From Sphingomonadaceae bacterium (lineage in GTDB: Bacteria > Chloroflexota > UBA6077): a stretch of 47,882 nt of DNA. Positions 1 through 47,882 of this stretch are shown here, piece by piece; within the stretch, counting starts at the first letter, position 1, and the number at the start of each line of letters is the position of its first letter. Below the pieces are notes generated by a model that saw nothing but the letters and a program-made list of their open reading frames with translations, was not told the origin of the DNA and made no database searches. The stretch is taken from assembly GCA_050261575.1 (NCBI GenBank), contig JBLNDL010000086.1, positions 1-47,882 of the forward strand, in the 5' to 3' direction. The translations under genes were made by a program, and so were the position numbers.

Positions 1-111
1 CGACCTTGTCTTGTCAGGACCGATTGCTGCACAATAATCCGAACGTGATCCCGGCGAACGCCCCGCCGAGATCGCACAAGATCTATCCGGCTGGAATCGC
101 GAGGTAACCTG

Positions 112-1242
112 ATGGCCAAGAGAGCCCGCGTGGCGGTGCTGAAAACCCGACCGGAGTCGGTGCTGGAGGACTACCAGCGGTTGCTGGAGATGGCCGGCTA
201 CCGCGAGGCCCTGGACCCCACCAAGCCAACGATACTGAAGGACAACATCTCCTGGCACTTCCCCTTTCCCGGAGCCAACACCACGCCCTGGCAAATGGAG
301 GGGACCGTACTCGGCCTGCGGGCGGGAGGCTACACGGATCTCGTCTGCGTGCAGAACAAGACCGTGGTCACAGACGCCTTCAAAGGGGAGGATCTGAACC
401 ACTACGTCCCGCTCTTCAAGCGATACGACATCCCCGTGCTCTACAACTTCCGGGACGAGGACATGCGTTGGATCCGGTACGAGCCCAAAGCCAGGATGCT
501 CGCCCTCGACAGGATCTTCCCAGAGGGGATCCGCATACCAGACTTCTTCTTCGACAAGAACATCGTGCACCTGCCCACGGTGAAGTGCCACATCTACACC
601 ACCACCACGGGCGCGATGAAGAACGCCTTCGGCGGGCTCCTCAATACGAAGCGGCACTACACCCACAGTTGGATCCACGAGACCCTGGTGGACCTGCTGG
701 CCATCCAGAAGGAGATCCACTCCGGCCTCTTCGCCGTCATGGACGGGACCACGGCAGGAAACGGCCCAGGGCCGCGAACCATGTACCCCGAGATCAAGAA
801 CGTCATCCTGGCCTCCGCCGATCAGGTGGCCATAGACGCCGTGTCGGCCAAGATGATGGGCTTCGACCCCATGAGCATCAAGTACATCCGGCTCGCCCAC
901 GAGGCCGGGCTGGGAGTGGGCCGAATGGACGAGATCGAGGTGGTGGGCGAGGATATCAGCCAAGAGTCCTGGGGCTTCCAGGTGGGCAAGAACCTGGTGC
1001 GCATCGGGGGCGGAGACCTCATCTGGTTCGGGCCGCTAAAGCGGATGCAGAAGCTGTTCTTTCACACCCCGCTAGTCAACGCCTTCATCGTCGCCTCGGA
1101 GATCTACCACGACTACTACCGCTGGCCGATGAGGGACCGGGCGGTCTTCGAGCGGTGGCTGGTGCAGACCCCGTGGGGCAGGTTGTTCCAGCAGTACGCG
1201 GCGGCGGCCGTCGGGCCGGAGGCCGCACCCAAGGCAGGATAG
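112..1242 (+). CDS. DUF362 domain-containing protein (putative Fe-S binding)
   Basis: 376-aa ORF, SD GAGG; DUF362-like motifs LKxN, LPTVKCH, TTTGAMKNAFG, DGTTAGNGPGP, ASADQVAIDAV. Confidence 0.8.
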   Translation: MAKRARVAVLKTRPESVLEDYQRLLEMAGYREALDPTKPTILKDNISWHFPFPGANTTPWQMEGTVLGLRAGGYTDLVCVQNKTVVTDAFKGEDLNHYVPLFKRYDIPVLYNFRDEDMRWIRYEPKARMLALDRIFPEGIRIPDFFFDKNIVHLPTVKCHIYTTTTGAMKNAFGGLLNTKRHYTHSWIHETLVDLLAIQKEIHSGLFAVMDGTTAGNGPGPRTMYPEIKNVILASADQVAIDAVSAKMMGFDPMSIKYIRLAHEAGLGVGRMDEIEVVGEDISQESWGFQVGKNLVRIGGGDLIWFGPLKRMQKLFFHTPLVNAFIVASEIYHDYYRWPMRDRAVFERWLVQTPWGRLFQQYAAAAVGPEAAPKAG

Positions 1243-1321
1243 ACGCCTCGCTGGCGAGGTGGCGGTATGCTCTTGCCACCTCGCCGGTACGACCCATCCC
1301 CAACCGTGTATAATGCGCCCC

Positions 1322-2557
1322 ATGACCGCTTCTCTCGCCCCATCCACCCGGACAACCGCACGCGCCTTCGGCGGCCTGTGGGTCGCGAGGGACGTCGCCG
1401 CGCTCGGCGACGGCATTCTGCTGGTCGCGCTTCTCTGCTGGAGCTACCAGCTCCAGGAGTCGGCCACCGCGGCCAGCATCCTGGTGGTGGCGATGCTCCT
1501 CCCACCCTTCCTCCTGAGGCCACTCGCCCCCAAACTGGTGAGCCGGGGCAGCGCACGGGTGGTGGGCGCAGCCGGCCAGTTGCTGCGCGCGGCCGCTCTC
1601 ACGCCCCTCCTCGGGGTCGGCGTCGGCGTCAACCAGCAGCTGGTGCTGTCGGTGGCCTTCGTGGCCGCGATACCATCGGCTCTCGTCCAGGCGGCCCATG
1701 AGACCTCCCTTCGTGCCCTGGTGAAAACGGAGCACCTACCGGCTGCCCAGAAAGCCCTCTCGCGGACGCGGCTCTTGGCACTGGCCGCGGGTCCGGCTGC
1801 TGGGACCGCCCTCTACGGTGCCTCCGGCCTCGACGGAGCCACACTGGCCGTCCTTGCCGCCCTGGCCGTCTCCGCCGTCGGTCTCGCCGTCGCCAGGCCC
1901 CCGGTCGCCACCGACTCGTCGGGGGATCAGGCCATCGGGCCCGCCGACCTTCAGCGGGGATTGCTCCTCGCCCTACGGCACCCGTCCTTGAGGACCGTCG
2001 CGGTGGTGCAAATGTGGACGGCGCTTTCCACCGGCGGACTGGCAGTCGTGATGGTCGCGTTCACGGTGTGGGGCGTCTACGCGACGTCGGAAAACGTCGG
2101 ACTGCTCCTGGCAGCCATGGGACTCGGTGCGGTGGCGGCCTCCCTCGTCTGGGACCGGTTCGGACACCTTTTCCTGCCGAGCCACTCGATCGCCACCGCC
2201 ATCGGCATCGCCGCGACCTCGGGTTTCGCCCTCTCCCTCACCTCTTCTATGAACGAGGCCGCTCCCTTCTGCGTCGCGACGGGCTTCGGCCTGAGGCTGC
2301 TGGGAGCCGGCGTCGACGCACTCCTGGCCGCCCACTCCACCCCTGAGCAGCGCCCGGCCCTGCTCGCCGGACTCGACATGGCCACGTCGACGGCCTGCAT
2401 ACTCTCCGCCGTCGCCATGGGCCCCCTCTGCGACCTGATGACGCCGCGCCTCACACTCGTGCTGGCATGCATCCTCCTGTCGGTGCTCGGCCTCTACGCC
2501 TTTGCGAGCGTCGCGAATCCCGATGAACGGGCTTTACCAAACCGGTATAATGGGTAA
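1322..2557 (+). CDS. MFS transporter (probably leaderless)
   Basis: About 12 hydrophobic segments in an MFS-like layout; ATG at 1322 lies 7 nt after TATAAT (1309-1314) and has no SD. Confidence 0.7.
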   Translation: MTASLAPSTRTTARAFGGLWVARDVAALGDGILLVALLCWSYQLQESATAASILVVAMLLPPFLLRPLAPKLVSRGSARVVGAAGQLLRAAALTPLLGVGVGVNQQLVLSVAFVAAIPSALVQAAHETSLRALVKTEHLPAAQKALSRTRLLALAAGPAAGTALYGASGLDGATLAVLAALAVSAVGLAVARPPVATDSSGDQAIGPADLQRGLLLALRHPSLRTVAVVQMWTALSTGGLAVVMVAFTVWGVYATSENVGLLLAAMGLGAVAASLVWDRFGHLFLPSHSIATAIGIAATSGFALSLTSSMNEAAPFCVATGFGLRLLGAGVDALLAAHSTPEQRPALLAGLDMATSTACILSAVAMGPLCDLMTPRLTLVLACILLSVLGLYAFASVANPDERALPNRYNG

Positions 2558-2614
2558 GCCGGTTCGATTCCGGCCCGTCACCTCGAAGCCGAGTCCTGAA
2601 TGGGGAGTACGTCC

Positions 2615-3118
2615 ATGAAGAAGATGACTGAGGAGAACCTGAAAGCGTCCTTCGCTGGTGAGAGCCAGGCCCACGTCAAGTACCTAGCCTTCGCCGAGCG
2701 GGCAGAGCGAGAAGGCCTGCCCAACGTCGCCAGGCTGTTCCGGGCGGCCTCCTTTGCGGAACAGGTTCACGCCACGAGGCACTTGCAGGTGCTAAAGGGG
2801 ATCGGCTCCACTCTCGACAATCTGAGCGCCGCCATCGATGGCGAGACCTTTGAGTTCGAGGAGATGTACCCCTCCTACATGGCCGTGGCGGATGCCCAGG
2901 GCGAATCGACCGCCTTCAAGAGCATGCAGCGGGCGAACGAGGCAGAGAAGGTCCACGCCCAGCTTTACACCCGGGCCAAGGAAGCCGCGGCCGCCAGCCG
3001 GGACGTGGAGATGGGGCCGGTGGTGGTCTGCCAGGCGTGCGGCTACACGGCCGAGGGCGAGGCCCCGGACAAGTGCCCCCTCTGCGGCGCATCCAAGGAG
3101 CGGTTCAGCAAGTTCTAG
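2615..3118 (+). CDS. rbr: Rubrerythrin
   Basis: FAGESQA, EQVHA, GETFE, EKVH di-iron ligands; C-terminal CQACG...CPLCG rubredoxin-like domain; SD GGGGAG before ATG 2615. Confidence 0.92.
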   Translation: MKKMTEENLKASFAGESQAHVKYLAFAERAEREGLPNVARLFRAASFAEQVHATRHLQVLKGIGSTLDNLSAAIDGETFEFEEMYPSYMAVADAQGESTAFKSMQRANEAEKVHAQLYTRAKEAAAASRDVEMGPVVVCQACGYTAEGEAPDKCPLCGASKERFSKF

Positions 3119-3144
3119 AGCGACTTGCAGACCCATCCCCCTTC

Positions 3145-3180
3145 CCCCCTTCCGTCGCCAGGGAAGGGGGTCTCTTTTTT
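3145..3180 (+). terminator. Intrinsic terminator after rubrerythrin
   Basis: CCCCCTTCC/GGAAGGGGG stem followed by TCTCTTTTTT. Confidence 0.8.
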
Positions 3181-3249
3181 CCCCCGTTCGCCCCCGGCGC
3201 GCTTTGTGCTACGGTAGAGTTGAAGCCAGAAGCCACGAGGGACGTTGGG

Positions 3250-4125
3250 ATGCTGTTCGGACTCGACCACGCCATCATCGCCGTCAGGGACCTGGCGGCT
3301 GCCACGAGACAGTTGGAGAACGCCCTGGGGCTGACCGTAACCCCAGGCGGGGAGCACCCAGGGATGGGCACACACAACGCCATCGCCCGGCTGGGTACGG
3401 AGTACCTGGAGATCATCGCCGTGCGCGACCCCGTGGAGGCGGCGGCCAACCGAAGGGGGCAGATCCTGCTGGACTTCCTGAGCCGGAGGGAGGGGTACCT
3501 CGGCTTCGCCCTCAGCTCCGACGACCTGAACGGCGATCTGGCAGACATCCGCGACCGCGGACTCGACCTGGAGGGTCCGATACGAGGTTCCCGCCAGCGC
3601 CCCGACGGAACGGTGATGACCTGGAGGATGGCTGTGTCTCCCGAGGACCCCTGGGGCCGCCTACTCCCCTTCGTCATCCAGCACGACACCCCCATCCAGG
3701 AGAGGCGAAGCTGGGTGCCGCCGGGGGGGCACCCCCTCAAGGTATCCGGCATTCCGATGGTGTCGGTCGCGGTGGGCAGGCTGCGGCCAGCGGCCGACCT
3801 ATACCGGCGGCTGGTGGGCCAGCCGCCCGAGGTGACGGAAGACGTGCCGGCCCTCCCCGCGCGCAGGGCTCGATTCCGCGTGGGGGGCCTCCGCCTGGAT
3901 CTGCTGGAGCCCACCGCCCCCGACGGCGGCCTCGCCGACTTCGTCCACTTTCAGGGAGGCGGGCTCTTCATGGTCTCGCTCGCCGTGGCCAACCTGGAAG
4001 AGGCAGTCCGGCTGCTGCGCTCCCGAGGCACCGACGTGGGCGACCCCACACCCCAGCGCCGCGCCCCCCTCCTGGACCCCTCCCAGACCCTCGGGGCCCG
4101 CTTCCAGTTGGTCGAAACGCCGTAG
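3250..4125 (+). CDS. VOC/glyoxalase-like (Glyoxalase_3) two-domain protein
   Basis: LDHAIIAVRDL, GGEHPGMGTHN, YLEII, LPFVIQ; second VOC half resembles methylmalonyl-CoA epimerase (LDLLEPT...GGGLFMVSLAV). Confidence 0.85.
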   Translation: MLFGLDHAIIAVRDLAAATRQLENALGLTVTPGGEHPGMGTHNAIARLGTEYLEIIAVRDPVEAAANRRGQILLDFLSRREGYLGFALSSDDLNGDLADIRDRGLDLEGPIRGSRQRPDGTVMTWRMAVSPEDPWGRLLPFVIQHDTPIQERRSWVPPGGHPLKVSGIPMVSVAVGRLRPAADLYRRLVGQPPEVTEDVPALPARRARFRVGGLRLDLLEPTAPDGGLADFVHFQGGGLFMVSLAVANLEEAVRLLRSRGTDVGDPTPQRRAPLLDPSQTLGARFQLVETP

Positions 4126-4166
4126 CCCCCAGGGCAAGTGCTGAAGACCAAACCGCACCGCCTCCT

Positions 4167-4394
4167 GGTCGGGGACTGGTGCTCGGACTGGAGTCACCGA
4201 TCGGGGCCGATGCCCTGAGGACCATCCTGGCACCATCCGTCCAAGACGTGGCGGCGCTCGGCGCCATCGCACCGCTCAGGACTATTCTCTCCTTCTCGGT
4301 GGAGTATGAGCTGCGTCAGGCAGGAGATGGAGCGGATTCTAACGAGCCTCCCGCATCAGCGGACGCAGCTCGGCGACAAGCTGTTCGGCCGTGA
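4167..4394 (+). pseudogene. Decayed DUF1622-like membrane protein remnant (C-terminal half)
   Basis: GRGLVLGLESPIGADALRTILAPSVQDVAALGAIAPLRTILSFSVEYEL resembles my recollection of the DUF1622 pattern (GRxxxLGLEFLxAADIxRT...LGxIVxIRTxLS); no start codon or N-terminal helix; Pro substitutions in the helices. Confidence 0.6.
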
Positions 4395-4962
4395 AGTCGG
4401 TGTCCCTGATCATCACCCTCTGCCTACCCCCTGGGTCGATCAGGTAGGTCGGAGTGCTGTGGCTGACGTAGTAGAAGCCGCCCGCTCCGGCGGGGCCCGC
4501 CTCCACGGGGCCCTTGCTCACCCCTACGTAGTAGTCCTTCCAGACCGCCTCCAGGGCCGCGCGTTCGCCGGTGAGGAAGACCATCTTCCCCTGGAGATGC
4601 ATCGTCTCCAGGTACTGTCGCAGCCGCGAGACAGTGTCCCTCTCCGGATCGACGCTGATGGCCACCAGTGCCACCTTCCGCCGGTCGTCGCCCAACCTGT
4701 CCCACGCCTGGCCGAAGGTGGTGGTGACCACCGGGCAGACATCCGGGCAACTGCTGTAGAGGAATGTGAGCGCCACGGCCTTGCCGCGCAGATCCATCAG
4801 ACCGAGGGGCCGGCCGTCGTGGTCCACGAGGGAGAAGTCGGGCGACTCCCTTCCCTTCATATCCGTCTTGCTTAGCCCGGGGCCGCGCGCGACCGACGGC
4901 GGCGCGGCGCAGCCCGGCAGGAGGAGAAGTAGCGCCACAGCGAGGGCGATAAGCACCTTCAT
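4339..4962 (-). CDS. SCO1/SenC family copper chaperone lipoprotein
   Basis: Lipobox LPGC; CPDVC copper motif; ISVDPERDT; conserved His in VSHS. Confidence 0.93.
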   Translation of the reverse strand: MKVLIALAVALLLLLPGCAAPPSVARGPGLSKTDMKGRESPDFSLVDHDGRPLGLMDLRGKAVALTFLYSSCPDVCPVVTTTFGQAWDRLGDDRRKVALVAISVDPERDTVSRLRQYLETMHLQGKMVFLTGERAALEAVWKDYYVGVSKGPVEAGPAGAGGFYYVSHSTPTYLIDPGGRQRVMIRDTDFTAEQLVAELRPLMREAR

Positions 4963-4968
4963 TCTACC

Positions 4969-6405
4969 CTACCCCACACCCAAGGTGCCCCGCATCTCCA
5001 TCGGCTGCAGCATGAGCCACACTCCCGCCGCGAACAGAGCGATCTCCAGCAGCGCCCAGGGCAGGAACGCGCGACGAGCCGCCCGCAACTCGCCCTGGCG
5101 GGAGCGGGCCAGCCGATGGCTCACCACCAGCGAGAGGAGCAGCCCCGCCTCCAGGCAGATCAGCTCGATTGGCAGAAGCCAGGAGGCCGGCACCAACGGC
5201 GCCAACCCCCAGGCGGGATCCCCCAGCAGCGGCAGCCCCGCGTCTGCCAGGAAGCTCTGCACCACCGGCACCAGGGTCAGCCCGCCAGTGAGGAAGTGGT
5301 AGCCGTAGTGGGCCAGCCACATGCCGAAGCCCAGGGGGAGCAGACCGTAGCTGTGGTGGGCGGCCACCCGAGCCAGCGGCTCCGTGGAGCCCGCCAGCTT
5401 CCTGCTCGCCCAGGCGGCGAGCCCCACGGTCGCCAGCGGCAGCACGCCGAGGCCCAGGGCGAAGACCACCAGCAAGACGATCCCTTCCGAGCGGGTGCCC
5501 AGCAGCCCCGCCACCCATCCGGCAAACCCATGGAACGGGCCCACCATGCCGAAGGCGTTCATGTAGGATGCGTAGACCAGCACCACCACCAGGGCAGCCA
5601 GGTCGACCCGCTCGTCCAGGTGGCCTAGCCCCGCCCGGTGCCGGCCGTCCCCAAGCTCGGCCCCGGGCCGCCTGAGGATGACGCCGACGTTGTCGTGTGG
5701 GCAAGCGTGGACGCAATCCAGGCAGAAGGTGCAGTCCATGTTGCCTGCCTTCTTCGGCTGGAACAGCCCCAGCTCGCAGCCACCGGGCTGCCTGATGCAG
5801 TCTTTGGTGGCGCACGCGGAGCACAGGTTCGGCCGCAGCACCCGGACCTCCGATGGTGAGACCAGAGAGTTGACGAAGTTGAACTGGCCGATGGGGCAGA
5901 GATACTTGCAGAAGGCCGCCCCCTTGAAGAAGGCGTCCACCACGAAGGCCGCCGCGAAGTAGACGAGGATGATAACGGCGGTCAGCCAGGGGCTGGCCCA
6001 GGGATCGAAGGCCTCGTAGTACCAGAAGAAGAGCAGCAGCAGAGCGACGGCCGGCCACTTCCATCGCAGGGCCCTGGGCCAGGCTCGCTCGGCAGGCAGT
6101 AGCCTCTTGGCCAGCCATCGAGGGAGCATGAAGGGGCAGACCGTGCAGGCGACGCTGCCGACCTGCAGCAGAGCCAACACCGTGAGGCCACGCCACTCCA
6201 CCCACGGCACCACCCCTGCCAGGTTCATGGGAGCCAACTGGGGGCCGAACAGGCCATCGAAGATCAACAGGGCGGCGATGGCCAGCATCGGAAGCTGAAA
6301 GGCCACCCTGGCGTGGCGCCACCTGAGGAAGCTCCCCAGCAGAGGAAGTCTCAGCAGATCGAGGCCGGCCGCCTGCGCGCCCGGGGGCGCCACCGCCGGC
6401 CTCAC
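4969..6405 (-). CDS. Polytopic membrane protein with 4Fe-4S motifs (NapH/NosR/FesM-like)
   Basis: CTVCP and FCKYLCPIG (CxxxCP) motifs, CSACATKDC, CTFCLDCVHACP; many TM helices; GTG start overlaps the upstream TGA. Confidence 0.85.
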   Translation of the reverse strand: MRPAVAPPGAQAAGLDLLRLPLLGSFLRWRHARVAFQLPMLAIAALLIFDGLFGPQLAPMNLAGVVPWVEWRGLTVLALLQVGSVACTVCPFMLPRWLAKRLLPAERAWPRALRWKWPAVALLLLFFWYYEAFDPWASPWLTAVIILVYFAAAFVVDAFFKGAAFCKYLCPIGQFNFVNSLVSPSEVRVLRPNLCSACATKDCIRQPGGCELGLFQPKKAGNMDCTFCLDCVHACPHDNVGVILRRPGAELGDGRHRAGLGHLDERVDLAALVVVLVYASYMNAFGMVGPFHGFAGWVAGLLGTRSEGIVLLVVFALGLGVLPLATVGLAAWASRKLAGSTEPLARVAAHHSYGLLPLGFGMWLAHYGYHFLTGGLTLVPVVQSFLADAGLPLLGDPAWGLAPLVPASWLLPIELICLEAGLLLSLVVSHRLARSRQGELRAARRAFLPWALLEIALFAAGVWLMLQPMEMRGTLGVG

Positions 6406-6839
6406 CTGGCGGCCACCCCTTTCACGTCGAAGCTGCGCTCCAGCTTCTCGCCATCCGGCAGGGTGGCCAGGACCGTGAGGATCCAGTCCCCGCCCATCGT
6501 GAAGCGGAAGCCCTCGGTCTGGTAGCGACCCCCGCCGGTGTGCTTGGCCGCTGCCTGCACCGGCTTCATCCCAGCGTGGTTCATGTCGCCCCGCACCGAC
6601 ACCTCGGCACTCTCGATAGGCCTGCCCTGGGCGTCCCGGAGCAGCACTTCGATGGTGGCGGGTCCGACCGCCTTCTCCCCAACCGACTCCAGCTCCACCT
6701 GGGCGCCACCACCCCCTGCCGCGGCGGTCGTCCGCCCGCAGGCGGTGGCCATCAGCGCGAGCAGCACCATCGACACCAGCAGCAATGTGAGGGCGCCCCC
6801 TCGCTCAACGCGGGGCCATCGGCTCCGTGGAAAGGACAT
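6402..6839 (-). CDS. FixH/YtkA-like lipoprotein
   Basis: Lipobox ATAC; GDMNHAGMKP and FTMGGDW motifs; SD AGGAGGAGG before ATG 6839. Confidence 0.8.
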   Translation of the reverse strand: MSFPRSRWPRVERGGALTLLLVSMVLLALMATACGRTTAAAGGGGAQVELESVGEKAVGPATIEVLLRDAQGRPIESAEVSVRGDMNHAGMKPVQAAAKHTGGGRYQTEGFRFTMGGDWILTVLATLPDGEKLERSFDVKGVAAR

Positions 6840-7130
6840 CCTGCGGTACCTCCTCCTGAGGCTGGGCATCCCCCGCCCCGATCATCAACAACCACTTATG
6901 GGGCAAGAGGAGTGCCACCCGGGAGGTCCGCACGGGTATCTCCGGCTGCGCCGGTCGCCAGCAGTGCTCGATGGAACGGCAGGAGCGGATACAGAGGCCC
7001 GCCCCGGGGCGCAGAGACTGCGTGGCACCGTGCCCGCTCGCGTCACGAGCCCCACCCTACGCCGGAGATGCCCGCTCGGGCGATGGCCCTTCAGGCGCGA
7101 ACTGGGCCCAATCCACTCGGGGATACCCGC

Positions 7131-7655
7131 CTACAGCCCCCGGAGGATCTCCAGCAGCTCCTCGATGTCGGGCTGCTCGTTGCTGTCGTGGACGTCGATG
7201 AATGCGATGCGGCCCTCCTTGTCCACGATGAAGTTGGCCCGCTCGCTGTAGCCGTCGTCCCTGAGTACCCCGTACAGGCTGCACACCATCCCGTGGGGCC
7301 AGAAGTCCGAGGCCAGTGGGTAGCTGATCCCTCCCAGAGAGAGTGCCCAGTTCTTCAAGGCCGGCACGTGGTCGACGCTGATGCCGATGATGTCTGTGTC
7401 CAACTGGTCGAAGCGAGACTTGTCTACCTCCAACGAAGGCACCTCGACCGATCAAACTGGGGTGAAGGCCAGAGGGAAGAAGACGAGCAGCGCGTTCCGC
7501 TTGCCACGCAGGTCGGAGAGGGTGAAGTGGTTCGTGCTGCGGGCGCCGACGGTCCTCCCCAGGTGGGTGGGCAGGGTGAAATCGGGCGCCTCGTCGCCCA
7601 CAGCGAGGGTCACCGTCTCCATGGCTTTCTTCCTGCGGCCGATCGGGACAGACAT
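7131..7655 (-). CDS. AhpE-like peroxiredoxin (AhpC/TSA family) with in-frame UGA at the peroxidatic site; probable selenoprotein, 174 aa
   Basis: ORFs 7452..7715 and 7131..7442 share a frame; joined they read [10 protein letters not shown]...[18 protein letters not shown]...GISVD...LASDFWPHG...[15 protein letters not shown] at 7452-7454; SD AGAGGAGG before ATG 7655. Confidence 0.88.
7422..7448 (-). promoter_or_regulatory. Candidate bacterial SECIS element
   Basis: mRNA after UGA: UCG GUC GAGG UGCCUUC GUU GGAGGUA GAC; 7-bp upper stem with a G-containing loop starts 11 nt after UGA, plus a GUC/GAC lower stem. Confidence 0.7.
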
Positions 7656-7871
7656 GGGGAACCTCCTCTGGTCGATGGCGATGGCAGTTGAAGATCCCAG
7701 CACGTCTCGTACCACGGAGGCGGAGGGTCGCAGGGTCGGCGGACACGGCGACCCCGCCTGCGACGAACCAGCGGCAGGGGACGCCCCCGCCTACCCCCAA
7801 GAACGGGAGGGGGCGGGTCTGGGACCCGCCCCCCGGAGCTGCCGTGCAGGGCCGACCGGCCCTACGGTTCA

Positions 7872-9320
7872 CTAGATCCCGAAGGCCACGTGGAGCCACG
7901 GCAGGGCGAAGTAGACCACGAAGGCCAGGGAGGCGACGTACATCGCCCAGTGGAGGCTCTTGGCCTTGCCCTGCACGATCTTCAGGAAGGTGTAGGTGAT
8001 GAAACCGACGCCGATACCGTTGGTGATGCTGTAGGTGAAGGGCATCACGGCGATGGTCAGCAGCGCCGGCAGCCCCTCCTCCAAATCGCCGAAGGGGATG
8101 TCCTTGGCCACAGCGGCCATCAGGAAGCCCACGACGATCAGGGCAGGAGCCGTCGCGTGCGCCGGAACCACCCCGGCGACAGGGGAGAAGAACATGGCCG
8201 CCAGGAACAGGACACCGGTCACGACGGCGGTGAGCCCGGTCCGCCCGCCCTCGCTGACGCCCGCGGCGCTCTCGATGTAGGTGGTCGCGGAGCTCGTGCT
8301 GGCAGCACCGCCGAAGACCGCCGCCAGGGAGTCCACCAGCAGGATCCTGTTCAGCCGTGGCAGGCTACCCTTCTTGTCCAGCCAGCCGGCCTCACCGCCG
8401 ATGCCGATCACGGTCCCCATGGTGTCGAAGAAGTCCGACAGCATCAGGGAGAAGACAGTCAGGATGGCGGTCAGGAAACCCACCTTGGCGAAGATCTCGA
8501 AGCTGATGCCCTGGCCGACGATGGAGAGGTCTGGAAGGGCCACGATGGAGGATGGAATGACGGCCACACCCGGGGAGGCGAATGCCTTCCAGCCGCTGAG
8601 GCCGTTGATCACGATCGCCAGCACGGTGCTGGCCAGGATGCCGATCAGCAGGGCGCCCTTGACCCTCTTGGCCATCATCCAGATGATCAGGAAGAGGCCC
8701 ACGATCGCCACCAGGACGGGGCCAGAGGTCAGGTCGCCCAGCGCGACCGGGGTCGCCGGGTTCTTCGTGCCATACTTGATTAGCTCGCCGTCGGCGAGGC
8801 CGATGAAGAAGATGAAGAGACCAATGCCCACGCCGATGGCCTTCTTGAGGGTCATCGGTATGGCGTTCATCACCGCTTCGCGGAAGCCGGTCACCACCAG
8901 GAAGGTGATAGCGAGACCTTCCATAAAGATCACGCCCATGGCGGCCTGCCATGGGAGCTTCATCCCGACGATGAGCTGGAAGGCGACGACGGCGTTGAGC
9001 CCCATGCCCGGGGCCAGGGCGAAGGGATAGTTCGCGTAGACCCCCATGAAGATGGTCATGACTCCTGCGACGAGGCAGGTTGCCGCCATGACCGCAGGGA
9101 ACGCGGGACCGAGACCCTGGAGGTCCTGGATACCAGCGAAGGACAGGATCGAGGGATTAACGAAAATGATGTAGGCCATCACCATGAAGGTGGTGAGCCC
9201 CGCGACCAACTCGGTGCCCACGGTGCTGCCGCTGGCGCTGATGCCGAAGAAGCTATCGAGCCAGCCGCGGCTCCCGGCACCCTTGCCGGACATGTCTGCC
9301 GTGATGGATTGGTTTGCCAC
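7872..9320 (-). CDS. NCS2 family (AzgA/PbuG-like) purine permease
   Basis: ELVAGLTTFMVMAYIIFVNP, ANYPFALAPGMGLNA, DFFDTMGT, YIESAAGVSEGGRTGLT, MPFTYSITNGI; SD AGGAAGGGGAGG before GTG. Confidence 0.95.
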   Translation of the reverse strand: MANQSITADMSGKGAGSRGWLDSFFGISASGSTVGTELVAGLTTFMVMAYIIFVNPSILSFAGIQDLQGLGPAFPAVMAATCLVAGVMTIFMGVYANYPFALAPGMGLNAVVAFQLIVGMKLPWQAAMGVIFMEGLAITFLVVTGFREAVMNAIPMTLKKAIGVGIGLFIFFIGLADGELIKYGTKNPATPVALGDLTSGPVLVAIVGLFLIIWMMAKRVKGALLIGILASTVLAIVINGLSGWKAFASPGVAVIPSSIVALPDLSIVGQGISFEIFAKVGFLTAILTVFSLMLSDFFDTMGTVIGIGGEAGWLDKKGSLPRLNRILLVDSLAAVFGGAASTSSATTYIESAAGVSEGGRTGLTAVVTGVLFLAAMFFSPVAGVVPAHATAPALIVVGFLMAAVAKDIPFGDLEEGLPALLTIAVMPFTYSITNGIGVGFITYTFLKIVQGKAKSLHWAMYVASLAFVVYFALPWLHVAFGI

Positions 9321-9338
9321 AGCCTCCCCTTCCTTTTC

Positions 9339-9439
9339 TCAGGCGATTAACGCCCTGAAATGACCGAGCAGGCATCTCTAGGCGGAGTGCACACCTTTCC
9401 CGCCAGAGGAGTTGAGATGGACTGGAGATACCTGCTCAG
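9339..9439 (-). promoter_or_regulatory. Structured 5' leader of the NCS2 permease
   Basis: 15-bp stem CUGAGCAGGUAUCUC/GAGAUGCCUGCUCGG (9425-9439 with 9364-9378) enclosing GGCGGG/UCCGCC, then a UCAGG(G)CG/CGCCUGA hairpin next to the SD. Confidence 0.55.
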
Positions 9440-9514
9440 AGCCTAGGAAAACGGGCCCAGAAGACGGGGCGGGACCATGCGGGCCGCGCCGCCCGGAGCC
9501 GACCTCGCGCCACC

Positions 9515-9543
9515 AAGATGACACAGCCTAACCCTTATGTCAA
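9515..9543 (-). promoter_or_regulatory. Possible sigma70-type promoter P2 for NCS2
   Basis: TTGACA-N17-CATCTT with TG preceding the weak -10. Confidence 0.45.
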
Positions 9544-9552
9544 GCACCACCT

Positions 9553-9872
9553 CCTCGTGGCCCGCCGCCGACCTACCGATCCGGGCCGTTTGGCCGGGGG
9601 CGTCCACCCCCTCCAGGCCGTCGACCTCGCAGGAGCCGGCCGACACTCGGCGACGGAGTCCGCGGCTGGCCGCGGAGCTGCGAGCAACTTCCTTGGAGAC
9701 GAGGGCGGTTTCCTCTCCACCGGAACCCACGGGATGGGTTCCAGCAGAGGTCCCGGCCGACCCACTCTGGGCTGGCCGGATCCACGTGAAGGGGCAGCGA
9801 GGTTGGGCGCTGGGCAACGGCGGCCGGACAAGGGGCGGCCATCGCAGCCGCTGCTGACTGGCAAACCTCCAG
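9553..9872 (-). ncRNA. Candidate ~320-nt highly structured RNA (unknown family)
   Basis: Lies downstream of promoter P1; about ten nested, compatible helices found by eye, with G-U pairs that only work on the minus strand; no convincing ORF. Confidence 0.5.
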
Positions 9873-9877
9873 GCGAT

Positions 9878-9906
9878 AGTGTACAACCGGGGCCCCACCG
9901 TCGCAA
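9878..9906 (-). promoter_or_regulatory. Sigma70-type promoter P1
   Basis: TTGCGA-N17-TACACT on the minus strand. Confidence 0.65.
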
Positions 9907-10061
9907 GAGCCACCGGCTCACGGGCAATCAACTCAGCTTATGCGCCCCATAGAATCTCCATTGTTGACGGGGTTCTACCCCCATTCTAGAGTAGTCCGAC
10001 CCCTATGTCTGGAAGGTAGCCTGATGCGGCTATCAATCGTGCAGCCATATGGATGAAATGG

Positions 10062-10090
10062 TTGCCAGTTGTCCAGCTCACTGTTACTAT
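10062..10090 (+). promoter_or_regulatory. Sigma70-type promoter for tctCBA
   Basis: TTGCCA-N17-TACTAT with extended -10 TG. Confidence 0.65.
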
Positions 10091-10177
10091 GGCGCCGTTC
10101 GAGTGTAGGAGGTGCGGCCACAGGCAACCCGCGCCCAACCAGGGCGCGATCAACAGAAGAGGGAGGAGTGAGAACCC

Positions 10178-11152
10178 ATGCTGTCTAAGCGACTGTTGGT
10201 AGCACTGGCGATTCTCGTATCCCTGGCCGTGGTTGTCACTGCTGTCGCGGGATGCGGCAGCCTGGGTGGGGGAGAGAAGTTCCCCACCAAGCAGATAACC
10301 TACATGGTGACCTTCGACCCTGGAGGACAATCCGACCGGGAGGCTCGAAGGCAGCAGCCCCTCCTGGAGAAAGCCCTCGGACAGAAGGTGGTCATCGACT
10401 ACAAGGTTGGCGGCGGCGGCGCAATGGGTTGGGCCGAGGCCGCCCGAGGCAAGCCGGATGGCTACCAGGTCACCGGCATCAACATCCCGCACATCATCCT
10501 TCAGCCCATGCAGCAGGACGTTGGGTACAAGACCGAGCAGCTTCTACCCATCTCCTTGTTCCAGTCCACCCCTCAGGGGCTGATGGTCCTGAAGGACAGC
10601 CCCTACAAGGACCTCAAGAGCTTCGTGGACGAGGCGAAAAAGAACCCCGGCAAGCTTACCATCGGGGGCTCCGCCACCTGGTCCGGCTCCCACATAGCCA
10701 CCATGCGGCTAGAGAAGCTGACGGGCGCCAAGTTCGAGTACGTCCCCTTCACCGGTGCGGCCCCATCCGTTACTGCCTTCCTGGGCGGCCACGTCAACGC
10801 CCTGATGGCCAACTCCGACGACATCGTCAAGTACAAGGACCAGAGCATCCTGCTGGGCATCGCCGCCGAGGAGAGACTCCCCCAGATACCCGAAGGCAAG
10901 ACCTTCAAAGAGCAGGGGATCGACATGGTGGAGATCATCGCGCGAGGCGTCGCCGTGCCCGCCGGCACCCCTCAGAACGTGGTAGACGTCCTGGAGAAAG
11001 CCTTCATGGAGATCGCCAAGAACCCGGAGGTCGTCGAGGCGCAGAAGAAGGAAGGCTTCGTCCCCATCGCCATGAACAGCAAGGAGTCGAAGGCCTACAT
11101 CGAGAAGTTGATCCCGATCTACAAGGAGATCACCGCCGGGCTGAAGAAGTGA
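10178..11152 (+). CDS. tctC: Tripartite tricarboxylate transporter substrate-binding lipoprotein (Bug/TctC)
   Basis: Lipobox VAGC; FDPGGQSD, GGGGAMG, KPDGY, YVPFTGAA, LGGHV, RGVAVPAGTP. Confidence 0.93.
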   Translation: MLSKRLLVALAILVSLAVVVTAVAGCGSLGGGEKFPTKQITYMVTFDPGGQSDREARRQQPLLEKALGQKVVIDYKVGGGGAMGWAEAARGKPDGYQVTGINIPHIILQPMQQDVGYKTEQLLPISLFQSTPQGLMVLKDSPYKDLKSFVDEAKKNPGKLTIGGSATWSGSHIATMRLEKLTGAKFEYVPFTGAAPSVTAFLGGHVNALMANSDDIVKYKDQSILLGIAAEERLPQIPEGKTFKEQGIDMVEIIARGVAVPAGTPQNVVDVLEKAFMEIAKNPEVVEAQKKEGFVPIAMNSKESKAYIEKLIPIYKEITAGLKK

Positions 11153-11191
11153 CCGTGGGATCGGCCGCATCACCTACGCTGGAGGCCACCA

Positions 11192-11665
11192 ATGGTTAGG
11201 ACTATGCGGGCGGCCGACATCGCGGCCGGCGGCTTCTTGACCGCCCTGGGCATCGTGGCGCTGATGGCATCCTTCCAAATAGCGGGGACCGCGGGGGAGC
11301 GTTTGCACCCCCGCACCCTCCCCATCATCCTCAGTTGGATGATCCTGGCGGGGGGAATCGCCCTGTTCGTCAACGGGCTGCGCTACCGGGGCGAAGAGAA
11401 GCCGATCGACTGGCCCAGCGCTAAAGGCAGGCGCCGCGTCCTGATATCGATCCTATTCATCATCGTGTACATGGCCCTGCTGGATCCCCTCGGCTTTCCC
11501 CTCGCCACTATGATGTTCATCACCCTCCTCACCCGGTTTCTAGGGCGTTATCGAGTGTGGGCGGCAGCCTTGTGTGGTCTGGCAAGTGGGCTGGTTGTGC
11601 TTCTCCTGTTCATAGACCTCCTGGGACTCAGCTTCCCTCTGGGGCCGCTGGAGCTACTCTTCTGA
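11192..11665 (+). CDS. tctB: TctB small membrane subunit
   Basis: Four TM helices, PRTLP, LGF, LSFPLG; lies between tctC and tctA. Confidence 0.85.
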   Translation: MVRTMRAADIAAGGFLTALGIVALMASFQIAGTAGERLHPRTLPIILSWMILAGGIALFVNGLRYRGEEKPIDWPSAKGRRRVLISILFIIVYMALLDPLGFPLATMMFITLLTRFLGRYRVWAAALCGLASGLVVLLLFIDLLGLSFPLGPLELLF

Positions 11666-11695
11666 GCGCGCCCGAAGGGATTGGAGGGTCAAAGC

Positions 11696-13207
11696 ATGCT
11701 CTTCTCGTGGGACCTGCTGGCTCAGGGATTCGCGCAGGCCATCACCCCTGAGAACCTGATCTTCGCACTGGTTGGATGCCTGGTGGGCACCCTGGTCGGG
11801 GTGCTTCCGGGCATCGGGCCCACCTCGGCCATCGCCATCCTCCTGCCCCTCACCATGGTCCTGCCCCCCACGCCGGCCCTCATCATGATGGCCGCCATCT
11901 ACTACGGCGCCCAGTACGGCGGATCCACCACCGCCATCGTGGTCAACATCCCGGGCGAGGCATCCTCCGTCCCCACCACGCTGGACGGCTACCAACTGGC
12001 GAAGCAGGGGCGGGCCGGGCAAGCACTGGCCGTATCGGCGATCTCGTCGTTCGTCGCAGGCAGCGTCAGCCTGGTGGGACTCACCTTCTTCGCACCGGCC
12101 CTGGCCGGTGTCGCGCTCCGGTTCGGCCCGCCGGAGTACTTCGCCCTGATGTTCATGGCCCTCAGCCTGGTGGTCAGCCTCTCGGGGCGGGCGGTGCTGA
12201 AGGGCTTCATCGCCATGTCCATCGGCCTGATGGCCACCACCATCGGACTCGACCCCATCACCGGCGCTGCGCGCCTCACCTTCGGGATCGTGGACCTGAT
12301 GGGCGGGATCAACTTCATCAGCGTCATCATCGGCCTCTTCGCAATCGGCGAGGTGCTGGTCAACGTCGAGCGCGAGGTCGCCTTCATCTACACCAGCAAG
12401 ATCAAGGACCTGATGCCCTCCCTGGCCGATCTGAGGCGGGCCTTTGGCAGCATGCTGCGATCCTCGGCGGTGGGTTTCTTCATGGGACTGCTGCCGGGAT
12501 GCTCCCCGGCGGTGACGACCTTCGTCGCCTACGACCTGGAGAAGCGGTTCTCAAAGCACCCGGAGAGGTTCGGCACCGGCGTCCTCGAGGGGGTGGCCGC
12601 TCCGGAAGGAGCCAACAACGCCACCAGCAGCGGCGGCTTCGTGCCCCTCTTCGCCTTCGGTATCCCTGCGGGCCCGGCCCTCGCGGTGCTGATGGGCGGG
12701 CTGATGATGTACGGACTCCAGCCGGGCCCCAGGCTGTTCGAGGAGAAGCCCGACCTCGTGTGGGCGGTGATCGCCAGCATGTACATCGGTAACGTGATGC
12801 TGCTGGTGCTCAACCTCCCCCTCGTCGGGCTGTGGGCGCGCATCGCCATGGTCCCCTTCCCCATCCTGGGGCCCTTGATCGTCCTCTTCTCGATCATCGG
12901 CTCCTACAGCGTCCGCTACCAGCTCTTCGACGTATGGATGACCCTCGCGTTCGGCATCATCGGGTACCTGATGCGGAAGTTCGGCTTCCCCATGGCGCCG
13001 ATGGTGCTGGCCACGGTGCTCGGCCAGATGCTGGAGACCTCGCTGAAGCAGTCACTCAGCATGTCCCACGGCTCCTACGGCATCTTCTTCGTGCGACCCA
13101 TCTCCGTGGCCTTCGTGCTGCTCGGCATCATCGTGGTGGTCCGCGGTCTATGGACGCAGTATTGGGGCAAGACCGTCGAGTTGGCCGACGAGGGTGGCGA
13201 GGCCTGA
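11696..13207 (+). CDS. tctA: TctA large permease subunit
   Basis: GTLVGVLPGIG, YYGAQYGGS, NIPGE, GVAAPEGANNA, GLQPGP. Confidence 0.95.
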   Translation: MLFSWDLLAQGFAQAITPENLIFALVGCLVGTLVGVLPGIGPTSAIAILLPLTMVLPPTPALIMMAAIYYGAQYGGSTTAIVVNIPGEASSVPTTLDGYQLAKQGRAGQALAVSAISSFVAGSVSLVGLTFFAPALAGVALRFGPPEYFALMFMALSLVVSLSGRAVLKGFIAMSIGLMATTIGLDPITGAARLTFGIVDLMGGINFISVIIGLFAIGEVLVNVEREVAFIYTSKIKDLMPSLADLRRAFGSMLRSSAVGFFMGLLPGCSPAVTTFVAYDLEKRFSKHPERFGTGVLEGVAAPEGANNATSSGGFVPLFAFGIPAGPALAVLMGGLMMYGLQPGPRLFEEKPDLVWAVIASMYIGNVMLLVLNLPLVGLWARIAMVPFPILGPLIVLFSIIGSYSVRYQLFDVWMTLAFGIIGYLMRKFGFPMAPMVLATVLGQMLETSLKQSLSMSHGSYGIFFVRPISVAFVLLGIIVVVRGLWTQYWGKTVELADEGGEA

Positions 13208-13235
13208 CCTCCACGCCAACGGGTTGTGGGCTCAA

Positions 13236-13339
13236 TACTGAGTCCTGAGTACCGAGTCCTGGGTGGTTCCGGGTTCTGAGTTCTGGTAAGGTCGTGGCCG
13301 ACCACTCAGGACCCAGGACCCAGGACTCGGCACTCGACA
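13236..13339. repeat. Heptamer-tandem palindrome
   Basis: TACTGAG TCCTGAG TACCGAG TCCTGGG ... TTCTGAG facing CTCAGGA CCCAGGA CCCAGGA CTCGGCA CTCGACA, between convergent genes. Confidence 0.8.
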
Positions 13340-13407
13340 CCACCCAGTAGCCGCAGGTCTTACGCCTGCGCGCACCCGCGAGGATGCGGCTACTGTCTTG
13401 TCGATTG

Positions 13408-14400
13408 CTACGGCATCGGCATCGCCGTGGGTATCGCCATCGGGGTGTCCGTCGGCATCGGCGTGTCTGTCGGGATCGCCGTCGGCGTAAGGGTCGCCGT
13501 CGGGGTGTCCGTCGGCATCGGCGTGCCGGTTGTCGGCGTCGCCGTCATGGTCGGGCTGGCCATGGGGGCGGCGGGCGTCGGGCTCGCCGCGGGGACGAAG
13601 CCATACTCCTGGCGCAGATGGGTCTCCATCACGGCCACCAGGTCGTCCATCGCCGCAGCCAGGTTGCCAGTCAGACTCTCCAACTCCCGGGTGGACAGTT
13701 GGCCAAGCTGCTGCCGTATGTTCACCAGCACAATCTGCATTCGATCGAGCAAAGCGATGATATCGTCCGCTGTCGGCTGGTCGGCCGCAAGCTGCATCTC
13801 CTCCTGGCGGATCTGATCGACCATCGCCATCATCTGCTCGGGTCCCATGGCCACCATTCCGGCCGTGGGCGTGGGGGTGGTCCCCGTCATGGCACCCGGC
13901 GTCATCATCGTGGGGCCTGGAGTGCCCGTGGCGTTCTGGCGAGCGTGGGTGTCTACCACCCGGGTCATCTCCAGCATGACGTTGCCCATCATCTGAAGCG
14001 CCTGGTCCCGCTCGGCCGGGGTCATCTGGGACACCTCCAGGTGAACCTCGGCCATCAGGTCGGCCGCTCGCTGAGTCATGTAGTACAGATCGTTGGCCGT
14101 GGGGGTACCGGCAGCCAAGATCCGTAGCTGCTCCAGGAACCGATCCATCTCCTGCAACGTGCCCTGTATCCTCAGAGGCCCGGGCGTCCCCAGCGTCCGC
14201 GTCGCCACGGCCGTCGCTCGGGCGCCCAACACCTCGCCCGTAGGTGTGGCCATCGCCGGTCCCGGAGTGCTGAAGCGAGACGATGGGGCGCCGCCAGCCT
14301 GCCCGACGTCAGCCCCCTCCGGTGCGGGCGCGCATGCCGCCACCAGCAGCCCTATGGCCGCCCCCAACACGAAGAGGGAGCGCATCGCCATTCGTCGCAT
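13408..14400 (-). CDS. Hypothetical Met-rich lipoprotein with duplicated helical domain and Pro/Thr-rich tail
   Basis: SD AGGAGG, ATG 14400, lipobox VAAC; two ~75-aa repeats; C-terminal PTDTPM repeats. Confidence 0.75.
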   Translation of the reverse strand: MRRMAMRSLFVLGAAIGLLVAACAPAPEGADVGQAGGAPSSRFSTPGPAMATPTGEVLGARATAVATRTLGTPGPLRIQGTLQEMDRFLEQLRILAAGTPTANDLYYMTQRAADLMAEVHLEVSQMTPAERDQALQMMGNVMLEMTRVVDTHARQNATGTPGPTMMTPGAMTGTTPTPTAGMVAMGPEQMMAMVDQIRQEEMQLAADQPTADDIIALLDRMQIVLVNIRQQLGQLSTRELESLTGNLAAAMDDLVAVMETHLRQEYGFVPAASPTPAAPMASPTMTATPTTGTPMPTDTPTATLTPTAIPTDTPMPTDTPMAIPTAMPMP

Positions 14401-14584
14401 TCTATCCTCCTGTTCGGTTTCTACGCGCTGCCATTGCTTCGCACGGCTATCAGTCGGCTCTTCTGCCGACCGGCCAGGGGGAGGCAAGATGCGGGCCTGC
14501 TTTTCCTCTACCGCTGCCGTGGCATGGCCTGTGCTCGCTTCTCCGACCCACGCCGACGTATGGGGAGCCCGGGGAGGACGGAGG

Positions 14585-15757
14585 ATGCCAAATCGCAGGA
14601 TCAGGGTGGGAATCAACGGATACGGGGTGATCGGCAAGAGGGTAGCCGACGCGGTGGCCCTCCAGGACGACATGGAGCTGGTGGGCGTCGCCGACGTCGC
14701 CCGCGACTATCGGGTGCGGGTCGCCGCTGAGAGGGGCTATCCCATCTACGCCGCCCTGCCCCACTTGCGCTACTCCATGGAGGAAGCCGGCCTGCCGATC
14801 GCGGGCACTCTGGACAACCTCCTGCAGATGGTGGACGTGATCGTCGATTGCACCCCCAAGGGAATAGGCAGCAGCAACAAAGAGAAGTACGATCGGGCGG
14901 GCGTGAAAGCCATCTGGCAGGGAGGCGAGCGACACCAGTTGGCTGGGCTCTCCTTCGTCGCCCAGATCAACTACGCCGAGGCCCTGAACCAGCGATACGC
15001 CAGGGTGGTCTCCTGCAACACCACCGGCCTCTGCCGGGTCATCTGGGCCCTCCACCAGCGAGGGTGGGTGAAGCGAGCCAGAGCGGTGCTGATGCGCAGG
15101 GGGACGGACCCCTGGGAAAGCCACCAGAACGGTATGATCAACACCGCCATTCCAGAAACCAAGGTGCCCAGCCACCAGGGACCCGACGCCCAGACGGTGA
15201 TCCGGGGCCTGGACATCACGACACTTGCGGGCGCGGGCCCCTACGACCTCAGCCACCTGCACTTCGCCATGGTGGAGACGACGAGGCCGGTGAGCGTGGA
15301 GGAGCTGCGACTGGCGCTGTGGGAAGCCCCGCGCGTCACCTTTGTCCACGGCTCCGACGGTCTGGTGGCACTGAACTCCGTCATCGAGTTGATGCGCGAC
15401 CTCCGCAGGCCCCGCAACGACATGTGGGAGGTGGCAGTGTGGGAGGACGCCCTCGCCTCCGACGGTCACGAGCTGTACATCACCTTCCAGGTCCACAACG
15501 AGGCGGTGGCGATCCCCGAAAACGTCGACTGCATCCGTGCGCTGACGGGCATCGAGACGGACGCGGCCGCGTCCATACAGAAGACCGACAGGAGCATGGG
15601 CATCGTGAAGAACTTCCTGCCCGCCACCATCAGGGAGGAAGGGAAGGCTCCCACCCTCGCCGAGGCGTTCGGCTCCATGCGCAGCCGCTACATGGAAGAG
15701 AGCTTCAAGGGCGCCGAGGAGCCGGCCGAGCCCGAGCCCACTCAACAGCAAGAGTAG
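14585..15757 (+). CDS. Type II (archaeal-type) glyceraldehyde-3-phosphate dehydrogenase
   Basis: GINGYGVIGKRVADAV, VDCTPKG, QGGE, VVSCNTTGL, PSHQGPD, HNEAVAIPENVDCIRA; SD GGAGG before ATG 14585. Confidence 0.92.
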   Translation: MPNRRIRVGINGYGVIGKRVADAVALQDDMELVGVADVARDYRVRVAAERGYPIYAALPHLRYSMEEAGLPIAGTLDNLLQMVDVIVDCTPKGIGSSNKEKYDRAGVKAIWQGGERHQLAGLSFVAQINYAEALNQRYARVVSCNTTGLCRVIWALHQRGWVKRARAVLMRRGTDPWESHQNGMINTAIPETKVPSHQGPDAQTVIRGLDITTLAGAGPYDLSHLHFAMVETTRPVSVEELRLALWEAPRVTFVHGSDGLVALNSVIELMRDLRRPRNDMWEVAVWEDALASDGHELYITFQVHNEAVAIPENVDCIRALTGIETDAAASIQKTDRSMGIVKNFLPATIREEGKAPTLAEAFGSMRSRYMEESFKGAEEPAEPEPTQQQE

Positions 15758-15852
15758 GCAGCTTCATCCCAGCTTTCTTCTTCTGCACGTCTGCGTTATC
15801 ATGGGCTCCTCACCTCACCGCGTGACCCACCATTTCCAAGCCGAAGATCCGA

Positions 15853-16962
15853 TTGTCGACCGCTCAACGCTACGATGTCATCGTGATAGGAGCCGGACCC
15901 GCAGGCAGCACGGCCGCTCTCCGACTGGCCGAGGCGGGTTTCTCGGTCCTCCTGATGGAGAGGGAACCGCTGCCCAGGGAGAAGCCCTGTGGCGGCGGCC
16001 TCACCCCCAAAGCCTGGCCCCTTCTGCCCGTCGCGATCGACGACCTGGTGCTGAACCGTGCCGACGCGGTGCGAGTCCATGCCGGCAGGGGGGTCTCAGC
16101 CCGTTTCCGCGCCCGGCACTGGGCCATCTGGATGGTTAGGCGGCCGGAACTGGACCTCCGGCTGGCCCGCGAGGCAGCACGCCGTGGCGCCGATCTGCAC
16201 GAGGGCGAGACCTTCCGCACCCTAGATCGGGAGGGCGGTCTGTGCGTCGTATCAGGTAACGCGAGCTACCGAGCCCGCGTGGTGATTGGCGCCGACGGCG
16301 CCGAGAGCCGGGTGGCGCGCCTGCTGGGTTTGCCCCGCCCCAGTCGGTGGATGGTCGCCCTGGAGACCGAGGTGGAGGTGGAGGGCGATCCGCTGGCGGG
16401 CGAGGCCATCGTGGATCTGGGAATACCCCACGGCTACGCTTGGGTCTTCCCCAAGGGAAGGCTGTACAACGTGGGGCTCGGCACTTTCCATCCCGGCCGT
16501 ACCAGGGAGTTGCGATGGAGGTTCCGTCGCTTCGTGGAGGATACAGGTCTCTTCGCCAACCGCACCCTGGCACCGGTCGGACATCGCATCCCGACCGGCC
16601 TCCCGCCCGGCCCGCTGCACCGCGACAACGTCCTGTTGGTGGGGGACGCCGCGGGCGTCGCCGATCCCTACTTCGGAGAGGGCATCTCCTACGCCCTGCT
16701 GACGGCCCATCTCGCCTCGGACGCGGTGGTGGAGTACCTGACCGGCAGAAGCCGCGATCTGTCCCACTACAGCCGACGGGTCAAGGCGGCCCTCGGGGCG
16801 GACATGCGGCTCTGGCGTCTGGCCGCCGCGGCGTTGCATCGCTGCCCCGGCCTCGCGCTCAGGATCCTGGACGCCAGCGACGCGCTGCAGGCTCGTGTGG
16901 AGAGAACCATAGCCGGTGAGTCGGGGTTCTGCCGGCATTGGCGCGGAGAGGATGCACGATGA
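15853..16962 (+). CDS. Geranylgeranyl reductase family flavoprotein
   Basis: IGAGPAGS, REKPCGGG, IGADGAES, GYAWVFPK, VGDAAGVADPYFGEGISYA. Confidence 0.9.
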   Translation: MSTAQRYDVIVIGAGPAGSTAALRLAEAGFSVLLMEREPLPREKPCGGGLTPKAWPLLPVAIDDLVLNRADAVRVHAGRGVSARFRARHWAIWMVRRPELDLRLAREAARRGADLHEGETFRTLDREGGLCVVSGNASYRARVVIGADGAESRVARLLGLPRPSRWMVALETEVEVEGDPLAGEAIVDLGIPHGYAWVFPKGRLYNVGLGTFHPGRTRELRWRFRRFVEDTGLFANRTLAPVGHRIPTGLPPGPLHRDNVLLVGDAAGVADPYFGEGISYALLTAHLASDAVVEYLTGRSRDLSHYSRRVKAALGADMRLWRLAAAALHRCPGLALRILDASDALQARVERTIAGESGFCRHWRGEDAR

Positions 16963-16991
16963 GAAAGCCCTGCCCCAGGGGCACGACCGCG

Positions 16992-17020
16992 TTGCCCCTG
17001 GTAACCCCCTATGCTAGACT
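16992..17020 (+). promoter_or_regulatory. Sigma70-type promoter for accDA
   Basis: TTGCCC-N17-TAGACT with extended -10 TG. Confidence 0.55.
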
Positions 17021-17178
17021 ACGGCCGGCTCGAAGGGCTCAGATTCCGCCGCACATTCCCTCGTCGACGAGAGTTGCGCGATGGAGAGCCTTCGGCGCGC
17101 AGCGTCGGAGACTGTCTCCGACGCCACAGGACCGGCTTCCCGGAGGCACCGAGTGAGACCCGTTGTTGAGCTGGCGAC

Positions 17179-18051
17179 GTGAGAAACCTGTTCCGGAAGA
17201 ACCCCAAATACTTCACGATACCCACCGACCACACCCCGCGAGAGATCCCCGAGAACCTGTGGGTTCGCTGCCAACGCTGCGGCGAGATGCTCTACGTGAA
17301 GGAGTTCGAGAGAAACCTGAAGGTATGCCCGAAGTGCGACTATCACTTCCGGCTGTCGGCCAGGGAGAGAATCGACCTCCTGTTGGATCAGGGGAGCTTC
17401 GTGGAAAGGGATGCGAATCTGGAGCCGGGGGACCCCCTGGGCTTCGTCAGCCTGGGTGAGGCGTACCCCACCAAGATCGCCAAGACCCAGAGCAGGACCT
17501 CCCTGCGGGAGGCCGTGATTTGCGGCAGCGGGGAGTTGGAGGGCATCCCCGTTCAGATCGCCGCGGCCGACTTCTCCTTCCTTGGGGCGAGCATGGGCTC
17601 CGTGGTGGGGGAGAAGATCGTTCGCACGGTGGAGCGATCCCTGGCATCCCGCCAACCTCTGGTGATAGTGAGTTGCTCGGGCGGCGCCAGGATGCACGAG
17701 GGGATCTTCTCCCTGATGCAGATGGCCAAGACCTCGGCGGCACTCGCCCGACTCTCCAGGTCGGCGATCCCCTACATATCGGTCCTCACCGACCCCACCA
17801 CCGGCGGCGTCACCGCCAGCTACGCGAGCCTGGGGGACGTGAGCATCGCCGAGCCGGGGGCGCTCATCGGCTTCGCGGGTCCGCGGGTGATCGAGCAGAT
17901 AACGAAGCAGAAGCTGCCGCCGGGCTTCCAGACGGCCGAGTTCCTCCTGGAACACGGAATGATAGACATGGTGGTCCACAGGCGCGAACTGAGGCCGACT
18001 ATCGGCAGGCTGCTACGTCTCTACAAGAGGGCCCCGGCGTATGGCAGCTAA
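17179..18051 (+). CDS. accD: Acetyl-CoA carboxylase carboxyltransferase beta subunit
   Basis: CQRC/CPKC zinc finger, [31 protein letters not shown]. Confidence 0.96.
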
Positions 18052-18946
18052 TCTTCACAACCGCTGGGAGGAGTCGCCGATGGTGCCCGACGCTCCCGGG
18101 CCGGAGGCCATCCCTGCGCGGGAGCCTCAGCAACTCTCGGCGTGGGAGAGGCTGGCCCTGGCCCGGCACGCCGGCCGCCCCCACACCCTGGACTACGCCC
18201 GCCTGGCCTTCGCCGACTTCATGGAGCTTCGGGGCGACAGGCTGTTCGGCGACGACCACGCCATCGTGGGGGGACCCGCCCGCCTAGGCGACGAGACGGT
18301 GATGGTGATCGGCCACCAGAAGGGGCGGAACACCAAGGAGAACCTGGCCAGGCACTTCGGCATGCCTAAGCCGGAGGGCTACCGCAAGGCCCTGCGGCTG
18401 ATGAAGCAGGCCGAGCAGTTCGGGATGGCCGTCATCACCTTGATCGACACCCCTGCCGCCGACCCCGGCATCCAGTCTGAGGAGCGAGGCCAGGCGCAGG
18501 CCATCGCCACCAACCTGCTCGAGATGTCGAGGCTGCGCACCCCCCTGATCTCCGTGGTGATCGGCGAGGGGGGAAGCGGCGGCGCCCTGGCCATCGGGGT
18601 AACGGACCGAATACTGATGCTGGAGAACGCGGTCTACTCGGTGGTCTCCCCCGAGGGCTGCGCCGCGATCCTGTGGAAAGACGCCGCCCAGGCACCCAGG
18701 GCAGCGGAGGCGATGCGAATCTCCGCCCACGACCTGCTGGAGTTCGGCATCATCGACGAGGTGCTTCCCGAGCCGCCCGGCGGCGCCCACCTCGACCACG
18801 AGTGGGCGGCTGCCCAGCTTCGAACCGCCCTCCTTCGCCACCTGCGGGAGCTGCGCTCCACCTACGGCTCGGGCCACCGCCTGCTGACGGAGAGGCTGCT
18901 GGAAGACCGATGGCAACGATTCCGCCGCATCGGGGTGTTTGGCTAG
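18041..18946 (+). CDS. accA: Acetyl-CoA carboxylase carboxyltransferase alpha subunit
   Basis: [50 protein letters not shown]. Confidence 0.96.
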
Positions 18947-19009
18947 CGGCCGGCCGTAGGCCGCCGGCCTCCCAAGTCGCGGCGCCCCCTTCACCCCAAC
19001 GATTCGCCC

Positions 19010-19044
19010 ACTGCGCCGGCCTCCGGGACGGAGGCCGGCGCAGT
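19010..19044. terminator. Perfect 16-bp hairpin after accA (terminator or REP-like)
   Basis: ACTGCGCCGGCCTCCG-GGA-CGGAGGCCGGCGCAGT; no U tract. Confidence 0.5.
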
Positions 19045-19368
19045 CGTCCCTTCCGCCAACGTTGCCGCCACAGACCGTGGAGGTTGGGATAACCCCGACC
19101 CCTCGGACACTACGAAGCTGATAGCTCTATCGGAGTTCGTGCGCGGAAGCAAACAAGGTATAATGTTTACGCACGTTGTCGCCGGCAAGGGGCTGAGTGC
19201 CCCCGCAGAAGGTTGGTGGCAGACCCGACTGTCTGCCCAAGGCGCGTACGCAGCGTGGCGCGAGCGAACTCAGCGTCACGGCCCCTCGAGGGCGCGGACG
19301 GTCGCCGTGAAGCTTGGACTTCTGGGGCAACAGCGAGCAGACGAACATCGCTAGGAGGGAAACGGACG

Positions 19369-20400
19369 TTGAGAGTCGCAGTTCTCACGGGCGGTGGAGA
19401 CTGCCCTGGACTCAACGCAGCTATTCGCGCCGTCGCGAGGAGCTGCTTTGCGCAGGATTGGACCGTTCTTGGAGTGAAGAACGGCTGGGCCGGACTCTTG
19501 GGCGAGGGTCAGATCGAGGAGCTCACTCGTAAGAGCGTATCGGGGATCCTGCACCTGGGCGGCACCATTCTGGGCACCTCCCGCACCAATCCTCTCAAGA
19601 AAGAGGCTCACATGGAGGAGGTCGCCAACAACCTCAAGAAGTACGAGATCGATGCCCTGGTGGCCATCGGGGGCGACGACACCCTGAGCGTGGCCAAGGG
19701 GCTCTACGATCGAGGGATCAAGGTCGTTGGTGTGCCGAAGACCATGGACAACGACCTGTCGGAGACCGACTACTGCATCGGATTCGACTCGGCGGTCCAG
19801 GTGGTCATGGAGGCGCTGGACCGGCTGCACACCACAGCTAGCGCACACCATCGGGTCCTCGTGGTGGAGGTGATGGGTCGCGACGCCGGTTGGGTGGCCG
19901 TGGAAGGCGGTCTCGCTGGCGGGGCTGACCTGATCCTCATCCCCGAGGTGCCCACCGACCTGGAGCGGGTGTGCAGGCACCTCGAGCGACGCCGCGCGGC
20001 CGGCAAGGACTTCAGCATCATCGTGGTCGCCGAGGGCGTGGAGATGCCAGGCTTGGCGGGCAAGGACGAGGTGTCCGAGGTGGACGCCTTCGGTCACGTC
20101 CGGCTGGACAAGCGGGGCGTGGGCGAGCTGCTGGCCAAGCGGATCGAGAAGGAGACCGGCTTCGAGACCAGGGTCACGGTGCTGGGCCATCTGCAGCGGG
20201 GAGGCTCCCCATCGGTGACCGACCGGGTCAACGGCACCCGCTTCGGGGTGGCGGCCGTCGATCTGATCAAGGAGGGCAAGTTCGGTTACATGCCGGCCCT
20301 CAAGGGCAACAAGATCGTTCCCGTGAAGATCGCCGACGCCGTCGGCCGATCCAAGACGGTGGACATCGAGCTGTTCAAGCTGGCCGAGCTGTTCTACTAG
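19369..20400 (+). CDS. pfkA: 6-phosphofructokinase (PfkA family, GGDD type)
   Basis: TGGGDCPGLNA, GGTILGTSR, IGGDDT, PKTMDND, EVMGR, LGHLQRGG; TTG start after SD AGGAGG. Confidence 0.95.
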   Translation: MRVAVLTGGGDCPGLNAAIRAVARSCFAQDWTVLGVKNGWAGLLGEGQIEELTRKSVSGILHLGGTILGTSRTNPLKKEAHMEEVANNLKKYEIDALVAIGGDDTLSVAKGLYDRGIKVVGVPKTMDNDLSETDYCIGFDSAVQVVMEALDRLHTTASAHHRVLVVEVMGRDAGWVAVEGGLAGGADLILIPEVPTDLERVCRHLERRRAAGKDFSIIVVAEGVEMPGLAGKDEVSEVDAFGHVRLDKRGVGELLAKRIEKETGFETRVTVLGHLQRGGSPSVTDRVNGTRFGVAAVDLIKEGKFGYMPALKGNKIVPVKIADAVGRSKTVDIELFKLAELFY

Positions 20401-20733
20401 GACCCCGCCACACTAAACGCGTCGTTCCTCGAGTCTTCGTTGTAGGGGTGGACCAGCGCGTCCGCCCAGCCCGTGCGCAGGCGACGGGGAGTGCACACGC
20501 AGCGTGAAGCGAGCGGGGCGCAGCGCTGCGCCCCGCTCCCCACTATTGTGGGTCGGGGTCGGCTCAACCCCGACAGTCCGTGGCACCATCGCCGTCGCCC
20601 GGGGACGCCCGACACACCCATCTCAGGCGCAAGGCGTGTAGAGCCCATTGCAGCGGGCGTGCTATAATCGCTCCGTAGCACCCCTCTTCACCGTGTGGGC
20701 GGTGCCTAGAAAGGAACCACTACGAAGGCGCTA

Positions 20734-21444
20734 GTGCGACTCATCCGAAGCATCCAGCGGGACATCGAGACCGTCTACTCGCACGACCCCGCTGCGGTCA
20801 GCACCATCGAGATACTCCTCGCCTACCCTGGGTTCCACGCCAGGCAGTTCCATCGTCTTGCCCACACCCTCTACAACTGGAGAGTGCCCGTTCTCCCTAG
20901 ACTGATCTCCCACCTCAGCCGGTTCCTGACTGGCATCGAGATCCACCCGGGGGCGAAGATCGGGGAGGGGTTCTTTATCGACCACGGCATGGGCGTGGTG
21001 ATCGGTGAGACCGCCGAGATCGGGGACAACGTGATGCTGTACCAGGGGGTGACACTCGGCGGCACCAGCATGCACAAGACCAAGCGACACCCCACTCTTG
21101 GGAACAACGTCGTGGTCGGCACCAATGCCCAGATCATCGGCGCCATCACCGTCGGGGACAACGTCCGCATCGGGGCGGGCTCCGTGGTGGTGAAGCCTGT
21201 GCCGCCCAACTGCACCGTGGTGGGGGTCCCGGGCCGGATCGTCGCGCGGGTGGACCCTGCCAACGGCACGGTGGAGAAGCTGCCGGACCCGGAGGCGGAG
21301 GCGATCCACTGCCTCCACCGTAAGATCGCGGAACTCGAGCGCCGACTAGCGGCCCTGGAGGGGCGGAAGGAAGAGGACGATGGCGAGTCCGATCCCGACG
21401 ACGAGATGCCCCTTGGCTCCGCGTCATCCCACGACTGGGTGTGA
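20734..21444 (+). CDS. cysE: Serine O-acetyltransferase
   Basis: [39 protein letters not shown]; extended -10 TGcTATAAT at 20660-20668. Confidence 0.95.
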
Positions 21445-21456
21445 GGAAGGGAGCCC

Positions 21457-21657
21457 ATGGAAATCACGAAGGACATGACAATCCAGGAGATAGTATCACG
21501 GCGCCCCGAGTCCATACCCGTCTTCGAGCGCTACGGACTCGGCTGCTACGTGTGCCTCGCGGCCGAGTTCGAGAATCTGGAGGCAGGGGCAACCCTCCAC
21601 GGGATCAATCTGGAGGATCTCCTCAGGGACCTGAATCGCCTTGCGAGTAACGAGTAG
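21457..21657 (+). CDS. DUF1858-like small CxxC protein
   Basis: ITKDMTIQEIV...F..YGLGCYVC...E.LE.GA.LHGI. Confidence 0.8.
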   Translation: MEITKDMTIQEIVSRRPESIPVFERYGLGCYVCLAAEFENLEAGATLHGINLEDLLRDLNRLASNE

Positions 21658-21725
21658 GGCGGGGGCTTGTCCCCCGTCGCGGTCGCCGGGGAACGAGTTC
21701 CGCGGCAGATGAACCCCTGCCCTAC
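21654..21725. repeat. GTAG-type REP-like inverted pair
   Basis: GTAGGGCGGGGGCTTGTCCCCCGTCG ... CCCCTGCCCTAC; near-identical unit at 32090-32115. Confidence 0.75.
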
Positions 21726-21851
21726 GGCTTCACCTACTCATTGGGGAGTGAGGTGCGATGGTGCATCGGTCAAGGATCCGGTTCGGTCTTCGTCTGCCCA
21801 CCACCTCCTCCTCACGCCGTTCTTCCTCGCCGTTCCATTTGGGAGGATGAT

Positions 21852-23261
21852 ATGCTCGATCAGTCCACTCTGGCGGAACTGGCCCGGATCGTAGGCAAGG
21901 AGAATCTGCTCACCTCGAGAGAGGACCTGGTGTGCTACGGCTTCGACGCCACCCCCCGGCTGGGTGAGCTGCCCGAGGCCGTGGCCAAGCCCGGCAGCAC
22001 CGAAGAGGTCTCCCAGATCCTCCAACTGGCTAATCGGGTGGGTTTCAAGGTGATCCCCCGAGGAGCCGGAACCAACCTCAGCGGCGGCAGCGTCCCGATC
22101 CAAGGCGGCCTGGTGGTCCAGTTGAACCGCATGAACCGGATCCTGGAGATCGACACGGAGAACCTCACCGCCCTGGTGGAGCCCGGCGTCATCACCAGCG
22201 ACCTCCACGCGGCCGTGGAGGCGCTGGGGCTCTTCTATCCACCGGACCCCGGCAGCATGACCGTCTCCACCCTCGGCGGCAACGTGGCGGAAAACGCCGG
22301 GGGGCTGCGCGGCCTGAAGTACGGGGTCACCCGTGACTACGTCATGGGGCTGGAGGTGGTGCTACCCAGCGGCGAGGTGATCACCACCGGTGGAAAGACG
22401 GTGAAGAACGTCACCGGGTACGACCTCACCAAGCTCATGGTGGGCTCCGAGGGCACCCTCGGCATCATCACCAAGATCCTCGTCCGCCTGATCCCCAAGC
22501 CCGAGGCCAAGAAGACCTTCCTGGTCTACTACCGAAGTCTGAACGACGCCGCGGAGACCGTGTCCAGCATCATCTCGAATCGGGTGATCCCCCCAACCCT
22601 GGAGTTCCTGGACAACGTGACGATCCGGTGCGTGGAGCAGTACATCCACGCAGGGCTGCCCCTGGACATGGAGGCGATGCTGCTGATCGAGGTGGACGGC
22701 CCGCGGTCCGTGGTGGAGGAGGACGCCGCCAAGGTCATGCAGGTGTGCCGCGAGCACAACGCGGTGGAGATCCAGGTATCCGAGACGCCGGAGGATAGCC
22801 TGCGGCTCGCCATGGGGCGGCGCTCGGCGCTGCCGGCTGTGGCGAGGCTGAAGCCCACCATGGTGCTGGAGGATGCCACGGTGCCCCGGAGCCAGGTGGC
22901 GGCCATGGTGCGCCGCATCCAGCAGATCGCCGAGAAGTACGGCCTGCTGATAGCCACCTACGGCCACGCGGGAGACGGCAACCTCCACCCGACCATCGTG
23001 TGCGACGAGCGGGATCACGAGCAGATGGAACTGGTGGAGAAGGCGGTCGACGAGATCTTCCGGGCGGCCCTGGAGCTGGGCGGCACCCTCTCCGGCGAGC
23101 ACGGCATCGGGCTCTCCAAGGCCGCATACATGCCGATGGAGATGAAGGACGCGGGCATGAAGGCCACCATCGCCATCAAGCGTGCGCTCGACCCCAACAA
23201 CGTCCTGAACCCGGGCAAGATGTACATAGACGAGTACACAGGATTGAGGACTGGGGACTGA
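21852..23261 (+). CDS. glcD: FAD-linked oxidase, GlcD/D-lactate dehydrogenase-like (copy 1)
   Basis: PRGAGTNLSGG, YPPDPGS, GGNVAENAGG, KYGVT, GSEGTLG, GHAGDGNLHP, SGEHGIG, LNPGK. Confidence 0.9.
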   Translation: MLDQSTLAELARIVGKENLLTSREDLVCYGFDATPRLGELPEAVAKPGSTEEVSQILQLANRVGFKVIPRGAGTNLSGGSVPIQGGLVVQLNRMNRILEIDTENLTALVEPGVITSDLHAAVEALGLFYPPDPGSMTVSTLGGNVAENAGGLRGLKYGVTRDYVMGLEVVLPSGEVITTGGKTVKNVTGYDLTKLMVGSEGTLGIITKILVRLIPKPEAKKTFLVYYRSLNDAAETVSSIISNRVIPPTLEFLDNVTIRCVEQYIHAGLPLDMEAMLLIEVDGPRSVVEEDAAKVMQVCREHNAVEIQVSETPEDSLRLAMGRRSALPAVARLKPTMVLEDATVPRSQVAAMVRRIQQIAEKYGLLIATYGHAGDGNLHPTIVCDERDHEQMELVEKAVDEIFRAALELGGTLSGEHGIGLSKAAYMPMEMKDAGMKATIAIKRALDPNNVLNPGKMYIDEYTGLRTGD

Positions 23262-23302
23262 GAGGCAGATCTCACTCAGCCCCCAGTCCTCAGCACTCAG
23301 GA
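23241..23302. repeat. Heptamer-tandem palindrome
   Basis: GGATTGA GGACTGG GGACTGA facing CTCAGCC CCCAGTC CTCAGCA CTCAGGA; contains the glcD stop codon. Confidence 0.75.
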
Positions 23303-23313
23303 CGAGGTGCCAC

Positions 23314-24609
23314 ATGGCAGAAGATAACGCATCCAAGGGATTCTCGCCAAAGCGGGTGCCGAGCTACGACGAGGTGCTCAACTGCATCCGCTGCGGTTTG
23401 TGCCTGTCGGTGTGTCCCACCTACCGGGAAGCCGGCACGGAGACCAACTCGCCCCGCGGGCGGGTGGCACTCGTCCGCGCCGCAGCCGAGGGGAAGCTAG
23501 AGCTCAGCCACAACTTCGTAGATCACATGTACCGCTGCCTCAACTGCATGGCCTGCGCTGCGGTGTGCCCCTCTGGGGTGGAGGCCCACGAGATCGTGGT
23601 CGACGCCCGGGTGGAGATCGACAGCAAGCTCCCGCAGCCAGCGGCCAAGAAGTGGATCTTCAAAGGGCTGGTCCCCTACCCTGGCCGGATGGAGGCAGCG
23701 GCCTGGCCGCTCCGGCTGTACCAGAGGTCCGGGCTGCGCTGGCTGGCCGAGCGCACCGGAGCGCTGAAGATCCTCCCATTCAATCTCGGGGAGACGGCGA
23801 AGATGCCCCCCACGCTACCCATGTCGCCGCTGCGGGGCCGGCTGCCCGAGGTGACCCCCGCGCAGGGCGAGCGCCGCTACCGGGTAGGTTTCTTCCTCGG
23901 CTGCGCTCAGAGCCTCCTCTACGCGGAGAGCAGCGAAGGGACGGTGCGCGTACTCTCCCGTAACGGGGCCGAGGTGGTGACCCCCAAAGAGACCGTCTGC
24001 TGCGGAATGCCTGCCATGGCCTACGGCGACCAGGACACGGCGCTGGCGCTGGCCAGACAGAACATCGACCTCTTCGAGAAGGCCGGCGTGGACGTCATCG
24101 TCACCGACTGCGCCACTTGCGGTGAGTCGGGCAGGCACTACGAGGAGTGGCTGAAGCACGATCCGGTCTACGCGGAAAAGGCAGCGGCGTACAGCAAGAA
24201 GTTCCGGGACATCAGCGAGTTCCTGGCCGAGATCCCGCTGGACGACCGGATGGGCGAGGTGAAGGCAAGGGTCACCTACCACGATCCCTGCCACCTGGTC
24301 CGCGGCCAGAAGGTCGCCGAGCAGCCCCGCAAGCTGCTGCAGATGATCCCGGGCGTCGAGTTCGTAGAGATGAAAGAGGCCAACTGGTGCTGCGGCGGGG
24401 CGGGCACCTACATGCTGACCCACTACCAGATGTCCATGGGGATACTGGACCGGAAGATTGCCAACGTGGCCGCGACCGACGCGGAGATCCTGGCTTCGGG
24501 ATGCCCCGTCTGCCAGATGCAGCTCGGCTATGGGGTGAGGCGCGCGAAGCTGCCCATGAAGGTGACCCATCCCGTGGCGCTGCTGGACAGGGCTTACCGC
24601 TCGAGGTAG
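23314..24609 (+). CDS. glcF: GlcF-like Fe-S protein (2x 4Fe-4S plus 2 CCG domains)
   Basis: CIRCGLCLSVCP, CLNCMACAAVCP, CCG, DCATC, YHDPCH, WCCG, GCPVC. Confidence 0.9.
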   Translation: MAEDNASKGFSPKRVPSYDEVLNCIRCGLCLSVCPTYREAGTETNSPRGRVALVRAAAEGKLELSHNFVDHMYRCLNCMACAAVCPSGVEAHEIVVDARVEIDSKLPQPAAKKWIFKGLVPYPGRMEAAAWPLRLYQRSGLRWLAERTGALKILPFNLGETAKMPPTLPMSPLRGRLPEVTPAQGERRYRVGFFLGCAQSLLYAESSEGTVRVLSRNGAEVVTPKETVCCGMPAMAYGDQDTALALARQNIDLFEKAGVDVIVTDCATCGESGRHYEEWLKHDPVYAEKAAAYSKKFRDISEFLAEIPLDDRMGEVKARVTYHDPCHLVRGQKVAEQPRKLLQMIPGVEFVEMKEANWCCGGAGTYMLTHYQMSMGILDRKIANVAATDAEILASGCPVCQMQLGYGVRRAKLPMKVTHPVALLDRAYRSR

Positions 24610-24615
24610 ACAAAG

Positions 24616-26013
24616 GTGAATATGCTGAATCCCGCCATCATCCAAGGACTTCGCCAGATCGTCGGGGAGAGGTGGGTACTCACCTCTCCCGAGGATCTCA
24701 TCTGCTATGGCTACGACGGCAGTTCCGTCCAGAAGCGAGCCGGCGTGGCCGTCCTCCCCGCCGATACTCAGGAGGTCTCTGAGATAGTGAAGCTGGCCAA
24801 CCAGGAGCGGGTGCCATTGGTGGCCCGAGGCACCGGCACCGGGCTGTCGGGTGGTTCCGTGCCGGACGAGGCCAGCATAGTTCTCAGCCTCACTCGGATG
24901 AACCGGATCAAGGAGATCGACCTGGTCAATCTGGTGGCGGTGGTGGAGCCAGGCGTCATCACCGCCGACCTGCAGGCGGAGGTGGAGCGGCACGGCCTCT
25001 TCTATCCCCCGGATCCAGCCAGCCTCAAGCAATCCACCCTGGGAGGGAACGTGGCCGAAGGGGCCGGTGGGCCCCGTTGCCTGAAGTACGGGACGACCAA
25101 AGACTACGTTCTGGGGCTGGAGGTGGTGTTGCCCACCGGGGAGATCATCCGTACCGGCGGCAAGCTGATGAAGGACGTTACCGGCTACAACATGACCCAA
25201 CTCTTCGTCGGCTCCGAAGGCACCCTGGGCATCATCACCGAGATCGTGCTGCGCCTCATCCCCAAGCCCGCGTCGAAGCGAACGGCCATGGCGATCTTCC
25301 CCCGCCTGGAGGACGCCACCCAGACGGTGACCAACCTGCTGGGATCGGGCATCCTCCCCTGCACCATCGAGATCATGGACAACACCACCATCAGGGTGGT
25401 GGAGCAGTACTTGAACATGGGGCTGCCGGTGGATGCCGGGGCCATCCTGATCGTCGAGGTGGATGGCCGGGAGGAGGCCATCGTGCCCGAGATCGAGCAG
25501 GTGGGGCGAATCTGCGAGCAGAGCGGAGCCTCCGAGGTGCAGGTATCGACCACCGAGGAGGGGTGCGAGGCCCTCTGGAGGGCGCGCCGAGCCGTCTCCG
25601 GTGCCCTCGGGCGCCTCGCTCCGGCCAAGCAGGGGGAGGACATATCGGTGCCCCGCAGCGCTATCCCCGAGATGGTGCGCCGGATCGGGGAGATCTCCAG
25701 ACGCCACGACCTCACCATCCCCGTCTTCGGCCACGCTGGGGATGGGAACCTTCACCCCAACCTGCTGTTCGACATGCGGGACGCGGAGATGATGGAGCGG
25801 GTGCATAAGGCATCTGCCGAGATCTTCGAGGCCGCCGTGGAGCTCGGTGGTACGCTCTCCGGCGAGCACGGGATCGGCCTGCTGAAGCAGCCCTACATCG
25901 GTCGCCGCCTGTCCCCCCAGGTTCTGGACCTCATGCGGCGGCTGAAAGCCACCTTCGACCCCAATCACATCCTCAATCCTGGTAAAATGATCTACCCGCA
26001 AACCCAGGACTGA
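24616..26013 (+). CDS. glcD: FAD-linked oxidase, GlcD-like (copy 2)
   Basis: RGTGTGLSGG, YPPDPAS, KYGTT, GSEGTLG, GHAGDGNLHP, SGEHGIG, LNPGK; alternative ATG at 24622. Confidence 0.9.
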   Translation: MNMLNPAIIQGLRQIVGERWVLTSPEDLICYGYDGSSVQKRAGVAVLPADTQEVSEIVKLANQERVPLVARGTGTGLSGGSVPDEASIVLSLTRMNRIKEIDLVNLVAVVEPGVITADLQAEVERHGLFYPPDPASLKQSTLGGNVAEGAGGPRCLKYGTTKDYVLGLEVVLPTGEIIRTGGKLMKDVTGYNMTQLFVGSEGTLGIITEIVLRLIPKPASKRTAMAIFPRLEDATQTVTNLLGSGILPCTIEIMDNTTIRVVEQYLNMGLPVDAGAILIVEVDGREEAIVPEIEQVGRICEQSGASEVQVSTTEEGCEALWRARRAVSGALGRLAPAKQGEDISVPRSAIPEMVRRIGEISRRHDLTIPVFGHAGDGNLHPNLLFDMRDAEMMERVHKASAEIFEAAVELGGTLSGEHGIGLLKQPYIGRRLSPQVLDLMRRLKATFDPNHILNPGKMIYPQTQD

Positions 26014-26084
26014 GGTTCGAGGACTGAGTGCTGAGGTTGGGAGCTTCCATCTCGGTCCTCAGTCCTGAGTCCTCAGTCCTCGAG
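26007..26084. repeat. Heptamer-tandem palindrome
   Basis: GGACTGA GGTTCGA GGACTGA GTGCTGA facing CTCGGTC CTCAGTC CTGAGTC CTCAGTC; contains the stop codon of glcD copy 2. Confidence 0.8.
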
Positions 26085-26100
26085 CCATCGAGGTGACGCC

Positions 26101-26490
26101 ATGCCCATCTACGAGTATCGTTGCCACGGCTGCAAACGGCGTGTCAGCGTCTTCTTCCGCAGCTTCGACACCGTCGGCGATCCGGTCTGCCCCGAGTGCG
26201 GCTCCACGCGGCTGACCAAGCTGGTCTCGCGGGTCGCCCTGATGAAGTCCGAGGAATCGAGGCTGGAGGATCTGGCCGACCCCAGCAACCTGGGCGACCT
26301 GGACGAGAACGATCCCAGGAGCATCGCCCGCTGGGCAAGGAAGATGGGCGACCAATTGGGCGAGGACCTAGGCCCCGAGTACGAGGAGATGATCGACCGG
26401 ATGGAGGCCGGCGAGATGCCCGACGACGAGATGGGCGGGACGGGCGGCGACGGTCTGGACGGCGCATCCTCTCCCATGGACGAGCTGTAG
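26101..26490 (+). CDS. FmdB family zinc-ribbon protein with acidic tail
   Basis: MPIYEYRCHGC...CPECGS...KLVS. Confidence 0.88.
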   Translation: MPIYEYRCHGCKRRVSVFFRSFDTVGDPVCPECGSTRLTKLVSRVALMKSEESRLEDLADPSNLGDLDENDPRSIARWARKMGDQLGEDLGPEYEEMIDRMEAGEMPDDEMGGTGGDGLDGASSPMDEL

Positions 26491-26666
26491 GGGCCATCGG
26501 CGGCGACGGCTTCAGTCGTTCGCCCTGCTCCCCCAGGTGCGTTCAACAGAACCGATCCACAAGATGGCGTAGATCGCCGCAGATGGGCCTCCGCCGAACC
26601 CGCATCCGTGCACATCCGCGGCCCCGAGGGAACGACACGCGGGCCGGCACCTCTGCCGGCCCCTAC
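26487..26666. repeat. GTAG REP-like doublet (REPIN-like)
   Basis: GTAGGGGCC at 26487 and inverted GGCCCCTAC at 26658-26666, with the internal palindrome GCCGGCA-CCTC-TGCCGGC. Confidence 0.65.
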
Positions 26667-26753
26667 CCCATCCCGGTACTCCCTGTCCCTCCTACGGCCG
26701 AGCGGCATGGAGCTTGCAGTGAACTACATGCACATGGATTATGGAGGTTTCTC

Positions 26754-27845
26754 GTGAAAATAACGAGAGTCCAGGCATCTACCCACCGAGTCTCCGTCCG
26801 GGTCCCCCTGATCGACAAGCCAATCGACCGAGAGATCGTCTTCGCGCGTGTCGAGACCGACCAGGGGATCACCGGCTACGGCATGACCAGCCAGATCCTC
26901 CGCTTCTCCGTCAAGGAGTTCATCAACCGCGAGCTGAATCCCTTCCTCGTCGAGAGAAACCCCTTGGACACCGAGCGGCTCTGGCACGACATGTACATGC
27001 GCTTCAACCAGCGCGGCAGTTCGGGAGCCGTGCAGGGCGGCATCAGCGCCGTGGATATCGCCCTCTGGGACGTCAAAGGCAAGTACCTGAACCAGCCCGT
27101 GTGGAGGCTGCTGGGCGGCAACTCCGCCAAGGTTCCAGCCTACATCACCTTCGGCCTGCCCGACTACAGCAGGGAACAGTTGGTGGAAGTAGCCAGGATG
27201 CTGGTCGGCCAGGGCCAGGACAAGCTCAAGATGGTGGTGGCTCATCACGGCGCGAAGGATATCCCCGAGGATGCAGCCCGGGTGAAGATCGTGCGGGAGG
27301 CCATCGGCGACGGGATCGAGCTGATGGTCGACGCCAACCAGACCCTCGACTACACCGACGCCCGCGACCTCTGCCGACGGCTGGAGCCATACAACCTCCG
27401 GTGGTTCGAGGAGCCCATCTTCGCCAACGACGTGGTGAAGCTCGCCGAGCTGCGCAAACACACCAGCATCCCCATCTCGGCCGGACAGAACGAGGGGCAC
27501 CGCTGGCGGCATCGGGACCTCATCGTGAACGAGGCAGTCGACATCGTCCAACCGAACGTGGTCTACGTGGGTGGATACACGGAGGGCTTGCGCGTCGCCC
27601 ACCTGGCCCAGGCGTTCAGCCTGCCGATCGCCAACGGCGGCGGGTGGCCGCACGTCAACGCCCACCTGCACGCGGGTGTGGCCAACGGCTGGCGGGTGGA
27701 GTTCCACTACGTCATGTGGCTGGTGGGCGAGGCGATCTTCAAGAACCCGCCCGGCCCCGTCGCGGGGTGGACCACCCTCTCCGAACAATCCGGTCTCGGT
27801 CTGGAGCCCAACGAGGACGTCTTGCGCGACACGCAGGAGCAGTGA
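26754..27845 (+). CDS. Mandelate racemase/muconate lactonizing enzyme (enolase superfamily) protein
   Basis: ETDQGITGYG, ISAVDIALWDVKGK, KLK, MVDANQ, WFEEP, ISAGQNE; GTG start after SD GGAGG. Confidence 0.92.
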   Translation: MKITRVQASTHRVSVRVPLIDKPIDREIVFARVETDQGITGYGMTSQILRFSVKEFINRELNPFLVERNPLDTERLWHDMYMRFNQRGSSGAVQGGISAVDIALWDVKGKYLNQPVWRLLGGNSAKVPAYITFGLPDYSREQLVEVARMLVGQGQDKLKMVVAHHGAKDIPEDAARVKIVREAIGDGIELMVDANQTLDYTDARDLCRRLEPYNLRWFEEPIFANDVVKLAELRKHTSIPISAGQNEGHRWRHRDLIVNEAVDIVQPNVVYVGGYTEGLRVAHLAQAFSLPIANGGGWPHVNAHLHAGVANGWRVEFHYVMWLVGEAIFKNPPGPVAGWTTLSEQSGLGLEPNEDVLRDTQEQ

Positions 27846-27901
27846 TTCCGTGTAGAGACGGTGAATCGACCATCCCACATCTTGCATCCAGCGGCTACAA
27901 T

Positions 27902-27931
27902 GTAGGGCAGGGGCTCCCGCTCCTGCCCTAC
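27902..27931. repeat. GTAG...CTAC hairpin (REP-like)
   Basis: GTAGGGCAGGGGC-TCCC-GCTCCTGCCCTAC. Confidence 0.75.
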
Positions 27932-28051
27932 ATTCGTGCCACGGGCATCGGCATCCGGCAAGGCGAAGCCATCGTCCGCCTGGGTTGTCCCAACTCAGGC
28001 TCCGTGCAACGAAGCCGTCACATCCTTTACGTCAATCCAAAGGAGGAGGAG

Positions 28052-28261
28052 ATGCTGCTGGATCGTCCCAAGGAGGAGATCGCGCGCGATCTCTTTGAGC
28101 ATGCGTCCAGGGCCTACGGGCCGGAGAGGGCCGAGACGCTGCGGACGGAGATCGACAGGGTTGCCGATTGGATCTCGCTGATCGCACCCATCAGGCTGGA
28201 GATCGACGCCGACGAACCCGACTTCGTGGTCGCGCCCGCCGGGCAGGGGGAGGTCCGCTGA
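28052..28261 (+). CDS. 69-aa protein, putative small amidase partner subunit (GatC/AtzG-like position)
   Basis: Strong SD AGGAGGAGG; helical MLLDRPKEEIARDLFEHASRAYGPERAETLR...DEPDF; stop overlaps the amidase ATG (TGATG). Confidence 0.65.
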   Translation: MLLDRPKEEIARDLFEHASRAYGPERAETLRTEIDRVADWISLIAPIRLEIDADEPDFVVAPAGQGEVR

Positions 28262-29601
28262 TGGAACTGCACGAGCTGTCCGTCGTTCAGGCTGCCGAGA
28301 AGATCCGGCAGCGCGAGGTTTCCCCCGTCGAGCTGGTGGAGGCGCTGCTCCGCCGCATCGACGCCCTGGATGGGGACCTGAAGGCCTGGGTGACGGTGGA
28401 CCGAGAGGGGGCCCTCGCGGCCGCGCGCCGGTGCGAGCAGGGGGCGGGAAGCGAGGGGGTAGGTCCGATCCACGGAGTTCCCCTGGGTGTGAAGGACATC
28501 TTCTACACCGCGGGCCTGCGCACCACCAGCGGCTCGTCCATCTTTGAGAGCTTCGTCCCCGACCACGACGCCACCTCGGTGGCGCGCTGCCGCCAGGCTG
28601 GAGCCGTCGTCCTCGGCAAGACGGTGACCGTCCAGTTCGCCCACTTCGACCCGCCTCCCACTCGCAACCCCTGGAACCTGGAGCGAACGCCTGGGGGCTC
28701 CAGCAGCGGGTCCGCCGCCTCGGTCGCCGCCCGCATGGTGCCAGCCGCGCTCGGCAGCCAGACCGGAGGCTCCGTGCTGCGCCCGGCGGCTTACTGTGGC
28801 ATCGTGGGACTCAAGCCCACCTACGGCCGGATCAGTCGCTATGGAGTGGTGCCCAACACTTGGAGCCTGGATCACGTGGGAACCCTGACCCGGAACGTGG
28901 AGGATTCGGCCCTGTTGTTGCAGGTGATGGCAGGCCACGACCCCATGGACGCGGCCTCCGCCCACGTGCCCACATCGGACTACCTGCAGGCCGCCAGGCG
29001 GAAGGATAGGGCGCCCAGACTCGGCTTCCTGGTGGACGAGGAGGAGCGCGCCAAGCCAGAGGTGGCCGCCCACTTGAAGGAGATGGCGGCCAAGTTCGAG
29101 CGGGCCGGCGCGGAGGTGCGGGAGGTGAGGCTTCCGGCGCCGATGTCGCGCATGCTGGCGATTCGCGCCATCCTGTGCGAGGTGGAGGCGGCGAACCTGC
29201 ACGCCCACCTCTTCAGGGAGCACCCGGAGGGCTACGCCAGCAGGATCGCGGACCTCGTGCAGGTAGGCCAGTTGGTGCCCGGCGTGGCCTACATCCATGC
29301 CCAGCGGCTGCGCCGCCAGTTGCGCCCCCAGGTGGAGCGGGTGTTCGACGGGATCGACTGCCTGCTCTCGCCCACCGCGACGGACGTGGCACCCGACCCC
29401 AGCACCACGGGGGAGAACTGGTACCAGGGGGTCTGGTCCCTCTTCGGCTTCCCCTCCATCAGCCTGCCGAGCGGCCTGAGCCAGGAGCGGCTGCCCCTGG
29501 CGGTGCAGCTCATCGCCCTCCCCTTCAGGGAGGACACCCTGCTGAGCGCCGCGGCCTGGGCAGAGGAGGTTCTGGGGCCCATGCCGAGCCCGATAGCGTA
29601 G
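28261..29601 (+). CDS. Amidase signature family enzyme
   Basis: HGVPLGVKD, RNPWN, TPGGSSSGSAA, GSQTGGSVLRPA (Lys-cisSer-Ser triad), GLKPTYG. Confidence 0.93.
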   Translation: MELHELSVVQAAEKIRQREVSPVELVEALLRRIDALDGDLKAWVTVDREGALAAARRCEQGAGSEGVGPIHGVPLGVKDIFYTAGLRTTSGSSIFESFVPDHDATSVARCRQAGAVVLGKTVTVQFAHFDPPPTRNPWNLERTPGGSSSGSAASVAARMVPAALGSQTGGSVLRPAAYCGIVGLKPTYGRISRYGVVPNTWSLDHVGTLTRNVEDSALLLQVMAGHDPMDAASAHVPTSDYLQAARRKDRAPRLGFLVDEEERAKPEVAAHLKEMAAKFERAGAEVREVRLPAPMSRMLAIRAILCEVEAANLHAHLFREHPEGYASRIADLVQVGQLVPGVAYIHAQRLRRQLRPQVERVFDGIDCLLSPTATDVAPDPSTTGENWYQGVWSLFGFPSISLPSGLSQERLPLAVQLIALPFREDTLLSAAAWAEEVLGPMPSPIA

Positions 29602-29663
29602 GAGACGCGGGGACGCGAAGAAGGTGGGACGCGGGGCAATGCAGATCCCATCCCCGCGTCTCC
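29601..29663. terminator. 13-bp inverted repeat between convergent genes
   Basis: GGAGACGCGGGGA (29601-29613) / TCCCCGCGTCTCC (29651-29663), built from GGRGACGC octamers. Confidence 0.55.
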
Positions 29664-29667
29664 GCTT

Positions 29668-30663
29668 CTAACTCGTGATCGGCACCTTGAGCAACACCCT
29701 GGTGCCCCGATCGGAAACCGAGGACACCTCCAGGGTGGCGCCGATCTGCTGGGCGCGTGCCCTCATCCCCGCCAGCCCGAAGTGCTTGGGGTCCAGCCGG
29801 CGCACCTGCTCCGCGTCGAAACCCCGGCCGTTGTCCGCGACCGAGACCTCCAGGTAGCCGTCCCGCTCGGCCGCCAGCACCTCCACAGCGGTGGCCTGGG
29901 CGTGCTTCACCACGTTCTGCAACGCCTCCTGCACGATGCGGAAGACGGCGGTGTCTTGCGGAGGTGGGAGCATCGCCGAGGCGTTCCACTGGACGGCGAT
30001 CTTCATGCCGAAGCGCTCCGCCAGGCGCTGGCAGTGGCTCTCGACGGCCGGCCCCACACCCTGCTGCGCCAGCGCGGGCGGCCTCAGGTCGTACATGAAA
30101 CGCCGCACCTCGCCCACGGCCAGGCGCAGGTCCCGCTGCATCGCGACCAGCTCGTCCTTGGCGCGAGCCGGGTCCTTCGTCGCCAGCTTGGAGACGTACT
30201 CCAACTGGAGCGCCACGTTGGCCAGGATCTGGGCAGGTCCGTCGTGGATCTCGCGGGCCAGCCTGTACCGCTCCTCCTCCTGGGCCTGGATGGCCACCGC
30301 CTCGAGGGAGACCTCGGCGGATTGGTCCGGGAGGGCCAGTAGTCCCTTCTTCCCCTCCATGGCGCCGACCGCGGCGTCGAGGCATTCCATGGCATCGCTC
30401 AGGCGGGCGATGCCCGTGTCGAACTCGGCGGCGATCTGCTGCAACTCCCGAGAGCGGCGAAGCGCCTCCAGCCTGGCGGGCAGCGACTCGCTGCTGCCCG
30501 GGGATTGGGCACGAGAGACGGCCTCCAACTCGGCGAGCGTCTCCCGATACCGGGTCTTGGCCTGGGTGAGGCACTCCTGCATCTCGGCACGCCACGCGTC
30601 GAGCCGACGGCGCACGTCGTTCGTCAACTGATCGGCAGTGGGGAAGAGAGGGCGGTCTTTCAT
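29668..30663 (-). CDS. Soluble HisKA_3 sensor histidine kinase (DegS-like)
   Basis: AQEEERYRLAREIHDGPAQ, LRPPAL, FRIVQEALQNVVKHA, DNGRGF, FGLAGM, GT; coiled-coil N-terminus, no TM helix. Confidence 0.9.
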   Translation of the reverse strand: MKDRPLFPTADQLTNDVRRRLDAWRAEMQECLTQAKTRYRETLAELEAVSRAQSPGSSESLPARLEALRRSRELQQIAAEFDTGIARLSDAMECLDAAVGAMEGKKGLLALPDQSAEVSLEAVAIQAQEEERYRLAREIHDGPAQILANVALQLEYVSKLATKDPARAKDELVAMQRDLRLAVGEVRRFMYDLRPPALAQQGVGPAVESHCQRLAERFGMKIAVQWNASAMLPPPQDTAVFRIVQEALQNVVKHAQATAVEVLAAERDGYLEVSVADNGRGFDAEQVRRLDPKHFGLAGMRARAQQIGATLEVSSVSDRGTRVLLKVPITS

Positions 30664-30669
30664 GGGGGC

Positions 30670-30698
30670 AATTTACCCGGTGTGCTCACCGACGTCAA
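30670..30698 (-). promoter_or_regulatory. Promoter for a leaderless kinase mRNA
   Basis: TTGACG-N17-TAAATT, then GCCCCC directly before ATG 30663. Confidence 0.7.
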
Positions 30699-30897
30699 GC
30701 GATGGATGATACGAGGTGGTAGTTGATGTATAATCCGGAGCGGGCTTCCCATCTTACCCTTCGACAGCCGTTCGGCGTCCGTTCAAGCACCCCGCAGTAG
30801 GTGCTCGTGGAGTAGCGGGTCCAGGGCAGCGCCTAGCAAGGCGTGGGCTATCCCCACCGAACCCACACATTCGTGTCGGGGTGCAGAGGAGTAACCC

Positions 30898-31221
30898 ATG
30901 ATATCCATCGAGGACTTCGCCAAGATAGAGTTGCGCGTCGGTACGGTCATCACCGCGGAGCCGATACCCGGGGCAACCAAGGTCATGAAGCTGGAGATAG
31001 ACATCGGCGATAGGAAGGTCACCACAACCGCCGGGATCGCTCAGTGGTACAAGCCCGAGGAGATGGTGGGCCGCAAGGTCGTGGTGGTGGCCAATCTTCA
31101 ACCCAGGGTCGTCCGGGGCATCGAGTCCCAGGCCATGATCCTGGCAGCTTCAATGGAGGGACACAAGACGGTGCTGGTAACGGTGGCCGAGGAGATCCCA
31201 AACGGCGCCAAGGTCAAGTAG
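30898..31221 (+). CDS. Stand-alone tRNA-binding OB-fold protein (MetG C-terminal/Trbp111/CsaA-like)
   Basis: ISIEDFAKIELRVG, VVVVANLQPR, GIESQAMILAA, PNGAKVK. Confidence 0.9.
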   Translation: MISIEDFAKIELRVGTVITAEPIPGATKVMKLEIDIGDRKVTTTAGIAQWYKPEEMVGRKVVVVANLQPRVVRGIESQAMILAASMEGHKTVLVTVAEEIPNGAKVK

Positions 31222-31272
31222 GGGGCGTATCCCCTGCCACTAACCCCCGATTCTTCTGATAGGTGTAGTTCA

Positions 31273-32016
31273 GTGCCTAGAGTTTCCGTCGTCATCAGGG
31301 CGAAGAACGAGGCCACGTACATCGGCGAGACCTTGGCAGCGGTGCAGGGCCAGCGCTATCGGGATTATGAGGTAATCGTCGTCGATTCTGGATCGACCGA
31401 TCGAACGCCCGAGATCGCCACCGAGTACGGAGCAGAGTTGATCCCCATCGATCCCAAGGAGTTCACCTACGGCCGCGCGCTCAATCTGGGGATAGCCCAC
31501 TCCTCAGGTGAGCTGTTGGTGAGCCTGAGCGCGCACGCCACGCCGGAGACGGACCAATGGCTGGGCAACCTGGTGTCGGGCTTCCGGCACAAGGGCGTGG
31601 CCGGTGTCTACGGCAGACACATCCCCCGCGACAACGCGTCCTTCTTCGAGCTACTGGGAATGCGGCTCTCGGGCGTCACCGCCAAGGAGCCAAGGTACCA
31701 GACCAGCAGCGCCCGCTTCTCGAACGCCAACGGTGCCGTCCGGCGGGACCTCTGGGAGATGCTGCCCTTCGACGAGACGCTGCCGGGCGCCGAGGACATC
31801 TATTGGGCGCGGGAGATGCAGCGGCTGGGGTACGCGATCGTCTTCGAGCCCAAGGCCGCCGTCTTCCACTCCCACGGGGAGCCACTGCCGAGGCTGATCA
31901 GACGCCAGCTCCACGACCAGCCGGTGATCCTTCGCGCCTGGCTGATCGGCATGCTCAGCAGCCAGCCGGAGAAGGCGAAGGCCAAGGTGCGCAGCCGGCA
32001 ATCGGTGGCAAAGTAG
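31273..32016 (+). CDS. Glycosyltransferase family 2 (rhamnosyltransferase-like)
   Basis: VSVVIRAKNE, VVDSGSTDRT, FTYGRALNLG, LSAH, FSNAN, AED, VFHSH. Confidence 0.9.
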   Translation: MPRVSVVIRAKNEATYIGETLAAVQGQRYRDYEVIVVDSGSTDRTPEIATEYGAELIPIDPKEFTYGRALNLGIAHSSGELLVSLSAHATPETDQWLGNLVSGFRHKGVAGVYGRHIPRDNASFFELLGMRLSGVTAKEPRYQTSSARFSNANGAVRRDLWEMLPFDETLPGAEDIYWAREMQRLGYAIVFEPKAAVFHSHGEPLPRLIRRQLHDQPVILRAWLIGMLSSQPEKAKAKVRSRQSVAK

Positions 32017-32237
32017 TACTGACGCGGGACCCTCCCCATCCGGCCGGCGCCCGAGAGCGCTGGGTGCGCCGATCCGCAAGCCCCATGAGGTAGGGCGGGG
32101 GTTCGTCCCCCGCCGCCGGGCGCGTCCGATGGGCCGGGCGGCGGGGCACACGTGACGCGAGCGTGCGCGCGAGGCGAGCGAGCACAGCCTCGCGGCCACG
32201 CCCGCCTTGCAGGGGTCGCACTCGCGGAACGACAGAC

Positions 32238-32795
32238 TCAGGCGGATTCGCGTGCATCCGCGGATGGGTCCTGCCGGGCGCCCTCGGGTGGCAGGGGTGG
32301 CGCCGGAGGGGCGCTGCAGACCACGAAGACTGGCTCCCGGCCCTCCTGGGTCCGCTCCTCGGCGTCTTTCTCGATACCTCTGAAGAACTGACAGCTTCGG
32401 CAGTTGCCCACCGGCACCCACCTCTCCCCGTCGATCTCCAGCGCGAGCGGAGCGACCTGCTCGGGCCAAGCCAGCAGGGGGCACACCACGCCGGGCTCGA
32501 CCCGAGGCGAGGCGCCCTCCACCACTCCGGTCAACAGAGTCGGGAATTCCCTCACCTCGGCGGGCAACCGGCTGTCGCCACCCTGGTGGCTGCACTCCAC
32601 GGCATCGACCAGGTGGAATGGGCTGCCGCGATCGTCGACCGCCTCGTGGGTCTGCAACCCCGCAGCACAGGGACATCGCAGGCAGGTGAACTGGGGGTTC
32701 ACCTGCCGACCGCAGGCAGGGCAGGCGATCTGCGGGATCCCGTGTGGATCCGGCTCCTCGGTATACGGGTCGATGCGGATAGCCTCTATGCGCAT
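32238..32795 (-). CDS. Hypothetical Cys-rich protein with two similar metal-binding modules
   Basis: SD AGGAAGG before ATG 32795; CPAC...CLRCPC...VECS and VCP...CRSC...VVCS. Confidence 0.65.
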   Translation of the reverse strand: MRIEAIRIDPYTEEPDPHGIPQIACPACGRQVNPQFTCLRCPCAAGLQTHEAVDDRGSPFHLVDAVECSHQGGDSRLPAEVREFPTLLTGVVEGASPRVEPGVVCPLLAWPEQVAPLALEIDGERWVPVGNCRSCQFFRGIEKDAEERTQEGREPVFVVCSAPPAPPLPPEGARQDPSADARESA

Positions 32796-32833
32796 GGAGC
32801 GGCCTTCCTGAGTCCTGAGAAGATCATACCCCA

Positions 32834-34507
32834 TCACTCATCACCCATTACTGATCCACTCCCCTTTGGCCTGAACTCCACCTCCAGCCCACCGGGGGAC
32901 AGACGGGTCGCAATACTCCCCAGCCACCGCGCATCGGTCGAGGGGAAATCCTCGCGGAAGTGCGCCCCTCGGCTCTCCCTCCGCTCCAGGGCCGAGAGCA
33001 CCATCGCCTCCGCGGTGAGGGCCATCAGCCGGGTCTCCTCCCGCCTGGCCAGTTCCGCCATAGTCTTGGCGGGGGCCGCCTCGACGGCGGCGAGGCACTC
33101 CCGCACCATGCCCAGGGCGGAGCGGAGGGACGTCTCCGATCGCACTATGGAGGCGCCGTTCCACATCGCCCTCCTAAGCTCCGTCCGAGCGGCCTCCAGC
33201 ATCCCACCGTCACCATTCACCGGCTCTGGCGCCATCGTCGGCACCCGGGGCTCGGGCAACCTGCCACGGCGCCGGGCGTACTCCGCGGCGGCTTTTCCCG
33301 CGATCGCCCCCGTGACTATGGTCTCCATGAGGGCGTTGCCGCTGAGCCTGTTCGCACCATGGAGTCCTCCCACGGCCTCGCCCGCGGCGAAGAGCCCGGG
33401 GACGTCGGTGGAGCATCGCTCGTCGACCCAGGCGCCCCCCATGACGAAGTGAGTGGTAGCGGTGACCAGCAGCCAGTCGCGGGCGGGATCTACCCCCTGC
33501 CTCCTCAAGTCTCGCACCAGCGGCCCGTACTTCGTCTGGAGCACCGACTCCGGCACGGAGGTGCAGTCCATGTACACCTCCCCCTGGATGCCGTTGCCCT
33601 TCTGCAGTTCGTAGAAGATGGCCTGGCACATGACGTCGCGGGTCGCCAGGTCCTCGTGCACCGGGTCGTAGATAGGCATGAAGCGCTCGCCGTGGCGGTT
33701 GCGCAGCACGGCCCCGTCCGCGAAGAGGGGGCTGGCGATGACGGTCTTGAAGGGGTTGTTCATCTGGGAGGGGTAGAACTGGACGAACTCCATATCCCTC
33801 AGGGTGACCCCGGCCAGGAGCAGCAGTCCGTAGGAGTCGCCGGAGATACCCCGAGTGTTGTTGGTGTGGGCGAACACCCGTCCCGCCCCACCGGCGGCAA
33901 CCACCACCGCCCGCGCCCTCACCTGGATGGGCTGCGCCGAGTCCAGGTCCACGGCCAGGGCGCCGCATGCCTCGCCGTCGCTCACCTCCACCCGGAGGAC
34001 CGGCGCGTTTTCCAGGAAGCGCACCCCCAGCCGCTCGGCCCTGGCCCGTAGGGGGAGGCCTATGGAGAGGCCGGCAGCGGACACCGCGAAGGCCGAACCA
34101 TCGGTGGGGATGCCGCGGGGGTAGCTGTGACCGGGAGGCGTCCGGCGAACCAGCTCGCCCTCGGAGCGGAGAAGCCGCACGCCCCACTCCTCGGCCCGCA
34201 GCAGCAGCGGCCCGCCTCGCGTCGTGAAGAGGCGCAGCAGGGTCTCGTCGTTGATCCCCCTGCCCCCGGCCAGCGTATCCTGGAAGTGGGACTCCGGCGA
34301 GTCCTCGCTGCCCGGATAGGGGATCACAGCGGCGAACTGGGTGCCCGCGACTACGGTGTTGCCACTCCGGCCGGCCTTCCCCTTGCAGGCCACCAGGACG
34401 GACGCACCCGCCTCCGCGGCATCGATGGCCGCAGTCAACCCCGCGGCGGCACCGCCGATCACCAGCACGTCGGTTTCCAGGTGCACTGGTCGCTCCGCGA
34501 TCTGCAT
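32834..34507 (-). CDS. SdhA/FrdA/NadB-family flavoprotein (non-covalent FAD type)
   Basis: IGGAAAG, AAGG, DMEFVQFYPS, LATRD, HFVMGG, FAAGE, HGANRLSGNAL, ERRESRGAHFREDFP; SD AGGAGGAG. Confidence 0.9.
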   Translation of the reverse strand: MQIAERPVHLETDVLVIGGAAAGLTAAIDAAEAGASVLVACKGKAGRSGNTVVAGTQFAAVIPYPGSEDSPESHFQDTLAGGRGINDETLLRLFTTRGGPLLLRAEEWGVRLLRSEGELVRRTPPGHSYPRGIPTDGSAFAVSAAGLSIGLPLRARAERLGVRFLENAPVLRVEVSDGEACGALAVDLDSAQPIQVRARAVVVAAGGAGRVFAHTNNTRGISGDSYGLLLLAGVTLRDMEFVQFYPSQMNNPFKTVIASPLFADGAVLRNRHGERFMPIYDPVHEDLATRDVMCQAIFYELQKGNGIQGEVYMDCTSVPESVLQTKYGPLVRDLRRQGVDPARDWLLVTATTHFVMGGAWVDERCSTDVPGLFAAGEAVGGLHGANRLSGNALMETIVTGAIAGKAAAEYARRRGRLPEPRVPTMAPEPVNGDGGMLEAARTELRRAMWNGASIVRSETSLRSALGMVRECLAAVEAAPAKTMAELARREETRLMALTAEAMVLSALERRESRGAHFREDFPSTDARWLGSIATRLSPGGLEVEFRPKGSGSVMGDE

Positions 34508-34540
34508 TGACACTCCTCCTCTATGTGAAAAAGGGGCCAA

Positions 34541-34590
34541 GAGTGCTGGGTGCCGGGTGCTGGAGTCGAGGCACTCAGCCCTCTGCCCCC
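34541..34590. repeat. Heptamer-tandem palindrome
   Basis: GAGTGCT GGGTGCC GGGTGCT facing GGCACTC AGCCCTC TGCCCCC; overlaps the methyltransferase stop codon. Confidence 0.65.
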
Positions 34591-35510
34591 GATTCGTTCT
34601 CGGTGCAGGGCCGTCCCGGTCTCCGCATCCCCGCCCCCTTCGCGGTGGGACGCTGCAGGATCACGATGTGCTGGTGGACGATGTTGGGAACGTAGCCGTA
34701 GGGGTATCCGTAGGGACGAAGCCGAGTTCCGGCCTGGTACCACACCTTCTCCCCCTTCGGCACGAACCCGGCGGCCTTGGCCCGCCGCGCCAGGTCGGCG
34801 TGGGTGAAGATGTACTCCCCCTTCTGGTAGGCGTTGCGGACGATCACCGCCATGTAGCGCCCCGCCTTGAGCACCCGTCGGCACTGCACGAACACCCGCT
34901 CCATCGCATCCAGATAGGACTCGTAGCTATCCAGGTTCGCCAGGTCGCGAGGGTCGTCGGAGCGCATGTCGTAGTCTGTCCGGCGGTTGGCGAACACCTC
35001 GTCGTAGCGGCCGTCGCACATGGTCCGCTCCAGGTGGAGGTTGTAGGGTGGATCGGTGGCGATGAAGTCGAAGGACTCATTCTCCAACCGCGCCAGCTCC
35101 GCCAGGCTGTCCCCTTGGATCACAGGGTAGCCCTCCAGCGCGCCCTGGGACTGCTCCACCACCCGCCGGTAGACCTCTATCCAGCGCCCGTTGATCTCGA
35201 TGCCGGTGCACTCCCTCGGCGGACAGCAGAGGGCCGCCCCGATCAGCGTGCCACCGACCCCGGCGAAGGGGTCCAGCACCCGCTCGCCCGCCTTGGTGAA
35301 GAACTCGATCAGCAGCTTCATCAACTGCGGCGGCTTGTTGGCGCCATGGGCCTTGCGGAGGGCGTGGCCGTGCTCCGAGGGAAAGGCGGTGGTGATCACC
35401 GACTTGGTGAAGTAGAGCCACTCCTCCCCCGAGAGGTCGTTCAGCCGGTTCCTAGGATGTGGCGCCCGTTTTCCCCAGCCAGAGGGGCCGGGGGCAGAAT
35501 CATCAGTCAT
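34575..35510 (-). CDS. Orphan amino (N4-C/N6-A) DNA methyltransferase-like protein
   Basis: HGANKPP, VLDPFAGVGGT (motif I), GIEIN, TDPPY (motif IV), RVLKAGRY. Confidence 0.8.
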   Translation of the reverse strand: MTDDSAPGPSGWGKRAPHPRNRLNDLSGEEWLYFTKSVITTAFPSEHGHALRKAHGANKPPQLMKLLIEFFTKAGERVLDPFAGVGGTLIGAALCCPPRECTGIEINGRWIEVYRRVVEQSQGALEGYPVIQGDSLAELARLENESFDFIATDPPYNLHLERTMCDGRYDEVFANRRTDYDMRSDDPRDLANLDSYESYLDAMERVFVQCRRVLKAGRYMAVIVRNAYQKGEYIFTHADLARRAKAAGFVPKGEKVWYQAGTRLRPYGYPYGYVPNIVHQHIVILQRPTAKGAGMRRPGRPCTENESGAEG

Positions 35511-35623
35511 CGTTCTTGAACTCGCCCAGTGGAAGCTCCAGTGCCGGCGCGAACTCGCCACGGAGACATGGAGAGCGAGCACCTGCTCTGCGCCTCCGTG
35601 TCTCCGCGGTTGGACCACTCCCC

Positions 35624-36439
35624 CTACTCTACGAACAGGGCTGTGACCGATCCCAATCGGTCGAAGGTGGCCTTGTAGAACTCGCCCGGGTGGACATCCG
35701 GAGCCACCACCATGGCCCCGGGCAGCACGACGTCGCCGGCCTTGATCCGCAGATCGTATTCGCCCAGCTTGTTCGCGAGCCAGGCCACGACGTCCACCGG
35801 ATTGCCCATGACGGCGGCACCGGCACCGGTCGAGAGCACCTGGCCGTTCCTCTCCAGCACCACCCCCAGCAGCCGCAGATCGAGTCCGTCGACTGGGGTG
35901 ATGACACCCCCCAACACAACCCGCGACGCGAAGGCGTTGTCCGCGGCGATGTCGGGCGCCGCGAACTTCCAGTCGAGGATGCGAGCAGCCGGAATCTCCA
36001 GGGCAGGCATTACCCCCGCCGTGGCGGCCAGCACGTGGGCCGCCGTGACGCCGGGGCCGGCAAGATCACTCCTCATCACGAAGGCGATCTCAGGCTCGAT
36101 CTTCGGTTGCGTCAGGCCAGCACAACTGATCGGCTCACCCTCCCGCACGACCATGTCGCTCATCAGGTGGCCGAAGACCGGCGTGTCCACGTTGAGCGCC
36201 CTCTGCACGGCGGGATTGGTGAGGGCAACCTTCTTGCCCACCAGCACCCGGTCCTCACCGTGGCGAAGCCGGATCAGCGCCAACTGGATGGCATACGCCT
36301 CATCCATGGACAGAGATGAATGCACTTGCACGATCTGAGGTATCTGCCGCCTCGACACTTCGGCATCGTACAGCCGCCGGGCGATCTCGTCGACTTGCTG
36401 CTGAGTAAGCACCTGTTCCTCCTGCGCCGTTGGGGCCAA
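35624..36439 (-). CDS. 2-keto-4-pentenoate hydratase/4-oxalocrotonate decarboxylase family (FAA hydrolase)
   Basis: AYAIQ, GKKVALT, PKIEPEIAF, ALEI, ADNA, GNP, VAWLANKL. Confidence 0.88.
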   Translation of the reverse strand: MAPTAQEEQVLTQQQVDEIARRLYDAEVSRRQIPQIVQVHSSLSMDEAYAIQLALIRLRHGEDRVLVGKKVALTNPAVQRALNVDTPVFGHLMSDMVVREGEPISCAGLTQPKIEPEIAFVMRSDLAGPGVTAAHVLAATAGVMPALEIPAARILDWKFAAPDIAADNAFASRVVLGGVITPVDGLDLRLLGVVLERNGQVLSTGAGAAVMGNPVDVVAWLANKLGEYDLRIKAGDVVLPGAMVVAPDVHPGEFYKATFDRLGSVTALFVE

Positions 36440-36446
36440 GACGGGA

Positions 36447-37220
36447 TCAGAGCCCCAGCCCGTCCCTGTACTCCTTCAGGTTCTTCTGGATGCCCGCCGT
36501 CAGCAGCCAGATGTCGTTGCACACCGGGATCAGTTGGTAGCCCTGCCTGTAGCGGCGGACGGCCTCCTCCACCGTGCCGGTGTGAATGCCCGCGATCTGC
36601 CCGTGGGCCCTGGCGGTGTCGACCACCTTCTGCACCGCCGCCACGTGGCGCGGATCCTTCACGTCGAACCCGGGCTTCAGCCCCATGGACACCGCCAGAT
36701 CCGTCGGACCCAGATAGTAGCCGTCCAGCCCCGGCAGCTTGGCGATCTCATCGATGCTCTCGATGCCCTCCACGGTCTCCATCATCACCAGGCAGAGCAC
36801 CTCGTCGTTGGCGTGGTCGAAGTAGTCGGTCCCGTTGTACAGCCGGGTTCGATTGGGACCGTTGCTGCGGTAGCCCATCGGCGGGTAGCGGCAGGCTCCG
36901 ATGGCCTTCTTCGCCTCCTCCACGTTGTTGACCATGGGGACGATGACGCCCATGGCCCCAGCATCCAGCACCCACTGGATGTATGCGGGCTCGTTCCAGG
37001 GAACCCGCACGATCGGGGTGGTGTCAGACTGCCCAACGATCTGGAGCCAGACGGCGGCCCGATCTGGGCCAATGGCCATGCCGTGCTGCATGTCCAGCAC
37101 CAGGCAGTCGAAGCCGGACCGGGCCATCACCTCGGTGGTGTAGGGATCGGGGGTGCTGCACCAGCCAGTGACGATCGGCTTGCCGGCTCGCCATAGCTGC
37201 TTTACCTTGTTCGGTCGCAT
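36447..37220 (-). CDS. HpcH/HpaI class II aldolase family protein
   Basis: LDMQHG, VRVPWN, LDAGAMGVIVPMV, YPPMGYRS, MMET, GPTDL. Confidence 0.92.
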   Translation of the reverse strand: MRPNKVKQLWRAGKPIVTGWCSTPDPYTTEVMARSGFDCLVLDMQHGMAIGPDRAAVWLQIVGQSDTTPIVRVPWNEPAYIQWVLDAGAMGVIVPMVNNVEEAKKAIGACRYPPMGYRSNGPNRTRLYNGTDYFDHANDEVLCLVMMETVEGIESIDEIAKLPGLDGYYLGPTDLAVSMGLKPGFDVKDPRHVAAVQKVVDTARAHGQIAGIHTGTVEEAVRRYRQGYQLIPVCNDIWLLTAGIQKNLKEYRDGLGL

Positions 37221-37283
37221 GACTCTCTCCTCTTCAGCGATTGAGACGGCGGACAGATAAGGTGACCTGGCAACGCGGCGTGC

Positions 37284-38189
37284 CTAAGCCTTACCGGTCC
37301 GCCGGAAGATCTCGTCTATCACGTCTTCCCAGTGGGCGGGCACCTCTCCACCGAAGTGCTCCTTCAGCCCAAGGCTCGCGGTCCAGTGGATCAACTCCGC
37401 GGTTCCGCGGGTGATCCTGGGCTCGATACCCACCGCCTTCATGGTCTCCATCACCATGTCCATCTCGTGGGCCCGCCGCCCGGCATGGATGGCGTCGGTG
37501 GTGACCAGGAAGTTCACGTGCTCCGGGAAGAAGCGCATCTTCTCCATGCTCGTGTTGATGCTCTGCATCACCTCTTCCGTCACGTCCCAGGTCTTGCAGG
37601 CCATCAGGGCCTCGACGCACAGCGCCTCGAGCCCCTTCATGAAGATGCTGCGGAACATCTTGATCGCCGCGGCTCGGCCGGGCCTGTCGCCCACCACGGT
37701 GGCCTTCATGCCGAAGGGGCTTACGGTGTCCCTGTACCGCTGGGCTTCCTTCCCGCTTGCCAAACAGGGGACCGAGTGCCTGTCCTGGTGTGGTGAGCCC
37801 ATGATGGCCACATCCACGAATGCCGCCCCAGCGGCCTCCACCAGGCCAGCCATCTGCTCCTTCATCGGAGGGGTTGCGGTGCCCATGTCGGCGTACATCT
37901 GGCCGGGCTTCAGGGCCGCGGCCGCGTCGGTCGCGGCGCTCAAGGCCACACCCCCCGGAACCATCGCCAGGATCAGATCGGAGGCATTCACCACTTCGGC
38001 GACGGACGCCAGCAGCGGCACTCCCGTCTCCCGAGCACGCTTCTGGATCAACTCGGCAAATGGCGGCGTCTGGTACCCGGCGTCGTAGGCGACAATCTGG
38101 ATCCCCTGAGACCTGAGCCCCAGCCCGACTGCAGTGCCCACCTCGCCGAAGCCGATCAACCCGATTCGAATCTTGCTCTGCTCTGCCAT
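37284..38189 (-). CDS. NAD(P)-dependent oxidoreductase, 3-hydroxyisobutyrate/6PGD-like with DUF1932-type C-terminus
   Basis: GLIGFGEVG, VDVAIMG, AAAIKMFRSIFMKGLEAL, HAGRRAHEM. Confidence 0.88.
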   Translation of the reverse strand: MAEQSKIRIGLIGFGEVGTAVGLGLRSQGIQIVAYDAGYQTPPFAELIQKRARETGVPLLASVAEVVNASDLILAMVPGGVALSAATDAAAALKPGQMYADMGTATPPMKEQMAGLVEAAGAAFVDVAIMGSPHQDRHSVPCLASGKEAQRYRDTVSPFGMKATVVGDRPGRAAAIKMFRSIFMKGLEALCVEALMACKTWDVTEEVMQSINTSMEKMRFFPEHVNFLVTTDAIHAGRRAHEMDMVMETMKAVGIEPRITRGTAELIHWTASLGLKEHFGGEVPAHWEDVIDEIFRRTGKA

Positions 38190-38457
38190 AGGTCTCTCCA
38201 CCTACGGCCACCGGCGCTGGTGGCCGCTATTCCATGATGGCGAAACGGTGAGTGCCTGCTCCCGCCGGCAACTCCGCTCCGGAAGCTCGGGCGTCCTGCC
38301 GCGAACCGTCGGGGACAGGGACCACCACCGCGCGGTGCCCATTCTCCATCCCCGAAGGTCGGCTGTCCAGTATTCGCCGACTTCACACAGCGACCGAGAG
38401 CGTCGCCGGCCGGGGTGCGACGGGTGCCGGCATCGGGAAGGCCACAAAGAGGAGCAC

Positions 38458-38736
38458 CGCGCCGACGAGGAACTGGCCCGCACCAACTGGCTCGTAAAGG
38501 GCGAGTACTCCGTCTTCCTGGAAAGCTGGTGCCCTGCCGACGATGGGAACGAGGTGATCAACATCGGCATCACCGAGCCGTCGGTGGTGCGGGCCTCACG
38601 CACCTGGTTCCTGGAGATCTGGCAGGGGCTGGGCCGCCAGAGCTGGGACAAGCGCACTGTGCAGCAGTGGCTCAGCCGCCAGGTCGATGAGTTGCAGAGC
38701 CGCGTCGACGGGGACCACGCAGGTATCTCCAGATAG
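38458..38736 (+). pseudogene. Probable 3' remnant of an unidentified gene
   Basis: Protein-like stretch EELARTNWLVKGEYSVFLESW...INIGITEPSVVRASRTWFLEIWQGL...DKRTVQQWLSRQVDEL with coding-like GC3; upstream sequence in this frame looks non-coding and has no suitable start. Confidence 0.4.
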
Positions 38737-38791
38737 AGTGCACGCACCCCGCTAGAGAAGCTCACCTGGACTGGGGACACCTGCTTGGGGG

Positions 38792-40348
38792 CTATCGCGC
38801 CACGCCGACGACCCGCCCCGCCTCGACGGCCAGGATGACCACGGACTCGTTCGCCTCCTCGCTCTCCCGGCTCGGGTCCGTTCCGCCCTCGCTCTCCTGG
38901 ATGACGTTCAGCGGGTCGGCCACGGACCTCAGCACGTACTGGCCGTCCGGCAGGGGATCGGGCCCGAGATCGATCCCCTGACCCGCCAACTGTGCGGAAT
39001 AGACATCCCCCCAGCCCACGGATATCCCCTGAACCGTGTGCCCGCACAGCGCGGGGTAGGCGACCGACGAAGGGCTACCCGGCAGATCCGCCACCCTGTA
39101 GGTGTCCATCAGACAGAAGCCCACCTTGTCGCTCAGCCACTCCGGCCCGCCCTGTGTGCGATCGCTCGCCTGCCAGGCATCGAAGGCGGATCTGCTCCAC
39201 AGCTCGTAGCGGGCGTACCCCTCCAGGTGCCAGTGAGAGTGCTCCGCGTGGAAGACGAACGTTCCGGAGGACCGGTCAACCGAGCCCCCTTCGGCATCGA
39301 AGATCCGCTGGACCACGGAGCCCTCCCCTTCCGTCACCGCCCGTATCTCCAGGGGGCCCTCCCCGGCGTTCCAGACCGTGTTGCCGAAGCGAAGCACCTG
39401 GTGGGAAACCCCGTCGACCGGCTCGGTGTCCAGGCTCACATCCTCGGGTGGAAGGGTGCGGAGGTCGGGAAAGAGAAGTGCCCTTCCCGTCTCGGGGGCC
39501 GCCTGGGGCTGCTGCGGTTCGAAGGCTCCCGCCAGGTCGCTGTCGGGGAGGCTCGTCCCCGACGTCCCCCCGTTCCGATATTGGCGCAGGTAGGGGGAGT
39601 TCGCCATCTGCTGCTCCAGATCGGGCGGCAGGCCCTGTCCCGTCAGCACGCTCTTGAACCAGTCCCCCAGCAGCAGCCCCTGAGTGGTGCCGGTGGAGGC
39701 GTCGAAGTGCATGATCCCCCTCTGGAACCGTTGGTACACGAAATTCCGGTTGCCGGGGTCGCGCGCCGGTGGGCTGGTGGGTGCCCCCCAGATCTCCAGG
39801 TTCAGCAGGGCGAGCCCGCCGGGGTCCATCCCCGGCGACGGGACGGTCTGAAGGAAGGTCTGCTGGAAGCGGACCGGCAGACCGTCGAACTCGTCGGGTA
39901 CGTTGGCCAGCACGAACTCGGCCATCCGCGGCCCGTAGTCCGGCGACCCCACGGCCGGTGTGGCGGCCACCATGCCTGGATCCGGCGCGGGGAACCTGGA
40001 GGCGTTGATGGAGGCCACCGGCATGAGGCCTTCGTCCAACAGGTTCAGCAGCCGGACGGAGCCATCGGGTGCCCGCTGCATCACCCCTCGCTGAAAGATC
40101 TGCACCTGGTGACCCTGTAACCGGAACACACGCGACACAGGGAAGCCGAAGACCGGCACGCCGCCCCGACTCTGGAAGTAGCTGAAGAAGGGATCGTCGA
40201 TCCCGAAACCCGTTTCCTGGAAGAAGCGGGGCGGTTGCTGTGCCGGGTACGCGGCGTGGGCCGTCGATCCGGCGGCCACGATCAGGGATGCCGCCAGCAA
40301 GACCGCGGCGAGGATCGTCCTCTCTCTGCCACCTATTCTCGTTTTCAC
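38792..40348 (-). CDS. Secreted protein: Chloroflexota-type N-terminal surface domain plus C-terminal lysyl oxidase-like domain
   Basis: Signal peptide ending AHA; FFQETGF...YFQSRGG...FGFPVS...QIFQR; LOX motifs PDL, LRFGNTVWNAGEGP, FHAEHSHWH, KVGFCLMD, QGISVGWGDVY, GQGID, DGQYVL, DPLN..ES, AN. Confidence 0.82.
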   Translation of the reverse strand: MKTRIGGRERTILAAVLLAASLIVAAGSTAHAAYPAQQPPRFFQETGFGIDDPFFSYFQSRGGVPVFGFPVSRVFRLQGHQVQIFQRGVMQRAPDGSVRLLNLLDEGLMPVASINASRFPAPDPGMVAATPAVGSPDYGPRMAEFVLANVPDEFDGLPVRFQQTFLQTVPSPGMDPGGLALLNLEIWGAPTSPPARDPGNRNFVYQRFQRGIMHFDASTGTTQGLLLGDWFKSVLTGQGLPPDLEQQMANSPYLRQYRNGGTSGTSLPDSDLAGAFEPQQPQAAPETGRALLFPDLRTLPPEDVSLDTEPVDGVSHQVLRFGNTVWNAGEGPLEIRAVTEGEGSVVQRIFDAEGGSVDRSSGTFVFHAEHSHWHLEGYARYELWSRSAFDAWQASDRTQGGPEWLSDKVGFCLMDTYRVADLPGSPSSVAYPALCGHTVQGISVGWGDVYSAQLAGQGIDLGPDPLPDGQYVLRSVADPLNVIQESEGGTDPSRESEEANESVVILAVEAGRVVGVAR

Positions 40349-40532
40349 GGTGTCCCCCCGATCGGGCGACCCCGGGGCGCGTCCAACACGCGGCCACCCT
40401 CACGCCCCCTCCCGACCGCCCCGGGAGTGGATGGATTCGGCCGGGGATGCTAGCCGGGGCTGAACCTAGCGGTGGCAGGGGGCAAGACGTCGCACCCCAG
40501 AGCGTCGCGATTGAGTTTGCCTGTCTACACCC

Positions 40533-40650
40533 GTAGGGGCGGACCTGGGTGTCCGCCCGCGGGGTCCAGTCTTCGGGTCGGGTCTGAGGCCCGCCCCGTG
40601 GGATGGCAGCGTGACGCGGGCGTGCGCCGCCTCGCGTGCACGGCCCCTAC
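40533..40650. repeat. GTAG REP-like doublet
   Basis: GTAGGGGCGGACCTGGGTGTCCGCCC ... GGCCCCTAC; first unit matches 20442-20467 GTAGGGGTGGACCAGCGCGTCCGCCC. Confidence 0.75.
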
Positions 40651-40809
40651 CGTCTCGTCAGGCGCTGCAATACCCGATAGCCGGGACAGTAGCAGGACCG
40701 GTGCCGCTAAGAGCGAGGGAGTGTGAAGCCCTCGCCGGTGGATCACCGAATGGACGGCCACCCCCGGCCCCGAAGTCCTGGAAGAAGCGGGGAGGGGGCA
40801 TAATACCCC

Positions 40810-40867
40810 TGGACGTATTACAGGTTTGCGACTATAATATCACTAAAGCTGACAGACTCATTGTCAG
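40810..40867 (+). promoter_or_regulatory. clpC promoter with downstream palindromic operator
   Basis: TGGACG-N17-TATAAT (40810-40838); CTGACA-N7-TGTCAG (40849-40867). Confidence 0.65.
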
Positions 40868-40926
40868 GGTTGACGCTTCGGTCGACGAGGCCCGGCCAGC
40901 CGAGCGCCACCCGGTGGGAGTTGACC

Positions 40927-43410
40927 ATGATACCGATCGAACGTTTCACGCAGCAGGCTCAAGAAGTGCTGGGGCGAGCCCAGCAACTGCTCGCGCAGTT
41001 GCGCCACCAGGCCGTGGACCCGGAGCACCTGCTGCTCGCCATGATCGAGCAGCCTGGAGGTCTCGCCTCCCAGGTCTTTCACCAGTTGGGTGTCGACGTG
41101 CAGGCCCTTCGGCAGCAGTTGATCGACTGGCTGGAGCGGCAGCCAAAGGTGCTGAGCGTCTCCAGCAGCGGCCAGCAGATCTACTTCACCGACCGGAGCC
41201 GAGTGGTGGTCGAGGGGGCCATGGCGGCGGCGAACAGCCGGGGCGACCAGTACATCGGTGTAGAGCACCTGCTCGCGGCCCTGGTGGTCCAGCGGCAGGG
41301 CTTCGCCGCCGAGGTCCTTAGGAGCCACGGCGCCTCCCCCGAGAGCTTGGGCAGGGCCTTCGAGTCCATCCGCGGAGGTGATAAAGTGAACGATCCCAAC
41401 GCCGAGGCGAAGTACCAGATGCTAGAGAAGTACAGCCGAGACCTGACTCAGATGGCCAGGGAGGGTCAGCTCGACCCGGTGATCGGCCGCGAGAAGGAGA
41501 TCCTGCGGGTCATGGAGGTGCTGGTTCGGCGCACCAAGAACAACCCCGTCCTGATCGGCGAACCCGGCGTGGGCAAGACAGCCATCGTGGAGGGACTGGC
41601 CCAGCGTATCGCGGCCGGCGACGTGCCGGAGCCGCTTCAGGGCAAGCGGGTGGTCGCGCTCGACATGGGTTCGCTCATAGCTGGCGCCAAGTACCGGGGC
41701 GAGTTCGAGGAGCGACTCAAGGGAGTAATGGACGAGATCATCCGCCACAAGGGCGAGATCATCGTCTTCATCGACGAGATGCACACCATGGTGGGCGCGG
41801 GGGCTGCCGAGGGCGCCCTGGATGCCGCCAACTTGATGAAGCCGGCGCTCGCCCGGGGCGAACTGCACGCGATCGGCGCTACCACCCTGGACGAGTACCG
41901 GGAGCACGTGGAGCACGACCCGGCCCTGGAGCGGCGCTTCGCCCCCATCTACGTGGACGAGCCCGACCTGGAGGCCACCCTCGGGATCCTGCAGGGGCTG
42001 AGGGAGCGGTACGAGAGGCACCACGGCCTCAAGATCGAGGACGATGCCCTCGACGCGGCCGTCAACCTGTCCGACCGGTACCTGACCGAGCGCTTCCTGC
42101 CCGACAAGGCCATCGACCTGATGGACGAGGCGGCCAGCAAGGTGCGGCTGCGCCAGTTCGGGGCCGAGTCGAAGCCCGAGGAGCGCGAGCTGCGGGCGAG
42201 GATCCGCGCCCTGCTCCAGGAGGAAGAGGAGGCATGGCAGGCACGCGACTACGAGCGCGCCGCAAAGGCCCGCCAGGAGAGGCTGGCTCTGGAGAAGGAC
42301 GCAGAGGCCATGGGCATGTCCTCGCACGAGGGAGGCGCCTCCGTGACGGCCAGGGACGTGGCCGAGGTGGTCTCGCAGTGGACGGGCATCCCGGCATCCC
42401 AGATCTACGCTGAGGAGGCGGAGAAGCTGCTCCACCTGGAGGAGGCCCTGCACGAGCGAGTGGTGAGCCAGGACGAGGCGATCGTCGCCGTGGCGGACGC
42501 CATCCGTCGCTCCCGTTCCGGTCTCGCCGATCCCAGGCGACCGATCGGCTCCTTCCTGTTCCTGGGCCCCACGGGGGTGGGCAAGACGGAGCTGGCAAGG
42601 GCTCTGGCGGAGTTCCTCTTCGACGACGAGGACGCGCTGCTGCGGCTCGACATGAGCGAGTACATGGAGTCCCACACGGTCTCTAGGCTGTTCGGCGCGC
42701 CGCCGGGCTACGTGGGCTACGACCAGGGCGGCCAGCTCACAGAGGCCGTCAGGCGCAGGCCCTACCAGGTGGTGCTGTTCGACGAGATCGAGAAGGCTCA
42801 CCCGGACGTCTTCAACGCCCTGCTCCAGATCCTGGAGGACGGGCGGCTGACCGACGGGCAGGGTCGGACGGTGGACTTCCGCAACACCGTGCTGATCATG
42901 ACCTCCAACGTGGGGACCGGCAGCGTGGTGATGCGCGGCGGCCAACTGGGCTTCGCTACCCGGAACGCCGAGGAGGACTTCTCGAGCCACGAGGAGAAGG
43001 TGAAGGCCGAGCTGCTGGGAGCCCTGAAGAGGGCCTTCCGGCCGGAGTTCCTCAACAGGGTCGACGAGATCATCGTCTTCCACAGCCTGGGCAGGGAGCA
43101 GTTGGAGCAGATCGTGGAGAAGATGCTCCGCGGCCTGCGAGAGCGGCTGCAGGAGCGCTCCATGACGCTGGAGCTGACCGACGCCGCCCGGGCGTGGCTG
43201 GTGGAGCACGGCTTCGACCGAGACTACGGCGCGAGGCCGCTGCGGCGGTTGATCCAGCGGGAGATCGAGAACGTCCTGGCCAAGAAGGTGCTGGCCGAGG
43301 AGTACCAGAACGGCGACCAGATCACCGTGGAAGTGCGGGAAGGCCGCCTGGCCTTCCTGCGCACGCCGGGGGTGAATCCGGTGCAGGTCCACGAGACGGT
43401 GGCCGCCTAA
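40927..43410 (+). CDS. clpC: ATP-dependent Clp protease ATP-binding subunit, ClpC-like
   Basis: Two Clp-N repeats; NBD1 GEPGVGKT and FIDE; short UVR-type M domain ([14 protein letters not shown]); NBD2 GPTGVGKT and PPGYVGY; LGF ClpP-docking loop. Confidence 0.9.
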
Positions 43411-43430
43411 GCAAGCACGCGATCCGAACT

Positions 43431-43480
43431 AGAGACACCCCGAGCTTCAGGGAAACATCCTGGGAGCTCGGGGTGTCTCT
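43431..43480 (+). terminator. Long hairpin after clpC
   Basis: AGAGACACCCCGAGCTTCAGG / CCTGGGAGCTCGGGGTGTCTCT. Confidence 0.65.
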
Positions 43481-43595
43481 CTATTGTGTGGTTGGAAACA
43501 CCTGAACTGCTCCTAGCAGTGCACCGCTCGCGGACCCCGTGACCTATTTGAACCTTTTCCTCCCCCACCGCTACACACTGAGTGAGGGGAGGCCG

Positions 43596-44186
43596 ATGGA
43601 GATCGCATTGACACAACCCACGGTCGTCGGCGACGCAGATGCCGAGCTGGTCCGTCGAATGGCCTCTGGCGACGAGAGCGCCCTGCGCTCGCTCTACGCC
43701 CTCCACGCCCGCCGGCTGTTCGCCCACGCCTGCCGTGTAACCGGCGACCGGGCCACCGCGGAGGAGGTGCTGCAAGACAGCCTGCTCGCCGCCTGGAGGG
43801 GCGCGCACGCGTTCCGGGGCGAGTCGCGGGTGATCACCTGGCTGCTGGGCATCGTCCACCGCCAGGCTCTGAACGCCACTCGCCGCAAGCGGCTGCCGAC
43901 CTCCGACCTGGGGCAAGCCGCCGAGACCGCGGCCTGCCCCGCCCTGCTGGACGAACATGTCGCGGCGGCCGACCGGCGGCGAGCCCTCACGGCCTCGATC
44001 GCGCGCCTGTCGCCCGAACACCGGGCCGTCCTGGAGCTGGTGTTCTACCAGGGGCTGAGCCTGGCCGAGGTCGCTCGGGTCTGCGGCTGCCCGATCGGCA
44101 CCGTCAAGAGTCGCTTGAGCTACGCCAAGGTGCACCTCCGGAGCGCCTTGGAGCGGGCCGGCCAGCGCGCGGAGGACCTACTATGA
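43596..44186 (+). CDS. ECF RNA polymerase sigma factor
   Basis: DAELVRR..GDESAL, AEEVLQD, FRGESRVITWL, LSPEHRAVL, EVA, PIGTVKSRL. Confidence 0.93.
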   Translation: MEIALTQPTVVGDADAELVRRMASGDESALRSLYALHARRLFAHACRVTGDRATAEEVLQDSLLAAWRGAHAFRGESRVITWLLGIVHRQALNATRRKRLPTSDLGQAAETAACPALLDEHVAAADRRRALTASIARLSPEHRAVLELVFYQGLSLAEVARVCGCPIGTVKSRLSYAKVHLRSALERAGQRAEDLL

Positions 44187-45082
44187 CCTGCGAGCACGAA
44201 TCCACCCACCTGCTGCCGTTCTACGTCTCGGCCGCGCTCGACGATCGGCGGCGACAGATGGTCGAGCACCACCTGGCGACGTGCGAGGAGTGTCGGGCCG
44301 ACCTGGCGCTCTGGAAGGAAGCGGGCGCTGCCGTCTCGGCCGCCAACCAGGAGCTGCCTGCGCCATCGCCCGCCCTGTTTCTCTCGACTTTGGACCGGGT
44401 GCACCGGGCCGAGCAGGGTCCGCTCCGCCGGGCGTGGCAGCTTCTCCGGGCGCAAGCGCTCCTGGTCAAGCGCGAGATCTGGCCCGCCTGCGCCACGGTG
44501 ATGGGCCTGGGCTACGTCGTGGCGATGGTCGGGACCAGCGACGACCGGGCACCCTCGGTCGTCGTGGCGCTAGCGCCTATGGTCGCCGCCGTGAGCGTGG
44601 CCATGCTGTATGGGCCGGAACAGGACCCTGCGCTCGAGCTGTCGCTGGCGACCCCGACCTCGCCGCGTCAGGTGCTGATTGCCCGGCTGGCGCTGGTGTT
44701 CGGCTACGACCTGCTCCTCGCCCTCGCGGCTACCGCCGGCCTCGTCGCAGTGACCCCGCCCGCGTTCCTGGGGACGATCATCGTGAGCTGGCTCGGCCCA
44801 ATGACCTTCCTGTCGGCGCTGGCGCTCGTCCTCTCCCTCCGGTCGGGGACTACCGTTGCCGTAGCCGTCTCGCTCTCGCTCTGGATTGCCCGCTTGATCG
44901 CCAGCAGCAGCGCGGTCGTGCCCGTCGCGACCACCTCCGGCGCCCTCAGCGCGCTCGCGCGGATCTACGCTCAGGGTTGGGCGAACACTCCTGCGCTGCT
45001 TGCGCTGTCGTGCCTGCTGCTGGCGCTCGCAGTCTGGTCGGTGCGGAGGGACGAGTCGCTGAGCCGCCTCCACTCTGGCTGA
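44183..45082 (+). CDS. Zinc anti-sigma (zf-HC2) domain fused to a multi-TM ABC-permease-like domain
   Basis: C...LLPFY...HLATCEEC (HxxxCxxC), then about 6 TM helices with ELSLATP...LIARL; ATGA overlap with the sigma gene. Confidence 0.82.
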   Translation: MTCEHESTHLLPFYVSAALDDRRRQMVEHHLATCEECRADLALWKEAGAAVSAANQELPAPSPALFLSTLDRVHRAEQGPLRRAWQLLRAQALLVKREIWPACATVMGLGYVVAMVGTSDDRAPSVVVALAPMVAAVSVAMLYGPEQDPALELSLATPTSPRQVLIARLALVFGYDLLLALAATAGLVAVTPPAFLGTIIVSWLGPMTFLSALALVLSLRSGTTVAVAVSLSLWIARLIASSSAVVPVATTSGALSALARIYAQGWANTPALLALSCLLLALAVWSVRRDESLSRLHSG

Positions 45083-45138
45083 ACGCTGCAGGGCACCGGA
45101 GAGGCGGCGAGACAATCGGGCGAACTCGGGGAGTAACC

Positions 45139-45909
45139 GTGGAGAGTACCTGCATGGATACGATGCTTGGCGTTTTCCGCTACGAGATGCTGATGGGCGT
45201 CAAACGCTGGGGGGTTTGGCTGGCGACCTTTCTGGCGTCGACTCCGGCCATCACCAGCCTAAGTGGCGACGATGCAGCGCATCTCTCGGTCTGGACGTCG
45301 GCTGCCACGATCGCGCTCGGGCTGAACCTCTTGACTCCGGTCGTTGGCGGCATCGCGATGGCAGACCGCCTGCACCGCGACTCGCGGCTCGGCGTATCGG
45401 AGCTAATGCGTGTGACCCTGCTCCCGCGCCCGGCCTACGTGCTCGGCAAGTACCTGGGCGCGGTCGGCGCGACACTCACTCCGCTGCTGGTGGTGTCGCT
45501 CGTGACCGCACTGTCCCTGGTGGTTATGGGCGCCCCGCCCACGCTCCTCGTGGCGCAGGCCGCAGCCTTCCTCGTCGTCAACGTGCCGGCCTGCCTGTTC
45601 GTCGGCGCGTTCTCGCTTGCCTGCCCGGCCGTCTTGCCCCTGCGCGTCTACCAGGTGCTCTTCACCGGATACTGGTTCTGGGGCAACTTCCTCAACCCGA
45701 ACGAGTTCCCGACGCTCAACGGATCGCTGTTGACCCCGTACGGCGAGTACGCGGCAAGCGGCATACTCGCCAGCAGCGACCGTCTGCCCTACTGGAACGT
45801 GTACAGCTTCGAGCAGGGTGTCGCGAGCATCGCGCTGCTCGTACTCTGCGCCGCGGCTGCCCTGTTCGCCCTCGACCGCTGCCTCGCCCTGCAGGAGGCC
45901 CGCACGTGA
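45139..45909 (+). CDS. ABC-2 type permease-like membrane protein
   Basis: FRYE, DRLHRD..LGVSEL, YVLGKYLG, about 6 TM helices; start GTG 45139 or ATG 45154. Confidence 0.75.
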   Translation: MESTCMDTMLGVFRYEMLMGVKRWGVWLATFLASTPAITSLSGDDAAHLSVWTSAATIALGLNLLTPVVGGIAMADRLHRDSRLGVSELMRVTLLPRPAYVLGKYLGAVGATLTPLLVVSLVTALSLVVMGAPPTLLVAQAAAFLVVNVPACLFVGAFSLACPAVLPLRVYQVLFTGYWFWGNFLNPNEFPTLNGSLLTPYGEYAASGILASSDRLPYWNVYSFEQGVASIALLVLCAAAALFALDRCLALQEART

Positions 45910-46565
45910 GCACGACGCTGCGCTACCAGTTGGCCATCCGGCGCGAGCGGTTCTGGCTACCGGGAGGGTTAGCTGGGCTCTTTGGGGCGATAGTCGCCAT
46001 CCTGGGAGACAACCCAAACCAGGTGCAAGCCGCGGTCGGCTTCCTCGCGTTTGTCTTGCCGTTGGCGGGCGGCATCCTCGCTGCATCCGCGTTCGTCGAG
46101 GATCCGGCGCTCGAGCTGCTGTTCGCCGCGCCGCGCGCGCCGTGGCTGGCGCTCGCCGAGTGCACCGCCGCCATCGTCGCCATCATCGCAGCGGGCTCGC
46201 TCGCCTTTCAGGCCTGGCTCGCCGCGCTCGGGGTGGACATCGCCGAGTACGGCAGTCTGTTGACTCGCCAGCTCATCTGGCTGGCGCCGACCGTCGCGCT
46301 CGTAGCCCTGGCCAGCATCACTGCCACACTGACCGCGCAGGGCACCCTGGGGGCACTCACCGTCGGGAGCGTCTGGCTCTTCCAGGTGCTGGGGCATGGC
46401 TGGCTCGCATCGGGCGAAATCGGGCGCAAGCTGCTCATCTTCATCGGCAGCATCGATCCCAGGGCCGCCGACCTCTGGCTCAGCTACGCCTGTCTCTTCG
46501 CGCTCAGCGCGGTGCTGCTGGTGCTGTCCGGTTGGGCGCTGCGACAGACCGAGCGCTATCTGTAA
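45906..46565 (+). CDS. ABC permease-like membrane protein
   Basis: GTGA overlap; LRYQL, EDPALELLFAAPR, about 6 TM helices, ends ERYL. Confidence 0.72.
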   Translation: MSTTLRYQLAIRRERFWLPGGLAGLFGAIVAILGDNPNQVQAAVGFLAFVLPLAGGILAASAFVEDPALELLFAAPRAPWLALAECTAAIVAIIAAGSLAFQAWLAALGVDIAEYGSLLTRQLIWLAPTVALVALASITATLTAQGTLGALTVGSVWLFQVLGHGWLASGEIGRKLLIFIGSIDPRAADLWLSYACLFALSAVLLVLSGWALRQTERYL

Positions 46566-46589
46566 TGCTCTCATAGGGGGTCTGGGTAC

Positions 46590-47492
46590 ATGGAGATAGC
46601 ACTGAAGGGTCTCACCAAGACGTATGGCGCGGGTGCGAAGGCCGTCACCGCACTTCGAGGCATCGACCTCCTGATCGGCCCGGGGATGTTCGGCCTGTTG
46701 GGGCCGAACGGGGCCGGCAAGACGACGCTGATGCGGATCCTGGCAGGGCTGGTCAACCCCTCTGGTGGGAGCGTGCGCGTCGGCGGACACGATCTGGCCA
46801 GCGATGCAGGCAAGGTCGCGGTGAAGGCGATGCTGGGCTATCTGCCCCAGGAGCTGGGGCTCTACCCGGACCTCACCGCTAGACAGTTCGTGGACTACAT
46901 GGCGATACTCAAACGGATGTCAGACCCGATCAAACGCCGACGGCGCGTGGCCGAAATGCTCGAGGTCGTCGGCCTGGCCGACGTGGCCGACCGGAAGTTG
47001 AAGAGCTTCTCCGGCGGGATGAAGCGGCGGGTCGGGATCGCCCAGGCGCTTCTGAACGACCCTAAGTTGCTCATCGTCGACGAGCCGACGGCCGGGCTCG
47101 ACCCTGAGGAGCGGATCAGGTTCCGCAACCTGCTAGTGGAGTTGGCCGCCGATCGTATCGTGCTGCTCTCCACCCACATCGTCGAGGATATCAGCCAGAC
47201 CTGCCGGGACCTTGCCGTGCTGGACCGGGGGCAGATCCTATTCCGAGGGAGCCCTTCCGCACTGATCGAGGCAGCAAAGGGGGTGGTCTGGCAGATCAAG
47301 ACTGGCGACGGCCGCAAGCCCGACGATGGTCTCGTCGTGGTCTCGACGCTCCACCTGGCTGATGGCATCCAGTACAGGGTCGTCGGGGAGGCCGGCTCCT
47401 ACCCAGGCGCCCAGCCGGTCCAGCCGAGCCTGGAAGATGGATACGTCTGGCTGATGCAGGGTGGTGGAAGGCAGGAAACGGTGGTGGCGTGA
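46590..47492 (+). CDS. ABC transporter ATP-binding protein
   Basis: GPNGAGKTT, YLPQE, FSGGMKRR, IVDEPTAGLD, STH. Confidence 0.95.
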   Translation: MEIALKGLTKTYGAGAKAVTALRGIDLLIGPGMFGLLGPNGAGKTTLMRILAGLVNPSGGSVRVGGHDLASDAGKVAVKAMLGYLPQELGLYPDLTARQFVDYMAILKRMSDPIKRRRRVAEMLEVVGLADVADRKLKSFSGGMKRRVGIAQALLNDPKLLIVDEPTAGLDPEERIRFRNLLVELAADRIVLLSTHIVEDISQTCRDLAVLDRGQILFRGSPSALIEAAKGVVWQIKTGDGRKPDDGLVVVSTLHLADGIQYRVVGEAGSYPGAQPVQPSLEDGYVWLMQGGGRQETVVA

Positions 47493-47606
47493 CTCCCAGC
47501 CGTGGCCCCTGGCACCCGCCTTGCCCTCCCGCACTATCGCTATGGGGGCTGTTGCGCCCGGCATCCGGCCAGACACCCCGGACGACACGGCGAAGGTGCA
47601 GTTGCG

Positions 47607-47882
47607 ATGATCGCGAGAGTGGCACTGACCCTGGCGATGGCGGGAACATTGGCCGTGCTCACCGCCGAGGCCGAGGCCCTACCGATGGAGGTAGCCCCTC
47701 CGGCCCCCGCGGGGGATCCCGGCCTTCAGGCGGAGCTTGAAGGCTGCTTAGCCCGGCTGGAGGGCAGCTACGGGATCGCAACGGTCAGCCTGGAGGACGG
47801 CAGCACGGCCTACGTGGATGCCGATACCATCTACCCCGCCGCCAGCATGTACAAGCTGCTCGTCATGTACAGGGTGTTCCAG
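47607..47882 (+). CDS. Secreted serine hydrolase, class A beta-lactamase-like fold (5' part only; cut by the window end)
   Basis: Not in the ORF track. My translation: MIARVALTLAMAGTLAVLTAEAEALP...YGIATVSLEDG...ADTIYPAASMYKLLVM; signal peptide plus SxxK. Confidence 0.75.
   Translation, partial: MIARVALTLAMAGTLAVLTAEAEALPMEVAPPAPAGDPGLQAELEGCLARLEGSYGIATVSLEDGSTAYVDADTIYPAASMYKLLVMYRVFQ

Follow-up and report, generated by a model that had tools for sequence, protein, structure and literature searches.

The DNA analysed here is a stretch of 47,882 nucleotides, which we call the window throughout. It carries on its minus strand a peroxiredoxin gene (7131..7655) whose frame is interrupted by one in-frame TGA. 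The frame consists of 174 codons, begins with an ATG at 7655-7653 and ends with a TAG at 7133-7131. A Shine-Dalgarno-like GAGGAGG, read from the sequence, lies on the minus strand at 7662..7668 and leaves a spacer of 6 nt to the ATG. The start at 7655 is further supported by the N-terminus, since the pattern MS[VI]P[IV]GR.KKA is kept in both nearest relatives. The TGA at 7454-7452 is the single interruption across the 174 codons, and further stops or frameshifts are absent. It is codon 68 (7452..7454, minus strand) and occupies the peroxidatic position of a PxxxTxxU motif, where the frame, the alignment with AhpE and the codons of relatives make it a putative selenocysteine (Sec) codon. Gene finding with table 11 breaks the frame at this codon and returns two same-frame pieces of 87 and 103 residues. 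An earlier, sequence-only reading of this DNA had described two ORF fragments in a common frame that are parted by UGA alone, and we confirm that they form one 174-codon gene. It had also judged both halves to be intact, and this is borne out by their conservation in relatives. In alignment A1, which holds the window protein and seven relatives, T65, P66, V67, the column of U or C, R139 and the segment D117-F118-x-P120-H121-G122 are invariant, the full string DFWPHG being nearly so.

Upstream, on the same strand, lies a gene for a xanthine/uracil-type permease (7872-9320). Downstream, at a distance of 261 nt, follows a YtkA-like gene (6402-6869) that overlaps the gene of a membrane protein of 478 residues with no match in Pfam. 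Neighbour clustering of 80 loci of the family, described below, revealed no partner gene that is conserved family-wide, the largest cluster comprising 14 loci. Since no neighbour is kept across the whole family, the peroxiredoxin gene appears to stand alone. A scan of positions 6800-7950 returned no promoter-like site, and the sole terminator-like site found there is at chance level and lies within the gene.

In public protein sets the predicted selenoprotein is lost by automatic annotation, and only an inactive-looking C-terminal fragment is left. The window's own product is present in the protein collection as a C-terminal fragment of 100 aa (P0003), and for a Chloroflexota MAG at NCBI the homologue is a C-terminal piece of 103 aa named 'redoxin domain-containing protein' (P0004). 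Further fragments of 100-103 residues are found in the same collection. The expectation that pipelines would split or truncate this gene has thus proved right. Because public sets carry the fragment only, soil Chloroflexota are credited with too small an antioxidant repertoire and too little dependence on selenium.

Protein family and peroxidatic codon

When translated through the UGA, the protein matches the Pfam families AhpC-TSA (PF00578; 9.4e-28, 97.1 bits against a cut-off of 26, residues 19-152) and Redoxin (2.2e-18). The best sequence matches in the PDB are seven entries of AhpE (Rv2238c) from Mycobacterium tuberculosis with E values of 2.7e-26 to 6.4e-25, while the next PDB family, the 2-Cys peroxiredoxins, begins at 6.4e-16. 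Expressed in bits, the score is 95.6 against AhpE and 61.8 against the best other peroxiredoxin. We also obtained an AlphaFold model, with an eight-sequence alignment as input, that is of moderate confidence (pLDDT 72.5, pTM 0.77). Foldseek places AhpE chains at all ranks from 1 to 9 (target TM 0.80-0.85, 35-37% identity), a ranking to be read with the pLDDT of only 72.5 in mind. The earlier assignment to the AhpE-like peroxiredoxins is therefore upheld by sequence and by the top nine fold matches.

In the alignment, U68 and its context P61-L-A-F-T65-P-V-U68 face the string FFPLAFTGIC of AhpE, which had been quoted correctly for this place, and U68 falls on its Cys. The SDFWPHG motif is common to AhpE and the window protein. 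The placement of UGA on the peroxidatic Cys of PxxxTxxC, as first proposed from the letters alone, agrees with this alignment and with the relatives, which have TGA or Cys codons at this column. C125, within PHGMVC, is indeed the sole Cys of the protein, and it had been suggested as a possible resolving residue. This suggestion did not hold up: of the seven other A1 sequences, six have Ala or Val in this column, and the aligned AhpE has Ser. As C125 is unconserved, we reject a resolving role and class the enzyme, like AhpE, with the 1-Cys peroxiredoxins. An assignment as PrxU equivalog was rejected as well, since NCBIfam NF040737 is the best model for the protein and yet scores 60.2 bits where the cut-off is 270. 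The gene very probably encodes a 174-residue AhpE-like peroxiredoxin of the 1-Cys type with a selenocysteine at the peroxidatic position.

A scan in which each prokaryotic species was represented by one genome yielded 542 confirmed loci, and the best 80 were examined for the codon at the peroxidatic column, a check that the sequence-only reading had called for. Among these best 80 of 542 loci, 73 have TGA, four TGC and three TGT, a ratio that does not extend to the family as a whole because the 80 were chosen by similarity to a Sec-form query. According to the record titles, the best 80 loci stem mostly from Chloroflexota (Anaerolineae), including the cultured Anaerolinea thermolimosa IMO-1, and also from Acidobacteriota, Gemmatimonadota, Myxococcota and one Armatimonadota. 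A separate set of 19 loci from related genomes has 18 TGA codons and one TGC at this column; the 18 include L034 from the unpublished genome G037, and excluding this locus the count is 17 of 18. The two sets apparently overlap in the two nearest relatives of the window gene, which are L046 and L047 among the best 80 and L024 and L025 among the related genomes. The protein collection contains 3411 homologues at E<=1e-10, of which many (thousands) are full-length and hence Cys-type; among them is the Cys homologue P0002 with 63% identity.

Selenocysteine machinery and the hairpin behind the codon

The genome from which the window comes consists of 103 contigs and is 100% complete by marker genes. 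It had been predicted that the host should carry selA, selB, selC and selD, and all were found in the genome search. The tRNA-Sec reaches 73.5 bits against a cut-off of 47 and is called SeC(tca) by ARAGORN, selA reaches 595 bits, selB adjoins selA and is recognized with 331 bits and a C-terminal piece, and selD reaches 353.7 bits. All four (tRNA-Sec, selA, selB and selD) score above the curated cut-offs. In this genome, TGA also interrupts the frame of at least five other genes at a known Sec position, namely selD itself with one in-frame TGA, two FdhA-type genes, a second peroxiredoxin (Prx) and a glutaredoxin-PDZ (Grx-PDZ) gene with the active site UPWC.

A SECIS-like hairpin 11 nt past the UGA had been described before and is present, including its outer GUC/GAC pairs. 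Its apical part, UGCCUUC[GUU]GGAGGUA (7425..7441, minus strand), is a stem of 7 bp with the arms UGCCUUC (7441-7435) and GGAGGUA (7431-7425), which enclose the loop GUU (7434-7432) at +21..+23 from the U of UGA. The first base of the hairpin is the 11th nucleotide after the UGA. RNAfold prefers a longer lower stem, in which GGUCGAGGU (7449-7441) pairs with GCUUCGACC (7414-7406), and leaves the apical hairpin unchanged. The resulting minimum is a two-tier hairpin (7406..7449, minus strand) with a 9-bp lower stem, an 11-nt asymmetric internal loop and the apical hairpin, at -18.9 kcal/mol. In SECIS elements of the Escherichia coli fdhF type, a stem-loop lies just 3' of the UGA and its G-U-initiated apical loop is about 20-25 nt away; the upper stem-loop of 17 nt begins about 11 nt past the codon and has a GGUC loop. 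The window hairpin is similar in that it is small-looped and exposes GU at +21..+23. It differs in having GUU in place of GGUC and no evident bulged U, whereas the FdhA genes of the genome retain GGUC(U).

By itself, the stability of the window hairpin is weak evidence and barely above chance. Among 200 shuffles of the 66-nt stretch, 3 fold as stably as the native sequence (-23.8 kcal/mol, z = -2.19). When the 17 codons past the UGA were resampled 2000 times with synonymous codons, a fraction of 0.088 matched the native -18.9 kcal/mol, and the 54-nt segment past the UGA ranks 15th in stability among 157 windows of the GC-rich gene. An Rfam scan of positions 7000-7900 at E<=10 gave chance-level matches and no SECIS family. 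A closer parallel is found within the genome: selD has the hairpin GGGUCC[GUU]GGACCU with its loop at +21..+23, identical to the Prx hairpin in loop sequence and in distance. The two FdhA-type genes have stems of 6-7 bp and GGUCU loops at +22..+26. The hairpins of the second Prx and of Grx-PDZ are less clear and have competing stems, and the loop of Grx-PDZ is AGUUC at +26..+30.

The relatives allow a comparison of Sec and Cys forms. Among the 73 Sec forms the 54 nt past the codon have a median folding energy of -18.8 kcal/mol, and among the seven Cys forms one of -7.8 kcal/mol (Mann-Whitney p 3e-5). This test overstates independence because a single clade of close relatives accounts for five of the seven Cys forms. 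In the 54 nt before the codon the two forms are alike (-14.6 vs -13.6). A long hairpin of the family, followed across 74 sequences, is paired in 76.6% of its cells compared to 31-47% after a shift of the partners by 1-3 columns; doubly changed cells number 90 versus 29-52 after the shift and the covariation score is 0.250 versus 0.045-0.119, all with a bias in favour of the hairpin because the structure was drawn from folds of the same sequences. RNAalifold returned no consensus on the 74-sequence alignment. The window gene and its two nearest relatives are off the register of the wider family, where 9 of the 15 pairs form in them as read from the alignment rows. Within this clade of three sequences, the two-tier fold is paired in 44 of 45 cells, with one compensatory change from G-C to A-U and two G-C/G-U changes, and 180 of 500 shuffles do equally well, three sequences being too few for a test. 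The upper stem is paired in all 18 cells of the clade, with one G-U to G-C change. A metagenome scan with a single protein gave no closer relatives above 57% identity, and the clade therefore stays at three sequences.

Reading of the UGA and proposed mechanism

Besides insertion of Sec, several other fates of the UGA have to be considered. The gene could be a decaying pseudogene in which a Cys codon, TGC or TGT, has mutated to the stop TGA. A single point mutation suffices for this, and gene callers do handle the gene as broken (P0003, P0004). However, TGA is kept in 73 of the best 80 loci and in several phyla, the halves on both sides are conserved, the frame is free of other stops or frameshifts, and the genome has the full Sec machinery together with a SECIS-like hairpin at this gene, which makes decay very unlikely. 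Still less probable is that UGA terminates translation, so that a 67-aa N-terminal peptide is made alone and/or a separate 103-aa C-terminal protein is started from the GTG at 7442. The 103-aa ORF has this GTG start and is the product that pipelines annotate, but neither piece is a complete thioredoxin fold, and the C-terminal piece is without the PxxxTxx(C/U) active site. The Cys-form homologues P0002 and P0009 are single full-length proteins, and the GTG sits within the hairpin and is, as judged by eye, not preceded by a Shine-Dalgarno-like purine run.

A full-length protein would likewise result if UGA were read as a standard amino acid (Cys, Trp or Gly) through a deviant code or near-cognate suppression and without Sec, and with Cys at this place it would remain active. 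Against this stands the use of TGA elsewhere: of the 58 open frames in the window with 300 codons or more, 23 are terminated by it (an uncurated count), and it also ends the Prx genes of relatives, so that TGA is an ordinary stop here and the code is standard. The genome further contains a dedicated tRNA-Sec, selA, selB and selD, and the hairpin matches those of its other Sec genes. We give this explanation even less weight than termination. An error of assembly or sequencing comes to mind because the genome is a metagenome-assembled one of 103 contigs, and it is the least probable of these alternatives, to a degree that is negligible. Contigs of three runs, X1 (a possible source run), X4 (another sample) and X5 (another study), span 7452-7454 with zero differences, and the sole contig difference listed is at position 7261 in run X6. 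Since these contigs agree, the TGA at codon 68 is no assembly artefact, and independent assemblies of relatives carry the same codon.

If UGA is read as Sec, which we hold to be by far the most plausible, the following course of events can be proposed. At UGA68, the mRNA hairpin that follows the codon (apical part 7441-7425) would retain SelB with Sec-tRNA(Sec), and Sec would be inserted at codon 68 without termination, as we infer from the parts found. By homology with AhpE and other peroxiredoxins, the U68 selenolate would be positioned by Thr65 and Arg139 in the PxxxTxxU pocket. The same homology suggests that the selenolate would attack the peroxide bond and be converted to a selenenic acid. 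Since there is no conserved second Cys, an external reductant would be needed to regenerate the enzyme, and this reductant is most likely a protein of the glutaredoxin/mycoredoxin type.

Known selenoproteins, fused domains and recycling

Sec-peroxiredoxins with TxxU are already an established family of bacterial selenoproteins. Table 1 of PMC1794560 contains 12 Prx selenoproteins, and reviews list Peroxiredoxin (Prx) with PF00578/COG1225 and TxxU and describe the conserved PxxxTxxU motif (PMC9312934, PMC13188914). PrxU of Eubacterium acidaminophilum (Sohling et al. 2001), which is cited in both reviews (PMC13188914, PMC9312934), is the founding Sec-Prx. At the level of sequence, the window gene has every feature by which the Prx (PF00578, TxxU) selenoprotein family is recognized. 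It shares with this family the AhpC/TSA domain, the predicted Sec in place of the peroxidatic Cys, the existence of Cys homologues and a SECIS-like element directly past the UGA. The hosts are also alike, being Sec-decoding bacteria and often anaerobes or soil organisms. Unlike PrxU, the window protein belongs to the AhpE-like branch. We are highly confident that the selenoprotein gene is real and constitutes a further member of the known Prx (TxxU) family. In our literature search, neither an AhpE-type Sec form nor a fusion of Sec-Prx with a Grx-like domain was named in any paper found; the supplementary lists of selenoproteome surveys may contain such genes.

AhpE of M. tuberculosis is a 1-Cys peroxiredoxin that is reduced by mycothiol/mycoredoxin-1 (PMC8113037). 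The window protein is like AhpE (Rv2238c) in FFPLAFT..C/U, in SDFWPHG and in having no conserved resolving Cys. It is unlike AhpE in the putative Sec, in about 18 extra N-terminal residues, in an insert of eight residues (34-41) that is modelled with low confidence, and in its Chloroflexota host. The AhpE branch is known mainly as a mycobacterial Cys enzyme, and the loci examined here suggest that it has many Sec members, often with a fused mycoredoxin-like domain. The natural Sec/Cys pairs within this branch could be used for comparing catalysis and resistance to over-oxidation. No new mechanism is indicated, and nothing that is known about selenoproteins is overturned. The locus is of value because it corrects the annotation and draws attention to a large Sec clade of AhpE-like proteins whose redox partners are built in or encoded nearby.

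Such a built-in partner is found in most of the relatives. A C-terminal Grx-like domain of about 80 residues with CxxWCPxC is fused to the peroxiredoxin in 62 of the 80 loci (56 of the 73 Sec forms and six of the seven Cys forms), and 17 Sec forms and one Cys form stand alone. The window protein is unfused. In precomputed annotations the fused domain matches Pfam Glutaredoxin, and among the NCBIfam models it scores 45.6 bits against GlrX_YruB and 41.8 bits against mycoredoxin, both under their cut-offs. The JGI label of the Cys homologue P0002 is 'mycoredoxin-dependent peroxiredoxin'. That a Grx/mycoredoxin-like domain is fused to most relatives, albeit in other lineages, suggests a Grx-type reductant, and the frequency of this fusion is independent support for a recycling route of the Grx type. 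As AhpE is reduced via mycothiol and mycoredoxin-1, the Prx-Grx fusion would mirror the AhpE-Mrx1 pair (PMC8113037). A hybrid of Prdx5 with Grx is known from Haemophilus influenzae (PDB 1NM3; PMC8113037). The fused relatives (56 Sec and six Cys of 80) resemble it in that peroxidase and reductant are joined in one chain. The known hybrid, in contrast, is Prx5-type and has Cys, while the fused relatives are AhpE-like, mostly Sec, and carry a Grx-like domain with CxxWCPxC.

A quick maximum-likelihood tree with midpoint root groups the window protein with its two nearest relatives at an SH-aLRT support of 100%. The clade sits on a long branch (1.11 changes per column), and its attachment to the group of fused Anaerolineae proteins is weak. 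In a stand-alone group of Acidobacteriota/Myxococcota, a PrdB-like UxxC selenoprotein adjoins the Prx, and a search of the window's genome with that query found no such PrdB-like protein. A search with PF07355 gave no match in any control genome either and thus carries no information on this point. The sole homologue of the Grx-like domain detected in the window's genome is a weak match (G000:C2:12745-12936, E 4.8e-6, 34% identity). It is the Grx-PDZ protein mentioned above, which combines a glutaredoxin (Pfam 2.2e-21) with a PDZ domain and has the active site T-U-P-W-C with TGA at the first Cys position. We hypothesize that this Grx-PDZ selenoprotein could serve as the reductant of the window's Prx. 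A wider scenario can be drawn, which we regard as rather doubtful. Outside Actinobacteria, AhpE-type Prx might largely be a selenoenzyme that brings its own reductant along, either as a fused mycoredoxin-like Grx in Anaerolineae or as an adjacent PrdB-like UxxC protein in the Acidobacteriota/Myxococcota group. In the lineage of the window the fusion would be absent, the SECIS remodelled and the recycling carried out by a separate Sec-glutaredoxin-PDZ protein. If true, this would amount to a peroxide-reducing relay with selenium in the peroxidase and in the reductant alike.

Fused domains and neighboring genes of the Sec-peroxiredoxin in related genomes

Among the best 80 of 542 confirmed peroxiredoxin loci, a C-terminal glutaredoxin/mycoredoxin-like domain (CxxWCPxC) is joined to the Sec-peroxiredoxin in 56 of the 73 Sec-form relatives, and the same glutaredoxin-like fusion occurs in six of the seven Cys forms. 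The Sec fusions are found among the related loci L048-L125, for example in L052 of Anaerolinea thermolimosa IMO-1 (from about 3001), and no description of such a hybrid was found in those parts of the literature that our search covered. In the relative L056 a 544-codon frame follows the Sec codon, from about 3136 onward, and passes from a degenerate glutaredoxin-like part into sugar-kinase-like sequence; the long frame could reflect a frameshift or a join made in assembly, or it could be a fusion of greater extent.

Outside the window's clade (the window's peroxiredoxin and its two nearest relatives), a PrdB/GrdB-like gene is the next gene downstream, on the same strand, in 13 of 15 stand-alone Sec-peroxiredoxin loci (L050, L074, L087, L093, L100, L102, L106, L109, L111, L116, L117, L120 and L122), and a PrdB/GrdB-like entry is also placed at L062:1361-2269 (-). 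This neighbor is split by an in-frame TGA in the context TPA-U-PDC and scores 146 bits on NCBIfam PrdB, under the cut-off of 300. The stand-alone Sec-peroxiredoxin and the PrdB/GrdB-like gene are a conserved selenoprotein gene pair. Searching the window's genome with the relatives' PrdB/GrdB-like query returned no such gene.

Other TGA-containing genes of the window's genome

The window's own genome (G000, with Cn for contig n) encodes a glutaredoxin-PDZ fusion at G000:C2:12745-12936 (-), in locus L155 at about 1180-1700 (Pfam glutaredoxin, 2.2e-21). Its in-frame TGA occupies the first position of a CxxC-type site (T-U-P-W-C), and the protein, likely an additional selenoprotein, is a candidate for reducing the window's peroxiredoxin. 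A second AhpC/TSA peroxiredoxin, 31-34% identical to that of the window, lies at G000:C30:126-581 (-), or L044:105-578 (Pfam, 1.2e-32), and likewise has TGA in the peroxidatic column (FTGG-U). One in-frame TGA at a known Sec position is present in selD (G000:C65:2949-3887; SCAG-U-AGK) and in each of two FdhA-type (formate-dehydrogenase-alpha) genes (G000:C18:15415-17412 and G000:C6:44180-44941; CAR[TV]-U-H), and all three carry hairpins with GU-initiated loops 21-26 nt 3' of the TGA.

Flanks of the peroxiredoxin gene

Between the permease gene and the peroxiredoxin gene lies a GC-rich perfect inverted repeat (window 7809-7837), with Rfam matches at chance level only, that could be the terminator of the permease gene. 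On the other side, a 478-residue Cys-rich membrane protein (4969-6405, (-)) without a Pfam match is encoded by a gene that overlaps the stop of a YtkA-like gene (6402-6869, (-)) by 4 nt, and the two probably form an operon just downstream of the peroxiredoxin gene.

Follow-up and report, generated by a model that had tools for sequence, protein, structure and literature searches.

A conserved structured RNA element upstream of an AzgA-type permease gene in one family of the Chloroflexota, a candidate 5' leader

Purine riboswitches are structured 5' leaders of purine transporter genes, which include genes encoding NCS2/AzgA-type permeases in Firmicutes. Their aptamer has ~70 nt and folds around a three-way junction, in which bases of the junction and of the loops are conserved. 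The xanthine/NMT1, ZTP/pfl, ykkC-type PRPP and ppGpp, and 2'-dG classes are further candidate sensors of the purine pathway, which are located upstream of transport or salvage genes. 6S RNA forms a long, irregular rod that opens into a large bubble at its centre. To our knowledge, known riboswitch classes are usually far more widespread than a single family. Two comparative-genomics surveys of structured RNAs describe 104 and 224 candidates, respectively (PMC2864571, PMC5737381).

Here, an RNA element is described that lies upstream of a purine permease gene in five genomes of one Chloroflexota family. We propose, with a probability of about one half, that it is a new, lineage-specific, cis-acting structured 5' leader of the permease mRNA and a riboswitch candidate.

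The gap upstream of the permease gene and its conservation

The element is located in the window, i.e., the whole stretch of 47,882 nt that was analysed, which is contig C86 of a genome of 3.72 Mb with 66.5% GC. It lies inside a gap of 857 nt between the permease ORF and the tctC-tctB-tctA operon (Table 1). Among solved chains, plant AZG2 and AZG1, which are adenine/guanine permeases, come closest to the permease (E 4.5e-53), which makes the label of a purine permease reasonable; a search of NCBIfam named no family. A permease match is present in 22 of the 39 genomes of the order, a count that includes the unpublished genome G037, which enters no other result. The ORF located 3' of the permease gene resembles a peroxiredoxin, as judged by eye from its translation. 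The sole repeated stretch of the region is the MITE-like repeat, which gave 124 BLAST hits and is present in 109 copies in the genome. The RNA part itself is unique in its own genome, and a reading as a repeat or mobile element was rejected on these grounds.

Table 1. Positions of the features of the locus in the numbering of the window; G001 to G004 are the four other carrier genomes
Feature	Position	Strand	Basis or remark
-35 hexamer TTGCGA of promoter P1	9901..9906	minus	block CTTGCGA/CTTGCGG/CTTGCTA conserved in 5/5 genomes
-10 hexamer TACACT of promoter P1, 17-nt spacer	9878..9883	minus	sequence
Variable 5' extension; contains two small hairpins and the 5' side of both outermost helices	9808..9870	minus	
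Conserved 5' segment CCCAACCUCGCUGCC...	9781..9807	minus	alignment with G004 and G002
Hairpin H2, CCGGCC..GGCCGG around GCCCA/UGGGU	9753..9779	minus	present in MFE
Hairpin H3, 16 bp, four G-U pairs	9715..9749	minus	MFE
Central domain, ~105 nt	9604..9708	minus	covariance models, fold z, pair counts
P1 stem of the central domain	9702-9708 with 9604-9610	minus	
Helix of invariant sequence, interrupted by internal loops	strands 9682-9698 and 9611-9628	minus	
Capping hairpin A	about 9659-9676	minus	
Capping hairpin B	about 9634-9655	minus	
GC-rich 3' tail with small GGCC/GGCC hairpin and CGGCGGC strand	9555..9603	minus	
Conserved 20-nt box GGAGGUGGUGCUUGACAUAA	9535..9554	minus	conserved in 4/5 genomes, unique in own genome
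Candidate extended -10 of P2, TG-T-CATCTT	9515..9523	minus	below threshold of consensus scan
GC hairpin GGGCGG..CCGCCC, then U/C-rich GUCUUCU	9459..9494	minus	common to G002, deleted in G004
73-nt MITE-like repeat, inserted copy	9364..9441	minus	not in the four relatives
Pre-RBS hairpin (9339-9358), purine-rich RBS (9323-9334) and GTG start (9318-9320) of the permease gene	9318..9358	minus	
AzgA-type (NCS2) permease gene, adenine/guanine/hypoxanthine type, 482 aa	7872..9320	minus	PF00860, E 6e-33
tctC-tctB-tctA operon	start 10178	plus	upstream, divergent neighbour of the element in the window

An earlier note on this DNA had read a promoter TTGCGA-N17-TACACT from the minus strand. The letters are indeed located at positions 9906 to 9878, and this promoter, termed promoter P1, is conserved in all five carrier genomes; the -10 hexamer is TACACT in the window, G004 and G002 and TAAACT in G001 and G003, and the spacing is equal. 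Judged from these motifs, transcription would start near position 9871. The distance from promoter P1 to the core ranges from 142 to 210 nt among the five genomes. G004 and G002 show an alignment gap in place of the variable 5' extension, the segment does not align with G001 or G003, and it has no second copy elsewhere in its own genome.

The RNA region is non-coding. Its GC content of ~0.7 is flat over the three codon positions, with a GC3 of 0.85 to 0.89 in the flanking genes, and the indels among the homologues have lengths that are not multiples of three. ORFs of 89 to 162 aa overlap the region on both strands, but a protein-coding reading was rejected, as they lack a codon-position GC signal. 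The ATG of the 89-aa ORF sits in the segment that is missing from G004 and G002.

A nucleotide search detected the core in two members of a related genus (~70% identity), where it is likewise located in the gap between tctC and the permease gene. A covariance model of the central domain (R1) gave a single match in each of the five genomes of the family, with scores of 102.7, 110.7, 110.1, 90.9 and 50.6 bits, and a second model (R2), which was built from all five sequences, scored 85.5 to 111.2 bits in the same family. In the remaining six families of the order (34 genomes), neither model gave a match. Among 66 genomes of the class, the element is present in five, with only weak matches outside of the family, and two of the 151 genomes of a phylum sample matched the covariance model, both of them members of this family. 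The weak matches to R1 in G050 (E 0.011) and G047 (E 0.055) and to R2 in G060 (E 0.011) were rejected, since all of them lie inside long ORFs and none was repeated with the respective other model. Pattern scans of all GTDB species representatives revealed no further member. A genome scan with a 16-mer returned at least 119 stretches, and among the matches listed all were chance except for the known relatives; a two-motif scan gave three matches, all of them known relatives, and a looser two-motif scan gave 38 loci, of which the four known relatives alone passed R1 strongly, with two further loci at E 0.035 and 0.087. Three matches of a metagenome scan lie inside apparent coding sequences, lack the flanking features and were judged to be chance. 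Six orthologous permeases of other families with 58-64% identity have short, unrelated upstream regions without the box motif of Table 1, and 14 loci of orthologous permeases yielded no Rfam match and, even with filters off, no match to R1 (best E 0.44). Since the model, pattern and orthologue-locus searches added no member, the element is single-copy and confined to one Chloroflexota family among the genomes searched.

The earlier note had placed the RNA upstream of a purine permease, and linkage to an NCS2 gene is borne out by the relatives: the AzgA-type permease gene adjoins the element in all five carrier genomes, where it starts with GTG-GCA-AAY-CA downstream of the element on the same strand. 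The end of the box and the permease start are separated by 89 to 214 nt, and the upstream distance is ~135 nt in G004. This linkage is constant while the other flank changes three times. The upstream neighbour is a divergent tctC in the window, G004 and G002, a tRNA-Gln and a type I restriction fragment in G001, and an ORF in G003.

Predicted fold and the invariant helix

For positions 9540-9880 of the minus strand, RNAfold predicts an MFE of -181.6 kcal/mol (z = -2.21), and three of 100 shuffles fold equally well; the plus strand of the same region has a z of -0.12. Together with the G-U pairs, which are present, this supports the strand-specific RNA that had been suggested from the sequence. 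Among the five homologues, the whole RNA reaches z-scores of -1.77, -1.46, -0.20 (G002), -0.64 (G001) and -2.95, and sense and antisense strands are not convincingly separated. Folding of the whole RNA is hence at best weakly better than that of shuffles, in line with the earlier caveat that high GC content inflates chance pairing. Thermodynamics alone is thus weak support, and conservation in the relatives is taken as the deciding evidence on the reality of the element. Promoter P1, hairpin H3, the P1 stem and the central helix all recur there.

All of the helix strands quoted in the earlier note are present at their positions, and part of the proposed set belongs to the MFE and is conserved, namely the 16-bp hairpin, CCGCCCU..CUCCA/UGGAG..GGGGUGG, and CUCGCAG/CUGCGAG with the inner UCCGCGG/CCGCGGA. 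The single closed and nested fold of ~320 nt was not supported, as its closing helices are genome-specific and two long-range helices lose to a conserved local hairpin. The two outermost helices do form in the MFE of the window, but their 5' strands (9813-9833) lie in the variable 5' extension and have no counterpart in the relatives; these helices are therefore specific to the window genome. The pairings GAUCCGGCC/GGCCCGGAUC and GGCCGGG/CCCGGCC are absent from the MFE and are replaced by the local CCGGCC..GGCCGG of H2 (9779-9753). H2-like local hairpins are found at the equivalent place in G004, G003 and G001 and are degenerate in G002. G004 and G002 preserve a hairpin at the position of H3 although many bases have been substituted, and the hairpin of G003 and G001 is shorter. 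The CGGCGGC strand of the 3' tail pairs with the 5' extension in the window genome, and the equivalent strand (..AGCGGCG..) forms a local hairpin in G004, G002, G001 and G003.

In the central domain, the P1 stem is followed by the invariant helix, which is capped by two hairpins and in G001 by one long hairpin instead. The strands of the invariant helix, UUCCAAGGAAGUUGCUC and GAGGUCAAC(G/A)GCCUGGA, are essentially without change in the five genomes, and the helix contains a bulged A, an AA/GG internal loop (AA/AG in G003) and a GU bulge. The central helix comprises 17 pairs, 13 of which are invariant and three of which are changed on both sides, and 98.8% of the cells are paired. For all 27 modelled pairs, 91.8% of the cells are paired, compared to 25-53% with slid partners. 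Covariation is thin, because the carriers are five related genomes only, too small a set for statistics: double changes occur in six of the 27 modelled pairs, a number that was reached by 28 of 500 shuffles. The invariance of the most conserved helix says nothing for or against pairing. The P1 stem, by contrast, is built from differing letters in every homologue, i.e., CCGCCCU/GGGGUGG, GCCUCG/CGAGGU, UACCGC/GUGGUA, GCCUCU/AGAGGC and an interrupted GACU.CCCGU/AUGG.UGGUC. On the sense strand, the isolated central domain (~112 nt) has a more stable predicted fold than shuffled sequences in each of the five homologues (z of -1.71, -2.73, -3.63, -3.36 and -3.77), which cannot clearly be said of the whole RNA (z of -0.20 to -2.95); the antisense values of the domain are +0.38, -2.44, -2.23, -0.44 and -4.33. 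Within full-length leaders, the central helix has a mean pair probability of 0.76-0.94 and dominates the ensemble, beside competing duplexes in four of the five genomes. In the window, it contains a U-G pair where the relatives show U-A, and this pair and the G-U pairs in the P1 stem and H3 are consistent with an RNA of the minus strand.

The region might also be a conserved DNA promoter or operator without any RNA function, in which GC-richness results in chance pairing. The weak or missing advantage of the whole region over shuffles would be expected in this case, and high GC content and a comparison limited to close relatives add to this concern. However, the central domain has z-scores of -1.7 to -3.8 in all five genomes, and in each of them the P1 stem and the hairpins consist of other letters. 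In addition, the two invariant arms, which are ~54 nt apart, form an imperfect inverted repeat with bulges and a U-G pair, which fits an RNA and not a DNA operator, and the central domain of G003 was retained at 59% GC amid diverged surroundings. An explanation without RNA function is thus regarded as very improbable.

The invariant helix could also be recognised by a protein. It would then serve as a binding or cleavage site in the leader, for instance for an RNA-binding regulator or RNase III, and control the stability or translation of the permease mRNA in place of a small-molecule aptamer. In the ~19-bp helix, neither strand varies at 13 of the 17 pairs, whereas the stems around it have changed freely, a pattern that would be more typical of sequence-specific helix recognition than of a junction-type aptamer. 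The same invariance is equally expected, however, of a switch in which both strands have an alternative partner, and no candidate gene for an RNA-binding protein is linked to the permease locus. Recognition by a protein is therefore considered distinctly unlikely.

The downstream box and possible routes to permease expression

The central domain and the 3' tail are followed by the conserved box, which consists of GGAGGU, four variable bases and CUUGACAUAA. In G004, the box is deleted together with ~110 nt after it. The earlier note had pointed to GAGGAGG followed by UUG-ACA-UAA; the box is conserved in four of the five genomes, but is at least equally well explained as a second promoter. Read as RNA, the box contains the perfect Shine-Dalgarno (SD) sequence GGAGGU, a 5-nt spacer (the four variable bases and a conserved C) and UUG-ACA-UAA at 9535-9543. 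Read as DNA, it contains a perfect -35 hexamer TTGACA at 9538-9543 (P2), and TGn(C/G)ATnnT is found 17-18 nt past TTGACA in all four box-bearing genomes, although the spacer has diverged. The SD reading is favoured because the spacer varies between the invariant GGAGGU and the invariant rest of the box, and the promoter reading is favoured because the extended -10 is conserved. The box may thus represent an SD with a mini-ORF or the -35 region of P2, and both functions may coexist.

As the well-formed promoter-like site P2 is located between the RNA and the gene in four of the five genomes, the permease is perhaps expressed independently of promoter P1. In G004, which lacks the P2 box and ~110 nt, promoter P1 is therefore the sole conserved promoter-like site before the permease gene. 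The main rival to the leader builds on P2. In this case, an independent sRNA gene would give rise to an RNA of ~250-330 nt that starts at promoter P1 and ends before the box, either by processing or by a non-canonical or Rho-dependent stop, the permease would be expressed from P2, the sRNA would be trans-acting or protein-binding, and its position would reflect inherited synteny. The RNA has its own promoter in all five genomes, the P2-like site (TTGACA, N17-18, TGn-nATnnT) directly follows the RNA in four of them, and a GC-rich hairpin immediately precedes the box in G002, G001 and G003 and occupies the corresponding position in G004. Furthermore, one metatranscriptome contig is confined to the inside of the RNA (see below). 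However, scans of the window, G003 and G004 detected no terminator-like site that would separate the RNA from the gene, and G002 and G001 have few U residues in the tails past their 3' hairpins. The hairpin with GUCUUCU at 9459-9494 was not returned as a terminator by the terminator scan. An independent sRNA would also leave the permease of G004 without a conserved promoter of its own, and would not be expected to stay beside the permease gene while the other flank changes. Taken together, an independent sRNA appears somewhat unlikely.

Three small soil metatranscriptome runs were compared with positions 8900-10300; their contigs inform on presence alone and not on strand, ends or level. Near-identical contigs from two studies cover 9705-9853 (no difference), 9312-9482 (one difference) and 9111-9270, which lies within the gene, and the remaining parts of 8900-10300 are not covered by contigs in the three runs. 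These contigs are weak evidence, since they are strandless and carry-over of DNA is possible.

The leader reading is favoured for four reasons: the RNA remains with the permease gene across all changes of the other flank, no terminator-like site separates the two, G004 has no other conserved promoter, and the pyrimidine-rich 5' strand has alternative purine-rich partners of near-native energy. A transcript starting at promoter P1 would fold into the variable 5' part, H2 and H3, and the central domain and would extend into the permease gene. The invariant long helix with its bulged A, AA/GG loop and GU bulge would be the surface at which a purine-related metabolite or, with lower probability, a protein is sensed. 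Rich in pyrimidines (..CCUC..UUCC..), the 5' strand of the P1 stem and lower helix may pair alternatively with downstream purine-rich, SD-like stretches, namely with the GGAGGU box or, in the box-less G004, with the RBS of the permease. Formation or loss of the central domain would then alter the access of ribosomes and thereby the expression of the permease. P2, which is located inside the leader, would produce a short transcript that is either unregulated or separately regulated.

The predicted energies of pairing between the 5' strand and the box region are -18.6 (window), -19.4 (G002) and -16.6 kcal/mol (G001), compared to native values of -22.0, -18.0 and -17.2 kcal/mol. In G004, pairing with the permease RBS is predicted at -21.3 kcal/mol, compared to -21.4 kcal/mol for the native pairing, whereas in G003 the five best partners of the 5' strand do not include the box. 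These energies are suggestive only, because the strands are generically complementary and G003 is an exception. No canonical expression platform and no terminator/antiterminator pair was found. The predicted accessibility of the permease RBS does not differ between leaders starting at promoter P1 (0.25-0.49 unpaired) and those starting at P2 (0.28-0.59).

In its most detailed form, the proposal would be a new riboswitch class of one Chloroflexota family: the binding pocket would lie in the invariant helix with internal loops, the ligand would be a metabolite of the purine pathway, and the expression platform would be an unusual one, in which the pyrimidine strand of the aptamer competes for the SD of a start-stop ORF of two codons (GGAGGU-N5-UUG-ACA-UAA) that is overprinted on the -35 box. 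Permease expression would then be set by how ribosomes load at the mini-ORF or, in the genome that lost the box, directly at the permease RBS. This particular combination is judged unlikely. Due to the narrow distribution, which comprises five species-level genomes, the element remains a candidate. Should it be a regulator, it would represent an undescribed RNA family that controls purine uptake in a poorly studied and largely uncultured Chloroflexota lineage, and its arrangement, in which a box readable as SD/mini-ORF or promoter follows a core with internal loops, would be an unusual architecture. For annotation, the element accounts for the intergenic gap of 857 nt and indicates which of the predicted helices can be trusted.

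Comparison with known RNA families

The search of the whole window with the 4227 models of Rfam 15 gave no match at the gathering score, and a scan of 9200-10300 at E<=10 returned four chance-level matches, none of which is to a bacterial family; the best of them is to a fly lncRNA model (18.6 bits, threshold 50). These models include ZTP, ykkC, NMT1, T-box, SRP, RNase P, tmRNA and 6S, and the earlier note, in which no signature of RNase P, tmRNA, SRP, T-box or purine/ZTP/ykkC riboswitches had been seen, is borne out.

The purine riboswitch (RF00167) has no match in the window at the gathering score and none in 9200-10300 at E<=10. It was also found in none of the 39 genomes of the order, while the control genomes of B. 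subtilis and L. lactis match; the order therefore provides neither a precedent nor a contrast for purine sensing. The element resembles the purine riboswitch in its position as a leader before a purine transporter gene, on the strand of this gene. It differs in its length of 250-330 nt and in its core, which is an invariant ~19-bp helix with internal loops. The xanthine/NMT1, ZTP/pfl, ykkC-type and 2'-dG classes are not among the four matches at E<=10 and have no sequence signature in common with the element, so that the likeness concerns their role alone.

A divergent housekeeping RNA, most plausibly a 6S RNA that escapes Rfam in this genome, also has to be considered. Indeed, RF00013 finds no 6S RNA anywhere in the genome, whereas SRP RNA, RNase P RNA and tmRNA were found on other contigs, and the element shares with 6S RNA the single copy, the own promoter and a size of a few hundred nt. 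However, the predicted folds are branched with several hairpins and do not form a rod with a central bubble, and RF00013 does not match in 9200-10300 even at E<=10. Moreover, a housekeeping RNA would be expected more widely, and the narrowly distributed element was found in none of the other 61 genomes of the class. Its identity with 6S RNA is thus extremely unlikely.

With the orphan structured leader and ncRNA motifs of the surveys of 104 and 224 candidates (PMC2864571, PMC5737381), the element has in common that it is intergenic, structured and conserved and accompanies a single class of genes; those motifs of the surveys that are included in Rfam 15 do not match, and the element differs in being limited to one family with five species-level genomes. 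A further likeness exists to switches that act through a leader mini-ORF or sequester the SD: the strong SD GGAGGU and UUG-ACA-UAA are invariant while four spacer bases vary, and an upstream pyrimidine-rich strand of the element is predicted to be able to pair with the SD. In contrast to these switches, the ORF of two codons is unusual, its letters also spell a perfect -35 hexamer with an extended -10 at a suitable distance, and the box is dispensable in G004. A full-text search of the literature surfaced no description of such an element, as judged from the search results alone. We class the element as an undescribed family within a known kind, the structured leader RNAs. Two traits are unusual in this comparison, the invariant helix with internal loops as the core and the box that can be read both as an SD with a mini-ORF and as a promoter.

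A repeat insertion in the permease leader

The leader of the AzgA-type permease gene carries an insertion, a copy of a 73-nt MITE-like repeat bounded by terminal inverted repeats some 18 nt long. All four relatives compared lack this inserted copy. A BLAST search of the bacterium's own 3.7-Mb genome returned 124 hits, including 109 copies that are 55 nt or longer, and the repeat found no match in Rfam.

Directly 5' of the permease RBS lies a small GC hairpin, which occupies the same position in all five genomes and differs in its letters. A C/U-rich, G-poor tract, also located upstream of the RBS, is common to the relatives G004 and G002. In the predicted fold of the short leader, this tract base-pairs with the RBS, and it could serve as an anti-SD or Rho-loading stretch.

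Features of the permease region and related sequences (window coordinates unless stated; L009 and L010, loci of the G004/G002 comparison; C20, another contig of the same genome)
Feature	Position	Strand	Remarks
Small GC hairpin	9339-9358	-	directly 5' of permease RBS
MITE-like repeat, 73 nt	9364-9441	-	permease leader copy
MITE-like repeat, second window copy	38713-38785		outside the leader
C/U-rich tract CUGUUCUCCGU.UUUCUU	9442-9466; L009 ~1765-1790; L010 (-) equivalent		G004/G002 conservation
Promoter-like site TTGCCA-17-TACTAT, TG upstream	10062-10090	+	precedes tctC
ORF	7131-7442	-	3' of permease; coding-type GC3 0.90
Longer overlapping ORF	7057-7899	-	GC3 0.52; GC peak at codon position 1
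Longer overlapping ORF	6540-7691	+	GC3 0.63; GC peak at codon position 1
RNase P RNA match	C20:47014-47300		75.3 bits

Flanking sequences

The sequence around the promoter-like site before the divergent gene tctC is conserved with G004. Downstream of the permease, the ORF with coding-type GC3 looks peroxiredoxin-like when its sequence is judged by eye. The two longer overlapping ORFs lack the GC3 peak typical of real genes, and neither matched Pfam.

A possible RNase P RNA elsewhere in the genome

The match on C20 falls under the RF00010 cut-off of 100 bits and covers just 287 nt, compared with 367 positions in the model; it may be an RNase P RNA that has diverged or been truncated.
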